DNA of 64,000 nucleotides from Phycisphaerae bacterium (GTDB lineage Bacteria; Planctomycetota; Phycisphaerae; UBA1845), in contig CAXXGO010000006.1 of NCBI GenBank assembly GCA_963666835.2, positions 2,080,001-2,144,000 on the forward strand, read 5' to 3'. The first letter of the stretch is position 1. Every line of letters begins with the position of its first letter. The notes beneath the pieces were generated by a model that saw nothing but the letters and a program-made list of their open reading frames with translations, ran no database searches and was not told the DNA's origin. Of this stretch, positions 1 to 64,000 are shown one piece after another. The translations under genes were made by a program, and so were the position numbers.

Positions 1-398
1 AATACATCGACGGGCGCGAATTGACGGTGGGTATTCTCGATGACCGGGCGCTTCCGGTCTGCGAGATTCGCACCCGCCGCGAGTTCTACGACTATCAGGC
101 CAAGTACGTGGACGATGACACCGAATATGTCTTTGACCTCGATTTCCCTGCCGCTTTCCTGGAGCGCGTGCAGGCGATGAGCCTGCAAGCCCATCAGGCG
201 CTGGGGTGTCAGGTTTTTTCACGGGTGGACTGGATGGTCGATGCGGCCACCATGGAGCCGTACGTTTTGGAGATTAATACGATCCCCGGGTTCACGAGCC
301 ACTCGCTGCTGCCCAAGGCTGCCGCCCGGGTGGGCTTTAGTTTCGACCGGCTCTGCCAACGGATCGTCGAACTCTCTCTGGCGAAGCCCGGCGGCTGA
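1..398 (+). CDS. ddl: D-alanine--D-alanine ligase, C-terminal part (5' end is outside the window)
   Basis: Motifs EYIDGRELTVGIL, FYDYQAKY, SRVDW and LEINTIPGFTSHSLLPKAA; the frame is open from the window start. Confidence 0.95.
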   Translation, partial: YIDGRELTVGILDDRALPVCEIRTRREFYDYQAKYVDDDTEYVFDLDFPAAFLERVQAMSLQAHQALGCQVFSRVDWMVDAATMEPYVLEINTIPGFTSHSLLPKAAARVGFSFDRLCQRIVELSLAKPGG

Positions 399-506
399 AC
401 CTCCGGGCTGCGACCGCACAACGGTACGTCTGGCGTCGAAGCTCTTGCGGCGCAGCAGGTCGAGCAGGACCGGGCGACAGAGTCAACTGGATAAGGCGAC
501 GCCCTT

Positions 507-1391
507 ATGGGTGCTACCAAGAAGAAACGGCGAAAACGGAAGGCCCAGGGCTCCGGCTGGTGGGGTTCGTTAGATGAGGACCGCCGCCGCCGGGTATGGC
601 TCGGGGGCGGAGTGTTCCTTCTGGCTCTGGCGGTGATGAGTGTCATGGTAGTGGCCTTCGATCGCGTGGAGGTCTACGTCAATCGATCGCTCCTGGGACG
701 TAGCGAACCGGTGCTGGTGTTTGCGGATCTGCCGTCTGATCTGGAGAGTCTGGCCGAGGGCGATCTCCGCGAAAGCGTCGCGGATCTTCTGGAACGCCGG
801 TGGACGGACGATCGTCTGTGCCGGGAGATGGCCGAGCGGCTTTCCACCGTGGGGTGGGTCGCGCGCGTTCATCATGTTCGCCGGACGGGCGACGCGCGCT
901 TCGAAGTGAGTTGCCGGTATCGTATGCCCTTTGCAATGGTCCAAAGGGACAATCAGTTCTTTTTGGTCGATGCGGAGGCCGAACGCCTGCCCGGCGTGTA
1001 TCGCTATGACCCGTCGTGGCAGCTTGTGCAAGGGGTTGCCGCGCCACCGCCGCCGCCGGGGGCTAAGTGGGTCGGGGACGACCTGGAAGCCAGCTTGAAC
1101 GTAATCGACGAACTGTCGCGCGAGGCGTTCGCCCATCAGATAACTGCGGTGCTGGTGGGGAACTACTCCGGCCGGCACGACCCGCACGCCGCGCATCTGG
1201 AACTGGCGACGGATCAAGCCGGGGGGCGAATCCGCTGGGGCTCGGCTCCGGGAGATGAGGTGGAAGAGAACCTGGTGGGACAGAAGCTGGCAATCCTCAG
1301 AGAGAACTACCGCCGTACCGGGAGAGTTGACGCCAACCACTCGATCATCGACATTTCCGTGTTCCCGGACAGATTCACCATCCCCGGCTGA
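507..1391 (+). CDS. FtsQ/DivIB-like cell division protein
   Basis: Basic N-terminal tail, one TM segment, POTRA-like segment (LSTVGWVARVHHVRR...FEVSCRYRMPFAMV), C-terminal IIDIS; lies directly downstream of ddl as in dcw clusters. Confidence 0.65.
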   Translation: MGATKKKRRKRKAQGSGWWGSLDEDRRRRVWLGGGVFLLALAVMSVMVVAFDRVEVYVNRSLLGRSEPVLVFADLPSDLESLAEGDLRESVADLLERRWTDDRLCREMAERLSTVGWVARVHHVRRTGDARFEVSCRYRMPFAMVQRDNQFFLVDAEAERLPGVYRYDPSWQLVQGVAAPPPPPGAKWVGDDLEASLNVIDELSREAFAHQITAVLVGNYSGRHDPHAAHLELATDQAGGRIRWGSAPGDEVEENLVGQKLAILRENYRRTGRVDANHSIIDISVFPDRFTIPG

Positions 1392-1555
1392 CGTGGATGG
1401 TTCGCGATTTGTGCTGCGAACACAAGAGTCAGCGTGGCTGAATCTGGGGTCGGTTGCGGACGAGACGTGGGGCGGGCCACACCGGAGCGGACGGAATATT
1501 GCAGTCGGCTCCCCGAATATGTGGTAGAATCAGGAAAACTTAAACAGGTGATGCC

Positions 1556-2386
1556 ATGACTGATCTAAGTCCAATCGTTGAGCACGTGCGTGATTTTGTG
1601 GTCCACAGCGTTCCTCCCGGAATGCAGGAGCGGGCCGTCGTGGTTGCGGCGGTCTTCCTGGCCGTGGGGATTGGCCTCAGTGTTCTCGGAGCGAAGCTGG
1701 CCCGCCCGGTTCTGACGGTCTTTGTCGCGTCGGTGGGTGGCTTAGCCGGCGTGTTCTTCGCGCGGAATGCGGGGTTTCACGAGCCTGTCGGGCAGGTTAT
1801 CGGCGGGGCGGTCGGCATGGCGATGTTTGGAACGGTCGCCCTGTTGACTTTCCGGATCTGGGTGGGAGTGATAACGGCCCTCGTCCTCTCGACAATTGCG
1901 CTGGGGTCGTTCGGCTACGACCGCCTGGCGCCGCATGTGGCCGAATTCGAAGGGGTCGTGAAATCCTCTACGGTTGATGGGGGGCAGAAGTACGTGATCC
2001 CGACGCCAGCCGAGCAGCAGTCTTATCGTGATAGAACGCCGGGCCAGTGGGCTCAGGAGTTCTGGACCTTTGCCACCGGCAAGGATGCTAACCTTGGCGT
2101 CCACAGCAGATTAGTGGGTACCGGCGCGCTGGCTATCGGTCTGTTCCTCGGGGTGGTCGCGATGCGATGGATGTTGATCCTCTCGACGTCCGCCGCGGGA
2201 ACTTTGCTGGTAACGTCGGGGGTGGCCACGCTGGTTGCCCATGCCGTGCCCGGTTCTTATCAGGCGTTCGCCCGCCATCCGGGCATTCTCGGAATGGGGA
2301 TCGGGGCTTTCATGGTGACGTCGCTGATCCTCCAGACGCTGCTGACCCGCAAAGCGCCGGCGGAAAAGGCGGAAGCCGCCGTCTAG
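1556..2386 (+). CDS. Multi-pass membrane protein (DUF4203/TMEM198-like)
   Basis: About 7 Gly-rich hydrophobic segments; GAKLARPV and ILSTSAAGTLLV patterns. Confidence 0.6.
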   Translation: MTDLSPIVEHVRDFVVHSVPPGMQERAVVVAAVFLAVGIGLSVLGAKLARPVLTVFVASVGGLAGVFFARNAGFHEPVGQVIGGAVGMAMFGTVALLTFRIWVGVITALVLSTIALGSFGYDRLAPHVAEFEGVVKSSTVDGGQKYVIPTPAEQQSYRDRTPGQWAQEFWTFATGKDANLGVHSRLVGTGALAIGLFLGVVAMRWMLILSTSAAGTLLVTSGVATLVAHAVPGSYQAFARHPGILGMGIGAFMVTSLILQTLLTRKAPAEKAEAAV

Positions 2387-2449
2387 GTGCCTGGCCGTTC
2401 GGTCCGAGCCATTGCCGTGTCACCTACGGTGTCTCGAGTTGGCTGCTTG

Positions 2450-2875
2450 TCATGTGGTGCGCCCGGAGTTTCGCGTGAGACCGTTGTACCTCACTTCCTC
2501 GCGCATCCAGATTGTCAGATCCTCTTTCGTCATGGTGTGCTCCGCTACCTGAAGAATGTCGCGCTCAAGCCCTTCCGGGGACGGCAGCATCTGAGCCTTG
2601 TTTACGTCCAGAAACACCAACGCCGCGAGGGCGGCGGTTCTCTTGTTACCATCGTAGAACGGTTGGTTCTGTGAGATATGGAACACATAGGCGGTAGCCA
2701 TACCGGGCAGATCTGCGTGAAGATACTCTCCACCGAACTGCTGCCGGGGCATCATCACCGCTGATTCGAGGAGGCCGTGATCGCGGATTCCGCTTGCCCC
2801 CCCTTCATGCTCGATAACATCATCGTGAATAACGAGAACGTCATCGACACTAAGAAACCGGGGCGGCTCCATCAC
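2450..2875 (-). CDS. Doc/Fic family type II toxin (variant motif)
   Basis: GIRDHGLLESAV and NQPFYDGNKRTA; start overlaps the antitoxin stop. Confidence 0.92.
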   Translation of the reverse strand: MMEPPRFLSVDDVLVIHDDVIEHEGGASGIRDHGLLESAVMMPRQQFGGEYLHADLPGMATAYVFHISQNQPFYDGNKRTAALAALVFLDVNKAQMLPSPEGLERDILQVAEHTMTKEDLTIWMREEVRYNGLTRNSGRTT

Positions 2876-3099
2876 TCGGCCAGCTTCTTGAGCATCTCGC
2901 CGTAGCGTGGTCGCAGCTTCGCGATTGCCTCTTCCACGCGCTGTTGCCCGATGCCGACATCCACCGGAGTGATGATGAGGCTGCCGCCGCTGACAATCAC
3001 CTGGAATTCCGTGTCCTTGTCAGCCCCAAGTGCGTCCAGCAGAGGCTTCTCGATGACCAACGCTTGGCTGTTGCCGTGCTTCTGCAGAGTCTTCACCAT
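2872..3099 (-). CDS. AbrB/MazE/SpoVT family antitoxin
   Basis: MVKTLQKHGNSQALVI swapped-hairpin signature; 75 aa; immediately upstream of the Doc gene. Confidence 0.9.
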   Translation of the reverse strand: MVKTLQKHGNSQALVIEKPLLDALGADKDTEFQVIVSGGSLIITPVDVGIGQQRVEEAIAKLRPRYGEMLKKLAE

Positions 3100-3110
3100 G
3101 CCGAATCTCC

Positions 3111-3131
3111 TGTTGTAACTATGTTACAACA
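3111..3131. promoter_or_regulatory. Probable autoregulatory operator of the TA operon
   Basis: Perfect inverted repeat TGTTGTAAC-tat-GTTACAACA, 12 bp upstream of the antitoxin start. Confidence 0.75.
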
Positions 3132-3444
3132 TTCTCGTCGCGGAGGCAAACGGCGTTCGGGTGACACGGTCTCTCCGGGCCGATTGGATTCGCCTTTCTG
3201 TTGATTTCTTGTGGTTATATCGGCCTTGATTGCACTATGAGTGGATTCGCCCCCGGTAGCGTCATGTGGTAAAGAAGGCCAGCACGTACGGCGGCAATGT
3301 CCGAATCGAGTCTGCGTCCGCCAGAGCGATGATCGACGCGTTGTGGGAGTCTGCAAGCTCAGCTTGCTGCTTGTGTTGACTCCATTCCCGGGCATCCCTG
3401 TTTCTCGGACCTCCTCGTGCTACCCGATTGGCGACCCCTGTGAT

Positions 3445-3520
3445 TCAGGTCCGGCTTTGCCCGACACCTCGCGGGGTTGGCTTACGTTTGCAGTTCGGCG
3501 TCGGGCGGATCCCGACCCAC
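3445..3520. repeat. REPIN-like element, copy 1 (inverted REP doublet)
   Basis: aggtccggctttgcccgacacc...ggcgtcgggcggatcccgacccac; similar along its length to 3733-3810. Confidence 0.7.
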
Positions 3521-3732
3521 CGGCCTGGCATATCGGTCCGAAAGACAGGGCCACCCCCCAGGGCGGGGGTGACTTTGGGGGCGGAGCCTCACCCAGTTTC
3601 GCGTCCGTCACTCCAACCTCAGGAATATTCCGCAAGCGGCGATATCTTAGATTACGGGGGAGCCCGCTAATCGGCGCGCCGCTTCGATCATGACGCGCGG
3701 GGGAGGGGGCGGAAGACAGTGCGCTGAAGCCA

Positions 3733-3810
3733 AGGAGGTCGGGCTATGCCCGACACCTCCCGGGGTTTGTTTGCCCTTTACAGTCTGGCGTCGGGCAGAA
3801 CGCGACCTAC
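3733..3810. repeat. REPIN-like element, copy 2
   Basis: GGAG-gtcgggc-tat-gcccgac on the + strand and GTAG-gtcgcgttctgcccgac on the - strand, separated by a short spacer. Confidence 0.72.
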
Positions 3811-3842
3811 CGAACTGGTTTCGCTGGTATGGAGACTCTGGA

Positions 3843-4454
3843 ATGGCCTTCACCGTGGGGGATTGGATGACGTTTCTTCAGGGGGCGGATACGTTGATCG
3901 GCCTTCCGCTGCTGGTAGCCGGGGCGGCGCTGATGGTAGCCGGATGGCGTTTGTGGAAGGTCTGCGTCGTGCTGTCCTTTGGCTTGATCGGAGCCGGTCT
4001 CGGCCAACGCCTCGCCGGCAGCGCTGATGGAAGTAGTTACTATGCGTTGGTCGCGGGGGTTGTCCTCGGCGTATTGAGCTACTTTCCTGCGCGGCAGAGT
4101 GTTGCGGTCTTGGGTGGGTTGATCGGAACGGCGTTGGCGATGTACGTTCTTGCGGACGCCGGTTTGAATGGTGCTCCGCTATGGCTCGTCGGTGCGGCGG
4201 TGTTCCTGTGCTGTACGGCGATGGCGTACACCAACCGAAAGACGGTCGTGGTGGCGGTGACGGCAGTATTGGGAGCGGCATTGCTGATGTCCGGGATATC
4301 CGTCCTCATCATGATGTCCCCGTCGATGTACGCGCAGCTCAGCTCCATTGCGGCTGCTAGCAGCCTGGTTGGGGCGTTCTTCTTGCTGGTTCCAGCGGTG
4401 GTAAGTTACTTTGTGCAGGCCGGTGAAATGCGGCGGCTGGACGTCGAAATCTAA
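3843..4454 (+). CDS. Multi-pass membrane protein (DUF4203-like)
   Basis: GWRLWK motif, about 7 TM segments, VTAVLGAALL; ATG at 3843 follows GGAG. Confidence 0.65.
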   Translation: MAFTVGDWMTFLQGADTLIGLPLLVAGAALMVAGWRLWKVCVVLSFGLIGAGLGQRLAGSADGSSYYALVAGVVLGVLSYFPARQSVAVLGGLIGTALAMYVLADAGLNGAPLWLVGAAVFLCCTAMAYTNRKTVVVAVTAVLGAALLMSGISVLIMMSPSMYAQLSSIAAASSLVGAFFLLVPAVVSYFVQAGEMRRLDVEI

Positions 4455-4547
4455 TCACACGGCGAACCGGCGCCGGGCGAGTCCCAAGACCGTGCGTTTC
4501 CTTCGGGGCGGCCGAGCGAGCTTGCGAACCTCGTTATCGCAGGCAAG

Positions 4548-5513
4548 TCACGGCATCAATGCCCGAACATGTCGTCCGGCGCGCTCGAATTCCGAGTCCG
4601 TTTCATCTTCGGGCATCTTGGCGGCTTCACCGCCGCCCATCCACTCCTTAGCGAAAGTACCGTCGCGGACGTCCTCGAGGATCTGCTTCATGGCGCTGCG
4701 GCCGGATTCGCCGACCAGCTTCGGCCCGCGGGTCAAACCGCCGTACTCGGCCGTGTTGGAGATACGCTGTCGCATGCCGGCCAAGCCGTGCTCGTACACC
4801 AAGTCTGCCACTTGCTTGAGTTCGTGGACACATTCTAGGTACGCAAGCTCCGGTTCGTAGCCGGCATCCACGAGCGTTTCGAAGGCCGCCTTCATGAGTG
4901 AGACGACTCCGCCGCACAGAACGGTTTGTTCGCCGAACAGGTCGGTTTCCGTTTCATCTTCGAAAGTAGTCTCGATGACTCCCGCTCGGGCCGATCCAAT
5001 GCCGACGCACCATGCCAGGGCGATTCTCTTAGCGTAACCGGTCGCATCGCGGTGGATGGCAAACAGGGCTGGAATGCCCTTCCCTTCGACAAACGAAGAG
5101 CGCAGCAAGGTCCCCGGGCCCTTCGGGGCGACCAAAACGACGTCGATTTCGTCCGGCGGTTTGATGAAGCCGTACCGGATGTTGAAGCCGTGGAGGAACC
5201 CGACGGCCACACCCGGATTGAGCGCGGGGGCGATTTCTCTCTCGAAGACTGCTGGAGCGGCTTCGTCGGGTAGGGCGATGATGACGACATCGGCGGCACC
5301 GGCCGCCTCCCCAACGGGGAGCGGGTCGAACCCGTCAACCTTAGCGTTGTCGAAACTAGCTCCCGGGCGTTGTCCCACGATGGTCTTGGCGCCGGAATCG
5401 CGCAAGTTGAGTGCGTGGGCTTTCCCCTGATTGCCATAGCCGATCACCGCTACACGCGTGTTCACGAAGGCTTGCAGATTCAGGTCTTTTTCTCGATAGA
5501 CTGTCAACGCCAT
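4548..5513 (-). CDS. ilvC: Ketol-acid reductoisomerase (short, class I)
   Basis: VAVIGYGNQGKAHALNLRDSG, VAPKGPG, ETETDLFGEQTVLCGG, ISNTAEYG. Confidence 0.98.
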   Translation of the reverse strand: MALTVYREKDLNLQAFVNTRVAVIGYGNQGKAHALNLRDSGAKTIVGQRPGASFDNAKVDGFDPLPVGEAAGAADVVIIALPDEAAPAVFEREIAPALNPGVAVGFLHGFNIRYGFIKPPDEIDVVLVAPKGPGTLLRSSFVEGKGIPALFAIHRDATGYAKRIALAWCVGIGSARAGVIETTFEDETETDLFGEQTVLCGGVVSLMKAAFETLVDAGYEPELAYLECVHELKQVADLVYEHGLAGMRQRISNTAEYGGLTRGPKLVGESGRSAMKQILEDVRDGTFAKEWMGGGEAAKMPEDETDSEFERAGRHVRALMP

Positions 5514-7058
5514 GTTGAGCTACTCCGGTTAAGCCTATGCGTTTGGTGCGAATGGACCATGTCCCACGAGCCCGCGAAACGAGCCGCACGTTGCGTTTGA
5601 GCGCCCGTTGATCATAATACCCGCGTCACAACACTGCTAGTCTACTCCAGAGCGACCAGACGATGAAGCCCAACAGGGACACTTTTCACGAACGCCTCCT
5701 CGCTGCATTGGAGTCCGAGGACGACTCGGCTCTGATCGCCGAACTCGCTGAGGTTCGGGCGGCTGATATCGGTGAGTCGTTTGAGGTGCTCGATGACGAG
5801 GAACGGTCGCGGATCCTGTTCGCTCTTCCTCCGCACACGGCGGCCGAGATGGTCATTATCCTCGATGAGGCCGTCCGGGGCGACGTTTTCGAGGAGATGG
5901 ACACCGAATCTCTCACCGAGATTCTGGTGGAGCTTCCACCGGACGATGCCGTAGATATGCTCGGCGAGCTCTCCGACGAGGCGAGCGAGGAGATCCTCGA
6001 GCAGATGCCGGATGAGGTGGCCGACCGGCTCGAGGAGTTGCTGGGATACGATGAGGAGACCGCCGGCGGGATTATGACGCCGGACATTGTCGCGGTGCCG
6101 GCTTCGGCAAGCGTTGCGGATGCGGTCGAACACGTTCGTCAGGCGAGCCAGCAGGAGGATCTGAACGAGGTTTTCGTTGTCGACGCCGCTCATAAACTGG
6201 TCGGTGTTGTTCCGCTACGCCGTCTGGTGACCAACCCGCCTTCTACCAAGCTCGGTGACATCTGCGATTGTGACCCTGTCACCGTTATGGTTGATGACGA
6301 CCAGGAGACCGTGGTTCAAGCCATCCGGAAGTATGATGTTATGGAGGCCGCGGTGCTAGCTGCTGACGGGCGCTTGGTAGGTCGGATCACGCACGATGAC
6401 CTGCTCGACGTTGCGGAAGAAGAGGCGGCTGAGGACCTTCTGCGAATGGCCGGTACGGATACGTCCGAGCTGGAAACCAGCTCCGTATTTCAGGCGGCTC
6501 GCATTCGCTTAACCTGGCTGCTCCCCTGCATGTTCGGGATGCTGTTGACGGCCGCCGTGCTCCAGATCGCCGAGCCGAAGTTCGACATAGCCCTGTTTGG
6601 CGCCTTGGCTCTGTTCGTACCGATGATCGGAGCCACCGGCGGCAATACCGGCATTCAGATTACCACTGTCATTGTGCGCGGCTTCGCTACGGGAGAGCTT
6701 GCCTCTACCAAGTTGGTCAGGGCTTTGGTTCGTGAGGGACGCATTGCTCTTACCATGGCTCCGGTCTGCGGGTTGTTGGCTTGGGGGCTTGTCACGATGT
6801 TCTTCCCCATCTTCGCCTGGATGGGCGTGGAAGCGGGCGGGCTTGCTGATCCGGCGCGCGTGGCCCAGGCAGTGGGGATCGCCATGACTCTGGCCATCCT
6901 GGTGGCCGGCTTCCTTGGGATTGCTCTGCCGTTCTCGTTCAGACGTCTTGGGGTGGATCCGGCCGTGTCGTCCGGACCGCTCGTTACCACCGTCAACGAT
7001 GTCGTATCTGTTACGATCTACATGACGGTTGCTGCGATGATCGTCGCGCAGAAAGCGG

Positions 7059-9935
<2,877 letters not shown>

Positions 9936-10228
9936 TCAAACACCGTCCTAACCATGGCAGTAGACACCCTTCCGCACTGGCGAGTTTAGCCTGAATGAGC
10001 AGAATTCAGTGCCTGCGCAATCACTCTTCTTGACCCGGTACGTGGCCGGCCGTCAATGCTGTGACGAATACGGATAATGTAACCTGCTAACGTCACCGGT
10101 CCAATCGGCTTTTTGTGTGTCCGACACTCGCGACGCCGCGGACAAGGCAACTTGAGGCACGCGATTCTCCTTCAGTAGGCCTGCTCAGACTGCCGACAGT
10201 GATCGAGTGGGGACGGTGTAGGTTCCGC

Positions 10229-10257
10229 TTGACAGGCTTGCCCCTGCACAATAGCGT
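10229..10257 (+). promoter_or_regulatory. Putative sigma70 promoter of the lipoprotein gene
   Basis: TTGACA-17 bp-TAGCGT upstream of the AAGGAG RBS and ATG at 10302. Confidence 0.55.
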
Positions 10258-10301
10258 CCCGGTCGACAAGGAATACACTCTCTTTAAGAGAAGGAGCTCT
10301 C

Positions 10302-10889
10302 ATGCGTAAGCTAACTACCCTCTCCGTGATGTTGTGCTGTCTGTTCGCGATTACTACGGGATGCAAGGCCCCCGCTCCGGTGGTACCGGATGAACCGTAC
10401 ACCGCCTCCAACAACCCCACGACGCTCGCCGGTCGTGGCGCGCCGGATCTCGAGGACGACAAGAGGCCGGCCGCGTGGGTGTTCATCGACGGGATCGGCG
10501 GGCACTTCATCGACGTTGAAGGACGTCCTCAGGTGCAGTGGGTAATCGACGGCAAGGTCTGCTCGACCCCGACCTTCCAGGTGGAGGTGTACGAGGACTT
10601 GCTCGGCAAGGCCACCGATTTCAAATGCGTTCTCAAGAGTTTGGACACCGACGACGGTCCCGGCGAGACGTACTTCGGGATTGCCGCCAAGGAAGGACGC
10701 TTCTCGGCCGGCAAGGAATACTCCCTTGTCGCTCCCGGGGAGGATTTCGTCGTTCGAGATGCGACCCATACCGAGATCAACGAGATCGGACCGCTGGCGC
10801 CCGGTGAGTATATGCTGGCTGCAGGGGTCAAGAACGGCGAAACCGGCAAAGAGGCCCTCGCTATAACCTACTTCACTGTAGGAAGATGA
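10302..10889 (+). CDS. Hypothetical lipoprotein
   Basis: Signal peptide ending ITTG|C; strong RBS; beta-rich mature part. Confidence 0.75.
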   Translation: MRKLTTLSVMLCCLFAITTGCKAPAPVVPDEPYTASNNPTTLAGRGAPDLEDDKRPAAWVFIDGIGGHFIDVEGRPQVQWVIDGKVCSTPTFQVEVYEDLLGKATDFKCVLKSLDTDDGPGETYFGIAAKEGRFSAGKEYSLVAPGEDFVVRDATHTEINEIGPLAPGEYMLAAGVKNGETGKEALAITYFTVGR

Positions 10890-10920
10890 CCGTCGGCACC
10901 GGCTGACGGCAATAACGTGA

Positions 10921-10946
10921 CCCCGCCCCCGCTATCGGGGGCGGGG
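10921..10946. terminator. GC-rich hairpin between convergent genes
   Basis: ccccgccccc-gctatc-gggggcgggg; no clear U-tract. Confidence 0.5.
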
Positions 10947-11085
10947 AGACCTGCGCCCAGGGCGTTATCGCACGTAGAGGCTCGGGTCCACTCCACGTCC
11001 TATCTCTACACTGCTCAAGAGCAGTGGCACGCGCGAGGATCTAGGTGTGACGTGGCGAGGTGATGCTACGTTAGCGCGGCGACAA

Positions 11086-11613
11086 TCAGTCGTCGTGCTC
11101 ATCATCATCCGCCTCATCGAAGCCGTCCATCGGCTCGATGGCCGGTCCGAAGGCAATCAAGTAGCCCTCGAGCACGCGGACGACCTTCCCGCGGAATTCG
11201 CTTCGCTCCAGCTCCACACAATCTTCCGTATCCATCGTGGTGGAGAAGACGTGCCCCCCGTCGGCCTCGCGGTCGTGTGTGACAGTCGGATCGGGCCAGT
11301 CCAAGCCGGCTTCGGCGAAGGTTCCGCCTAAGTAGGCTTCGATTGTCGTCTCGGCGTCACTTACGGACTGCACAAACTCCTCCCCGACCTCTGGACTCTG
11401 CGTTCGGAAGGACACGGCCACCTGGGGCACGGTGGGCCGTACGGTGACCTCGAACCAGCAGTTATTACCGGCGTCGAAGCGGAGCGTGGATTCTCCTTCG
11501 GTTTCGCCTTCGCTACGCATTGCCGGTCCGTAACGATCATCGGCCTCGACGATGCCCTCCACGTATTCCAAGAAGGCTGCGACCAACTCGTAATCATCCT
11601 CGGAAAGTGTCAT
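11086..11613 (-). CDS. Hypothetical acidic protein
   Basis: 175-aa ORF with a GGAG RBS; overlaps the upstream kinase gene. Confidence 0.7.
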   Translation of the reverse strand: MTLSEDDYELVAAFLEYVEGIVEADDRYGPAMRSEGETEGESTLRFDAGNNCWFEVTVRPTVPQVAVSFRTQSPEVGEEFVQSVSDAETTIEAYLGGTFAEAGLDWPDPTVTHDREADGGHVFSTTMDTEDCVELERSEFRGKVVRVLEGYLIAFGPAIEPMDGFDEADDDEHDD

Positions 11614-12409
11614 CTTGTGTCACTCCAGTCGTTTCTTGAGGGTCAACACGTCCTCTTTCACGGCCCTGCCGCCGAGGGTCGATCCGATCGAGAATCAAAC
11701 GGCGCACGCGCGTGAAGGGTAGGGTAACAAACCGGTGCATGCGAACATACCACGGACGGCGATAGGATGCCGCAAGCTGTTCCGCCGTAAGCTGATCCGG
11801 ACGGGTGCGGCGTTGCAGTTTGAGCAGATGGTAGCGGTCGCCCGCCTGAAACCACGCTCGTAAACGCCGCATCGGCCAAAGCTCACCGCCCCATTTCAGC
11901 GGAACGTACCAACAGATCTGAAAGTCGAACAAATGCGGTTGCCCGTCATCTCCGACCAGCACGTTTTCGCATTTTTCCAGGTCGACGTACGCCATGTCCC
12001 GCTGGTGGATTCGGTCGATCAGGGTCCGCAGTTGTTCGTGGAAATCGTCCGGAACCTGCTCGCCCTTGGCCAGCGGGTGCCCCTCCACGAATTCCCGAAC
12101 GATGCCCGTGGAGCCCCAGGGACCGATGAGCTGCGGCACGCCGTCGACGTCGGCCAATCTCTGAAACGCTCCTTCCTCTCGCCGGGCGAGGAACCGCCCG
12201 ACCCAGCCCAAAGGGACCAGCAGGAAGCTCGCTTGGCGGTTGACTTTGAGCAGCACCTTGCCCGGGGCACCCTCGTACAGGGCGGTGATCGCGAAGAAGT
12301 CGTTTTTGAAGACCTCTCGCTGGGTGTAGGACTCTCCGCCCACGTCAATCTCGGCAGGGAGGGGCTTACGCCCGAGGGCTTTCAAGCTGGAGGGGACTTG
12401 CCTCGCCAA
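11594..12409 (-). CDS. Kinase-like protein (RIO/Kdo-like atypical kinase fold)
   Basis: KVLLKV, VREFVEG, YVDLEKCENVLV catalytic loop, LFDFQ. Confidence 0.75.
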   Translation of the reverse strand: MARQVPSSLKALGRKPLPAEIDVGGESYTQREVFKNDFFAITALYEGAPGKVLLKVNRQASFLLVPLGWVGRFLARREEGAFQRLADVDGVPQLIGPWGSTGIVREFVEGHPLAKGEQVPDDFHEQLRTLIDRIHQRDMAYVDLEKCENVLVGDDGQPHLFDFQICWYVPLKWGGELWPMRRLRAWFQAGDRYHLLKLQRRTRPDQLTAEQLAASYRRPWYVRMHRFVTLPFTRVRRLILDRIDPRRQGRERGRVDPQETTGVTQDDTFRG

Positions 12410-12539
12410 AGTCGCGGTCTTTCGCAGGCTCAGAAATCAGCACCGATTACAATTGGCGGGATTGTAGCGGGGAGCCGGAGCGTGTCCAATTAGGCCCACG
12501 CGGTTGACCTGTTGGTGCCGGGGGAGCGTAGTAGTGAAT

Positions 12540-14870
12540 ATGCAGAAGACCGTCGAGAACCTCTCGCTGTTTCTGCTGATCGTGGTGGTGGTAGTTCGCC
12601 CCTTGGTCGCGGAGACGTACGATTCGGCCGGCAGTCCGCTTACTGCCGCGCTGGGCGCCGTCTCCGATCCCACGCCGGTCCGAACGCTGGTGTTTGACCT
12701 GGCAATTCTCATCGGTGCGTGCGGCTGGCTGGCCTCGCGCTTCTTCGGGACGCCCCGGCGGTATCGCTGGACCGGACTCGAGTGGGGCGGCGGGTTGATT
12801 ATCGTGGCGGCCGTGATCTCGTGCGTGTTCGCCGGCAACAAGCGCCTGGCCATTAACGCTTCTGCAGATTGGCTGTGCTTGATTGTTCTGACGATCGGCC
12901 TGGTTCAACTCATGCACCGGCGTTGGCAGCGCCGGTTAGTGCTGGCCGCGGTGATGGCGTCGGCATGTGCTCAGGCGGTTCATTGTGCTGACGAGTACTT
13001 CTGGGGCTTCCCGGATACATGGGCCCATTACGAGAGTATGAAGGCGGAGTTCTGGGCTCAGCAAGGAGTCGAGCTGGACTCGGCCAAGGTTGAGATGTTC
13101 GAGCGGCGGATGAGGGCCCACGAAGCCTCGGGCTATTTCCCGCACAGCAATATCGCCGGGGCTTATCTTATCATGTGCGGGCTGGTAGGGGTTGGAATTA
13201 CCGCGGTGCAATGGCGATGGGCGGCGGACCCGGTCGGGGTCGCTTTGGCGGTATTCTGCACACTGGCTGTCGCGGTGGTCCTGCTGGCCGCGTTTCTGAC
13301 CGGGAGCCTGGGGGCTCTGGTGGCCGGCGGTTTCGGGGTGGTTGTCTGGCTGTTCGTTCGATGGAAGGCCTTGTGGATAGACCGGCATCGCCGCGGAGCC
13401 TTGGTTATCGGGTGGGTGTGTGCGGTGGTGGGGATGTTGGCTTTCGTCGGGCACGGTCTGGTTCACGATCGGTTCCCCCACATGTCGCTGACCTTCCGAT
13501 GGCAATACTGGAAGGCGTCGGCCGGACTGATGGCGGATCATGTTTGGACCGGTGTCGGCCGGGAGAACTTCGGCCGCAAGTACCTGCAATACAAGCCGAT
13601 AGACAGCCCCGAGGAGATTTCCAATCCGCACAATCTGTTTGTACAGGCAATGTCGGAGTGGGGCGTGCTCGGACTGGGTGGCATCGTCGTGATTCTGGTT
13701 GGAGTGTCGCGGGTTGTTGCCCGTCCGGTGCTGCGCCGCGGTTTCCGGGATGACGACGCGGAACCGGAGCCGGGGTTGGTGGCATGGTGGCTCTGGGGCG
13801 GCGCGTTGTTGGTTACTTTGACGGTGGTACGGCTGGCGTTGATCGATACGGATGCAGACAAGTTCTTCGCTTTCGCATACTCCACGAGCGTCGTAACCGG
13901 GATGGCGTGGCTGGCGGGGTTTGCGGCGTTTAGTTTTAACGATCAGGCCGGTATCGGCAGCAGTCCGTTGAAGAAGGGGGGGAAGAAGCGCGACCGGGTT
14001 ACTGGAAGCGACCCCATTGGCTTTCTTGAACGCCCGATTGTGCCAACGGCCCTAGCGGTGGCTCTTCTGGTCTTCCTGTTGCAGGACATGATCAATTTTG
14101 CGTCCTTTGTTCCCGGATCGGCGACGACTTGCTTTACGCTGCTGGCGGTTTGTGTTGCCCAGCGAGTGGGGGTTGAGCCGGTGCCGGCCGGGCGGGGAAA
14201 CCGAGGGCGGATCGCGGCGATTGTCGCGGGATTGTTGGCTACGGTGGGTTTCGTCGTTTTGACGGCCTGGCCGGTTGTGAGCGCCAACCGTAGCCTGGTC
14301 CGCGCTGAGAAGATGGCTCCGCAGATCGCCCCGGCGCCGATCAGCAGTCAGCTTGCCGACCGGTTCTACCGGGAGGCGCTGGCGGCCGATCCGCTGGATC
14401 CGACTCCCGCGGTTGCCCGCGCCGGGTGGCTCTATTCGATCACGAGCATCCCGCAGTTGCGGGAGCCGGCGTTCGCTCTGGCGGTGGAATCCGTCGAGGA
14501 GGCTCGGAAGCGTGATCCGTTCGACGTCAAGCTGCCGCGAATGCTGATGCAGCTTCATCGAGCCGAGGCGGAGTATATGCACGCCCCGGAGGATTATCTC
14601 TCCGCGGTGCGTGCCGCCGAAGAGGCACTGAAGCTGTATCCGCTCGACCCGCCGGGGATCAAGTCGCTGGCCGACTGCCTGACGGAAGCCGGGACGGCGT
14701 CCGGCTCGCAAGACCTGCTGCGTCAGGCGCTTGAGACATATCAGAAGGCGATGGATGTCGACGATTCCCGGCTCGAATGGGAGACCATCCGCCGGTTCCG
14801 TGCGCGGGAGCTGGATGAGATCCGAGAGCAGATGAACGGGATCCGGCAGCGTCTGTCGGCGACCGAATAG
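12540..14870 (+). CDS. O-antigen ligase (Wzy_C) family membrane protein with C-terminal TPR-like region
   Basis: Many TM segments; GYFPHSN, LTGSLG, RWQYW...WTGVGRENF, NPHNLFVQ; C-terminal helical repeats (ALAADPLDP, ALKLYPLDP). Confidence 0.8.
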   Translation: MQKTVENLSLFLLIVVVVVRPLVAETYDSAGSPLTAALGAVSDPTPVRTLVFDLAILIGACGWLASRFFGTPRRYRWTGLEWGGGLIIVAAVISCVFAGNKRLAINASADWLCLIVLTIGLVQLMHRRWQRRLVLAAVMASACAQAVHCADEYFWGFPDTWAHYESMKAEFWAQQGVELDSAKVEMFERRMRAHEASGYFPHSNIAGAYLIMCGLVGVGITAVQWRWAADPVGVALAVFCTLAVAVVLLAAFLTGSLGALVAGGFGVVVWLFVRWKALWIDRHRRGALVIGWVCAVVGMLAFVGHGLVHDRFPHMSLTFRWQYWKASAGLMADHVWTGVGRENFGRKYLQYKPIDSPEEISNPHNLFVQAMSEWGVLGLGGIVVILVGVSRVVARPVLRRGFRDDDAEPEPGLVAWWLWGGALLVTLTVVRLALIDTDADKFFAFAYSTSVVTGMAWLAGFAAFSFNDQAGIGSSPLKKGGKKRDRVTGSDPIGFLERPIVPTALAVALLVFLLQDMINFASFVPGSATTCFTLLAVCVAQRVGVEPVPAGRGNRGRIAAIVAGLLATVGFVVLTAWPVVSANRSLVRAEKMAPQIAPAPISSQLADRFYREALAADPLDPTPAVARAGWLYSITSIPQLREPAFALAVESVEEARKRDPFDVKLPRMLMQLHRAEAEYMHAPEDYLSAVRAAEEALKLYPLDPPGIKSLADCLTEAGTASGSQDLLRQALETYQKAMDVDDSRLEWETIRRFRARELDEIREQMNGIRQRLSATE

Positions 14871-14902
14871 CCAGGCGCCGAATGCACGCGATCGCCGTTC
14901 CC

Positions 14903-15513
14903 GTCGCGGCAGGTCTCGTTCCTCGACCGTGCCCTACGGAACGGGTGGCCCATGGCTTTAGCCGTGGGGGATGCCCGCAATCCGTACGGCGAGCGTAAGC
15001 GACCCGCTCCGGGCGTGTGGTGCATTGGGCCGGCTCCCTGACGGTTGCGATACTGACATGCTGGAGGCACTCCCCGGCAGTCGCGGGGCTGATGTATCAG
15101 AGGCATTCTCTGGCAGTCTGCAGGCAGGATGCCTACGCTACGGTAGTCGCGGCAGGTCTCGTTCCTCGACCGTGCCCTACGGGTGGCCCATTGCTTCAGC
15201 GGTGGGGGATGCCTAAGGAATGTCAAATATGTGGCAGTAGTCGCGGCAGGTCTCGTTCCTCGACCGTGCCCTACGGAGGTGCCGGCGGGGTGGCATGGGC
15301 CAACTTGTTGGCCCGTGGCGGGTTGTGTTTTACGAGTGGTGCGTTGTGGAGCGTTCTGCAGGCAGGATGCCTACGCTACGGTAGTCGCGGCAGGTCTCGT
15401 TCCTCGACCGTGCCCTACGGAACGGGTGGCCCATGGCTTTAGCCGTGGGGCTGTCGTTCCTCGACCGTGCCCTACGGGTTGCGGCAGCTTCTGTGCCTCG
15501 ACCGTGCCCTACG
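14903..15513. repeat. Mosaic REP cluster (BIME-like)
   Basis: 37-bp gtcgcggcaggtctcgttcctcgaccgtgccctacgg at 14903, 15146, 15240 and 15384, partial copies near 15454 and 15481; interleaved with ctgcaggcaggatgcctacgctacgg (x2) and gggtggcccatggctttagccgtgggg-type (x3) elements. Confidence 0.9.
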
Positions 15514-15527
15514 ATGCGGCGGTTGGG

Positions 15528-16034
15528 CTACTCGCTGATGACCCAAGTCTTGTGTTCGTCAAGGACGAAGTGGTAGGTCGAGTAGTCTCGTTGGACCAGC
15601 TCGCTGTTGCGGCCGTCGATGCGGATAACCACCAGCTTGTCCCAGCGGATCGGGATGCGGCTGACGTTGATGGAGAACTCGGCGACGTCGTGCGTTTCGA
15701 TGGTCAGCTTGTTTCGATCCGCGTCGAACGAGCCGGTGGCCCAAGCCCCTGCGGCTTCGCCGCGCACTTTGTGGATTGCCAGCCACTCGGCGCCGTCGTT
15801 TGCCGTAGCGCCGATCTCCACGCGGGTGGGGATCGGTTCCGGTGGGGGGGCGGGGTTGGTCTCCACCTGGCCGGCGACCGGCACTTCCGACCGGGTCGGG
15901 CAGGCGGCGTCCGGGGTGCAACAGAACAAAAGCAGGCACAGGCTCCCCGAGCCGATACAGCCCGATAACGATAACCGGCGGGCACTTCCCGGCCTTCGGC
16001 CGCGGTTCGGGATTGATGCACGGTTGAGGTTCAT
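15528..16034 (-). CDS. Hypothetical exported or lipoprotein-like protein
   Basis: AGGAGG RBS before the ATG; hydrophobic Cys-containing segment, Pro-rich linker, beta-rich domain. Confidence 0.6.
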   Translation of the reverse strand: MNLNRASIPNRGRRPGSARRLSLSGCIGSGSLCLLLFCCTPDAACPTRSEVPVAGQVETNPAPPPEPIPTRVEIGATANDGAEWLAIHKVRGEAAGAWATGSFDADRNKLTIETHDVAEFSINVSRIPIRWDKLVVIRIDGRNSELVQRDYSTYHFVLDEHKTWVISE

Positions 16035-16219
16035 GGAGACCACCTCCTGAGTCGCGGGCGCGACCCCGTTGAGGTCGAAGAGAATCAACAGGCTCACGTT
16101 CCCAGGGAAGCCGCTCCGCGGCAACCCTGAGCTTGGGGACGGAAGCTAACGTCGCCGAGCCCGGTTGCCAAGGCGACCGCGATCTTGTACCGTCCATCCC
16201 CCCGAAAGGACGCATACTA

Positions 16220-16774
16220 ATGACCCGAAGCAGAAAAGAACCGATCACCCGCTCAACGACGATCCTGGCCGTCCGGCGGGACGACAGTGTCGCAATTGGT
16301 GGCGACGGACAGGTTTCCATCGGCGACACGGCCGTCAAGCACAACGCCCGCAAGATCCGACCTTTGGCCGAAGGGAAGGTTCTATGCGGGTTTGCCGGAT
16401 CAACGGCCGACGCCTTTGCCCTGTTGGAGCGGTTTGAGGTGAAACTCGAACAGCACAAGGCCAACGTGCGGCGGGCCGCGATTGAGCTTGCCAAAGAGTG
16501 GCGTACGGACCGGGTCCTACGGCGTCTTCAGGCAATGCTGGTGGCGGTGGCGAAGGACGCCACGCTCATGCTGAGCGGGTCCGGGGACGTAATCGAACCG
16601 TCCGACGGGGTCGTTGGGATCGGCTCGGGGGGGATGTACGCGTCCGCGGCCGCCAAGGCGCTGATCAGCCATACCGATCTGCCACCCGAGCAGATTGTCA
16701 GGACTTCGCTCGGTATCGCGGCGGACATCTGTGTTTACACGAACCATGATCTGACGATCGAGGTATTGGAATAA
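16220..16774 (+). CDS. hslV: ATP-dependent protease subunit HslV
   Basis: [52 protein letters not shown]. Confidence 0.98.
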
Positions 16775-16874
16775 GATAAGGGGATGCAACGGTGCGCAGC
16801 GCGGCGATTCGATCCTCTTGCCGGTTCGGTCGTCGCTGCGATCTGATATTCCGTTCAACTTATCCGGGACGACC

Positions 16875-18218
16875 ATGCAGGAATTGACTCCTAAGCAGAC
16901 TGTTGAGGCACTCGATAAGTATATCGTCGGCCAGAACGCGGCGAAGCGGGCGGCGGCCGTGGCTATCCGAAACCGCTGGCGGCGTCGCCAACTTCCGGAC
17001 GAGCTGCGCGACGAAGTCGGCCCGAGCAACATGATTTTGATGGGCCCCACCGGAGTCGGAAAGACTGAGATTGCCCGGAGGCTGGCCAATCTGGTGAACG
17101 CGCCATTCATTAAGGTCGAGGCCACCAAATACACCGAAGTGGGCTACCACGGTCGTGATGTAGAGAGCATGATCCGCGATCTCGTGGAATTAGCCATCCA
17201 CATGGTCAACGCCGAGCAGACTGAGGTCGTGCGGGCGGAGGGGGAGCGGCTTACGGAGGAGCGGTTGATCGATGCCCTCATGCCGCCGACGGACTTCGAC
17301 CGGATGGATGACGCTCCCCAGAGCGAGACGGCCGAACGCCGCCACCGCAGTCGCGAGAAGATGCGGGTCCAACTCCGCGAAGGGGAACTGGACGATCGGG
17401 TAGTAGAGATCAGCGTTGAGTCGCGCGGTACGCCGATCGGGGTCATGGCCACGCTCGGCGGCGACCAGCTCGACAACGACTTCCAGGGCTTGATGGATCG
17501 GCTGATCCCTTCGCAATCGAAATCGCGGTCGGTACCGATCCGCGAAGCTCGCAAGATCATCTTCGACCAGGAGTGCGACAAGCTGATCGACCGTGATAAG
17601 GTCATCGAGCGCGCCGTGCGGCGGACCGAGAACTCCGGAATCGTGTTCCTTGACGAACTGGACAAGCTGACCGCGCCGAGCCAGAGCCACGGGCCGGACA
17701 TCTCGCGGCAGGGGGTGCAGCGCGATTTGCTTCCGGTCATAGAAGGCTGCACGGTCAACACTCGCTACGGTCCGGTGAAGACGGACCACATTCTCTTCAT
17801 CGCGGCCGGGGCGTTCCATGTGTGCAAACCCAGCGATCTCATGCCGGAGCTTCAGGGACGGTTGCCCATTAGGGTGGAGCTGGACGATCTGACCCGTGAC
17901 GATTTCGTGCGGATCCTCACGGAACCGGAGAACGCGCTGACCAAGCAGCAGACCGCATTGCTCGCCACCGAGGGAGTGTTGATCGAGTTCACCGAGGACG
18001 CGATCGCGACCCTGGCCGACACGGCTTACCGCGTTAATGAATCGACGGACAACATCGGAGCCCGGCGGCTGACCACGGTGATGGAGAAGCTCATGGAGGA
18101 GATCAGCTTCACCGCTCCGGACCGGAACGGTGAGACGATCCGGATCGACGCGGCCCACGTCACCGAGCGGCTAGCGAGTATCAGTCAGGACAGCGACCTG
18201 AGCCGGTTCATCCTGTGA
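16875..18218 (+). CDS. hslU: ATP-dependent protease ATPase subunit HslU
   Basis: GPTGVGKTEIARRLA, KVEATKYTEVGYHGRDVESM, GVQRDLLP, C-terminal DLSRFIL. Confidence 0.99.
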   Translation: MQELTPKQTVEALDKYIVGQNAAKRAAAVAIRNRWRRRQLPDELRDEVGPSNMILMGPTGVGKTEIARRLANLVNAPFIKVEATKYTEVGYHGRDVESMIRDLVELAIHMVNAEQTEVVRAEGERLTEERLIDALMPPTDFDRMDDAPQSETAERRHRSREKMRVQLREGELDDRVVEISVESRGTPIGVMATLGGDQLDNDFQGLMDRLIPSQSKSRSVPIREARKIIFDQECDKLIDRDKVIERAVRRTENSGIVFLDELDKLTAPSQSHGPDISRQGVQRDLLPVIEGCTVNTRYGPVKTDHILFIAAGAFHVCKPSDLMPELQGRLPIRVELDDLTRDDFVRILTEPENALTKQQTALLATEGVLIEFTEDAIATLADTAYRVNESTDNIGARRLTTVMEKLMEEISFTAPDRNGETIRIDAAHVTERLASISQDSDLSRFIL

Positions 18219-18576
18219 CATCCTCCGTCGAAAGGCGGGACCCGCCCCGGGGAGATTTCCGGGCCAGGGTACCCAGAGACGCCCCCGGCGAGGCGGTTGT
18301 GTCCTTCGTTCACGGACCGGAGGGAAGCGTCGGACGCCCTTTGGAACCCGGCGGGGAACGGCGTACCGGGTTGGCAGCGTTTTGTGGCATCAGGAGTGGG
18401 TCTATTATAGGACGTTATGTCCTGCTTTCGGGCGCTGCGAATCTTATCGAAACAAACTCAGATGCGGCCATTGCCACAAGTCGATCTTTTGGCGTAGGAT
18501 ACGCCCGTTGTTCACCGGAGTAGTCTTTGGGCATGGTTTGTTCCGTTCGGTTGGTAGTTCCAGGAAGGGAGTTGCG

Positions 18577-18777
18577 TTGATCAAGATCAGGCCTCGCGGC
18601 AATGAGTCTATTCAGCAGATGTTGAAGCGCTTCAAGCGCTTGTGTCAGCGCGAGGGGTTGACGCGCGATATGAAACGCCACAGCTATTACGAGAAGCCGT
18701 CCGAGCGGAAGCGGCGGCAGTCGCGCAAGGCTGCTCGTAAGGTTGAGCGGGACGATCGACCGTCGTTTCGGCGGTAG
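18577..18777 (+). CDS. rpsU: 30S ribosomal protein S21
   Basis: IKIRPRGNESIQQMLKRFKR...YYEKPSERKRR; TTG start after GAAGGGAG. Confidence 0.93.
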   Translation: MIKIRPRGNESIQQMLKRFKRLCQREGLTRDMKRHSYYEKPSERKRRQSRKAARKVERDDRPSFRR

Positions 18778-19009
18778 AGAGCTTTGGCTTCCGGGGTGTG
18801 CGGCCGTGGGGGTTCTTCTCTACGGCGGCCCCGTGCGTCTTGTGCAGATCGGTTTAGTTCCGGGCTTCACCCAGCGTTACTAATCATCGGTGGTTGAGTT
18901 GTATCAGCTCGGGTCGGCGTCGGTGGTTGTCACCGGGTGACGTCGGCTTGGGCTACCGCTATATTCTGTTTGCGGCGAAGTTAACTCCCGGCAACGGAGG
19001 TAATGAGTT

Positions 19010-19792
19010 ATGGTCGAGCAGAAGGTCGCCCTGGTTACGGGTGGTTCGCGCGGCATCGGTAGGGCGATTTGTCTGGAGCTCGCCCGGGCCGGCTACGCGG
19101 TGCTCGTGAATTTCAACGAGAACGTCGGTGCGGCCGAAGAGGTGCGGGAACTAGTTGAAGAGCAGGGCGCGCCGGCCGAAATCTGCCAGGGGGATATATC
19201 GGCTAAGTCGCACCGCGACCTGCTAGTAGCGTTCACCATGGAGCGTTTCGGGCGGATCGACCTGCTGGTCAACAACGCGGGTATCTCTCCGAAGACACGA
19301 ATGGACATTCTCGAGACCGATGAGAAGAGCTTCGACCGGGTGCTCTCCACCAACCTTCGCGGGCCGTACTTCCTCACGCAGCGCGTCGCCAAGGAGATGA
19401 TCGGTCTGATCGAGGCCGGGGTCATCGAGGGCGGGGCGGTCGTTAATATCGGCTCCATCCGCTCGTTCACCGCCGCGAGCAACTACGGTGAGTATTGTGT
19501 CAGCAAAGCTGGCTTGAGCATGGTCACGCGGTTGTTCGCGGCCCGCCTGGCCGAGCACGGGATTAACGTCTACGAGATCAGCCCGGGGATCATCGAAACG
19601 GACATGACCTCGCGTCCGGAAGTGCGCGAATACTATAACGGCAAACTCAGCGACAAGATGACACCCATCAACCGCTGGGGTAAGCCGGAGGAAGTAGCCC
19701 TCGCCGTAGGCGCAATCGCCCGCGGCCACTTCCCCTTCAGCACCGGAAACGTCCTGAACGTAGACGGTGGCTGGCACCTGCGCGAGCTGTAG
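19010..19792 (+). CDS. Short-chain dehydrogenase/reductase (3-ketoacyl-ACP reductase-like)
   Basis: TGGSRGIG, NNAG, YCVSK catalytic motif, PGIIETDM. Confidence 0.93.
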   Translation: MVEQKVALVTGGSRGIGRAICLELARAGYAVLVNFNENVGAAEEVRELVEEQGAPAEICQGDISAKSHRDLLVAFTMERFGRIDLLVNNAGISPKTRMDILETDEKSFDRVLSTNLRGPYFLTQRVAKEMIGLIEAGVIEGGAVVNIGSIRSFTAASNYGEYCVSKAGLSMVTRLFAARLAEHGINVYEISPGIIETDMTSRPEVREYYNGKLSDKMTPINRWGKPEEVALAVGAIARGHFPFSTGNVLNVDGGWHLREL

Positions 19793-19890
19793 CGGTATTG
19801 GGCTGGGTGGCCGCATCTCTTTGGAGTTGGGGGACTGCCCGATTGCCGCAATCGAACTCCGACGGGTTACGCGAGCCGAAGGATGTTGTT

Positions 19891-20080
19891 CAACCCACTT
19901 CGGGGTTGGTGCGTGTGGGGGCTCTGTGCCCCAGGGTGGCACTCCGCGGCTACGCCGCTTCGTTTACCCTGGGCTTTGTTGTAGAACGCCTTCGGCGTAA
20001 CTTCAGAAGGCGCGTGTCATGCGATGACCACGGCAGGTCTCGTTCCTCGACCGTGCCCTACGCGAGCGTTAGCGACCCGC
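19891..20080. repeat. Second hairpin/REP cluster
   Basis: Hairpins caaccc..gggttg, cccagggt...accctggg and acgcc-ttc-ggcgt; a copy of the 14.9-kb REP at 20031-20062, followed by gcgagcgttagcgacccgc (a near-identical copy lies at about 14989). Confidence 0.8.
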
Positions 20081-20686
20081 CCTTGACTGATGCGCGTTGT
20101 CATACGAACCGAACTGTCTGCAGCAGAATGCTTCGCAGGACTCCAGGATGGGGCAGTCCCAGGCTCCTTTGAAGGTGGCGAGTATGTCGGGCCAAGAGAA
20201 GTTGCCGTTGTCGATGACGTCCCGGAGTTCTTTCATAATGGCCAAAGCGGAGGCCGAAAGGGTGCCGACCGGGCACCAGGTGGAGATTTCACAACCAACG
20301 TAGCAGTGTTGCCACTTGTCCAGCTCCGGCGGTCTACACTGGGTGGGGCGAGGGCGATGGCTGTCGTAATGGACTGCCATGACGAATGCGGAGGCAATGC
20401 CGGACAAGACAATGGGCCGTGCCGCCGGCTCATTGAGGTACCGCAGGTCTCGGCCGGCTCTGGTGAGACGAGTTATCCATGTGACCAGATCATGGCCGGG
20501 CGCCGGTGGGGCTTGCGGGGTAGGCGCCGCAGCCATTGGCGCAGTCTTTGAAACACCGCCGCCGATCGAAGGTGTGTTCGCGGCAACTAGCGTGATAACG
20601 GCCAGACTAAGCAACGCCAGGCTCGCGCAAGTGTGGTCGGGAATGCGGGCATCCCGGAATATCAGGTTCGACAGGCGATGTTTCAC
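20069..20686 (-). CDS. Exported Cys-rich hypothetical protein (DKxxHC motif)
   Basis: GTG start after AAGGAG; hydrophobic segment; C-terminal DKWQHCYVGC...KELRD...SWPDILA with 8 Cys. Confidence 0.65.
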   Translation of the reverse strand: MKHRLSNLIFRDARIPDHTCASLALLSLAVITLVAANTPSIGGGVSKTAPMAAAPTPQAPPAPGHDLVTWITRLTRAGRDLRYLNEPAARPIVLSGIASAFVMAVHYDSHRPRPTQCRPPELDKWQHCYVGCEISTWCPVGTLSASALAIMKELRDVIDNGNFSWPDILATFKGAWDCPILESCEAFCCRQFGSYDNAHQSRAGR

Positions 20687-20730
20687 AATTGCGCTCCTTG
20701 CATCGTTCGCACAGGGCCCGGTCCGGCGCG

Positions 20731-23700
20731 TTACGGTTCGGCCGACCGGCGGTTCCAAGCCTCCATGGCGCGGAGTTTGGCGGCTCGAATAGCCGGATCC
20801 TGTTCCCGCTCCCATGGGGGAGCGTCCTGTGCCAGGGTCTCGACGAGCCGGTAATCGCATCTCAGTTCATTGGCTGGTGTACGCAGGGCTTCGAGACTGG
20901 CCCACTCCAGAGTCTCTCCACCCAGATTCGTATTGCGGATGTCCGTCAGATCCGTCTGCTGTGGGGAGAACTCTGCCCGGCTGAGGTCTTTGTCAGCAAG
21001 TGCTAAGTGTCGGTCAGGTGCCACGATCACTCCGAGTGATCCTCCCAAGGGGGAGCCGAAGGGTGGAGAACAGGCGTCGGGAACGCTGCCGAGAACGGAC
21101 GTGAAAAGCGTCTCGCCGAGACGCTCGTCTGCGATTAGACCGACGGATGGTCCGATTCGATGGAGAAACGGCCCCTCGACGATCTCGGCGGCTTGCGCAG
21201 ATTGGGCCGCGCTCCAGACTATGGCGTAGGTCGACTCGGGACCGCAGAAGTACTCGACGAAGACCGTTGGGAAGATCAACCCCCGGCCGCGATGCTTGGC
21301 GGAGAATTCCCGCATGGCCTGCAGATCACTGGAGAGTCGAATGAGGCTCTCCGGCTCCTCGGGCGGGGCGGCTTGCTTCGCTTCCCAGATCCGCTGCAGC
21401 AGAGCGAGCGTCTGCGCGGCAGTCAGCTCGGCCTGTTGCGGATCCGAACCGCCGCCGCCGGCCAGCGCTTCGGCCAACTCCCGTTCGACTGCTTCCCGGA
21501 TAGCGTGGCTGCCCAGCAGATCGTCCAGGTACTTAACCTCCGTCAAGACCGTTGCCAGTCCATCAGGCGGGGCGGAATCGGGAGCCCATTCCCATTGGAT
21601 TGCCTCGGTGTTCGGTCGTGACAGGGTCAAGACATACTCCGGGCGCAGTTCTGCGGCGAGTTGATTCAATGCCCCCTCGGCCGACTCCCGTTCGATTCCG
21701 TCGGGAACCTGATCCAACGCCCAGCGGGCTTGGAACGAGATCCGCAGACTGGGCGAACCGGGCGTGGAGTCGAGTTCCGGTCGGTCGATGATCTCCAGGC
21801 GCGGCTGGATATACCGCGTCTCCCATTCGGCGACGTTATCCAATCCGGGCGGAGCGGTTCCATCGATCCACGGGTCCGGCACGCCGGCGGTAAGCGGGGA
21901 ACCCGCGCCCGGCGGGTGCTCGTAGTCGCGCAATTCAGCGTATTTCTCCAACAATGCCCAGTAGGCAGGGGCCTCCCAATCACGGAGCAACCGCTCGGGC
22001 GATCCCAACGGCACCACCAGTTCCACTCGGTCGGCCGGATCCAGCTCCGCCGGGTTGGCGTTGACATCAGCAATCCACGGGGCGGCTGCGGCCACGTGCA
22101 GCCCTTCGGCGGTTGAGCCGTCTATTTCGACGAAGTTCGGCTCCGGGTAGATACGTCTGATCCAGTGGGTCTCTTCGAGTCCGGCGTTGACGTTATCGAT
22201 GATGTCCAGGGACTGCTCCAGACCGTCTAACACTTCTGCCCAGCTCCGCTGGGGTACAAAGCGAAGATCTTCGGAGCTCCATCTTGCTTCCACAACCAGC
22301 GGCCGGAGGTTGGCGGTGTTGAAGGTCACCTGTTCGGCACTCTTGAGCATTACTCCCACATCAGACGGGCGGTCAATCTGCACGGCCTCCCGCACATCAT
22401 AGGGGTCGAGCCGGGCGACCCACTCGCTGGCGGAATCGGCTTGTTTTTCAAGCAGGATGGGCTCCAGGCCGGTGCGGACTCGGTTGCGGAGCTGCGTTTC
22501 ACTTGCGATCGGAATGGTGATATCACCGTCTTGGGCCACGAGAGGTATGTCCTCCAATCCGGTGACCTCCCGATCCCGCATAGTCACCGTCACCGAGGTC
22601 GCGGCCGACCAGAAGGAAAGATCGTCGGAGATTGCCCATGACGGCTCGGTGACACTAACCGTTATCAGGTCCGGTGCCGCGTAGGCCGTGAAATCTTGCC
22701 GGACTACGTCGCGCACTATTTCCGTGAGCCGAGCGGTTGGGCCTTCCCGGAGCAGTCTGTCCAACTCGGCGCAGTCGGCGCGAATTGAGGCGGCGTATTC
22801 CCGGGATAACGTCCATTCGTCGCCCCCGTCGGTAAGGACCAACTCGATCGGACGTTCGGTCGGGTCCAAGCCCGGCAGTCGATAGACTATCGTTGGAGTG
22901 CTGGGGATTCCTGTGGTTTCGGACGCCACCAGCCGGCTCGAAAGCGCGGCTCGGCGGACGAATACCGATCTGTTGAGCAGGTTGCCTATCTGCAGGGTCG
23001 GCAGATCCTCCAGTGACGGACCCATTGAGGAATCTTCTGTGATCAGATCGGTATCGTCGATTTCACTGGCGGGTTCATCGCTCCCCGGTGGTGCAGCCGG
23101 CTCCGAAGTGTCACCCGGCTGCGGTGCGACGACCACATTCTCTGGTTGTCCCAACTGGCTTGGCCATTGCAACCATACCGTCAGCGCAAGTGCCGCAATG
23201 ATGGCTGCTCCGATTCCTCCCCGGAGCTTCCATGACGATCCGGTGACACTTCTGGGTCGCGCGGGGACGACTTCAACTTCGTCCCGGCTCTCCGGGACGC
23301 GGCCGAGTTGCTTGAGGGCCTCTGCCGCGGTGGGCCGGTCCTCGGGGAGCCGGGCCAGCATCCGTCCGACGATGCTCTCCAAGCGCTGAAACTCAGGATC
23401 GGTCGATTCGCGGAGCAACCCCCGACTAGCGCCAGTGAACGGTAGCCATGCCATCGACTCGGCCATCGCCGCGAGGCGGTGGTCGTTGTGCCCCTCAAGA
23501 TACGGATGACGATGGTCGGCCATCAAGCGGAGGAGTATTCCGGCGGCAAAGACGTCAGAACCCGGCTCGAAAGTGCCCAGCGTGGCGGGGTTGCCGTACT
23601 TGTCGGGATCAATGAACCCGCAGATTCGGTTGTCGCTTTCGCTCTCCGGTGCCAGGACCTTCCAGACGGCCGTGCCCTGTTGCTCGGGCGGTCCGTCGCC

Positions 23701-24195
23701 ATGAGGCTCCGCGGAGAGGTTCTTATACTGTTCAACGTCGAGGACAGCGCACAATGCCGGGGCGAAGCCGAAATCGGAGATCTTCTCGACACCGTCTGGT
23801 GAAGTCAGCAGCGTTGCGGCGCAGAGGCTGCCGTGGACCGCGGGAAGGTCTGCGTCGTGGTTGAAGGCGACGCGGAGACCGTCCAACAATGCGGTGGCCC
23901 AGCGGAGTAGCTCTTCTTCGTTTGCAACGGGAGCCTTGCGGTTAAACAGGTTTGCCGCCGGCGGCACGGCGGGTTCGTGCTCAACGAAGAAGGCTTGTTC
24001 GTTTTGTTGGAGCTTTCCGATTAAGCCAAGGACGTTCGGAGAACGCAAGGCCAACTCTTGCTGCACGCGGACGCAGACTGAGAGCCGCCGGGCCAGCTCT
24101 GCCAGCCCCTTCTTGGACAAGCCGGCAGGTTTGAGGATAACACGACGAAACGGAATGCCCATACGGCCCCAGCCCTCTGTGCGCGTAGCGTTCAA
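20731..24195 (-). CDS. Membrane-anchored Ser/Thr kinase-fold protein (PpkA-like, probable pseudokinase) with a large extracytoplasmic domain
   Basis: KISDFG, SDVFAAGILL and MLARLPEDRPTA subdomains; one TM segment (GIGAAIIAALALTVWLQW); about 800-aa C-terminus. Confidence 0.8.
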   Translation of the reverse strand: MNATRTEGWGRMGIPFRRVILKPAGLSKKGLAELARRLSVCVRVQQELALRSPNVLGLIGKLQQNEQAFFVEHEPAVPPAANLFNRKAPVANEEELLRWATALLDGLRVAFNHDADLPAVHGSLCAATLLTSPDGVEKISDFGFAPALCAVLDVEQYKNLSAEPHGDGPPEQQGTAVWKVLAPESESDNRICGFIDPDKYGNPATLGTFEPGSDVFAAGILLRLMADHRHPYLEGHNDHRLAAMAESMAWLPFTGASRGLLRESTDPEFQRLESIVGRMLARLPEDRPTAAEALKQLGRVPESRDEVEVVPARPRSVTGSSWKLRGGIGAAIIAALALTVWLQWPSQLGQPENVVVAPQPGDTSEPAAPPGSDEPASEIDDTDLITEDSSMGPSLEDLPTLQIGNLLNRSVFVRRAALSSRLVASETTGIPSTPTIVYRLPGLDPTERPIELVLTDGGDEWTLSREYAASIRADCAELDRLLREGPTARLTEIVRDVVRQDFTAYAAPDLITVSVTEPSWAISDDLSFWSAATSVTVTMRDREVTGLEDIPLVAQDGDITIPIASETQLRNRVRTGLEPILLEKQADSASEWVARLDPYDVREAVQIDRPSDVGVMLKSAEQVTFNTANLRPLVVEARWSSEDLRFVPQRSWAEVLDGLEQSLDIIDNVNAGLEETHWIRRIYPEPNFVEIDGSTAEGLHVAAAAPWIADVNANPAELDPADRVELVVPLGSPERLLRDWEAPAYWALLEKYAELRDYEHPPGAGSPLTAGVPDPWIDGTAPPGLDNVAEWETRYIQPRLEIIDRPELDSTPGSPSLRISFQARWALDQVPDGIERESAEGALNQLAAELRPEYVLTLSRPNTEAIQWEWAPDSAPPDGLATVLTEVKYLDDLLGSHAIREAVERELAEALAGGGGSDPQQAELTAAQTLALLQRIWEAKQAAPPEEPESLIRLSSDLQAMREFSAKHRGRGLIFPTVFVEYFCGPESTYAIVWSAAQSAQAAEIVEGPFLHRIGPSVGLIADERLGETLFTSVLGSVPDACSPPFGSPLGGSLGVIVAPDRHLALADKDLSRAEFSPQQTDLTDIRNTNLGGETLEWASLEALRTPANELRCDYRLVETLAQDAPPWEREQDPAIRAAKLRAMEAWNRRSAEP

Positions 24196-24433
24196 CGACG
24201 GGATAGTAACCTATCGGGATGTTCGGTTCGAGGATCGTAGCCGGCGGGGCGGCGTCCTTTACCAAACCGGTTGAAGAGAGTACGGTGGTTCGGGAGGCAA
24301 TGCCGGTGAATCGCAGTGCCGAATCTGCCGTTTTCGGGATTGGGTAGAAACGACCGATGTAACATCCGTGGCAGCGCGAACGAGGCCGCAATGTGCGGTC
24401 GAAGCGGTCATTCTCAAGTTCTGGAAGCTATCC

Positions 24434-25609
24434 ATGGGTAACGAGGGCAAAGAGGGAGCCAACGGGCCGCCGCAGACGCCGTCCGCCGACGCGCTGCTTG
24501 CGGCGTTTGCCGGCGCCGATGAGTCGGAACGCTATCGTCTGCTGTCCAGCGTGCTCTCGGGCATGGCCGACAAGAGCGGTGCCGTCGACAGCGGCAGCGC
24601 GGCAGAGGTCGAAGCCCTGTCAAAGAGGCTGCAGGAGGCCGCGGAGGAGAAGGCCGCCCTCGCCGATCAAATCGCCACTGTCAAGGCTGATCTCGGGCTC
24701 GCGACTTCGAAGCTGGAAGCGGAGCAGACCCGGGGGCACGAACTCCAGTTGATTACGGAAGAGCAGCGCGAGCGCATGGAGTCCTCCCGGAAGAAGCTGC
24801 AGGAGGTCGAAGCGCAACTGCAGGCCCGCAATGCGGAACTGCACAAGACCCAGGTGGAAAATGAAGACCTGCTGCTGAAATTGCAGCGATCAGAGGCCAA
24901 GGTCGGCGACAGCTCCAAGACGGACCGGTTAGAGGAGGGTCGCAAGGTTCTCGCGGCCGAGAACGCGGAGTTAAGCAGGCAGCTCGAGCAGCTTCGGGCG
25001 GACAAGGACGCCGACATCACCCGGTTGACCGAGGAGCTGGCCGCGGCGCGCTCCGGGGCGTCCGGCAAGGGGACTTTCGACTTTCCTGCTTTGTGGGAGC
25101 GGCTCGCCGCGGCAGATTCGGCGCTGGTGGAGGGGCACGTGGCGCCCACGGAACAGGCGGCCGAGCGGTTGTTTGAAAGCTACATAGAGCTGGTGCGGTT
25201 CGTTGACAGTTTCGACCAGTTGCTCCGTCCGTTCCTTACTAAGTACACCCGGGACCATCCACCGGTTCGGGTGCCTTGGGATGTCTATGCCAAGCGGGAC
25301 GGTGCGCGGGACACCGTGAAGCAGGTTCTCGCTCCGATTGGTGGTAAGCCAGTGGGTTTTTTGAGGGTGAAACTGCGTGGTTTGTATCGTTGGGTCGAGG
25401 CGGCCATGATCGGATCCGATGCTGCTCTTGAATCCGTGGCCTCCGAACTTTATACCTTTGCAATGGACAAGGAGCCGTACGGCGCCGGCTCCGATCCCAA
25501 TCGAAAAGTCAAGGAGTTCCTCCGAGAGAACGGCCCCGACCTTTTCCTTCAGCGAATGCGCGAGCTTCGCGGGTCGAAAATCGCGGACGTCTTCGGGCGA
25601 GGCGCTTGA
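24434..25609 (+). CDS. Coiled-coil protein with a TagH/Fha C-terminal-like domain and no FHA domain
   Basis: About 170-aa heptad-rich region; LRGLYRWVEAAMIGSDAALESVASEL resembles the TagH C-terminal helix; sits directly upstream of tssJ. Confidence 0.5.
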   Translation: MGNEGKEGANGPPQTPSADALLAAFAGADESERYRLLSSVLSGMADKSGAVDSGSAAEVEALSKRLQEAAEEKAALADQIATVKADLGLATSKLEAEQTRGHELQLITEEQRERMESSRKKLQEVEAQLQARNAELHKTQVENEDLLLKLQRSEAKVGDSSKTDRLEEGRKVLAAENAELSRQLEQLRADKDADITRLTEELAAARSGASGKGTFDFPALWERLAAADSALVEGHVAPTEQAAERLFESYIELVRFVDSFDQLLRPFLTKYTRDHPPVRVPWDVYAKRDGARDTVKQVLAPIGGKPVGFLRVKLRGLYRWVEAAMIGSDAALESVASELYTFAMDKEPYGAGSDPNRKVKEFLRENGPDLFLQRMRELRGSKIADVFGRGA

Positions 25610-25640
25610 CCGTAAACCACCGTACTGTGGGGATGAACAC

Positions 25641-26297
25641 ATGAGCAGGCTTCGTGAGTTTCATGGAAGAACGAGATACGTTCCGCGTTGGCTGATGGCG
25701 GCGTTGCCGGTGGTGTTGACGGTGCCGCTCGTTGGGTGTCAGTCGCGCACGTTGGTGATTACGCAAGCGGATAGGATCAACACGGCGATGCAGTTGGGTC
25801 GCGCCCTGGAAAACCAAACGGGGGAACCGCTGGAACTGACCGTGGTTTGCGTGAAGCCTGAGGATCTGGAGAAGCAGGAGAATTCGCGGCTTAGCCCGGA
25901 CAGCTTGATCACGTCGAAGGAGTGGTACGAGTTTCGCCCCGAGGGTGGAGTTCCCACCGGAGGGCGCTTCGACATTCCGGACAGCCAGATCTACGTGTTG
26001 ACCAACAAGAACAGAATCTGCGGGCAGGTGCGGGGTCCTGCGTTGCGCGGGGCGATCGAGGACGGAACTGCGGAGCGCTTCATCAAGGGGATCTCGTTCG
26101 GGAGGAAGTCATACAGCAAGAAGTCGGCGATTTACGTCTTCCCCAAGTTCATCGACAGGAATGGTGCGGTGTTGCCGGTCCCGCCGGTGCGTTTCAGCCC
26201 GCCTGCGGCTTACTCCTCCACTTTGCGGGTGGAGATTGGGGTGGAGCCGGGCGGACCCCACGATGGCCAGTACCTGCGGCGGGTGGAAAAACGGTGA
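25641..26297 (+). CDS. tssJ: T6SS lipoprotein, TssJ-like
   Basis: Lipobox LVG|C, then TLVITQADRIN...GEPLELTVV; position before tssK-tssL-tssM. Confidence 0.65.
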   Translation: MSRLREFHGRTRYVPRWLMAALPVVLTVPLVGCQSRTLVITQADRINTAMQLGRALENQTGEPLELTVVCVKPEDLEKQENSRLSPDSLITSKEWYEFRPEGGVPTGGRFDIPDSQIYVLTNKNRICGQVRGPALRGAIEDGTAERFIKGISFGRKSYSKKSAIYVFPKFIDRNGAVLPVPPVRFSPPAAYSSTLRVEIGVEPGGPHDGQYLRRVEKR

Positions 26298-26433
26298 CAG
26301 CGCAGTTGCAGGCCGACGACCTGGTGCGGCCGGCTGACGGTGGATGGAGCCCAGTCATGGAGTTGGTCCAGGCTCGCGGGTTACCCGATATGTGGGTGGA
26401 GGGACGCAGCGTTCGAGTCGGAGATTGGTGCTC

Positions 26434-27852
26434 ATGAGTTTCTGGACGGAGATCCACTGGTCGGAGGGGATGTTCCTTCGACCTCATCATCTTCAGGCGG
26501 CACAGCGCCGGGTGGAGACGGTGGTCAACACGGGGTTCGACTCGCTCAGGCCGTTTGCCTGGGGTTTCATGAGCCTGGACGTTGCGCAGGAGCCTCTGGA
26601 GAACTTCACGCTTCGTCTGGATGAATGCGTCGTGCGCATGAAAGACGGAACGTGGGTGCAGATCCCGGAGAACACCCAGGTTGCTCCGCTCGATTTCCAG
26701 GAACAGGTGGACTCGGCGAAAGGCCCGTTGGACATCTACTTGGGCATCCCCCAAATGCAGGAAGTCCGGGCGAATTCCGTGCCCCTCGAACGGCCGGAGC
26801 AGGCGACCGGTACTCCACGTTACGAGCCGCACCCGCTGATGCGCCGGGATGAGAATACCGGCGAGAATCCGCAAATGTTATATGTGCGGAGGATGCGCGG
26901 GCGTCTGTTCGTGGCGGGCGACGATATGACCGGGTATGAGACCTTGCGCATCGGCGCTGTGATGCGCACCGATCGACCGGGTGCCGTGCCCGAGCTGGAC
27001 CCGTCCGGAGCGGGCCCGATGCTGGCGGTTCAGGCCGATGCGGGCTTAAGTTCCTTGCTCACGTCGCTCAGTGATCAGATTGAGGCTAAGGACGAGGTGC
27101 TTGCCAAGGAAGCGCGCGAGCATCGGATGTTGTTCACCGACGGGATTGCCGCGAATACGGAGCACCTGCTCAAGCTGCACGCGCTCAACGAGGTTCGCGG
27201 CCAACTTACGGCGATGATGCAGTGCCCGTTGTTGCACCCGTACGATGTGTTCGTCGTTTTGTCGCGGCTGGTCGGACAGCTTTCGGTTTTTCACGACGAC
27301 CTCGTTCCGGAGACTCTGCCGACCTACGAGCATGATCGCCCCGGCCTGGCGTTTGAGGCGTTGCGCAAGCGAATCGAGATTCTGCTCGACGCGATGCGGC
27401 CGATGGCCTACGTAGAACGCCGCTTCGCGCGGAAGCAAGATGCGCGGGGGCATGACGGCTTGGAAGTCGAGTTGGATCGGTCGTGGATTGACGAGAATCT
27501 GGAGATGTATGTGGCCGTCGTCTCCGAGGAGATGGATGTCGCCGAGGTGGAGCGGTACATCTACACGAAGCTTAACATGAAGCTGGCTTCCCCGACTCGG
27601 GCTCCGCGGATAGCCAACATCGCGGTTCGGGGTTTGCGTTTGGAGATCAAGTCGGTTCCGGCGGGCACGCTGCCGCGGCGACAGGGCCTGCATTACTTCA
27701 AGATCAACAAGACGATGGGCCCGGATCGCACCGACTATTGGCGCGAGTGTGAGCAGGAACGCGGCATTCGGGTGAGTACGCAGGAAGGCCGCCTGGCGGA
27801 CTTCGAGAAGTTCCAGCCCTCCCTTTACGTAATACTGAAGGCTCGTACATGA
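26434..27852 (+). CDS. tssK: T6SS baseplate subunit TssK
   Basis: IHWSEGMFLRPHHLQ, FAWGF, LHPYDVF..LSRLVGQLSVF, LPTYEHD. Confidence 0.95.
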   Translation: MSFWTEIHWSEGMFLRPHHLQAAQRRVETVVNTGFDSLRPFAWGFMSLDVAQEPLENFTLRLDECVVRMKDGTWVQIPENTQVAPLDFQEQVDSAKGPLDIYLGIPQMQEVRANSVPLERPEQATGTPRYEPHPLMRRDENTGENPQMLYVRRMRGRLFVAGDDMTGYETLRIGAVMRTDRPGAVPELDPSGAGPMLAVQADAGLSSLLTSLSDQIEAKDEVLAKEAREHRMLFTDGIAANTEHLLKLHALNEVRGQLTAMMQCPLLHPYDVFVVLSRLVGQLSVFHDDLVPETLPTYEHDRPGLAFEALRKRIEILLDAMRPMAYVERRFARKQDARGHDGLEVELDRSWIDENLEMYVAVVSEEMDVAEVERYIYTKLNMKLASPTRAPRIANIAVRGLRLEIKSVPAGTLPRRQGLHYFKINKTMGPDRTDYWRECEQERGIRVSTQEGRLADFEKFQPSLYVILKART

Positions 27853-28646
27853 TGGATACTGCCGAGCATGCGTCACTACGGTTGACCGAAGCCTGCTGGC
27901 CGGTCTTTGAATTCGTCACCAATTTCCAGAGGCAGGTCAAGTACGGCACCGTTCCGCCCGCGGATCAGGTTCGTTATGAGGCCCTCTCCGCCCTGCGCGA
28001 TGCGGAAGACCTCGCCCGCAACGACCCCATTACCGAGCGGGCGTGGCACGAGCGGATCAAGGAGATCGTGGTCTACCTGCTTGACTACAAGATGCTTAAT
28101 ACGGAGTGGGGCGGACACAACTACTGGTTCGACAACATGTTCGAGACCGACCCGATGATCCTGGACCACCCGGAAGCCCTCGGCGGAGAGGAGTTCTTCC
28201 GCGTCTGCGACGAGCTGCAGCGGGAATACGAGGCGGCCGAACGGCGGGATCGTCGGGACAAGGACGAACTCGCAGAGCAGCTTGGCCTCTACTTCATCTG
28301 CCTGCGCTTGGGGTTCAAAGGCAAGTTCCACGATCGTCCGCAGGAGCTGGCCGACTATACGAGACGCTTGTTCACGCGTCTGCCGGCGTACGCCACCACG
28401 CGGGCGAAGGAGATGTTCCCGGAGAGCTATAAGCACAACCAGGAGATTAAGGTCAACTACAACCTCGGCATGAGCATGACGATCGTGCTCGTGATGTTGG
28501 TTGTGGTTGTAGTTTTGTGGATGGGCGTATCGCGTTTTGCGTGGCAGCGCGCCACTACGGATCTCGAGCGATATGCCGACGAGTTGAGCACTCCGGTTGC
28601 GGCGACAGCTTTGGAGTCGAAGGCGGTTGCCCCGGCGAACGATTAG
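27849..28646 (+). CDS. tssL: T6SS DotU/TssL membrane protein (no OmpA domain)
   Basis: LGGEEFF, YFICLRLGFKGKF, C-terminal TM segment. Confidence 0.92.
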   Translation: MMDTAEHASLRLTEACWPVFEFVTNFQRQVKYGTVPPADQVRYEALSALRDAEDLARNDPITERAWHERIKEIVVYLLDYKMLNTEWGGHNYWFDNMFETDPMILDHPEALGGEEFFRVCDELQREYEAAERRDRRDKDELAEQLGLYFICLRLGFKGKFHDRPQELADYTRRLFTRLPAYATTRAKEMFPESYKHNQEIKVNYNLGMSMTIVLVMLVVVVVLWMGVSRFAWQRATTDLERYADELSTPVAATALESKAVAPAND

Positions 28647-28695
28647 GCAGGCAAATACGTTCTTGCGGTTTCTGACCGGGAACGAGGTGTGAAAC

Positions 28696-31600
28696 ATGAA
28701 GAAGCTGTTGAAGGCGTTCAAGAGCCTCCCGCGGGAAGTTCGTACCATGCTGGCGATGGCCGGACTGGCCTCACCCATCGGGGCGATCTACGCGCTCAAG
28801 CGTTTCTTCTTCCCCGGGGTGAAGTTGTGGGTGTTGATCATCTGCGTCGCCGCGGCGATCGCCGTACTGGCGCTGTTGGGCTATGTCATCTCCAAGATTT
28901 TCAAACGGGGTGGCAAGAAGCGTTCCCAGCGCATGGCGACCGAGCTGGCCAGCGACTCCACCGGCGGGCCCGCGGGGATGGATGTCAGCGCTGCGATCAA
29001 GGCCAACAACGAGAAGTTCTTCACGGCCGTTCGGGAGATGCGCAAGGACGTCGGCATCAGCGTTTACGACTTGCCCTGGTATATCGTGATGGGCGATTCG
29101 GGCTGCGGCAAGACGTACCTGGTCAACAACGGCGGGTTGACGTTTTCACGAGGTAAGCCGGAGGGGTATCAGCTCGGCACGTTGAACTACAACTGGTGGT
29201 TCACCGAGGACGCGGTCTTCATCGATATGGCCGGGCGGCTGTGCAACCCGCAGGATGACAGTGACCGGCGGGAATGGGAGGCGTTTCTCGGAACGGTGGG
29301 ACGCGGGCGCAAGGGTTTCCCCATCAACGGCGCGATCGTCTGCGTATCGGCCGAGCATCTTCTGCAGGATTCTCCGGAGAAGCATGAGTCTGACGCCAAC
29401 ATCGCTCTGGAGCGTTTGCGCGACCTGCAGACGAAGTTGGGCGTCACGTTCGCTACTTATCTGATTGTCACCAAGTGCGACAAGATCCCGGGTTTCATGC
29501 AGTTTTTCGATCGGGCGGATCGCGACATCACGGTTAAAAACCAAGTTTTTGGTTGGTCGAAGCCCGGGGAGTTCAATGATCTGTACGACCCGGAGAAGTT
29601 CAAAGGTGATTTCGATTCAGTGTACGCCCGGCTCAACGAGCTGCGGTTGAGGAGGCTCAACGACGACGCGGACGATATCGAACTGGGGTTGGCCTACAGT
29701 TTTCCAGAGGAATTCAGGGAACTTTCGGCCCCGTTGGAGACTTATGTCCGCACGCTCTTCCCGATGATCAGAAACCCGCGGGCGGTGAAGAACCTGTTGT
29801 TCCGCGGGGTCTACTTCACCAGTGCCACGCAGGAAGGCGAACTGATCCTCAAGCACCTCAAGTCCCGGCTGGGGGAGGATGTCGCGGGGCAGTTTGCGCC
29901 GTTGGAGGCGCTGTATCCAACCAAGCGGCCGCACTTTATCAAGGACGTGCTCTTCAAGAAGGTGTTCCCTGAGCACGGTCTGGTGTTCCGTAACGAGCAA
30001 CAGGTGTTAAGGAACCGCCGGCTCAGCAAGGTGTTGAAGGTCAGTACGGTGGCCCTGGGCATCGTCTTTACGGCCGCTTTTCTGTGGAGTTTCTTCAGGT
30101 TTGAGGATCTGATCATCGAACCTCGGCAGCATGCCCAAGTGGTGGCCGAGGAGCCGGCCGCCCGGAGCGCGGACCAGGTGCTGCGCCACGCCACGACTAT
30201 TGCGGAGGACATATCGTATCTGGAAGCCAACCACATGGTGGCCCGGGTGTTGTCGATCGGAATCGGGCATGATGAACCGGTGAACCACTTGCGCACGATG
30301 CGGGTCCGGCTCATCGAGGCCGGTATCGAGCGGGTCCTGGCCGAGGTTGATGAGGTTCTTCGATCGGGCGGCAACTTCGATTGGCGTCGTCCCGGCAAGG
30401 CGGAGGCGTTTGCGAACGCCTTGGAGCAGTACATACGTTGGTACGGCTGCCGAGGACAAGCCGGTTTGCCCGCGGGTCTGGATGTGGAGGGGTTTGAAGC
30501 GATCAGCGCGCTGGCGCCCTCGGGCTCGATTGCAGGACAAGCGGGCTTTATGGATCAAGCCGGTTGGTATTTCGAGACGCTACGGGAGGGGGACGGAGTT
30601 GAGCAGGTGAACCCCGCCCGGCTGCTGAAGCTCGTAGCGGATGACCCGCGCGACACCATCCTGAAGGCAATCGAATCGGTCTACCGGTTTCATCTTACGC
30701 GTTATGCCACGTTCAACGAGGAGCATCCGAATGTGGTAATCCGAGAGTGGATGCGGCTGCGGCGGCAGTGCATGGAGGTTCAGCAGAGCTATGAACAGAT
30801 GCTCGGTGCGGCGGACCGGGCAGGCGAAATCGAGACTGTGGAGGAGCTTCGCGAGCTTCAGGGTCAGTTCGTCGACCAGTTTGGAATACTCGACGAAGCT
30901 CTGGCGGGACTGCAGTGGCGGGCGGAGCAGTCCGGGTCGTTTCTGCAGGACATTCTGCCTCTGAAAAGGGGAATCCTGCAACAGCGCGACGTCTGGTTGG
31001 ATTACGAGAAGCGCCTACGTGAGGCGGCGACCCACTGCGTGGCGGTGGATCCGAAGATATCCGAGTCGATCGACTCGATCAGCGCGGGGAACCGGACCCT
31101 GCAGCGCGGCGGTTTGGATGAGACTCTCTGGCGCAACCTGGTGGAGCTGGGCATCGCCCAAGTGCCTTATCGGGTCGGGGTCTATGACCAGGAGGATCTG
31201 GGTCAGTTGATCCGAGAGGTCTACGAGTTCTTTGCGGAAATCGTGGAGCTGGTCAAGGGCGACAGCGAGTTCAACCCCGACGAGCTCAAGCTGACGACCG
31301 ACGCCGAGGCGGTGCGGGATCATCTTCGCACGATCAGCGAGAATCTGGCGGGGGCGAACTTCGAGGTTTCGGCGGATCTCCGCGGAGAGACGATGGAGGG
31401 CTGGATCGACACGGCCTACGACCATCTGGAGAAGTTGGATAAAGAGCAGGATTCGGCCGACGTTGCCGGGCTGTCACAGTTCTGGCAGCCGGAGGCCCTC
31501 GAGTTTCTCTATCAAGAGCATCGAACGTTGATTCTGCTGGGGGAAGGGACGCGCCTGCTGAATACGATCATTGACCGATTGTCCGGGCTGGGGCCGTGGG

Positions 31601-33468
31601 GTATCGCTGAGTTGGTGCCTTACGACGAATACGCGGCGGAGATGCAGTCGCCGTATTCGATCCGAACGCCGATGCGTGGTTCCGAGGTGCGCGAGAGCGG
31701 CGATACTTCAACGGCGCGTAAGCCGAAGACGACCAAGAGAACGGGAAGAAGGCGTCGCCGGGGTGGGGACTCGTTCGGTGAAGATGTCCGCGGGGCCGAA
31801 CGTCATACGGTTGCACCCCATGAAGAACGGCGATCAGGCGGAGGGAACGGGCGGATTCCGGCTTGCGTTTCGCACGATTTCCTGAATGAACGAGCGGAAG
31901 AGGTGGTGTCTTTGCTGATGGTGCTGGGCGACATGAGAGGCGCTTTTCTGGGAGAGACCCGGGGGAACACGTCGCTGGATCAGCGGTGTATCAGCAAGTT
32001 GGAGCAGGCGACTCAGGTCTACATGGAGGCTTACGTAAAAGCCTGGAGCGATGCGTACGCGGAGAAAGAACTTACCAGCCTGCAACGCCTGACTGAGCGG
32101 GTGAGTGATTGGGGGCAGCTTGCCGAGCGGTTCGAGGGCCGCAAGGAAACGCGGGGTGTCAACCGCTATGAAATCGCCGAAGAGTTCGCCAATGCGCTAA
32201 GCTGTATCCTGCGAGCCGTTCCTTGGGCTACGTATCGCTCCGACGGTTACAGTTGGGATTCCGCAAGCGATCCGGAGTGGCAGAGAGTGTCTTTCTTGAT
32301 GGAGGACGCGATTCGGCAGTCGTGGGATCAGGATCGGCTGGGACGCTTCGTGTTCGACAGGAAAGCAACCGGCTCGATCGGCAAGACCGGCGAGCAGCCG
32401 TGGGACGTCGTCGCGGGCTTGTTCAGGGATAAGTGGTTGACCTTGTCGGAGGAGATCGGCAGGAACGTGGCACTTCCGGAGAGGTTCGACCTTCCGGATA
32501 GTAAGGGCGGGGTCGCAGTTTCCTGGGGCGGCTTGCAGGATCTGCGTGAGGCCTATCGGATCGACGATGAAGACCGCTTGACCGGGGCGCTGGTGCGTTT
32601 CGAGGAGCGGGCTCAGTCTCTGTTGAGTGTCGAGCTGTCCCGCATTTTGTATGATATTCAGGAACGCTCTTTCCGGGGCGACCAGCCGTTAGACGGTTGG
32701 CCGTATCTTGAAGGTGAGGCATACGGGCCGAACGCTCTGGACACGGTGGGCTTCCGTGAGTTCGTCGAGTTTCTGGTTAAGATCCACCGTGCGAAAGAAG
32801 CGTTCCGCGAAGTGGAAAGCTCGCTGACGGATCGTGCTCCGGGTCGCCGGGAGCGAAAAGAACTGTACCGGGTCTGCGAGGAGTGGTTTAAGTTCCTCGA
32901 GCTCGAGGACAACCTCAGAGTTCAACCGTCGCCCTTGGAGGTTACGGTTCAGGGTGACACTGACGCGACAGCGGCTCCCTTCGGTCGAGAGCGGGTGGAT
33001 GAGACGGCCCAGTTCGTCGCCCGATACATCGTTATGAATCTCGGGCTGACGCTCGGTAAGGACGAACGCGCCGGGGAAGGCACCGATCTGCGAATCCACA
33101 CCGAGACGGATGAAAAGGTCAAGACCCGGCACGCGACGTGGGATTGGCCGACCGGCGGAGGGGAGTTGTCCGTCAGACTCGAGGATATGCTGCCCGGAGT
33201 TAAGGTGGTGCAGCCTTCGAAGATGTTGGGGCGGTCGTCACCCTTGGCGCTGTGCGCGTACCTGCACCGGTACGGAAAGAGCTATAGTGGTGACGCGACT
33301 CGTTGGTTTGTCGTGCATGCGTTCGAGCGGGATTTGGCGGCATCCGAGGCGGAGAGTTCCCGGATGAAAAAGTCGCGCGTCGGCGAGAAGATCGTGTTCA
33401 AACTCGAACGCGGTCTGCCGGAGCCGATCGCCAAGTTGAACCGGGTCAAGGCAAGTGCTTCGGATTGA
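28696..33468 (+). CDS. tssM: T6SS membrane subunit TssM/IcmF (unusually long)
   Basis: YDLPWYIVMGDSGCGKT Walker A, WWFTEDAVFIDMAGR, PINGAI, TKCDKIPGF, FRGVYFTSATQEG. Confidence 0.95.
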   Translation: MKKLLKAFKSLPREVRTMLAMAGLASPIGAIYALKRFFFPGVKLWVLIICVAAAIAVLALLGYVISKIFKRGGKKRSQRMATELASDSTGGPAGMDVSAAIKANNEKFFTAVREMRKDVGISVYDLPWYIVMGDSGCGKTYLVNNGGLTFSRGKPEGYQLGTLNYNWWFTEDAVFIDMAGRLCNPQDDSDRREWEAFLGTVGRGRKGFPINGAIVCVSAEHLLQDSPEKHESDANIALERLRDLQTKLGVTFATYLIVTKCDKIPGFMQFFDRADRDITVKNQVFGWSKPGEFNDLYDPEKFKGDFDSVYARLNELRLRRLNDDADDIELGLAYSFPEEFRELSAPLETYVRTLFPMIRNPRAVKNLLFRGVYFTSATQEGELILKHLKSRLGEDVAGQFAPLEALYPTKRPHFIKDVLFKKVFPEHGLVFRNEQQVLRNRRLSKVLKVSTVALGIVFTAAFLWSFFRFEDLIIEPRQHAQVVAEEPAARSADQVLRHATTIAEDISYLEANHMVARVLSIGIGHDEPVNHLRTMRVRLIEAGIERVLAEVDEVLRSGGNFDWRRPGKAEAFANALEQYIRWYGCRGQAGLPAGLDVEGFEAISALAPSGSIAGQAGFMDQAGWYFETLREGDGVEQVNPARLLKLVADDPRDTILKAIESVYRFHLTRYATFNEEHPNVVIREWMRLRRQCMEVQQSYEQMLGAADRAGEIETVEELRELQGQFVDQFGILDEALAGLQWRAEQSGSFLQDILPLKRGILQQRDVWLDYEKRLREAATHCVAVDPKISESIDSISAGNRTLQRGGLDETLWRNLVELGIAQVPYRVGVYDQEDLGQLIREVYEFFAEIVELVKGDSEFNPDELKLTTDAEAVRDHLRTISENLAGANFEVSADLRGETMEGWIDTAYDHLEKLDKEQDSADVAGLSQFWQPEALEFLYQEHRTLILLGEGTRLLNTIIDRLSGLGPWGIAELVPYDEYAAEMQSPYSIRTPMRGSEVRESGDTSTARKPKTTKRTGRRRRRGGDSFGEDVRGAERHTVAPHEERRSGGGNGRIPACVSHDFLNERAEEVVSLLMVLGDMRGAFLGETRGNTSLDQRCISKLEQATQVYMEAYVKAWSDAYAEKELTSLQRLTERVSDWGQLAERFEGRKETRGVNRYEIAEEFANALSCILRAVPWATYRSDGYSWDSASDPEWQRVSFLMEDAIRQSWDQDRLGRFVFDRKATGSIGKTGEQPWDVVAGLFRDKWLTLSEEIGRNVALPERFDLPDSKGGVAVSWGGLQDLREAYRIDDEDRLTGALVRFEERAQSLLSVELSRILYDIQERSFRGDQPLDGWPYLEGEAYGPNALDTVGFREFVEFLVKIHRAKEAFREVESSLTDRAPGRRERKELYRVCEEWFKFLELEDNLRVQPSPLEVTVQGDTDATAAPFGRERVDETAQFVARYIVMNLGLTLGKDERAGEGTDLRIHTETDEKVKTRHATWDWPTGGGELSVRLEDMLPGVKVVQPSKMLGRSSPLALCAYLHRYGKSYSGDATRWFVVHAFERDLAASEAESSRMKKSRVGEKIVFKLERGLPEPIAKLNRVKASASD

Positions 33469-33516
33469 TCACCGCATGCGGTGATGTCCGCGAATGTCCT
33501 GGAGGGTGGCTGGTCT

Positions 33517-34521
33517 ATGGGCTGGGCAGACATCTTCAAGTCCAAATCGGGCAAGCTTAAGCCGGACCCGCGGATCCGTTGGTTCGGAAAGCTCCCGACC
33601 TATCCCGACTACTACCGTTCGCCGTCCGATGAAGAGTGGGTCGTCGAATTCAATGATTGGGTCCTCAAGGGGTTCGAGGTCTACGAGCACCGCCGAGCAG
33701 GTGCCGGACGCGCCAAAGCGCGGATGCCGCTCTCTGCCGGGATTATTCGCCTTCCCAAGTCCGGCATGACCGCGCTGGCTTCCATTCTGGATTTTGGGGG
33801 CGATCAGCGGGGCAGACCTTTCCCGATCTGTTTCTATGTGGGAGTGCCGACTTCGCAGTGGCCGGGGCCGACCAGCGATAGGGTCCTCGCCGCCGCCAAT
33901 GTGGCGGAGAAGCTGCTCGCGTTGCGAAACGAGGTGGCGTCGTTCGTCAATGTTCCGGGGCACTTCGAAACGGTCTTCGGTGGACGGGAGGCCGATCTTA
34001 CTGCGCTTGATAACGGAGAAGAGGACAAGTCGTGGCAGGCGCCGGCCAAGGCGGTTGCGATGACGGACTGGTTTGAAGGCGTGCGGAGCATTCTCAAGAC
34101 CTCCGATCAGACCGCCTGGCTGCAGCTTGCGGCGGAGTGCGGGGATAACATCGCCAGGTTGGAATCCAAGGACTTCGAGCCGACGCTACGGTTTCCGCTG
34201 GCCTGGCGGATCGCGGCGGGGGCGCAGATTGCCGGGTGGATAAGCTGGTTGGGGTCGCGGTTGGATTTGGAGCGTCGGACGGTTTCGCTGGTGGTCTCCG
34301 GAGAACTGGATCGGGGTCCGGGCCACTTGGCGGTGATCGCCCGAGATATAGTGCCAGATGATTTTCTGCTGTTTACGGCGCAGGCGGGAAGCCTGTCCTA
34401 CCTGGACGACCTATCGGAACTTGAGGCGTCGGACCAGAACGACGATAGCAAAGTGTCTGTTGACTCATCTGGGTCGGGTGCGTCCCTGTCAGCGAGCTGG
34501 TTCGAATTCGTGAAGGGGTAG
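33517..34521 (+). CDS. tagF: T6SS regulator TagF/ImpM
   Basis: WFGKLPTYPDY and DQRGRPFPI motifs; directly after tssM. Confidence 0.85.
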   Translation: MGWADIFKSKSGKLKPDPRIRWFGKLPTYPDYYRSPSDEEWVVEFNDWVLKGFEVYEHRRAGAGRAKARMPLSAGIIRLPKSGMTALASILDFGGDQRGRPFPICFYVGVPTSQWPGPTSDRVLAAANVAEKLLALRNEVASFVNVPGHFETVFGGREADLTALDNGEEDKSWQAPAKAVAMTDWFEGVRSILKTSDQTAWLQLAAECGDNIARLESKDFEPTLRFPLAWRIAAGAQIAGWISWLGSRLDLERRTVSLVVSGELDRGPGHLAVIARDIVPDDFLLFTAQAGSLSYLDDLSELEASDQNDDSKVSVDSSGSGASLSASWFEFVKG

Positions 34522-34532
34522 GCCGCAGTAGC

Positions 34533-34560
34533 TTGACTTCGTGTTTCGCAGGGCTATTGT
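34533..34560 (+). promoter_or_regulatory. Putative sigma70 promoter for tssABC
   Basis: TTGACT-16 bp-TATTGT in the tagF-tssA gap. Confidence 0.4.
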
Positions 34561-34777
34561 GCGTGAAGGTTCGATAATACTGCTCATACCGAATCCTCTG
34601 CAGCGTTCGGCGCGACAGACCGGCAGACCCAGGTTGAAACGCGGGTTTGGGTAACCGATTGCCGGCTTTGGACCGGCGGGGTTGCCTGGGGCAGAAGGTG
34701 TGTCTTGGGGGATCGAGCAGATCCTGCAAGATGAGGGTTGGGTGGATGCCAGAGGGTATTCACTCCGGGTGAGGCCG

Positions 34778-36346
34778 ATGCCGCCGTTAGACGAGAATCC
34801 GATCCTTGCGCTGGGCCGTGACCCGATTGCGGAATGCGGGCCGTGCGGAATCGATGCAGCCGACGACGAGCAGTACATTGCCGTCGGCGCGGAGATGACG
34901 GGGGTCGATCGGATTGAGGCGGAAGAGCCCGACTGGTACACGATCGAACAGAACGCCATCAACATCCTGAAGATGAAGTCCAAAGATGTGGACATGGCGT
35001 CGGCACTCGGGCACGCGTTGTTTAAGCGCTATTCGTATGCCGGTTTGGCTGCGGTTCTCGGGCTGTTCGGGGGACTCGTCAACAACTTCTGGGATGGACT
35101 GTATCCGGAACGTCCGCGGCGGCGGAAGGCTCGGATGGAGACTCTGGCCGACCGGTTCACGGAACAACAGTGGTTTCGTGACAACCAGCCCAAGCCCGAT
35201 GATTTCGACGCCCTGGACCTTTGTGTGGTAAGAGCGGACGAGCTGAAGGCGGCGCTGACCGCCAAGATGCCGGACGACCCGCCCGAGTTGGACAAGTTCA
35301 TTCGCGGTCTGAAGGACCATGCGGCTAAACGTCCCAAGCCTGCGGCTGCTCCGGCAGCGGCGGCGCCTGCCGCGGAAGGTGCCGCGGCGCCGTCTGCGGA
35401 AGGGGCTGCTTTCGTCGGCGGCGACGTGGCGGATGCCGGCGCGGCGCTGAACGCGATTCTGAGCGCGGCCACGTTTCTTCGCAAGGCGGATGTAGCGGAT
35501 CCCGTGCCTTATGCGGTGGTGCGGGTGCTCAAGTGGTCGAAAATATCCTTGCCGAAATCGGATGAGGCCAAGTTCCAGATCGAGCCGCCGGAAGCCTCGC
35601 GTGTCGATACGTTGACTCACCAACACGCCAATGGAATCTGGGAGAATCTGCTGAAAAACGCCGAAGCCGCGTTTCGCTCTTGTGATCCGTTGTGGCTCGA
35701 CCTGCAGCGCTACGTATGTTCGGCGATGCAGGGGCTCGGCTCGGCGTACGACAAAGCGCGAGAGGCGGTTACCGTTCAGACGGCCGGTCTGGTCAGGCGG
35801 TTGGGCGAGGGGCTCTTCGAGTTGACGTTTCGGTCGGGCATGCCGTTGTGCAGCGGGGAGACCCGGATGTGGCTCGAATCGGAGATTGCCCCCGCGGGAG
35901 GTGGAGGCGGAGGTAGTAGTGCCGCTGGTGTGGCAGATAGGCGTCTCCAGGAGGCCACCGAGAAGGCTCGGAAGCTGGCCGGCTCCGGAAAACTGAAGGA
36001 AGGCCTGGCCGAGTTGCAGGAAGGGCTAACCGCATGCACGGAGCGGCGGGATCGATTCCTGTGGCGCGGCCGAATAGCCCAGTTGTGCCTGGAAGCGCAG
36101 CGGTTCCGGCTGGCCGGGTCGCTGCTGGAAGAGTGTTACGAGGAAATCCGGCGGTATCACATTGACGAGTGGGAGCCGGCTTTGGCGGGGGATATTGCCC
36201 GCGCGTTGTACCGTTGTCGAAAGTCTTTGATTTCGTCTGAGAAGACGCCGCCGCCCGAGGCTCTGCAGGCGGTTCGTGAATCGTTTGCGTGGCTATGCCA
36301 GTTGGACCCGCTGGCGGCCCTGGCCGCAGAGCCTTCGGCCAAATGA
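34778..36346 (+). CDS. tssA: T6SS protein TssA (ImpA_N plus VasJ-type C-terminal domain)
   Basis: PIAECGPCG, PDW, KSKD, FWDGLYP, PLWLDLQ, IDEWEPALA, LCQLDP. Confidence 0.93.
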   Translation: MPPLDENPILALGRDPIAECGPCGIDAADDEQYIAVGAEMTGVDRIEAEEPDWYTIEQNAINILKMKSKDVDMASALGHALFKRYSYAGLAAVLGLFGGLVNNFWDGLYPERPRRRKARMETLADRFTEQQWFRDNQPKPDDFDALDLCVVRADELKAALTAKMPDDPPELDKFIRGLKDHAAKRPKPAAAPAAAAPAAEGAAAPSAEGAAFVGGDVADAGAALNAILSAATFLRKADVADPVPYAVVRVLKWSKISLPKSDEAKFQIEPPEASRVDTLTHQHANGIWENLLKNAEAAFRSCDPLWLDLQRYVCSAMQGLGSAYDKAREAVTVQTAGLVRRLGEGLFELTFRSGMPLCSGETRMWLESEIAPAGGGGGGSSAAGVADRRLQEATEKARKLAGSGKLKEGLAELQEGLTACTERRDRFLWRGRIAQLCLEAQRFRLAGSLLEECYEEIRRYHIDEWEPALAGDIARALYRCRKSLISSEKTPPPEALQAVRESFAWLCQLDPLAALAAEPSAK

Positions 36347-36379
36347 TCTTGAGGTCTCAAGCGTAAAAGGAGCCGACTC

Positions 36380-36958
36380 ATGGCAAAAGGACCGTCAAAA
36401 GCTCGCGAGTCGCGGGTGAATATTGCGATATCTGATCGCCTGCGGGGCGGCGCCGAACCGGAGCTGCCGTTCAGGGTTCTGGTAATGGGGGATTACACTC
36501 TCAAGGACGACAAACGGGACATTTACGATCGCCAGCCGGTTGACATCAATAAAACGAACTTCGATTCGGTGATGCAGAGTTTCAACCTGTCGCTGGATTT
36601 GAATGTAGCCGACCGTATCAGCGGTGAGGGTGAGATTCCCGTTTCCATGAAGTTCGGTACGCTCAAGGATTTTCGTCCGGAGGCCATCGCCCGGCAGGTG
36701 CCTCAGACCAAGAAGCTCTTGGAGCTGCGCGATGCCATGAAGGCCCTGCGTCCTAAGATGGGCGACAAGGCTGCCCAGAAGGAACTGATGGGGGCGATCA
36801 AGGACCCGGAAGTGCGAGACAAGATTGTCGGGATGATCTCGGCGGCCACGACTCCGCCGCCGGCTGCGGAAGCGCCGGCCCCCGCTGCTGAGTCGGAAGC
36901 AACGCCGGAGGAACCGACCGGCGACGCTCCTACCGAACCGACGGCGCCTGCGGAGTAG
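36380..36958 (+). CDS. tssB: T6SS contractile sheath small subunit
   Basis: ELPFRVLVMGDYT, INKTNFDSVM, LKDFRPEAIARQVP, LLELRD; Pro/Ala/Glu-rich tail. Confidence 0.96.
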   Translation: MAKGPSKARESRVNIAISDRLRGGAEPELPFRVLVMGDYTLKDDKRDIYDRQPVDINKTNFDSVMQSFNLSLDLNVADRISGEGEIPVSMKFGTLKDFRPEAIARQVPQTKKLLELRDAMKALRPKMGDKAAQKELMGAIKDPEVRDKIVGMISAATTPPPAAEAPAPAAESEATPEEPTGDAPTEPTAPAE

Positions 36959-37034
36959 ACGGGCAACGAAAACGACAACCCGCTGAGCCGGCGTGGCGAT
37001 CGATCGGCCGGCTCTTCAATGGAGGAATATCCCA

Positions 37035-38519
37035 ATGGCAGAACAACCCCAACAGGCGGCGGCAGGATCTGCGGCTTCGGACACAACAGCGGTCGATGCG
37101 TTGATCGATAGCTGGGATCTCGACAATGACTACCGCGATCTCTACCGCAAGGGGATTGCCGGCATTGTTCAGAAAGCGGCCGGACTCGATCTGGACAAGA
37201 TCATTGTAAACAAGCAGGTAGTAGACGACTTCATCGCGGAGATTGACCAGCAGATCAGCGCCCAGGTCAACGAGATCCTGCACGACTCCCAGTTCCAGGC
37301 GCTGGAGTCCTCGTGGCGAAGTCTGTGGTATCTGGTCGACAATACGGAGTTCCGGCAGAACATCCGCATCGAGGTCTTGAACGCTTCCAAGCAGGATTTG
37401 CTGGAGGACTTCCAGGACTGCAAGGACTGGCAAAAATCAGGACTCTTCCAAACGGTCTACCGCGACCAGTACAATACGTTCGGTGGTAACCCCATAGGAC
37501 TGATGGTCTCCAATTACGCTTTTGACAACTCGAATCCCGATGTAGAGTTGCTTAGCGAGATCTCACGCGTCGGGGCGGTGGCGAAGTGCCCGTTCCTCGG
37601 CGGAGCAAGCCCGAAACTGTTCGGGAAGAAGGAAGAGTCATTCGCGGGTCTTCCGAAGCTCGCGGAGATGTACGAGATCTTCGAACAGCCTCAGTATACG
37701 AAGTGGAATGCGTTCCGGGACTCGGACGATTCTCGCTACGTAGGTCTGTGCATGCCGCGGTTCCTGCTCCGCAAGCCGTACACGGTCGAAGACCAGGACG
37801 TTAAGGATTTTACCTTCGAGGAAGATGTGCGGCTCGAGACGCACGACAACTACCTTTGGGGCAACGCGGCTTTCGCCATGGCCGGGCGCATGACCGAAAG
37901 TTTCGCGGGGTACGGATGGTACAACTCTATAGTGGGCCCCAACAGCGGCGGGACCGTGCCCGATCTCCCCTTGCATCAGTACGAAGCGACGGGGCAATAT
38001 CATACGAAGATCCCTACCGAGACGTTGATTTCGGAAGATATGGACGTCGACCTGTGCAACTTCGGGTTGATTCCGCTGGTCATGCGCAAAGGTTCGGATA
38101 ACGCCGCCTTCTTCGACGCGCCTTCGGCGAAGAGGGTCGGCAAGTTCCCGGACACGGCCGAGGGACAAGAAGACGAGACCCGGGCTCGGCTCGGCATGTC
38201 GTTGCCCTACCTGATGATCTCTTGCCGTATCGCCCATTATCTCAAGGTGATCTGGCGCGAGAATATGGGGCGGGTCATGGACGCGGACAAAATGGTCAAC
38301 GAGATCAACAAGTGGCTCAAGCAGTACTGCCGTCAGGGATCGCTTGATGACAAGCTGGCGGCCAAGTACCCCCTGAAGGAGATCCAGGTCACGGCCGAGC
38401 CGGTTCCCGGAAAGCCGGGGATGTTCAAGTCGGAGATTCAGATGGTTCCGCACTTCAAACTCAAGGGCGTGGAGATCGAGTTGTCGATGGTCGGGCAGTT
38501 CGACCCGCCGCCGGCGTAG
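37035..38519 (+). CDS. tssC: T6SS contractile sheath large subunit
   Basis: QVNEILHDSQFQALESSWRSL, FRDSDDSRYVGL, YLWGNAAF, LPYL...RIAHYLKV. Confidence 0.98.
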   Translation: MAEQPQQAAAGSAASDTTAVDALIDSWDLDNDYRDLYRKGIAGIVQKAAGLDLDKIIVNKQVVDDFIAEIDQQISAQVNEILHDSQFQALESSWRSLWYLVDNTEFRQNIRIEVLNASKQDLLEDFQDCKDWQKSGLFQTVYRDQYNTFGGNPIGLMVSNYAFDNSNPDVELLSEISRVGAVAKCPFLGGASPKLFGKKEESFAGLPKLAEMYEIFEQPQYTKWNAFRDSDDSRYVGLCMPRFLLRKPYTVEDQDVKDFTFEEDVRLETHDNYLWGNAAFAMAGRMTESFAGYGWYNSIVGPNSGGTVPDLPLHQYEATGQYHTKIPTETLISEDMDVDLCNFGLIPLVMRKGSDNAAFFDAPSAKRVGKFPDTAEGQEDETRARLGMSLPYLMISCRIAHYLKVIWRENMGRVMDADKMVNEINKWLKQYCRQGSLDDKLAAKYPLKEIQVTAEPVPGKPGMFKSEIQMVPHFKLKGVEIELSMVGQFDPPPA

Positions 38520-38744
38520 GGCGATAAGTTGGAGGCATGCGGGGAACGCGGTAACTGGGGATAAGCTCGGGGAGGGTGGTAACATGGGCCCACCCCAAAC
38601 GCTTGAGGCGGGCTCCAGACCCCAGATCGCCATCGTTACCGAAAGATATGGCGGCGGCGTTCGTCGCGTCGCACGGGTCGTAAGTCGTTGCATAGCAGGC
38701 ATTAACGGCGAAACGTCGGGATTTCATCGGTTTTTTTGCCGAAC

Positions 38745-38760
38745 CGGCACACGGTTTGCG
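38745..38760 (+). promoter_or_regulatory. sigma54 (-24/-12) promoter upstream of hcp
   Basis: CGGCAC-ACGGT-TTGCG with exact GG-N10-GC spacing, in the 415-bp tssC-hcp gap. Confidence 0.65.
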
Positions 38761-38934
38761 ACAGACGATAGATAAGGCAGATGAAGGCCGCACAATTCGA
38801 CTGAGCGGCGTTATCAAGAGGAATGGAATTAAGAGGAACCGGCAACTGGGCTAGCCCCCCAAACCAGAGCCCCGCGTTGGGAGCCTAAGGGGCGGGAGGT
38901 TCAACCGTGCCAGAAGGAAAAGGAGAGACGACCG

Positions 38935-39411
38935 ATGCCAACTCCATGTAATCTGAAAGTGGCGGAGTATCCGGGTTCTTCAGAGAAAGAGGGACGTGAG
39001 GATACTAGTGACGTTTTCGAGATTGAGCATCACATTCATCAGCCCGTCGATGCGACGACGGGAATGGCCACCGGCGTGCGGGTACACGCGCCGTTTCGGA
39101 TTGTCAAGGTTGTTGACAAGGCGACGCCGGGCTTCCACAAGGCTCTGTGTACCGGGCAGAATCTGGCGGAGGTGAGCGTTCATTTCTATCGCATCGATCC
39201 GTCGACCCGGGAGGAGGCCGAGTACTACCGGATCACGTTGCGGCAAGCGCGCATCGTCGACATGCAGCCATATATGCCGATGAGCTTCGTGCCGGCCAAC
39301 GAGAGCTATCGCCACATGGAGCAGGTCAGTTTCGTGTACGAGGAGATCGAGTGGAACTGGCTGGTGGACAGTGTGGTGGAGATGGACAAGTGGCGCGCCC
39401 CGGGTAGCTAA
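38935..39411 (+). CDS. hcp: T6SS tube protein Hcp/TssD
   Basis: MPTP start, GSSEKEGRE, TGVRVHAPF, DKATP..KALCTGQNL, HMEQVSFVYEEIEW. Confidence 0.97.
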   Translation: MPTPCNLKVAEYPGSSEKEGREDTSDVFEIEHHIHQPVDATTGMATGVRVHAPFRIVKVVDKATPGFHKALCTGQNLAEVSVHFYRIDPSTREEAEYYRITLRQARIVDMQPYMPMSFVPANESYRHMEQVSFVYEEIEWNWLVDSVVEMDKWRAPGS

Positions 39412-39437
39412 GGTCCCGCGTCTTCTAGGTGGAAGCG

Positions 39438-39462
39438 CGCCGCGCGGGTTAACCGCGCGGCG
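39438..39462 (+). terminator. Strong hairpin after hcp (terminator or mRNA stabiliser)
   Basis: cgccgcgcgg-gttaa-ccgcgcggcg, a 10-bp stem. Confidence 0.55.
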
Positions 39463-39499
39463 TCGCGTCAAGCCTCCGGTTTCGGTGAGGTGACCGCGG

Positions 39500-39931
39500 A
39501 TGGGCCGTGAACGGATGCTCCTGGACAGGATTGCGGATCCCGGGTCTGGGCAGCGCCGCCGCTACGAACCGTCATCCGGGGAGGACCTGGAAGCGTTGAT
39601 GGGGTCTGTGCGGCGGCAGTTGGGCCGGTTGCTCAATTCTCGCCACGGGATGAGTGAGGCTATTCCCGATTACGGTTTGCCGGTCCTGTCCGATCTGACC
39701 GTGGGAAGCGCCGATTACATTCCTCGGGTCCAAGAGGCGATTCGCGTGGCGGTTGAGAAGTATGAACCCCGGCTGCGCCGGGTTCGGGTCAGCCGTATCA
39801 CGGATGAGGAGGTGCCGAGCCGTACGCTTTCGTTTCGCGTGGATGCCGTGTTGATCGGTGAAACGGGCGAGCACCGGGTCTGTTATGAAACGCAGGTCGC
39901 AGGAGACGGGCGGCTGGCGGTGTCCGAATAG
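39500..39931 (+). CDS. tssE: T6SS baseplate subunit TssE (gp25-like)
   Basis: LLDRI, LGRLLNSRHG, PDYGLP, KYEPRL. Confidence 0.95.
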   Translation: MGRERMLLDRIADPGSGQRRRYEPSSGEDLEALMGSVRRQLGRLLNSRHGMSEAIPDYGLPVLSDLTVGSADYIPRVQEAIRVAVEKYEPRLRRVRVSRITDEEVPSRTLSFRVDAVLIGETGEHRVCYETQVAGDGRLAVSE

Positions 39932-40126
39932 TCTTGATCCGAAGTCGCGGAACGAGCTGACTGCGCCCAACGGTTCGACCCCGGGCGGGTTGCCCGGGGG
40001 CTCGCCGGCTTGGGTCCCCGCGGTAGCGAACCTGTTCGGCGATGGAGGCTGTGCCGGTCCGAGGAAACGACGTGCGGGATGCGTTGCCGCACGGGATCGG
40101 GCCGGAGATTCTGATCGGCGGCTGGT

Positions 40127-41938
40127 GTGAGCAACACATACTACCAGGACGAGTTGCGCTATCTTCGGGAGGTCGGTCCGGAGTTTGCCCGGGTCAACCC
40201 CGAGATCGCGCGGATGTTGGCGGACCGGGGTACTGATCCCGATGTGGAGCGGCTGCTCGAGGGGGTGGCGTTCCTCTGCGGCCGGATTCGGCAGAAGCTC
40301 GACGACGAGCTGCCGGAGATTACGGCGAGTATGATGTCGCTGCTCTGGCCGCATTACCTGACCCCCATTCCCTCGATCACCATTCTGGAGTTTCTTCCGG
40401 AGGCGGAGGCGATGCAGGCTCCGTTTGTTGTCGAGGCGGGTGCGGAGTTCGCGAGCGTTCCGGTAGACGGCACGCGGTGCCGCTACCGTTCGTGCTGGGC
40501 GGAGAAACTCCGTCCCTGGTCGGTCGAGGACGTTCGTCTCGAGAGTGAGGCGGCTCGACCGGTACGCCTGGTCATTAAGATGAAGACTTCAGCGAAAGCC
40601 ACGTTGGACCAGCTTGAGCTTGATTCGACTCGCTTCTATCTGGCCGGTGACGCCCTCACGTCGTTCACTTTGTATCTGCTGCTGGGTGCGCATGTGGACC
40701 ATGTGGCGATTAGTGACGGGTCCTCGTCACCGAGCCGCCGCGAGCGCCGGCTGGGACCGGAGCACGTCAATACCGCTGGTCTGGATCGCGACATGGCGGT
40801 TCTACCGTACCCGGCGCACAGCTTCGCCGGGTATCGGCTCTTGCAGGAGTATCTGGCTCTTAAGGATCGCTTCCTCTTCGTGGAATTCTCCCAGATTGAC
40901 CGGGCGGTGCGCGAGTTGGAACTGACCGATACGATGGAGCTGGCGATCACGTTCAATCGCCGCATGGAAGCGCTCCCGATGGTGTCGCGCGCGAACGTGC
41001 GGACTCATTGCGTTCCCATTATCAACTTGTTTGCGCACCCGGCCGACCCGATTCGAATCCGGCATGATCGGACCCAGTATCTGATTCAGCCGGGAAAAGC
41101 CGGACTGGCCGATCGGCGCCACGCGGAAGTGTATTCAATCGATCAGGTGTTCGGGCTGGTTCATGCTGAAGGTCTGGAATCGCGCCAGTATGCGCCATTC
41201 TACTCGTTTCGGCATGTAGCCGCGACTGACGCTCGGGAAGCGCGATACTATCAAACGCACGTAGTGCCGAATATCTCCGGGGGTGATCCGCGCTTAGGGA
41301 CTGACACATATCTGTCGTTCGTGGCCGGTGGTCGGACGGGGCACTTACCTTTGGAGGAGACGATCTCAGTCGAGCTGACCTGCACCAATCGGGACCTGCC
41401 CGCCAATCTGCGGGCGGGGGACATCTGTGAGCCGACGGACAGCTCTCCGCCGGCCTGCCGGTTCCGCAACCTGCTCAAGCCGACGGCGACGGTTTGTCCG
41501 CCGTTGGGGCGGGCGTTGCATTGGCGGCTTATCTCGCACATGTCGCTGAACCACGTGTCGCTGGCGAGTGCGGAGAACTTCAAAGAGCTTCTGCGCGTTT
41601 ACGATTTCCAATCGGAGCACGACGCCCAGCAGGCCCACGCTTATCGGCGGATGTTGGATGGGATTATCAGTATCCGGTCGTCTTTCTATGAGCGGTTGAT
41701 CCGCGGTGCGGCAGCCCGCGGGTCGAAGATCGAGGTGGAGCTGAACGAGGATCACTTCGCGGGAGAGGGGGACGCCTATCTCTTCGCGACGATCCTCGAC
41801 CGCTTTATGGGTCTGTATGCGACGCTCAATGGTTTTAGTCAACTTTCGGTCCGGATGGTCCGTAGTGGGCAAGTCTACTCTTTCCCGCCGCGCTGGGGGG
41901 AACAACTGACCCCGGCGGCGACGAGAGCGGGGGCATAG
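40127..41938 (+). CDS. tssF: T6SS baseplate subunit TssF
   Basis: YYQDELRYLRE, DPDVERLLEGVAFL, HCVPIINLF, TCTNRDLP, WRLISHMSLN. Confidence 0.98.
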   Translation: MSNTYYQDELRYLREVGPEFARVNPEIARMLADRGTDPDVERLLEGVAFLCGRIRQKLDDELPEITASMMSLLWPHYLTPIPSITILEFLPEAEAMQAPFVVEAGAEFASVPVDGTRCRYRSCWAEKLRPWSVEDVRLESEAARPVRLVIKMKTSAKATLDQLELDSTRFYLAGDALTSFTLYLLLGAHVDHVAISDGSSSPSRRERRLGPEHVNTAGLDRDMAVLPYPAHSFAGYRLLQEYLALKDRFLFVEFSQIDRAVRELELTDTMELAITFNRRMEALPMVSRANVRTHCVPIINLFAHPADPIRIRHDRTQYLIQPGKAGLADRRHAEVYSIDQVFGLVHAEGLESRQYAPFYSFRHVAATDAREARYYQTHVVPNISGGDPRLGTDTYLSFVAGGRTGHLPLEETISVELTCTNRDLPANLRAGDICEPTDSSPPACRFRNLLKPTATVCPPLGRALHWRLISHMSLNHVSLASAENFKELLRVYDFQSEHDAQQAHAYRRMLDGIISIRSSFYERLIRGAAARGSKIEVELNEDHFAGEGDAYLFATILDRFMGLYATLNGFSQLSVRMVRSGQVYSFPPRWGEQLTPAATRAGA

Positions 41939-41939
41939 C

Positions 41940-43121
41940 ATGGCCGGGGGCCGGGAAACTACGACGCTCGCACCCGGCGGGGCGGGTCCGCTGGGGCGGC
42001 TCTTGTCCAGCGGCTGGCAGTTCGATTTCTTTCAGGCCGTGTGGCTGCTGGAGCGCCATGCGGAGGCGGAAGCGTCGGTAGGGCAGAGGGGGCCGGTGGC
42101 CAAGGAGCCCTTGCGGTTCCGTCCCGACCCGTCTCTGGGCTTTCCCGCAACCGATGTCCGGCAGATCGTAGAGTGCCATAGCCCGGACAGTGAGGACGTC
42201 TACTATCAGGTCGATGTCAACTTCTTAGGGCTTTACGGGACCAGTACGCCGCTGCCGTTGCATTATGCGGTGGACATTCTCCGAGCGGTGGAGCATGCTG
42301 CAGCTTTGCCGGAGCAGGCGGTTGAAACGGCGAGGAGTCTGCTACCTCCGGAGTCGGCGGAAGCGGATTCGGGGACAGCGCCGGCTCGGGATTTTCTGGA
42401 CGTCTTTCATCACCGGCTGTTGTCGCTGTTCTACCGTAGTTGGCTGAAGTACCGGTACGACCGCACGTTCGGTATGCCGCGCCGTGATGATGTTACCGAT
42501 TACCTGCTGTGGCTGATCGGCTGCGCACCGGACTGGGATCGGGACAAGCTTGGCGTTTCGCCCGCGCGGATGCTGCGCTATGCGGGTTCCCTGACACAAC
42601 ATCCCAAATCGGCGGCGGCTCTCGAGGGAATGCTTAACGATTATTGGCCGGATTATATGGTGGAAGTGGAGCAATGCATCGGGCGCTGGGTGACGATTGC
42701 CCCGGACGACCTGAATTCGGCCGGAGTACTCAATAGCGGCATTGGAGTGAATCTGACGGTTGGCGAGCAGGTATACGATCTCAGCGGGTCATTCAATGTG
42801 GTGGTCGGTCCGGTGGATTGGGGCACCTATCTCCTCTTCTTGCCGGACGGGCCTTATTTCGCCGAGACATCGGGCGTCGTGGAACTGTACTGCACGGATC
42901 CACTGGCGTTCACCGTGGAGGTCAAACTGCATTCAGGCGAAGTGCCGGTAATGCGGTTATCGTCCGACGGCGAAGCGGGACAACTGGGTTACACCAGTTG
43001 GCTGCGGACGGACGAACTTCCGGAAACCTCCGTGACGTTTTCTACGAGACCCGGAAGAACCGGGGCGCGCGTACGGGAGCCTTCCGGAGCCGGTGCTCCG
43101 GGGGAGGCTGTAGCGACTTGA
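41940..43121 (+). CDS. tssG: T6SS baseplate subunit TssG
   Basis: FDFFQAVWLLE, SLGFPATDV, FLGLYGTSTPLPLHY, DFLDVFHHR. Confidence 0.97.
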   Translation: MAGGRETTTLAPGGAGPLGRLLSSGWQFDFFQAVWLLERHAEAEASVGQRGPVAKEPLRFRPDPSLGFPATDVRQIVECHSPDSEDVYYQVDVNFLGLYGTSTPLPLHYAVDILRAVEHAAALPEQAVETARSLLPPESAEADSGTAPARDFLDVFHHRLLSLFYRSWLKYRYDRTFGMPRRDDVTDYLLWLIGCAPDWDRDKLGVSPARMLRYAGSLTQHPKSAAALEGMLNDYWPDYMVEVEQCIGRWVTIAPDDLNSAGVLNSGIGVNLTVGEQVYDLSGSFNVVVGPVDWGTYLLFLPDGPYFAETSGVVELYCTDPLAFTVEVKLHSGEVPVMRLSSDGEAGQLGYTSWLRTDELPETSVTFSTRPGRTGARVREPSGAGAPGEAVAT

Positions 43122-43191
43122 ACACTAGACTCCCCTCGCCCTGTCGCGTACGGCGGGGCGGAGTGCGAGTCGCTTAAAGGACGTGGTAAGT

Positions 43192-45888
43192 ATGGCAACA
43201 CCGCCGGCGGAAGACATCCGAGCGCTCATCAGACGCTCCGATGCGAACTGCATCAACTGTTTTCAGGGTGCCACCACCCTTTGCCAGTCGCGAACTCACT
43301 TCGAGATCGCGCCGGAGCATCTGCTGCTGCGCTTGATGGACGATACCAGCGGAGACGTTACGCGGATCTTCGAGACCTTCAAGGTCGATCGGGCGCAGGT
43401 TCGCCGGGCGGTCCAGAAGATCCTCGAGGACGTTCCGGCCGGACATCGCGGCCGGCCCGTGCTCTCCCCCAAGTTGGTGGAGTTGTTCCAGTCTGCGGCG
43501 GTTCTGGCTGACGAATTCGGCTTCGAACAGATCAGACCGGGTCTGCTGATTCTCGCGCTGACGCTTAACCCCGGGCATACTCGAGTCGGCGAGTTCACTC
43601 CGGAACTGGAGCGCATCGACGTCGATCAACTTCGGGACCATTTCCATGAGATAGTCATGGGTTCCGCGTCCACCGCGGGCGGGGCGGAACCGGGACCGGT
43701 CGGTCCGGTGGAGGGTGGAGCTTTAGCCCAGTTCACTGTGGACCTGACCGCCAAGGCCCGGGCGGGGGAGATAGACCCGGTCTTCGGGCGCGATCACGAA
43801 ATCCGCCAGATGATCGACATTTTCGCGCGGCGGCGCAAGAACAACCCCATTCTGGTCGGCGAACCGGGTACCGGAAAGACGGCGATTGTCGAAGGTCTGG
43901 CCCTGCGTATCGTTGAAGGTGACGTTCCCCCGACACTGAAGGACGTGAAGCTCATTGCGTTGGATCTCGGGTTATTGCAGGCCGGGGCCGGGGTGAAGGG
44001 TGAGTTTGAGAACCGGCTGAAGAACGTAATAAAGGAAATCAAGCAAAGCGAGCAGCCGATTGTCACGCTGATCGACGAAGCCCATCAGTTGGTCGGAGCC
44101 GGCGGGGCGGCCGGAGCCGGCGATGCGTCCAACCTGCTCAAGCCGGCCTTGGCTCGCGGCGAGCTGCGTACGGTCGCGGCCACGACTTGGTCGGAGTACA
44201 AGAAGTACTTCGAGAAGGACGCGGCGCTGGAGCGACGGTTCCAACTGGTTCGTTGCGACGAACCCACCGTCGAGAATGCCATCGTCATGTTGCGGGGGCT
44301 CAAGGACAAGTACGAGAAGCACCACAAGGTCGTGGTCCTGGACGAGGCGGTCTCGGCCGCGGTGAAGATCTCCGCCCGGTACATCAGCGGACGGTTCTTG
44401 CCGGACAAGGCCGTCGACCTTCTGGACACTGCTGCTGCTCGCGTCGGCGTTGCGCTGAGCACGCGACCGGCCGGCTTGGAGGACCTCGATCGACGACTCA
44501 ACGGCCTGGAAACGGCTCTTTCCGCGGTGCGCCGGGACGAGACCGGCGGGATCGCGGTGGACGAGACCATGCTGACGGAGATGGAGGAGACTCGCGAGTC
44601 ACTCTTGACTGAGCGCGGGGAGATTGAGAAGCGCTGGCAGGACGAACTCGCTGCCGTCAATCGGGTGATTGAGTTGCGGGCTCAGCTTAAGGGCTTTGCG
44701 GATCCATCGCAGCAAACGGTCGGGGTGGACGAAGAGGCTTCGCCGGAGTCGACCGCGGAAGCGAAGTCAGACGACGCTCCCGCGGATGACGGCGAACTAC
44801 GCGAGCAGCTCACTGAGGCCATGAAGGCGTTGCGCGACCTTCAGGGCGAGACCCCGCTGGTCTTTCCGCATGTGGACGCCGCGGCCGTGGCGGCGGTAGT
44901 ATCGGATTGGACGGGTATTCCGGTGGGCAGCATGGTCCAGGACGAGATTGACGCGGCGCTAAGGATGGAAGACCGTCTGCGGGAGCGCGTCGTGGGGCAG
45001 GACCATGCCCTGTCGATAATCTCCGAGAAGTTACGGATTTCCAAGGCCCACCTCGGCAATCCGGATCAACCGATGGGCGTGTTCCTTTGCGTCGGACCCA
45101 GCGGGGTGGGCAAGACGGAACTGGCGCTGGCCGTGGCCGATCTGCTGTTCGGTGGAGAGCGTTTCCTGACTACGATCAACATGTCGGAGTTCATGGAAGC
45201 GCACACCGTATCACAACTGAAAGGCTCGCCGCCGGGTTACGTGGGCTACGGTGAGGGCGGTGTGTTGACCGAAGCGGTTCGGCAGCACCCCTATTCGGTT
45301 GTGTTGATGGATGAAGTCGAGAAGGCCCACCCGGACGTCATGAACCTCTTCTATCAGGTGTTTGACAAGGGATCGCTGGCGGATGGGGAGGGTCGGATCG
45401 TCAACTTCCGCAACACGGTCATCATCATGACGAGCAATCTCGGCACCGATGTGATCCAGGGAGTCTGCGAGGCAGAGGATGACGTTGATTACCACGATTT
45501 GCGCGAGGCGATCTACCCGCATCTTCGCGAGCATTTCAAGCCGGCGCTGGTGGCGCGGATGACGGTGATCCCGTTCTTGACACTCGGCGAGGAGATCCTC
45601 CGGTCCATTGCGAAGATGAAGCTGGCCAAGGTTACCCGGCGGCTAACGGAGGCTCATGGGATTTCCTTCAGGGTCGAAGATGAGGTTTACGCTCAGATGG
45701 CCGCGCGGTGTAACCAGGTGGATGTCGGGGCCCGGCAGATTGACCATCTGCTAGATCAGACAGTGTTGCCGGAGCTTTCGCGCCGCCTGCTGGAACGCAT
45801 GGGGCAGGAGACGATGCCGGGAGCTATTGTCATGGAAACGGACGAGGCAGGCGATTTCGCCTACCGCTTTGCAGAGAAGGAAACGTAG
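43192..45888 (+). CDS. tssH: T6SS AAA+ ATPase ClpV/TssH
   Basis: [67 protein letters not shown]. Confidence 0.98.
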
Positions 45889-46010
45889 CCTGCGGTCGGG
45901 CGTAATCTGCGACCGGCACCGGCTGGCTCCGGCGGGTGCCGGGGTGAATCAGGTGTCGTAATGAAGGCGCTATCGCGCCGAGGTGCGCGAGTGCGAGGGA
46001 GCCGGAAGCC

Positions 46011-48443
46011 ATGGCTTTGATACGTGATTTGAGTGAGGCGCAACTGGCCTTTCAGGTGGCCGGCGGTGAGGTCGATCAGTTTTCGGTGAACCGGTACCGG
46101 GGCACGGAGGGGCTCTGCCGGCTATACCGGTTTGAAATAGAGCTGTCGTCTACCGATGAAGCGGTGGTCTTCGATGATATCGTTGGCAAGCCGGCGGTTC
46201 TGAGCATCAATACGGAAAACGGCACACGCTGGTTTCACGGTATTGTAGGCCGCTTCGAGTTGACCGGCGAGACTGCAGACCAGAATTACTACCGGGCGGA
46301 ACTAGTGCCGAGTGTTTGGCTGCTGACGCACCGGTACGGCTCTCGGATCTTTCAGGCTAAGACGGTTGTCGAGATCATCAACGATGTGCTGGTGCAGGCT
46401 GGAATCCCCTCAGACCGTTTCAATCTCGGCGACTTGACGCGAACGTACGCACCGCGCGACTACTGTGTGCAGTATCGCGAGACGGACTACAACTTCATCT
46501 GCCGCCTGATGGAAGAGGAAGGAATCTGGTGGTATTTTCAACAGACTGAGGAGGGGCATACCCTGGTCGCGGCGGACGCCGCCTCCGCCTATGCGCCGAT
46601 CGAAGGCGGAGCCGAGGTGCCGTATCATCCCCCGGCCGGGATGAACGTGGAGACGGAGCACGTCTTTCGTTTTCGGTTGGGGCAATCGGTGCGGCCGGGC
46701 GCGGTCGTTCTTAACGACTTCAACTTTGAGAACCCGGCGCTCGACCTGGAGTCCGCCAGTAACGCGGGGCGGGATCCCGGTCTGGAGTTCAGCGACTATC
46801 CGGGCGAATACGCCGAACAAGGCGCGGGAGGGAGCCTGGCCCAACTCCGCGTCGAAGAGTTCGAAGCCAGCCGTTTCCGCGGCACCGGGCAGAGCAATTC
46901 ATACCGCTTCAGCCCCGGCAAGACCTTTGAACTGGTCGAGCACCCCAGTGAACCGATCAACCGTTCTTACCTGATCACTGCAGTGACCCACGAGGGACGT
47001 CAGTCGGTTTCCCGTACCACCGGTCCGGCGGGCGAGGAGAACGGGCGTGGTGATCGCACGGCGCAGCGTACGAGTACGGAGTGGCTCTTCCATGGCGGAC
47101 AGGTGGCGCGGGATGTACCCAGTGCCGCGGCGGTGTCCGGTGGAGATCCGGTCGGGGCCATGGCACTCCCGAATCAGTTGAATGACGCCCCGGCGCCGGG
47201 CGTTGGAGAGGGTACCCTGTCGGTATACGAGACGTCCTTCGAGTGTATTCCGTCGGAGGTCACCTATCGCCCGCCGCGAATCACGCCCTGGCCCGTAATG
47301 CGCGGAGCCCAGACGGCGCGCGTGGTAGGCCCGGCCGGCGAGGAGATTTACACCGACGAGTATGGCAGGGTGAAGGTCCATTTCAATTGGGATCGCGAAG
47401 GGCCGTTCGGTGAGTCGGATTCGTGCTGGATCCGGGTCAGCCAGGGCATGTCCGGTGGGCAATACGGGATGATGTTCCTGCCACGGGTGGGCCAGGAGGT
47501 GATTGTCGACTTCCTGGAAGGCGATCCCGACAAGCCGATCATCACCGGTCGGGTCTTTAACCAGGACCACATGCCGCCCTATACTCTGCCCGCCGAGAAG
47601 ACCAAGAGTGTCATCAAGACGCAAAGCAGTAAGGGTGGCGGGGGGACCAACGAGATCCGGTTTGAAGACCTTAAGGGTAGTGAGCAGATTCTCATTCACG
47701 GGCAGAAGGACCTGCACATTAACGTCGGGAACGATCGGGTCGAGAACATCGGACACGACCACCATCTGACGGTCAAGGAGAACAAGTTCGAGCTGGTCAA
47801 GAAGGCCAATAACATTGAGGTGAAACTGGACCAGAATGAGAAGATCGGGGGCAAGAAGTCCCTTGATGTCGGCGGGGATGTGGTAGAGAAGTTTGGCGGC
47901 AACCACAAGAGTGAGGTCACTATGACTCAGGCCGTCAAAGCTCTGAGCATCAAGCTGGAAGCTTCTACCGGTATCGAGCTGAAGTGCGGGGGCAGCAGTA
48001 TCGTCTTGACGCCGGCGGCGATTTTCATTGTCGGCGGGCCGCTGGTGAACATCAACAGCGGATCCGGACCGCCCGTTGGTCCGGTCACGGCGACGGCTGC
48101 GGCGCCGGAAGCGCCGGTAGATGCGGACAGCGCCGAGCCCGGTCGCGACGTCACTTACTCCGGCGGCGGACAACTTGTCGAAGGCGATGAAGTTTCAGGC
48201 ATTGCCGGACACACCTTCGAAGGGGAAGAGCCGGAGGAGCCGGAGACGAGCTGGATCGAGATTGAGCTGAAGGACGATCAAGGAAACCCGATACCCTATG
48301 AGCGTTTTGAGGTCAAGCTTCCTAACGGTAGGGTGCGGAGGGGGTCACTGGACCGGAATGGCTTGGCTCATATTGCTTCGCCGCCGGGTGAGTGTGAGAT
48401 TACATTCCCCAACTTAGACCAAGAGGGGTGGGGGCGAGATTGA
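46011..48443 (+). CDS. vgrG: T6SS spike VgrG/TssI with a C-terminal transthyretin-like extension
   Basis: YCVQYRETDYNFICRLMEEEG, QTARVVGPAGEEIYTDEYGRVKV, PRVGQEVIVDFLEGDPD, gp5 beta-repeats, DUF2345-like tail, WIEIELKDDQGNP domain. Confidence 0.97.
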   Translation: MALIRDLSEAQLAFQVAGGEVDQFSVNRYRGTEGLCRLYRFEIELSSTDEAVVFDDIVGKPAVLSINTENGTRWFHGIVGRFELTGETADQNYYRAELVPSVWLLTHRYGSRIFQAKTVVEIINDVLVQAGIPSDRFNLGDLTRTYAPRDYCVQYRETDYNFICRLMEEEGIWWYFQQTEEGHTLVAADAASAYAPIEGGAEVPYHPPAGMNVETEHVFRFRLGQSVRPGAVVLNDFNFENPALDLESASNAGRDPGLEFSDYPGEYAEQGAGGSLAQLRVEEFEASRFRGTGQSNSYRFSPGKTFELVEHPSEPINRSYLITAVTHEGRQSVSRTTGPAGEENGRGDRTAQRTSTEWLFHGGQVARDVPSAAAVSGGDPVGAMALPNQLNDAPAPGVGEGTLSVYETSFECIPSEVTYRPPRITPWPVMRGAQTARVVGPAGEEIYTDEYGRVKVHFNWDREGPFGESDSCWIRVSQGMSGGQYGMMFLPRVGQEVIVDFLEGDPDKPIITGRVFNQDHMPPYTLPAEKTKSVIKTQSSKGGGGTNEIRFEDLKGSEQILIHGQKDLHINVGNDRVENIGHDHHLTVKENKFELVKKANNIEVKLDQNEKIGGKKSLDVGGDVVEKFGGNHKSEVTMTQAVKALSIKLEASTGIELKCGGSSIVLTPAAIFIVGGPLVNINSGSGPPVGPVTATAAAPEAPVDADSAEPGRDVTYSGGGQLVEGDEVSGIAGHTFEGEEPEEPETSWIEIELKDDQGNPIPYERFEVKLPNGRVRRGSLDRNGLAHIASPPGECEITFPNLDQEGWGRD

Positions 48444-51166
48444 TGTCACAATTCAGATCAGCTATGGATAGAGTATCCTCCGTCGCCGACCAAGCGCGAG
48501 ACGCGGTCTCCGGCGCGCAGCAAGCGGCCCAGCAGCTCGGCGATCAAGTCGAGGGAGGACTCGTTACCGTTCGCGAAGGCGACTGGATCATGCAGTTGGC
48601 GGAGGAATTCGGACTCCCCAACTGGCAGAAGGTCTGGAATGCCCCGGAGAACCAGGAACTGCGGGAAAGGCGTATCCACCCTAATCTTCTGCAGCCCGGA
48701 GATCGGGTTTTCATCCCGTCCCTGCAGCAGAAGACGGACAACGGGGAGACCGAGGTTCGCCACAGATTCACGAAGCCTACCCCGAAGGCGATGATCCGCT
48801 TGGTTATGGAAAACGCGGAGCGCGTTCCCCTGGCCGGTGCCCAATACGTTATGCAGATTCGCGATCAGATCATCACCGGAATGACTGATGCGCAGGGCAA
48901 GATAGAGCACGAAATACCGCTCGGGGTCGAGCGGATCGCCTTGCGCTTCCAGGGGGAGATGGCCGATCGGATCGGATTTCTGCAACAGGGGTTGATCGCG
49001 CCGCAACTCGCCTCCGACTACAACACCATCCGCGCGTTCTTCAAGACTCCGATGGACCCGGAGTACGTGGCCGGTTTGCGTCTGCAAGCCAAGAAACTCG
49101 TCTCCGGGGTTACCGGCATCCTGCAAGGGCAGATCGACGGAGTGGTTGAGAAGGGGGCGGGGCTGCTCGACTACGTCGACGAGCACGCCGGCGAGATTCT
49201 CGGCAAGATCGCCGAGGCCGAGGGCGTCGTTTCCGGGAAGATCGACGAAATTGCCGGACAGGTTTCCGACAAGGCCGGCCAATTGGCCGACAAGGGACGC
49301 GGTTTGCTGGACCAGGCTCAGGGGCAAGTGGACAAGGCCTCCGGAATGGCGGCGGCGTTGGAAGCTCAGGCACGGCAGATGGCGGGCGAGGCAGCCGGCA
49401 AGGCTCAAGGCGTGATTGACGACGTAGTTTCGCGGGCCGATCAGGCCGTCGACCAGTTCGAGGGCCAGGTAAACGCGGCTATGGCCAAGATGATTCAGGC
49501 CGAGCAGCAAGCCCGGGCGAAGATCTCCGAGACGGCCGGCCAGGCCCGCGGGGCGATTGAAGAAGGCGTCCAACGTGGCACCGACGCGGTTCAACAGACC
49601 GAAGCCCGAGTCCAGGCTGCTATTGACGAAGCCCATCGGGCATACGCGGGTACCGTTCAGGAAGGTACCGAACGAGCCCAGGCTGCCGTCGACGAAGCCT
49701 CCCGTGCCGCTCAGGAGTACGTTACCGATTTGGTCGACAGGAATGTCGATCGGGCTCAGAACTGGTTGAATGGCAAGTTGTACGAGGCGCAGCAGCGCCT
49801 TCATGAGGGGATTGGACAAGCTGCCGACGCAGGGCGCGAGGCTTATGGGCAGGCTCGGGCAGCGGCCAACAATGCCGCCGATGCCGTCGAGGCTCAGTCG
49901 CGCAGTTTGTTGGGCGAGTTCGGCCGACTCATGCACGAGGCGACGGACAACCTCGGGGAGCAGGCCAAGAAGCTGGCTCGTGATCTCGGCATCCCCGCCG
50001 ACGGCGTTATCGACGGACTTATGCAGGAAGGTCATCGTCTGATCCAGGATGGCGAGCAGCAGGGTCAGGAGTTGATCACCAAAGGCCGCAGCCGCGCCGA
50101 GGACGGCATGCAGCAGGTCGATCAGCAGGTCGAGACGGGTATTTCCCAGGCCGAGGAGGAAGTGACAACCGCTGTCGATCAGGAGGTCGATCGCGCTTAC
50201 GCCCAGATCGATCAGTGCTCCCGGGAAGCCAAGCAGGCTTCCGAGGAGGCTCGCCAGCAGATTGTCGATACCGCCGGGCAGGTGAAGGACGGGATAGGGC
50301 AAGCCGGTCAGGCTGCCCAGGATGCCGGGCAGCAAGTTGCTGATGCCGCGTCGCAAGCAACGCAACAGGCTTCGCAGGCCGTTCAAGGAGGTATGCAGCA
50401 GGCCGGGCAGGCCGCCACCAATGCGGTCGGCCAAGCGGAGTCGGCCGCCCAGGGCGCGGTGGATCAAGCCGCGGCGATGCGCGACCAGATGCACGGGAAG
50501 GTGCAGGATGGTATCGGACAAGTTCGCGAGGGGATCGGGCAGGCCCAGGAGCAGGCCCAAGCTTACGTTGAAGCGGCGAAGCAGGCCGTGGAGGGCGGTA
50601 TTGGAAAGGTCGGCGAGATGCGCCGGGAGCTGGCCGCTCGCGCCGGCGAGGCGATCTCGCGCGGGCGCGAAGCAGTCGATGAAGCTGAGAAACAAGCCCA
50701 GGCGGCTGTCGAGAAGGGTAGGCAGGCGGCTCAGGACGCTGTCGGGAAGGTGACGGAGGCACGCGAAAAAGCTACTGAGATGCTCTCGGATGCCACGGGA
50801 CGTGCCCGCAGGGCAATCACTGACACGGCCATGCAAGCCCAGGAGGCCGTTGCTGACGCGGGAGCGCAGGTTACCCAGGCGTTCGACATCTTCAACGATG
50901 CGGATCTTGGGCAGTTGCTTCCCAATCCGGAGGATCTGCTCGAGCAGATTCCGCTGAATATCGGTCACCTCGATCCGGGCAATGAACTTAGCGGGGTGAT
51001 CGGGCGGTTGGACAATCTCGGCTTCGACGCCGGGCCGGCCCATGCGTTTATGGGCCAAGCTACTCGCGAAGCTATCCGGCGGTTCCAGCATGTGGAAGGA
51101 CTGGTGACCAGCGGCGAGATTGATGCCGGCACTCTGGGGAGACTCATAGAACGGCACGGCTGCTGA
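48443..51166 (+). CDS. LysM, transthyretin-like, long Ala/Gln-rich helical repeat and peptidoglycan-binding domain protein (T6SS-associated)
   Basis: VREGDW...HPNLLQPGDRVFIP (LysM-like); C-terminal RLDNLGF...TREAIRRFQ...GLVTSGEID (PG_binding_1-like); TGATG coupling with vgrG. Confidence 0.8.
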   Translation: MSQFRSAMDRVSSVADQARDAVSGAQQAAQQLGDQVEGGLVTVREGDWIMQLAEEFGLPNWQKVWNAPENQELRERRIHPNLLQPGDRVFIPSLQQKTDNGETEVRHRFTKPTPKAMIRLVMENAERVPLAGAQYVMQIRDQIITGMTDAQGKIEHEIPLGVERIALRFQGEMADRIGFLQQGLIAPQLASDYNTIRAFFKTPMDPEYVAGLRLQAKKLVSGVTGILQGQIDGVVEKGAGLLDYVDEHAGEILGKIAEAEGVVSGKIDEIAGQVSDKAGQLADKGRGLLDQAQGQVDKASGMAAALEAQARQMAGEAAGKAQGVIDDVVSRADQAVDQFEGQVNAAMAKMIQAEQQARAKISETAGQARGAIEEGVQRGTDAVQQTEARVQAAIDEAHRAYAGTVQEGTERAQAAVDEASRAAQEYVTDLVDRNVDRAQNWLNGKLYEAQQRLHEGIGQAADAGREAYGQARAAANNAADAVEAQSRSLLGEFGRLMHEATDNLGEQAKKLARDLGIPADGVIDGLMQEGHRLIQDGEQQGQELITKGRSRAEDGMQQVDQQVETGISQAEEEVTTAVDQEVDRAYAQIDQCSREAKQASEEARQQIVDTAGQVKDGIGQAGQAAQDAGQQVADAASQATQQASQAVQGGMQQAGQAATNAVGQAESAAQGAVDQAAAMRDQMHGKVQDGIGQVREGIGQAQEQAQAYVEAAKQAVEGGIGKVGEMRRELAARAGEAISRGREAVDEAEKQAQAAVEKGRQAAQDAVGKVTEAREKATEMLSDATGRARRAITDTAMQAQEAVADAGAQVTQAFDIFNDADLGQLLPNPEDLLEQIPLNIGHLDPGNELSGVIGRLDNLGFDAGPAHAFMGQATREAIRRFQHVEGLVTSGEIDAGTLGRLIERHGC

Positions 51167-51167
51167 T

Positions 51168-51191
51168 GGGCAGGCTGGAAGCCTGCGTTAC
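51168..51191. repeat. Single REP-like palindrome
   Basis: gcaggc-tggaa-gcctgc-gttac, directly after the stop codon; related to the gcaggcaggatgcctacgctac REP at 15.1-15.4 kb. Confidence 0.55.
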
Positions 51192-51287
51192 GGGTGTTGA
51201 TTAGCGGCGTGGCAGTGGTCTTTGAGAAGGACATCGGGCGAATGATGGCGGGGACCTGCGACCGCCCCGTGCGAAGGAGCATTTGAT

Positions 51288-52178
51288 ATGCCCCCGGCAG
51301 CGAGAGTTACTGATATGCACACGTGCCCGATGGTGACGGGTGTGGTGCCGCACGTGGGCGGGCCGATACTCCCGCCGGGACATCCCACCACCATGATCGG
51401 GTTCATGCCGGCCGCCAGGGTCGGCGATATGCTAACCTGCGCCGGTCCGCCGGACACGATCGTCAGAGGGTCGCCGACGGTGCTGATTGGGAACATGCCG
51501 GCGGCCAGAATGGGCGACAACACCGCGCACGGCGGAGTCATTGTTGTCGGACACCCTACCACGATGATCGGCGATGCCGGTAGCGGTGGCGGCGGCGGTG
51601 GCGGGGGTGGTGGCCTCGGCGGCGGCGGAGCCGGGTCCGGAGACGGTCGGGTGCTCTCCGGCCCGGATGAGCAGCTTCGCCAGGAGGTTGTCGAAGCGGG
51701 CAGCATCAGCGGTCCGGCGATTGTCAGCGGGGTCAGTGAAGATCAGGTTGGTCCGCTTGAGCCGGACGAATCGACACAGGATCCGACGTGGATCGCGGTT
51801 ACCGTTCAGGACTTCGATGGCACCGCTATTGCGAACCAGGACGTGACCATCACGCTGGACGACGGTCAGGTCCGGTCCGGTCGCACCGATGAAGAGGGCC
51901 GCGTCAGGTTTGAAGACGTCCACCCGGACCAGGGGCAAGCATCTATCAGTGGCATCTCGGACGAGCAGGAACACGAGGCGGAGCAGCGCGACGAACCCTC
52001 GGACAGTGGTGAAGAGCGGACGCAAACGCAAGGACGGACCGCGGGCCGGCCGCCGGATCGGCCGACGCCCGAGGATGACGCTCCGTCTGACGAGGAGCTG
52101 CTCGCGCAGTTCCCGGCTGACCTTGAGTGGTTCGAAGACGACGAGGAGAACGAAGATCAGGCGGAACAACCGACGTGA
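51288..52178 (+). CDS. PAAR domain protein with a Gly linker, transthyretin-like domain and acidic tail
   Basis: Three PAAR motifs (PAARVTD, PAARVGD, PAARMGD) with HTCP, PH and TAHGG metal ligands. Confidence 0.95.
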   Translation: MPPAARVTDMHTCPMVTGVVPHVGGPILPPGHPTTMIGFMPAARVGDMLTCAGPPDTIVRGSPTVLIGNMPAARMGDNTAHGGVIVVGHPTTMIGDAGSGGGGGGGGGGLGGGGAGSGDGRVLSGPDEQLRQEVVEAGSISGPAIVSGVSEDQVGPLEPDESTQDPTWIAVTVQDFDGTAIANQDVTITLDDGQVRSGRTDEEGRVRFEDVHPDQGQASISGISDEQEHEAEQRDEPSDSGEERTQTQGRTAGRPPDRPTPEDDAPSDEELLAQFPADLEWFEDDEENEDQAEQPT

Positions 52179-52277
52179 TGACTCTTACGTGTCACCAGCC
52201 GCGGAGTTGAAGGGGATTGATGACCGGCGCGATGATGAAGAGCTTGAGTCTGATTGTGCCGGGCGGAGTTTCTGGCG

Positions 52278-54101
52278 TTGAGTAATGACGGAGAGACATT
52301 GCGAAGACCGGTCCGAACGGACCAGGATACCGTAATCCGGCTGCGCCCGTTCGAAGTGCAGAACGTCAGTTGCGACGCGCGGTGGGACCCGCAAGGGGAT
52401 CCGCTTCGAGTGTACTACGAGATTAACGATCCCAACAGCCGCATCCGTTCCGGGAGAATCCTGTATACCGCACGAGGGCCTGACGGTGAGGAGGTGACAC
52501 TCTATCGTCAGGCGCTGGAACGATCTCAGTTCGTCCACGCGCGGTGCTATGAGCTGCGCGAGAGCGAACGGTGGGACGGAACGATTCGGGAGGGTATTAC
52601 GGATCGGATCGGTGAGAAGATCACGGCCGATCTTTCCTTCTTCAGCGTGACGGTAGAGGTGTGGAACACGCGCGAGGCGGAGCCGGCGGCGCGGGTGCGG
52701 GGTGGACAGGGTCGAACCGAACGCGAGGGTGAGTATCTATCGAGCGGGGTGGCGAACGTCGAGGTGGACGCAATTGTCCAGGGGCGCTGGGGGAGCGAAT
52801 GGGTGATTCCCTACGATGATCCGGACGAGCCCGACAAGGGCGAAGCTACGATATCTCTTAGGGTTAAGAACGTCCGTGAGAACACCAGTGCGCGAATCGT
52901 GGTCAGCCGGATAAACGAGATTGCCAACGCCGAGAACGACTACCTTTATGTTGACACCTCCTGGGGGCCGGAGGAGCAGCCGGGTCTGCAGGGATTGGTA
53001 GTACGCAACGGGCGGGTCCTGCAAAGCGACGGCAGCGATCCGAAGGTGCGCTTCAACGTTTATGAGGAGCACTGGAAGTACCCGGGGATCAACTTCTATC
53101 AATTCGGGGTGGCTTTCGGCGAGAACGGGTATGACATGGTGGCGTCAGAGCGAGACTACGTCAACAATGAAAGGGACTGTCTCAACATGCGTTTCACCGT
53201 GTTGATTGAATGCTCCTCCCTCGGCGACGAGTATCGCACCGCGACTGACCAGTTATGGCGTTTCCTGAAGCGCGAGACGAAGTACTTTCGTCCGTACAAG
53301 CTCATGAACCGCGTACGGAATATCGACGACTGGATCAAACACTATCGCAATCGTTATATCGTCACGATTCAGGGCCACGGGGGTGTGTACTGCGCTCATA
53401 GCGACCATCCGACGCGCACGGTTGGCAGCGGACGCCGCGCCCGAACCGAGCGGATGGACATGTACCACCGGGGTTTCGCTCCCGACAACTACTACTGTCC
53501 GACCGGTGTCGAGGAAACCGAGGCCGGCCGCCGCGAACACCGTTGGGCTCTACGCCACTACGGGCATCCCTTCGGCGGCTGCGGCAATTCCAGCCATGTC
53601 TACCACAGTCTTTCGCTTTCGCAGGATCGCAGCACGCGGCGGAAGATGTTGGCGGTGAATTTGCCCAACCAGGATACCAGTTTGCGTCCGCAGGTAGCGC
53701 TAGGGAAGAGGCGCGGTCGATCCGACGAACGCGTGATCCGTATGCTGGGGGTCGACGATAACGGGCCGCGGCTCTTGTTCTATGCGGGCGGATGCCGGTC
53801 CATGTTGTCCAAGAATCTGGGGGAACGGTTCACCCGCAATGGAACAAAGCACTACCACGGATGGGTCTGGAGCGTTTGGATTCGCGAGAACCGCCGTTTC
53901 TGTCTAGACCTGTTCCGCCGTTGGATCAAGGGGACCGAGGGTGATCCGCCGGCTTCGGAGTGTGAACTGAGCCGGTTCCTGCCGGCCTATCGCGCGGCGG
54001 CGGCCCGTTCATTTGTGAACTCGCATCCACGCATAATGGAAGGTCGGAACGTGTTGAGTATTCGGGCGGCTCCGGATCGAGCGGAGGGGGCTTCGTCGTG
54101 A
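52278..54101 (+). CDS. Putative T6SS effector with a C-terminal clan CD (caspase/gingipain-like) His-Cys domain; start uncertain
   Basis: IVTIQGHGG and LLFYAGGCRS...LGERF...GTKHYHGW; located after vgrG-PAAR; no signal peptide. Confidence 0.6.
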   Translation: MSNDGETLRRPVRTDQDTVIRLRPFEVQNVSCDARWDPQGDPLRVYYEINDPNSRIRSGRILYTARGPDGEEVTLYRQALERSQFVHARCYELRESERWDGTIREGITDRIGEKITADLSFFSVTVEVWNTREAEPAARVRGGQGRTEREGEYLSSGVANVEVDAIVQGRWGSEWVIPYDDPDEPDKGEATISLRVKNVRENTSARIVVSRINEIANAENDYLYVDTSWGPEEQPGLQGLVVRNGRVLQSDGSDPKVRFNVYEEHWKYPGINFYQFGVAFGENGYDMVASERDYVNNERDCLNMRFTVLIECSSLGDEYRTATDQLWRFLKRETKYFRPYKLMNRVRNIDDWIKHYRNRYIVTIQGHGGVYCAHSDHPTRTVGSGRRARTERMDMYHRGFAPDNYYCPTGVEETEAGRREHRWALRHYGHPFGGCGNSSHVYHSLSLSQDRSTRRKMLAVNLPNQDTSLRPQVALGKRRGRSDERVIRMLGVDDNGPRLLFYAGGCRSMLSKNLGERFTRNGTKHYHGWVWSVWIRENRRFCLDLFRRWIKGTEGDPPASECELSRFLPAYRAAAARSFVNSHPRIMEGRNVLSIRAAPDRAEGASS

Positions 54102-54595
54102 GTGAGAAGAAGCTTAAAGAAAGATCGGTTGCCGACATCGAGCGGATCGTCGCAGAGGGTCCGCGCGAGCCGCGCGTCGTCCATTGCGAGGAAGAACGGC
54201 AGTGGAATGAGCTTCTTCTGTACAACGTCTCAGAGCACCGCTTGCACGTTCTCGCTCGTGGGGGGGACTTCGTCGTCTTCTACGATGCGGACGGTAAGGA
54301 GATCGGTTGGCGTGACGACGGGCGCAAGGGCACCGAGAAGCCGATGTGGATCGATCGGGACTCGTTTCGCAAGGCCGTGGTCGAGGAGCTGGGACTTCCC
54401 AAGGTGACCCGGCTGGGCAAGTTGTCGGTGCGGGAGCTGCCTCCCCTCGGGTGGACCCATCAGGGGGTCTTCTTCCTGTCGGCGACGCCCACGCCTGATC
54501 AGGTGTTGCGGGTCTGGGCTAATCCGGAGGATCATCGGGTCATTCAGTGCCTTTTCGGGCCCGTTGATGGCCAAGCTTCAGGAGAACAGCCGTGA
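54098..54595 (+). CDS. Putative immunity protein A1 (PepSY/YcdB-like)
   Basis: GTGA overlap with the effector stop; similar to 54831-55343. Confidence 0.55.
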   Translation: MSEKKLKERSVADIERIVAEGPREPRVVHCEEERQWNELLLYNVSEHRLHVLARGGDFVVFYDADGKEIGWRDDGRKGTEKPMWIDRDSFRKAVVEELGLPKVTRLGKLSVRELPPLGWTHQGVFFLSATPTPDQVLRVWANPEDHRVIQCLFGPVDGQASGEQP

Positions 54596-54834
54596 CCGAG
54601 GAAGAAGCCGTCGCCATCGTTGAGCAGGAACGCGAGGCCCTGCGGATCCCCCCGCGTATGGGCGTCAGCTCCGCGGAGAAGGCCATTGTGGAGTTTATGA
54701 AAGACCGTTCTCGCGCGGGCCGGGTCGAGAATCGTGTCGCTTGGATCGTTGATCTGGCCGATGCTGTCGGTTTCGTGCGGGTGCATGTCGACGATCGCAG
54801 CGGCGAGATACTGGAGGTACTGAGAACCGTATGA
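54592..54834 (+). CDS. Putative immunity protein B1 (single PepSY-like domain)
   Basis: MTEEEAVAIV...AWIVDL...VHVDDRSGEIL; GTGA overlap. Confidence 0.65.
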   Translation: MTEEEAVAIVEQEREALRIPPRMGVSSAEKAIVEFMKDRSRAGRVENRVAWIVDLADAVGFVRVHVDDRSGEILEVLRTV

Positions 54835-55343
54835 CCGCGCCAAGTCAACTGAAAGAGACCGCCGCTAAGCGTGTGCTCGATATTCTCGCCGAGCGGCTTG
54901 AGCGCGGTGGGATTTCGACCAGTCGTCCGGACTGGTACTTCCAGACCGAGGCGGGCGATCCCCAGGAGTTTCCCGGTGGCTGGCAGGTGCGGGTGCGTAC
55001 GTGGCGGCATTGGTCCGATGCGGCCGTGCATTTCGACGCGGACACTGGGGAAGTACTGCATTGGAGCGTGGATCGGCTATCCGACCCGCCGACGAATGCG
55101 AAGTTGACTCAGGAAGAAGCTCTCCGCATAGCGGCGGAGATTATCGAGATTCCGCTTGATGCCGAGCTACACCGTTTCGAGCACGAGGAGTATGCCGAGG
55201 GGGGGCGCCATGTCGCCCGGATTGAGTGGAAACGGGTCCACAAAGGGCTGCGAGTGGACGGGGACTATCTATGGGTGATGATTCACCCGGAGACGCACCG
55301 GTTGGTGGCCTTCGGTCGAAAATGGCGGACGATGGAGAAGTAG
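54831..55343 (+). CDS. Putative immunity protein A2 (PepSY/YcdB-like)
   Basis: VHFDADTGEVL, LTQEEALRIA, WKRVHKGLRVDGD; ATGA overlap. Confidence 0.65.
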   Translation: MTAPSQLKETAAKRVLDILAERLERGGISTSRPDWYFQTEAGDPQEFPGGWQVRVRTWRHWSDAAVHFDADTGEVLHWSVDRLSDPPTNAKLTQEEALRIAAEIIEIPLDAELHRFEHEEYAEGGRHVARIEWKRVHKGLRVDGDYLWVMIHPETHRLVAFGRKWRTMEK

Positions 55344-55411
55344 TATCGCTTTTGTGAATTGCGGATTACTCAGGGTCCGCGATTTCTGGGGGACTTTCGG
55401 GAAGGGCAAGG

Positions 55412-55663
55412 ATGCAAGCAATGACGAGACGGGAAGTGCTGGCGGTTGTTGAACGAGAGCGCGAGCGGCTCGAGGTTGATCCGCAGGCGGAGGTCAGCTC
55501 AGTCGGGCGAGCTCTCGTGGCATGCACTGCCGAACCATCGCGACGCGGCTGCGAGACGCATCGAGTCGCTTGGGTGGTGGAGCTATCCGGCAAAGCGGGT
55601 TATGTGCGAGTGCAACTTGACGACAAGACCGGCGATGTGCTGAATGTCATCAGGGGAAGTTGA
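55412..55663 (+). CDS. Putative immunity protein B2 (paralog of 54592-54834)
   Basis: RVAWVVELSGKAGYVRVQLDDKTGDVLNVIR aligns with B1. Confidence 0.7.
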   Translation: MQAMTRREVLAVVERERERLEVDPQAEVSSVGRALVACTAEPSRRGCETHRVAWVVELSGKAGYVRVQLDDKTGDVLNVIRGS

Positions 55664-55780
55664 GGCCGGACCGCTCCGTCGTCCGGTGACCGATGGTGCG
55701 GGGAATGGCGCCGGTGTTTTCAGAGCGAGGGCAACTAGGCCGGGCATTCCGGTTTGGTTTTAAGTACAAGGAGAAACGAG

Positions 55781-56071
55781 ATGAACTCATTGGTTGAAGC
55801 TCGAGTCAGAAGTTACTTGACGACTCGTCTCAAGTACAGTTTCTATGAATGCGGGGCGATTCTGTTTAGGATGAACAACTGTGCCCGCATGGCCGGGTTC
55901 GATCTGGACAGTCGCTTCGCCGATGCGGGGCTTGGTGCAGGACCCGACGCCCGACTGGCTTCGAGCATCGTCAACCGGGCGATGGGCCGGGCCGGTGACG
56001 GGGCGGCAGAGGGCTCCATCAGAGCCCAGATTGCCCGCTGGCTCCAGAGCACGAACCCTATGGGGCATTGA
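55781..56071 (+). CDS. Small hypothetical protein
   Basis: AAGGAG RBS, ATG start, 96 aa. Confidence 0.55.
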   Translation: MNSLVEARVRSYLTTRLKYSFYECGAILFRMNNCARMAGFDLDSRFADAGLGAGPDARLASSIVNRAMGRAGDGAAEGSIRAQIARWLQSTNPMGH

Positions 56072-56200
56072 TCTCGGACAAAGCCGGGCGCGTCCGGAAC
56101 CACGGGCGCAAGCCGGCGCACTCTGCTGGAATCGCGTTGAGATGCCCGGTGAACGCCGTAATCGCTCGTCTTCTTCGAGGCACCTGGGACGCCGTGCCCA

Positions 56201-56683
56201 TCACACGTTGTGAAAAGCTACGTCCTCCGTATCGGTATTCAGTACCGCGACGGAATGTCGGATGGCGCGATGAAGTGCTCCGGGGTTAATAACACGTTTC
56301 CCGTGGACAACTTCATCGCGCCGCGCATGACTGTGGCCGTGGAGGATGAAATCGACATCCAACGAGCGGACGGCTGCTTCAAAGCCCTCCTCGTGCCCGT
56401 GGAAGACCGCGAACCGTTTCCCCCCGAGTTTTATCCGCGTGGGAACCTCGGTGGGGACGGTGAGCCCTACGCCGTGCAGATACGCCAGCAGCGGCGCCGG
56501 TCGGCGGTCGGTGTTACCCCACACGAAAGTGCAGGGCCGGCCCACAAGCTCATCAAAGACCTCTTCACCGCCCACATCTCCGCAATGGACAATGTGTTCG
56601 ACTTCAAGCCGATCAAACAACGCCAGAGCCCGTTGCGTAATCCGAGCTTGACCGTGGGTGTCGGACATTACTCCAATCAGCAC
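56201..56683 (-). CDS. YfcE-family metallophosphoesterase
   Basis: SDTHG, HCGD, GNTD, FHGH, HGHSH, INPGA. Confidence 0.92.
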   Translation of the reverse strand: MLIGVMSDTHGQARITQRALALFDRLEVEHIVHCGDVGGEEVFDELVGRPCTFVWGNTDRRPAPLLAYLHGVGLTVPTEVPTRIKLGGKRFAVFHGHEEGFEAAVRSLDVDFILHGHSHARRDEVVHGKRVINPGALHRAIRHSVAVLNTDTEDVAFHNV

Positions 56684-56718
56684 CGTTTCGCTCTTTCTGA
56701 TGCGGCCCGCACCCTGAA

Positions 56719-57543
56719 TCAGGTTCCGTCGGCGTTGTGGGGCGGAGTCCATCCCCAATATAGCTTGGATCGGTCCCAAACCAAGTCCCCGCGGGGAAAG
56801 TCCCGGTCTCGCACCAAGTCATCCGCTTTGCAGTTGATTACGCCCCCCGAGAGGTAGAGGACGTTGGCGAAATCGCCGTGGAACTTGGCAAGGCGATCGC
56901 CTTTGTAGTCGCGGTAGTACTCCGTGGCAACGGTTCGTTGGGTTCCGGCCGGAGAATTAGGGGCAATATCGAACAGCAGCACGGTTGTGGGGTGTTTCGA
57001 GAACCGGTGAGCCCGCAACGGTCTGTCGCCGCGGTCCGGAAAGCCCGGAGTGTCCTTGCTGGGAGACTCCTTCGAACCCAATCCATCGAGGATCTGATTC
57101 ATACCATAGTGAAACTGGTTCTTGCCCGAGGTGCTCTTGAATACTCCGGTCAAATTCTTCGACGGACAGATCCACAGGTGCATGTCGGGGAACTCCTTGA
57201 TCTGTTCGTCAAAACGTTCGACGTCGCGATAGGCCGGGATGTTCAAATAGGGCGGCAACGCGTTGAACCACGTTCCTGCTTGGTCTATTGCTCGGTAGTT
57301 GCCCTCCGTGGGAAAGTAGTCGAAGAAGTCTTCACGATAGAACTGCACCGCATTGCCCCATTGCTTAAGGTTGCTTTTGCACGTAGCGCGGCGCATATGC
57401 TCGCGGGCATGCGAAAGCGAAGGTACGAGCATGGCCAGAAGCAGAAGGACGATCGAAATTACGATTACCAATTCCAACAATGTCAGCGCCGGGCGGGCGC
57501 AGACCCCTAGCCGGGACTTTTCTGTCAACCATTTGTCAGTCAT
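56719..57543 (-). CDS. Prepilin-type N-terminal cleavage/methylation domain protein (DUF1559-like)
   Basis: ALTLLELVIVISIVLLLLAMLVPSLSHARE...CKSNLKQ, WICPS, YGMN, C-terminal HGDFANVLYLSG. Confidence 0.88.
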   Translation of the reverse strand: MTDKWLTEKSRLGVCARPALTLLELVIVISIVLLLLAMLVPSLSHAREHMRRATCKSNLKQWGNAVQFYREDFFDYFPTEGNYRAIDQAGTWFNALPPYLNIPAYRDVERFDEQIKEFPDMHLWICPSKNLTGVFKSTSGKNQFHYGMNQILDGLGSKESPSKDTPGFPDRGDRPLRAHRFSKHPTTVLLFDIAPNSPAGTQRTVATEYYRDYKGDRLAKFHGDFANVLYLSGGVINCKADDLVRDRDFPRGDLVWDRSKLYWGWTPPHNADGT

Positions 57544-57886
57544 CGCCGAGATGCTCCCCAATCCGGGGACCAACGAAATCAGTTATTTGTGCGCCGGCGC
57601 GCCGGTAGGTGAATCAGGTCTGTTCCCCCCGAAACTGCGCGGCGAGAAATCGCTTACGTGCCTTGACCCTGACACGTGCAATCTCGCGTCGACGGCGATT
57701 GCACCCGGCGGTACCGCGTTTGGATGCCGGCGGCTTGAGGCTACCCCCGTCATCCGCTCTGTTTGACCGAATCGGTTGCCTGTGACCCTTTGCGAGATTG
57801 GACTTATTCTCGCTTTAATGGACTTGCTGTCAAGTGTGGATGGGCTAGATGTCGAGGTGTGCAGTGCTGGTGGATGCGGCAGACTG

Positions 57887-58480
57887 CTAGTATTTGTGAT
57901 ACTCGAATGTTTGACAGGCCATGTCGAACAACTGATAGAGCGGGTCGCTCAGCGGGGCTCCGTCGACCGCCAGCGTGACCGCGAAGGCCAGCCCACGCTC
58001 GATCGTGGCCGTCCGGGCTACCGTCGAGAGTTGCGGGATTAGAACCTCCCGCCCCGCGACCGGACCGAGGTTGGCCGCGCGGGGCACGTGCTCCAAGCGG
58101 TTTGCGCTGGGCAGCTCGGCGAACGAATACTGCCGCGCCAGCGTTTCGCCGAGTTCTTCGGCTTGGGCGATGTCTCCAACGACCATGTGGAGGATCAGCC
58201 GCACGTCGTGTCCCTCCGTTATGGTGCCGTGGAAAGGTAAGAGGATCTCGGGTGGTCTCTTGACGACTTCCCCGGGGGTGAACCTCTTGGGGGGGCGGAT
58301 GGAAACACCCCATCCGGGAGGCTCGATTCGCGGGGCGAGGGGGTCGCGTGCCCGTTTTGAGGTCATCGCGCTGGCGAGAACGCAAACGAGTATCAGCAAG
58401 GCGATGGAGCAAGCTAACGCCCGCCCGGGAGAGCCGGGTCTGATTGTGGTGTGGAGTTCCACGTTCATGGTCTCTGACAT
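57887..58480 (-). CDS. Hypothetical membrane-anchored protein
   Basis: Single hydrophobic segment (ALACSIALLILVCVLASAM) followed by a soluble domain. Confidence 0.55.
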   Translation of the reverse strand: MSETMNVELHTTIRPGSPGRALACSIALLILVCVLASAMTSKRARDPLAPRIEPPGWGVSIRPPKRFTPGEVVKRPPEILLPFHGTITEGHDVRLILHMVVGDIAQAEELGETLARQYSFAELPSANRLEHVPRAANLGPVAGREVLIPQLSTVARTATIERGLAFAVTLAVDGAPLSDPLYQLFDMACQTFEYHKY

Positions 58481-58564
58481 GCTAGGGCTTGGGCGTCTGG
58501 ATCACAACATGCTGGGGTCCGGCGAAAGTAAGGCGGAGGCTCGCGGGGTCTTTTTGTGGAGCGA

Positions 58565-58593
58565 CGTAACATCATGTTGTATAAGATGTTACG
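58565..58593. promoter_or_regulatory. AT-rich inverted repeat in a divergent promoter region
   Basis: CGTAACATC-N11-GATGTTACG. Confidence 0.5.
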
Positions 58594-58903
58594 GCGGGTT
58601 CTCCTCCATGGGTCTTCTCTGAAGAGATCTCTGCCGAAAGGGGTGTATGGGGACATTGGCGGGGCAAAGCCCGGTCTATCGCAAACTTTGCCGCTTTGGT
58701 TTCGTGTTCGTCCATCTTCGCCTATACTCAATGGCGCATCTATCGCGGCGTCTTCACTCATGACGCCCCACCGTTTGCGGCCAACTGGCGGGGGCGGGAA
58801 GGGGGCGTGGTGGAGATCGATGGATTGGAGCGAGCGCGACAACGGGTTTTGGTGAGGGCAGCTTCGAGTGCTGCGGAGTGCAACCCAGGTGGGAGGTCAG
58901 TAG

Positions 58904-59230
58904 GTGCAGATACGAGTCACGGGGCGTCACGTCGAAGTTACGGATGATGTGCAGAGTTACATCGAGGCCAAGGCCAACAAGCTACCACGGTTCTACGATC
59001 GGATACACGAGATCGAGGTGGTGCTGGATCACGAATCAGAGCAGTTCAGGGTGGAGATGATCGTGCGGGCGGACCGCAAGCACACCTTTGTCGCTTGTGA
59101 GGTAGGCCCTGACACATTTGCCCTGGTTGATATGCTCGTCGACAAGTTGGAACGGCAGTTGAAGAAGCACAAGGAGAAGAACCGTAACCACAAGCACGAA
59201 TCGAAGCCGGATGTGACGAACGAGTCGTAG
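58904..59230 (+). CDS. hpf: Ribosome hibernation promoting factor / RaiA
   Basis: MQIRVTGRHVEVTD, DKLERQLKKHKEK. Confidence 0.93.
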   Translation: MQIRVTGRHVEVTDDVQSYIEAKANKLPRFYDRIHEIEVVLDHESEQFRVEMIVRADRKHTFVACEVGPDTFALVDMLVDKLERQLKKHKEKNRNHKHESKPDVTNES

Positions 59231-59319
59231 GGTTGTGGTGGTTGGGCCGGACGGGGTCTGGAGTTTCGCGTGGAAGCTCGTGACCATTAGCGGGTTTCGT
59301 CTTGGTGCCGGGAGATACC

Positions 59320-59793
59320 ATGAAGTTTGCCGACCTAATACATGAGCCGTCCGTGATCCCCGAAGTGGAGGGAACGGAGCGTAACGCGGTGATCCGCGAA
59401 CTCGTGAACTCACTTGCTGAACACGGTGCCGTCCCTGCAGAACATGTGGAGACCATCGCGCGCGCCGCTATCGCCCGCGAGAAGCAGGGCAGCACAGGTT
59501 TTGGCAAGGGCGTGGCGGTTCCACACGTCAAACACGAGTGTATCCAGAAAATGACGGCTACGATTGGTCGATCGAGCCGAGGAGTGGACTTTGCGGCGCT
59601 GGATCGGGCGCCTGTTTATGCGATCGTTATGTTGCTGAGTCCGGCCGAGGCGCCGGAAGAGCACTTGGCGGCGATGGAGAAGATCTTCCGTTACCTGCAG
59701 CGGGAGAAGTTCAGACGTTTTCTGCGGCAGGCTGATTCACACGAAGCGATCGTGGAACTCATTCGAGAGGCGGATGACTTGCAGGATGACTAG
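59320..59793 (+). CDS. ptsN: PTS EIIA (Ntr/fructose-type)
   Basis: REKQGSTGFGKGVAVPH, GVDFAALD. Confidence 0.88.
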   Translation: MKFADLIHEPSVIPEVEGTERNAVIRELVNSLAEHGAVPAEHVETIARAAIAREKQGSTGFGKGVAVPHVKHECIQKMTATIGRSSRGVDFAALDRAPVYAIVMLLSPAEAPEEHLAAMEKIFRYLQREKFRRFLRQADSHEAIVELIREADDLQDD

Positions 59794-59854
59794 CGTCGAC
59801 GGCGACGCAGGATTCCGGTGTGTTATTCGACTAACAGAGAAAGGCCGACCACGA

Positions 59855-60166
59855 TTGTCCGCCCCAGAGACCGAGGCTGTGCGTGAGGTTGAGGTTCGGA
59901 ACCGAGAGGGCCTCCATGCGCGACCGGTCATGCGTTTCGTGGATCTTGCCATGCAGTTTCGGTCGAGCGTAACGGTGGCAAACGTCACTAAGAACGGAGA
60001 AGTACTCGACGGACGCAGCGCCATGCAGTTGATGTTACTCGAAGCGACGCAGGGGTGCTTGCTCAGAATCAAAGTCCAGGGCGTGGATGCCGATGAGGCG
60101 GCTGATGCTCTGGCAGCGCTGGTGGAATCCGGCTTCGAAACGGGCTCACCTGGACAATCCGGGTAG
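59855..60166 (+). CDS. ptsH: Phosphocarrier protein HPr
   Basis: NREGLHARP (phospho-His) and DGRSAMQLM (regulatory Ser). Confidence 0.92.
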   Translation: MSAPETEAVREVEVRNREGLHARPVMRFVDLAMQFRSSVTVANVTKNGEVLDGRSAMQLMLLEATQGCLLRIKVQGVDADEAADALAALVESGFETGSPGQSG

Positions 60167-60300
60167 TACGCGGCACCGCAGCCAGTGCTGCGAACGAGCG
60201 GGCTGACCATGAGCTTAGCGGCGAGGCGGGCTGGGTCGGTCCCGCATTCGGTGGGGCGGGTGGTGTGCCGACGCGACAGTCGAGGTGTACGGAAACCCTC

Positions 60301-62046
60301 ATGGAAATACTGCGTGGCATAGCCGTGTCCCCCGGAGTGGCGATTGGGGAGGCCGTCATTCTTGAGGCGTCGGAGTACCGCATTCCCTACCGGACGGTAC
60401 TGGAGGATGAGGTACCTGGAGAACTGACGCGCTTGGATGCCGCGCTGACCAGCTCTGTGGAGGAGATCGCGCGACAGTCGGAGTGGCTCGACGCTCATCT
60501 CGGGGGGGATGCTGCAAAGGTCTTTGACTGGCACGTGGGGGTTCTCAAGGATGAGCGTCTGCGAAGTAGTATCGAGGTCCTGATCCGCGAGAAGCAAGCC
60601 GCTGCAGCCTACGCCGTCAGCACGGTCATGCGGAACTACCAACGACGGTTCATGCAAATGAGCGACCCGTTGTTGGTTGAACGGATTCGCGATGTTCAGG
60701 ATATCGAGCGGCGCCTTCTCCGCCAGATACTGGGTGACGCCGGGGAAGACCTCGCCCATCTGACCAAGCCGGTTATTCTAGTTGCCCACGACCTGACGCC
60801 CACCCAGACTGCTCAACTGGCCGAGACCCGCGTGATCGGGGTGGCCCTCGATGCCGGAGCGGCGGCATCTCACACTGCCATTCTCTTGCGGTCCTGGGGA
60901 CGCCCGGGAGTGATCGGACTCAATGACGTTTCCACGCGGGTCAGTGGTGGCGACACGGTGATCGTGGACGGCACCAATCAGTTGATCATCGCCAACCCGA
61001 ACGAGGCGACCCTTGAGGATTACCGGGATCAGGAAGCTCGGTATGTGCGCCTGACCGACTCTCTGGCCGAGCTGGCGTCCCTTCCGGCCGTGACTCGAGA
61101 CGGAGAGCGGATCCAGTTGTACAGCAACATAGAGTTTCCGTACGAAGCGGCGACCGGTCTGGACAAAGGTGCGGATGGAGTCGGGTTGTATCGCACCGAG
61201 TTTCTGTATCTGCGCCCGGAAGGGGCGCCATCGGAAGAGGAGCAGTACAACGCCTATCGGCAGGCGATCGAAGGGGCGGGCGGACGTCCGGTGACTATCC
61301 GAACGTTCGACCTGGGAGCCGACAAGTACACTCAGCAGCGGAACTATGAGCAGGAGCGCAATCCCATGCTCGGGCTGCGCTCGATTCGTTATAGCCTGCA
61401 GAACCTCGATCTGTTCAAGGTGCAGTTGCGGGCGATCCTCCGCGCCGCTACCCACGGTGATGTGCGGTTGATGTTCCCGTTGATCACCAGTCTGTTGGAG
61501 TTTCGGCAGGCAAAGATGACGGTGTACGACGCGATGGAGGATCTGGAAGAGGAAGGACTGGAGGTCCCCAGGGACCTGCGCGTCGGGATGATGCTCGAGA
61601 CGCCGGCCGCCGCGGTCCAGGTTAAGGAGTTCTGCCGGGAGGTGGGCTTCATCAGCATTGGGACGAACGATCTCGTGCAGTACATGCTCGCCGTGGATCG
61701 AGGCAACGAACGTGTATCGCAGTTCTACACTCCGTCCCATCCGGCGGTGCTGCGGACCCTGCGCGACGTGTTGCGGGCCTGTTCCCACGCGGACGTGGAC
61801 TGTAGCATTTGTGGGGAGATGGCCGGTCGGCCACTGTACACGCTATTCCTCTTGGGGATCGGATTGCGGAACCTTTCGATGGCTCCCGCGAATATCCCCG
61901 AAGTCAAGAAATTGATCCGCTTGGTGACGATACCGCAAACGCAGCGTATCGCCCGGCGGGCTTTGGGCTTTGATACGGAGCGCCAGGTGACGAACTACCT
62001 GCGCGACAAGACCAGAAAAGTATTACCCGAGGATCCGATGTACTAG
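60301..62046 (+). CDS. ptsI: PEP-protein phosphotransferase (enzyme I, no GAF domain)
   Basis: GIAVSPGVAIG, SHTAIL, GVGLYRTEFL, NPMLGLRSIR, SIGTNDLVQY, CGEMAG. Confidence 0.96.
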   Translation: MEILRGIAVSPGVAIGEAVILEASEYRIPYRTVLEDEVPGELTRLDAALTSSVEEIARQSEWLDAHLGGDAAKVFDWHVGVLKDERLRSSIEVLIREKQAAAAYAVSTVMRNYQRRFMQMSDPLLVERIRDVQDIERRLLRQILGDAGEDLAHLTKPVILVAHDLTPTQTAQLAETRVIGVALDAGAAASHTAILLRSWGRPGVIGLNDVSTRVSGGDTVIVDGTNQLIIANPNEATLEDYRDQEARYVRLTDSLAELASLPAVTRDGERIQLYSNIEFPYEAATGLDKGADGVGLYRTEFLYLRPEGAPSEEEQYNAYRQAIEGAGGRPVTIRTFDLGADKYTQQRNYEQERNPMLGLRSIRYSLQNLDLFKVQLRAILRAATHGDVRLMFPLITSLLEFRQAKMTVYDAMEDLEEEGLEVPRDLRVGMMLETPAAAVQVKEFCREVGFISIGTNDLVQYMLAVDRGNERVSQFYTPSHPAVLRTLRDVLRACSHADVDCSICGEMAGRPLYTLFLLGIGLRNLSMAPANIPEVKKLIRLVTIPQTQRIARRALGFDTERQVTNYLRDKTRKVLPEDPMY

Positions 62047-62122
62047 CCGTACGCGTTCGCTTTTCGGCAGTACCGGTGACTTGGGTGTCCGCTGCATGGC
62101 ATTCGGCGGGTATGAGATTCTT

Positions 62123-62773
62123 ATGACAGACGCGGAGCACCGCGAGCGGTATCGATGGATGTTCGTCTTCAGTTTGGACGGCGATCTCCGATTCGTCTCC
62201 CACCATGATACGCTGCGCCTTTTCCGCCGGGCTCTGGCGAGGGCGGAATTGCCGGTGCGCTTCTCTCAAGGATTCAACCCCCATCCGCGATTGACTATCC
62301 CGGTGCCTCGCCCGGTAGGAATCGCGTCGGATGCCGATGCTCTGTTCGTCGAGACCGACCTTGCCATGAACCCGTCAGACGCGCAGAAACGGCTCGATCA
62401 GCACACGCCGGGTGACATCCGCGTGATCTCGGCTCGAACGCTCGAAGATGGAGATAGGCCGCTGCCGGAGTCCGTACGGTACCGTATGGACGCGGATGCC
62501 GTAGCGGGCGCGGATCTCGACGCGCGAATCCGCGAGGTGCTGGCTCGCGAAACGATCGAAGTGGAAAGGAAGACCCCTCGGAGTACCGAGGTTCGCATCG
62601 TCGATATTAGGCCGTTTGTTGCCGATCTACGTATTGACGGTGCTTTTGTGGAATTCATGCTCCGGATTACGGGCGGAGGAACCGCCAAACCGGCGGAAGT
62701 AGCGGGTCTGCTCGGATGCGACCCGGTCTCAATCAACCACCGGATCCGTCGTCTGGAGATCAAATGGCGATAA
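62123..62773 (+). CDS. DUF2344 / TIGR03936 radical SAM-linked protein
   Basis: LRFVSHHD..RLFRRALARAELPVRFSQGFNPHPRL; upstream of rne as in several phyla. Confidence 0.88.
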   Translation: MTDAEHRERYRWMFVFSLDGDLRFVSHHDTLRLFRRALARAELPVRFSQGFNPHPRLTIPVPRPVGIASDADALFVETDLAMNPSDAQKRLDQHTPGDIRVISARTLEDGDRPLPESVRYRMDADAVAGADLDARIREVLARETIEVERKTPRSTEVRIVDIRPFVADLRIDGAFVEFMLRITGGGTAKPAEVAGLLGCDPVSINHRIRRLEIKWR

Positions 62774-62793
62774 CCAAGAGGCTCGAAGAGGAT

Positions 62794-64000
62794 ATGCCCG
62801 CCAAGGCAAAGAAGAGTACAACTACAACGAAGAAGAGGAAGACCCGTGCCCGCAAGAAAGCCGAGCGGGTCGCGCCGTCGGCTGAAGCGAAAGCGGAGCA
62901 GGGACAGGATGCCGCCGCGCCCCCGGCGGAGGTGAAACAACTGGATGTCGCCGAGGTGGCGCGGGTGATCCCGCCTGCCGACGACGAAGAGGCACCGAAG
63001 AAGAAGCCGGCGACGCGCCGCAGATCTCGTAAAAAGGTCACCCGGAAGAAGACCGCCTCACCAGCTAGCGAACCGCGGGAAGACCCTGTGGTGGAGGCAC
63101 CGGAACCGGTACCGACGCCGGAGCCGGCAGGCGAACCGGCGCCCAAAGTGCGCGATCCCGCGTTGGAGCAGCCCGCCCCTCCGGACCCGGAGGCCCGGCC
63201 GCGCAAGAGACCCCGATCCCGAAAACGCGGCGGAGCCAAGCGCCGACCCGCAGCTGAGCCGGCCAAGGAGCCTCCGGACCATGAGGCGGCTGCGACGGTT
63301 GAGGAGCCCGGGGCCGAGGTTCTCGAAACCGCAACCGGAACCGCTGCCGATGCCCCGGTTAGAGACCGCGAGCCGTCCAGGCGAGGCTCGCGTCGCAGAG
63401 GTCGGCGGGGGGGCAGGTCATCCGGGCGACGGGCGGACTCCCTGGCGGTGGCGGAAGAGCCGGCGCCGCCTGCGGAAGACGAAACCGCGGCCGATCTGGA
63501 GCCGGAGGATCAGCCGCTGACCAAGAGTACCGGCGGCCAGGAGATGATTATCAACGTCTCCGCCGGAGATGAGTGTCGGATAGCCGTGCTGGTGGATGGC
63601 CGTTTGGAGGAGTTGTTCATCGAACGTGCTTCGGCGCAATCGCATGTCGGCAACATCTACAAGGGGCGGGTGACGAACGTGGAACCGAGCATCCAGGCCG
63701 CCTTCGTCGACTTCGGAATGCACAAGAACGGCTTCTTGCACATCTCGGATGTTCAACCGCAGTACTTCCCGAACTACAACGGCGAGCCGGAGGATGTCGG
63801 GCGGAAGATCCCGCGCCACGCCCGTCCGCCGATCCAGAAGTGCTTCCGGCGCGGGCAAGAGGTCATCGTGCAGATAACCAAGGAGGGGGTCGGTACCAAG
63901 GGGCCTACTCTTACGACATACCTCTCGATTCCCGGGCGGTTCCTGGTGATGATGCCGGGAATGAGTCGCCACGGCGTGTCGCGGAAAATCGAGGACGAGG
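62794..64000 (+). CDS. rne: Ribonuclease E/G family protein, 5' part (runs off the window; absent from the ORF track)
   Basis: Read manually: about 250-aa low-complexity N-terminus, then EMIINV...ECRIAVL, VGNIYKGRVTNVEPSIQAAFVDFG, VQITKEGVGTKGPTLTTYLSIPGRFLV. Confidence 0.93.
   Translation, partial: MPAKAKKSTTTTKKRKTRARKKAERVAPSAEAKAEQGQDAAAPPAEVKQLDVAEVARVIPPADDEEAPKKKPATRRRSRKKVTRKKTASPASEPREDPVVEAPEPVPTPEPAGEPAPKVRDPALEQPAPPDPEARPRKRPRSRKRGGAKRRPAAEPAKEPPDHEAAATVEEPGAEVLETATGTAADAPVRDREPSRRGSRRRGRRGGRSSGRRADSLAVAEEPAPPAEDETAADLEPEDQPLTKSTGGQEMIINVSAGDECRIAVLVDGRLEELFIERASAQSHVGNIYKGRVTNVEPSIQAAFVDFGMHKNGFLHISDVQPQYFPNYNGEPEDVGRKIPRHARPPIQKCFRRGQEVIVQITKEGVGTKGPTLTTYLSIPGRFLVMMPGMSRHGVSRKIEDE

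Follow-up and report, generated by a model that had tools for sequence, protein, structure and literature searches.

A vgrG-linked gene for a long helical protein in a complete T6SS cluster

The window analyzed here, a single stretch of 64,000 nucleotides, contains a complete TssA/ClpV-type T6SS cluster, recognized by Pfam/TIGRFAM-type profile matches and made up of tssK, tssL, tssM, tagF, tssA, tssB, tssC, hcp, tssE, tssF, tssG, clpV, vgrG, a gene for a 907-aa protein and a PAAR gene. In the 92%-complete genome, vgrG, PAAR and hcp gave one tblastn match each, no TssJ (PF12790) was found by profile, and TssL has 265 aa and no OmpA-type match. VgrG ends in a transthyretin (TTR)-like domain that forms its final 68 aa and lies directly before the 907-aa gene, the start ATG of which shares one base with the vgrG stop TGA. 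This overlap agrees with the original prediction of translational coupling to vgrG. The features of the locus, all on the + strand, are as follows.

46011..48443, + strand: VgrG, 810 aa (Pfam Phage_GPD, Phage_base_V and Gp5_trimer_C; TIGR03361)
48237..48440, + strand: C-terminal TTR-like domain of VgrG, aa 743-810, the proposed docking site (aligns with the terminal TTRs of related VgrGs)
48443..51166, + strand: 907-aa protein that combines LysM-like, TTR and PG-binding domains with the long helical insert (ORF, Pfam, alignment, AF2)
48443..48556, + strand: N-terminal amphipathic helix, aa 1-38 (AF2 helix 2-34; poorly conserved, 38% identity to the homologue L032)
48557..48721, + strand: LysM-like domain, aa ~39-93 (Pfam matches in the family; fold of a homologue model)
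48782..48949, + strand: first part of the TTR-like beta-sandwich, aa ~114-169 (AF2 strands)
48950..49132, + strand: conserved insert base, aa ~170-230, made of short strands plus one helix (in an alignment of 6 insert forms, 16 columns are invariant)
49154..49987, + strand: outgoing helical arm, aa 238-515 (AF2 helices 238-374 and 376-515; 11/3 period)
49988..49999, + strand: Pro518 turn at the helix midpoint, inside the conserved tip region, aa ~430-590 (both models interrupt the helix here)
50000..50860, + strand: returning helical arm, aa 520-806 (AF2 helices 520-651 and 656-806)
50948..50968, + strand: strand that completes the TTR sandwich, aa 836-842, downstream of the insert (short-form profile mapping; model of the homologue P0006)
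50969..51166, + strand: PG_binding_1 domain, aa 843-907 (Pfam PF01471)
51288..52178, + strand: PAAR protein with a C-terminal TTR/Ig-like extension, the second TTR match of the genome
52254..55343, + strand: 615-aa ORF, a candidate effector, with two shorter ORFs (165 and 170 aa); effector and immunity roles are putative

The DNA of the 907-aa gene is intact in contigs of two studies, one of them possibly the source of the sequence, and the contig from the second study spans the gene without a gap. An antisense ORF of 899 aa (48458-51157) probably just mirrors the + strand gene. Judged by hydropathy alone, the N-terminal 45 aa contain no hydrophobic stretch and the protein has no membrane anchor, in line with the predicted lack of a signal peptide. 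The nearest named homologue comes from a Planctomycetota metagenome assembly. Searches of Pfam, NCBIfam and the PDB with the 615-aa ORF gave no match worth naming, and its comparison with the neighboring gene at another locus, L051, gave no significant match. The window and the L032 locus carry different genes beyond PAAR, although the 907-aa gene is 72% identical.

The protein is an extended member of a common three-domain family

An HMMER scan with aa 41-215 retrieved 3933 cluster representatives at E<=0.001. The typical family member has ~210 aa and consists of LysM-like, TTR and PG_binding_1 domains; 98 of the best 150 of the 3933 matches are 195-240 aa long, and among the same 150 the module is uninterrupted in 122, split in 7 and lacking its C-terminal part in 21. 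From these alignments, the 907-aa protein almost certainly belongs to the family. Its PG_binding_1 domain (PF01471, matched at aa 855-901) scores 36.8 bits against a cut-off of 23, is strongly conserved (65-81%) and was matched in 84 of 88 aligned members, which bears out, as a domain assignment, the C-terminal peptidoglycan-binding domain originally proposed. The LysM-like domain proposed at the other end has a mixed record: Pfam LysM gave no match in the 907-aa protein itself at E<=0.01, but did so in 51 of the 88 aligned members, and the LysM region of a homologue model resembles the MltD LysM (Z 6.9, rmsd 1.3, 47 aligned). Because the best PDB match for LysM is a phage baseplate protein, this domain could possibly serve protein-protein contact rather than its putative peptidoglycan binding. 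The TTR domain of the homologue model resembles the EAEC VgrG TTR of 6sjl (Z 6.0, rmsd 2.1, 56 aligned).

Of 400 genomes from the phylum, 19 carry the module. ESM Atlas clusters resembling it, as far as their few recorded members show, are mostly from Myxococcota, Acidobacteriota and Pseudomonadota. One family member, P0129, carries a glucosaminidase as enzyme cargo. Short homologues beside vgrG, which the original prediction had offered from recall, do exist; one sits behind vgrG in Thiodictyon (Chromatiaceae).

The insert interrupts the TTR domain

When the 212-position short-form profile was aligned to the 907-aa protein, positions 5-136 mapped to aa 41-172 and positions 125-212 to aa 819-907, such that every position of the short form is present, in order. 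The same holds for P0004 (positions 3-139 before its insert, 137-212 after it) and for the other long forms. In short members, a strand precedes the insert site and is followed within a few residues by the strand that leads to the PG-binding domain. In the AlphaFold model of P0006 the sandwich spans residues 112-634 when aligned with macroglobulin domains (71 aligned, rmsd 3.0), and 114-633 in a second such alignment (68 aligned, rmsd 2.3), both at Z of about 6 and used for topology alone. Judged by this mapping, the insert interrupts the TTR domain between its last two strands. Among the seven split members of the best 150, three are split by 325-660 aa and four by 24-45 aa.

Because the last TTR strand follows the insert, both putative wall-binding domains would share one head, and the models suggest a single compact unit made up of the LysM, TTR and PG-binding domains together with the insert base. 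Both insert ends belong to one beta-sandwich, and for this reason the helix very probably loops out and back through one loop. The original prediction of a TTR-like domain followed by the helix therefore stands as to the fold, but the domain is split, with its last strand beyond the helix; and the two putative wall-binding ends said to be separated by the helix instead lie in one head, with the insert inside the TTR domain.

Composition, periodicity and shape of the insert

The anticipated almost Pro-free region rich in Ala, Gln, Glu and Gly, with an amphipathic period of about 11 residues, was confirmed. Residues 226-812 (587 residues) contain 20% Ala, 14% Gln, 11% Gly, 9% Glu and a single Pro (518). 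Hydrophobicity has a period of 3.65 (11/3) with a power of 38.8, whereas none of 200 shuffles exceeded 11.9. Similarity is highest at lags 7, 11, 18 and 22, and the periodic signal is the strongest of any in the genome's 3606 frames of >=300 aa. A search for DNA tandem repeats as the origin of the insert found none beyond one 12-bp duplication. The hydrophobic stripe is 38% Ala, 9% Gly and 47% large hydrophobic residues. A class A helix is an 11/3 amphipathic helix with basic flanks and an acidic polar center; the charge layout of the insert is class-A-like, with 12-19% K/R at the flanks and 35% D/E versus 6% K/R in the polar center. No hydrophobic segment is present, the best 19-residue mean hydropathy being 0.92 and the mean of the tip -0.37. 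The predicted apolipoprotein/LEA-like character is thus retained as regards the class-A-like 11/3 helix but not at the level of families, as Apolipoprotein (PF01442, 47.2 bits versus a cut-off of 90) and ApoLp-III (PF07464, 31.4 versus 36.3) both fall below threshold and no Pfam LEA family matched the 907-aa protein at E<=0.01.

Stretched out as one helix, the insert would measure 100 nm (667 residues x 0.15 nm), while the arms on either side of Pro518 have 278 and 287 aa, or about 42 and 43 nm. The AF2 model places its four helices (238-374, 376-515, 520-651 and 656-806) in a four-helix bundle, with a pTM of 0.39 and pLDDT values of mostly 85-97 in the ends of the protein and <50 at the stalk base and stalk end. 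In structural alignments the outer helices pair in the manner of hairpins from SMC proteins or chemoreceptors, while the inner helices are bundled; fold searches with both models returned nothing specific to the insert. At i+j~1032 there is a modest antiparallel charge complementarity (r -0.28 to -0.33), which 6-15 of 500 block shuffles attained, and the hairpin register at Pro518, first noticed in a narrower scan, ranks 11-47 of 700 in the averaged profile, where other, shorter registers score higher. The arm may nevertheless be a straight hairpin, as AlphaFold folded back the stalks of UmbC, which cryo-EM showed to be straight (PMC11062931). The insert would then reach up to ~42 nm, whereas refolding would give a shorter bundle of ~20 nm; we lean slightly toward a single long hairpin.

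The insert defines a small clade and is under purifying selection

Eight sequences with the insert (the 907-aa protein, L032, P0004, the partial P0002, the fragment P0005, P0008, P0006 and P0157) form one clade with a local support of 1.0 in a midpoint-rooted FastTree phylogeny inferred for 78 sequences from 209 core columns, which included 70 of the 98 short matches. The insert has 667 aa in the 907-aa protein, 671 in L032, 670 in P0004, 458 in P0006, 334 in P0008 and about 460 in P0157. It is rare, being found in 0 of 60 relatives, 1 of 400 genomes of the class and 5 proteins among 8000 candidates scored. Genome G645 holds a near-identical copy of P0157 and has TssC and TssF elsewhere. A search for homologues of near-full length matched only P0002 and a VgrG, P0003, whose tail scores 40.0 bits against the insert; as this only modestly exceeds the 27.3 bits of its own reversed sequence, we read the match as compositional likeness. 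A match in genome contigs, L001, was discarded as spurious.

Four closely related forms show the 3.65 period strongly; in P0006 it is marginal and in P0008 absent, and these two contain 14-19 Pro. The three distant forms, with inserts of 334-460 aa, retain the motifs of base and tip but have largely lost the periodicity. The midpoint Pro is retained in all five other complete insert forms aligned. Invariant residues concentrate at the base (179-216) and the midpoint (432-434, 508-530 and 579-586; the fuller list leaves out P0008), and aa 169-260 are the block most conserved relative to L032, at 86%. Across the insert, comparison with L032 gave a dN of 0.196, a dS of 1.92 (near saturation) and one 4-aa indel; the resulting dN/dS of about 0.1 is similar to that of the head, and insert length is almost exactly maintained at 45% identity. 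These substitution patterns indicate that purifying selection is acting on the insert, and the clade as a whole runs counter to the unique, unconserved insert that the original prediction had named as its refuting case.

The module is usually paired with VgrG-type TTR domains

To describe the genomic setting of the module we used 30 loci, drawn from 33 matches in other genomes of which 31 were examined and one, without the LysM part, was dropped. In 20 of the 30, the module is preceded on its own strand by a VgrG-type TTR that terminates <=200 nt away; 10 have no TTR in this position. At the level of genomes, VgrG-type TTRs occur in 18 of the 19 that bear the module versus 11 of the 381 others; the TTR profile was built partly from the same loci, and among profile-independent genomes the count is 8 of 9 module carriers. 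The pairing also occurs in two named plasmids. It is not obligate in the direction from vgrG-TTR to module, which follows at 5 of 8 other vgrG-TTR loci and at 0 of the 3 that are profile-independent. In 3 of the best 150 matches a TTR is fused ahead of the module, in two of them behind PAAR (P0108 and P0151), and the order vgrG(TTR)-gene-PAAR is kept in all three insert loci with DNA. The module is also found in an orphan vgrG island, and several copies per genome occur.

Co-folding of aa 41-907 with the VgrG TTR gave a score of 0.55 versus 0.00 for the best control, with only 8 alignment rows for the 907-aa protein and no interface given. The mark used was reached by 116 of 157 solved pairs and 2 of 215 mismatched pairs, with scores of <=0.60 in 18 of the 157 solved pairs and in both mismatches. 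The runs agree in >=95% of contacts, with a partner pLDDT of >=79, and the score may echo solved TTR complexes. Through gene pairing, PAAR-TTR fusions and this weak co-fold, the spike association originally proposed gains support, and the protein probably docks on VgrG.

A candidate mechanism and its alternatives

Known systems provide parts of a possible mechanism: a non-toxic LysM protein of Ketobacter bridges VgrG and a toxin, PG_binding_1 genes recur behind vgrG (both PMC10673891), and the TTR of EAEC VgrG binds its cargo Tle1, three per trimer (PMC10433429). The best overall explanation, to which we assign a little short of an even chance, is that the 907-aa protein is a VgrG-docked cargo or co-effector with a conserved tip on a variable stalk. 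The head would dock on the C-terminal TTR of VgrG, in up to three copies per trimer, be fired with the spike and grip peptidoglycan in the periplasm of the target. The insert would fold on itself into an antiparallel, Ala/Val/Gly-cored helical stalk with its turn at Pro518, presenting the conserved tip (aa ~430-590) to a protein partner. The stalk would act as a non-toxic arm whose length varies between lineages; whether it is such a partner-binding arm we regard as evenly balanced. No conserved immunity gene was seen next to it, though one could lie elsewhere: PAAR comes next in 3 of 3 loci, and the window and L032 share no downstream ORF within 5.9 kb. The original suggestion of a tether is retained in altered form, with a link of up to ~42 nm from head to conserved tip preferred over a 100-nm spacer between wall-binding ends.

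As the main alternative, the insert could be an apolipoprotein-like payload, the head docking and gripping the wall while the helices open on lipid and coat or solubilize the target membrane as a toxin or scavenger. The true 11/3 period, the class-A-like charges and the sub-threshold Apolipoprotein/ApoLp-III scores are all consistent with this, as are a similar 11-mer tail on a Blastocatellia VgrG and the occurrence of enzyme cargo such as the P0129 glucosaminidase in the family. However, the basic flanks suit a coiled coil equally well, the insert has no hydrophobic segment, and its single Pro leaves it without 22-mer punctuation. The net charge is -38, and 0 of 569 windows exceed the threshold of 1.34 of the lipid-binding discriminant, a measure that favors cationic helices. 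P0006 and P0008 keep the motifs despite 14-19 Pro and a period that is weak or absent, and PAAR directly follows in 3 of 3 loci with no downstream ORF common to the window and L032. We consider such a payload unlikely, and distinctly improbable its most specific version, a T6SS-delivered apolipoprotein mimic that would ride the spike as a closed hairpin, be pinned by its head to target peptidoglycan and open on the membrane into a double-belt lipid wrap. With two arms of ~42 nm it could encircle a disc of ~13 nm and so strip or scavenge lipid, needing neither pore nor enzyme.

Somewhat better placed than this mimic, but still rather improbable, is a cytoplasmic assembly adaptor or mostly inert decoration that aids spike loading or stability and is not secreted, its helix being the tolerated growth of a permissive loop. 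Short members do accept insertions of 24-45 aa in the same loop, the insert is very rare, and its length ranges from 334 to 671 aa; yet a dN/dS as low as that of the head, near-exact length at 45% identity and motifs invariant across all insert forms argue against mere tolerance, and the conservation of the PG-binding domain is hard to square with a cytoplasmic role. The missing TssJ and the short TssL without OmpA-type match could point to an anchor on the cell's own wall that offsets both and whose helix spans a wide periplasm; TssJ/SciN is among the weak TTR-fold matches, and accessory wall anchors fill such gaps elsewhere (PMC13584744). This is very unlikely, given the absence of a signal peptide and membrane segment by hydropathy, the pairing of the gene with VgrG/PAAR TTRs and not with tssLM, and the occurrence of the module on an orphan vgrG island and, elsewhere, as several copies within one genome. 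Least credible of all is the tape measure, also raised originally, or a ruler holding two wall-binding ends 100 nm apart. The length of one continuous helix and its near-constancy in close relatives (667, 671 and 670) fit this reading, but it is rejected because both insert ends lie in one beta-sandwich, so that the termini are not at opposite ends, and because the tube length of TssA/ClpV-type T6SSs is reported to be set by cell width with no tape measure (PMC8632748); in addition, 122 of the best 150 relatives have no insert.

If the docking of TTR to module holds as a rule, it would supply a loading handle for spike cargo and annotate many 'peptidoglycan-binding protein' genes behind vgrG, the short module being very common (thousands of clusters). 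The long form raises the question of how a helical arm of 20-40 nm is stowed on the spike and passed through the membrane complex. Lipid binding by the insert, if true, would be a new effector chemistry.

Comparison with known systems

Genes for LysM or PG_binding_1 proteins located behind vgrG already form a known class. What appears to be new is the LysM-TTR-PG_binding_1 module as a unit, its pairing with TTRs and the long insert, no description of which was found in the open-access literature searched. The proposed co-effectors of Wang et al. 2023 (PMC10673891) resemble the 907-aa protein in that LysM or PG_binding_1 genes lie right behind vgrG, both stand-alone and fused to toxins, and Chromatiaceae, the family of the Thiodictyon short member, is named there for PG_binding_1. 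The text of that paper considered here treats single domains and does not describe the three-domain module, TTR pairing or helical insert. The Tvp paper (PMC13373197), in the part considered, is not about the LysM-TTR-PG_binding_1 family. In the EAEC VgrG/Tle1 system (PDB 6sjl; PMC10433429), VgrG likewise terminates in a TTR and is followed by the gene for its cargo, the arrangement proposed here; Tle1 is, however, a phospholipase with an immunity protein, whereas we saw neither a catalytic domain in the 907-aa protein nor a conserved immunity gene.

The top Foldseek match of the 907-aa model is the stalk of the umbrella toxin UmbC (PDB 8w20, E 7.9e-9), in which long, Ala-rich out-and-back helices make a ~30-nm stalk (PMC11062931). 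With a TM of 0.12 and an rmsd of 66.7 A this is an analogy of shape only, and the ALF repeats, TAT signal and toxin domain of UmbC were not identified in our protein. The long helical bundles of ClyA-family alpha pore-forming toxins and bacterial dynamin stalks also align with the insert (Z 10-14.7), but with rmsd of 6-20 A, 4-9% identity and scores within the range of unrelated helical bundles; the ClyA-type comparison itself (Z 13.6, rmsd 8.1, 279 aligned) lies amid such bundles. By the hydropathy values given above, the insert has no hydrophobic tongue or membrane hairpin of the ClyA type. Exchangeable apolipoproteins, apolipophorin III and group 3 LEA proteins have 11/3 amphipathic helices with class-A-like charges. 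The insert shares both traits with them, but differs in having an Ala/Val rather than a Leu face, in the absence of Pro-punctuated 22-mers and in being embedded in a folded, spike-associated head.

T6SS gene content

TssJ (PF12790) was not found in G000, the genome containing the window, and its TssM is 1590 aa long. A 413-aa coiled-coil ORF lies ahead of tssK in this genome, at 24368-25609. Both G000 and G645, a genome carrying a near-identical copy of the insert-clade member P0157, have a second, divergent VipB/TssC-like ORF outside the main cluster:

G000:C1:2068354-2069172, VipB/TssC-like ORF
G645:C3:31334-32176, VipB/TssC-like ORF

Neighbours and fusions of the short module

The module and a glucosaminidase are fused in one protein, P0129, and at four loci an ORF of phospholipase D or beta-lactamase-like type comes after the module (L043:1442-3637, L052:3460-7503, L048:3755-5134 and L053:8417-9757). 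No Pfam match was obtained for 16 of the 23 ORFs scanned downstream of the module. Stand-alone tandem transthyretin-like (TTR) proteins, each with six or seven VgrG-type TTR domains, adjoin the short module at two further loci, possibly serving as multivalent loading platforms:

L039:8392-9909, tandem TTR protein
L046:4468-6339, tandem TTR protein

ORFs downstream of PAAR

Three ORFs stand behind the PAAR gene of the window:

52254-55343, ORFs of 615 aa, then 165 aa, then 170 aa

The 615-aa ORF had no family match. It contains a His-Gly motif and, further on, a Gly-Gly-Cys motif, an arrangement that we take to be reminiscent of caspase/gingipain-type peptidases. The 165-aa ORF and the 170-aa ORF, which carries DUF4901, are candidate immunity genes. 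One low-depth contig (run X5) has a 2-base insertion within the 615-aa ORF region.

Variation in the insert clade and related spike proteins

The insert-clade member P0005 is only 169 aa long: it breaks off exactly where the insert would begin and closes with a tail of unrelated sequence, reflecting either a broken gene or a sequence error. The opposite strand of the insert-bearing gene also holds a long frame, which we took as its shadow frame:

48458-51157, - strand, antisense ORF of 899 aa

P0003 (MER3430669.1, Blastocatellia), a VgrG, has a Gln/Ala-rich amphipathic tail of about 350 aa with 11-mer periodicity (aa ~715-1058), a second, apparently independent case of such a helix on a T6SS spike protein. 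The related VgrGs of L032 (4939-7878), the locus of the 72%-identical long form, and of L073 share a helical-looking insertion of about 100 aa between their gp27 and gp5 parts; the window VgrG has a shorter low-complexity stretch at this junction.
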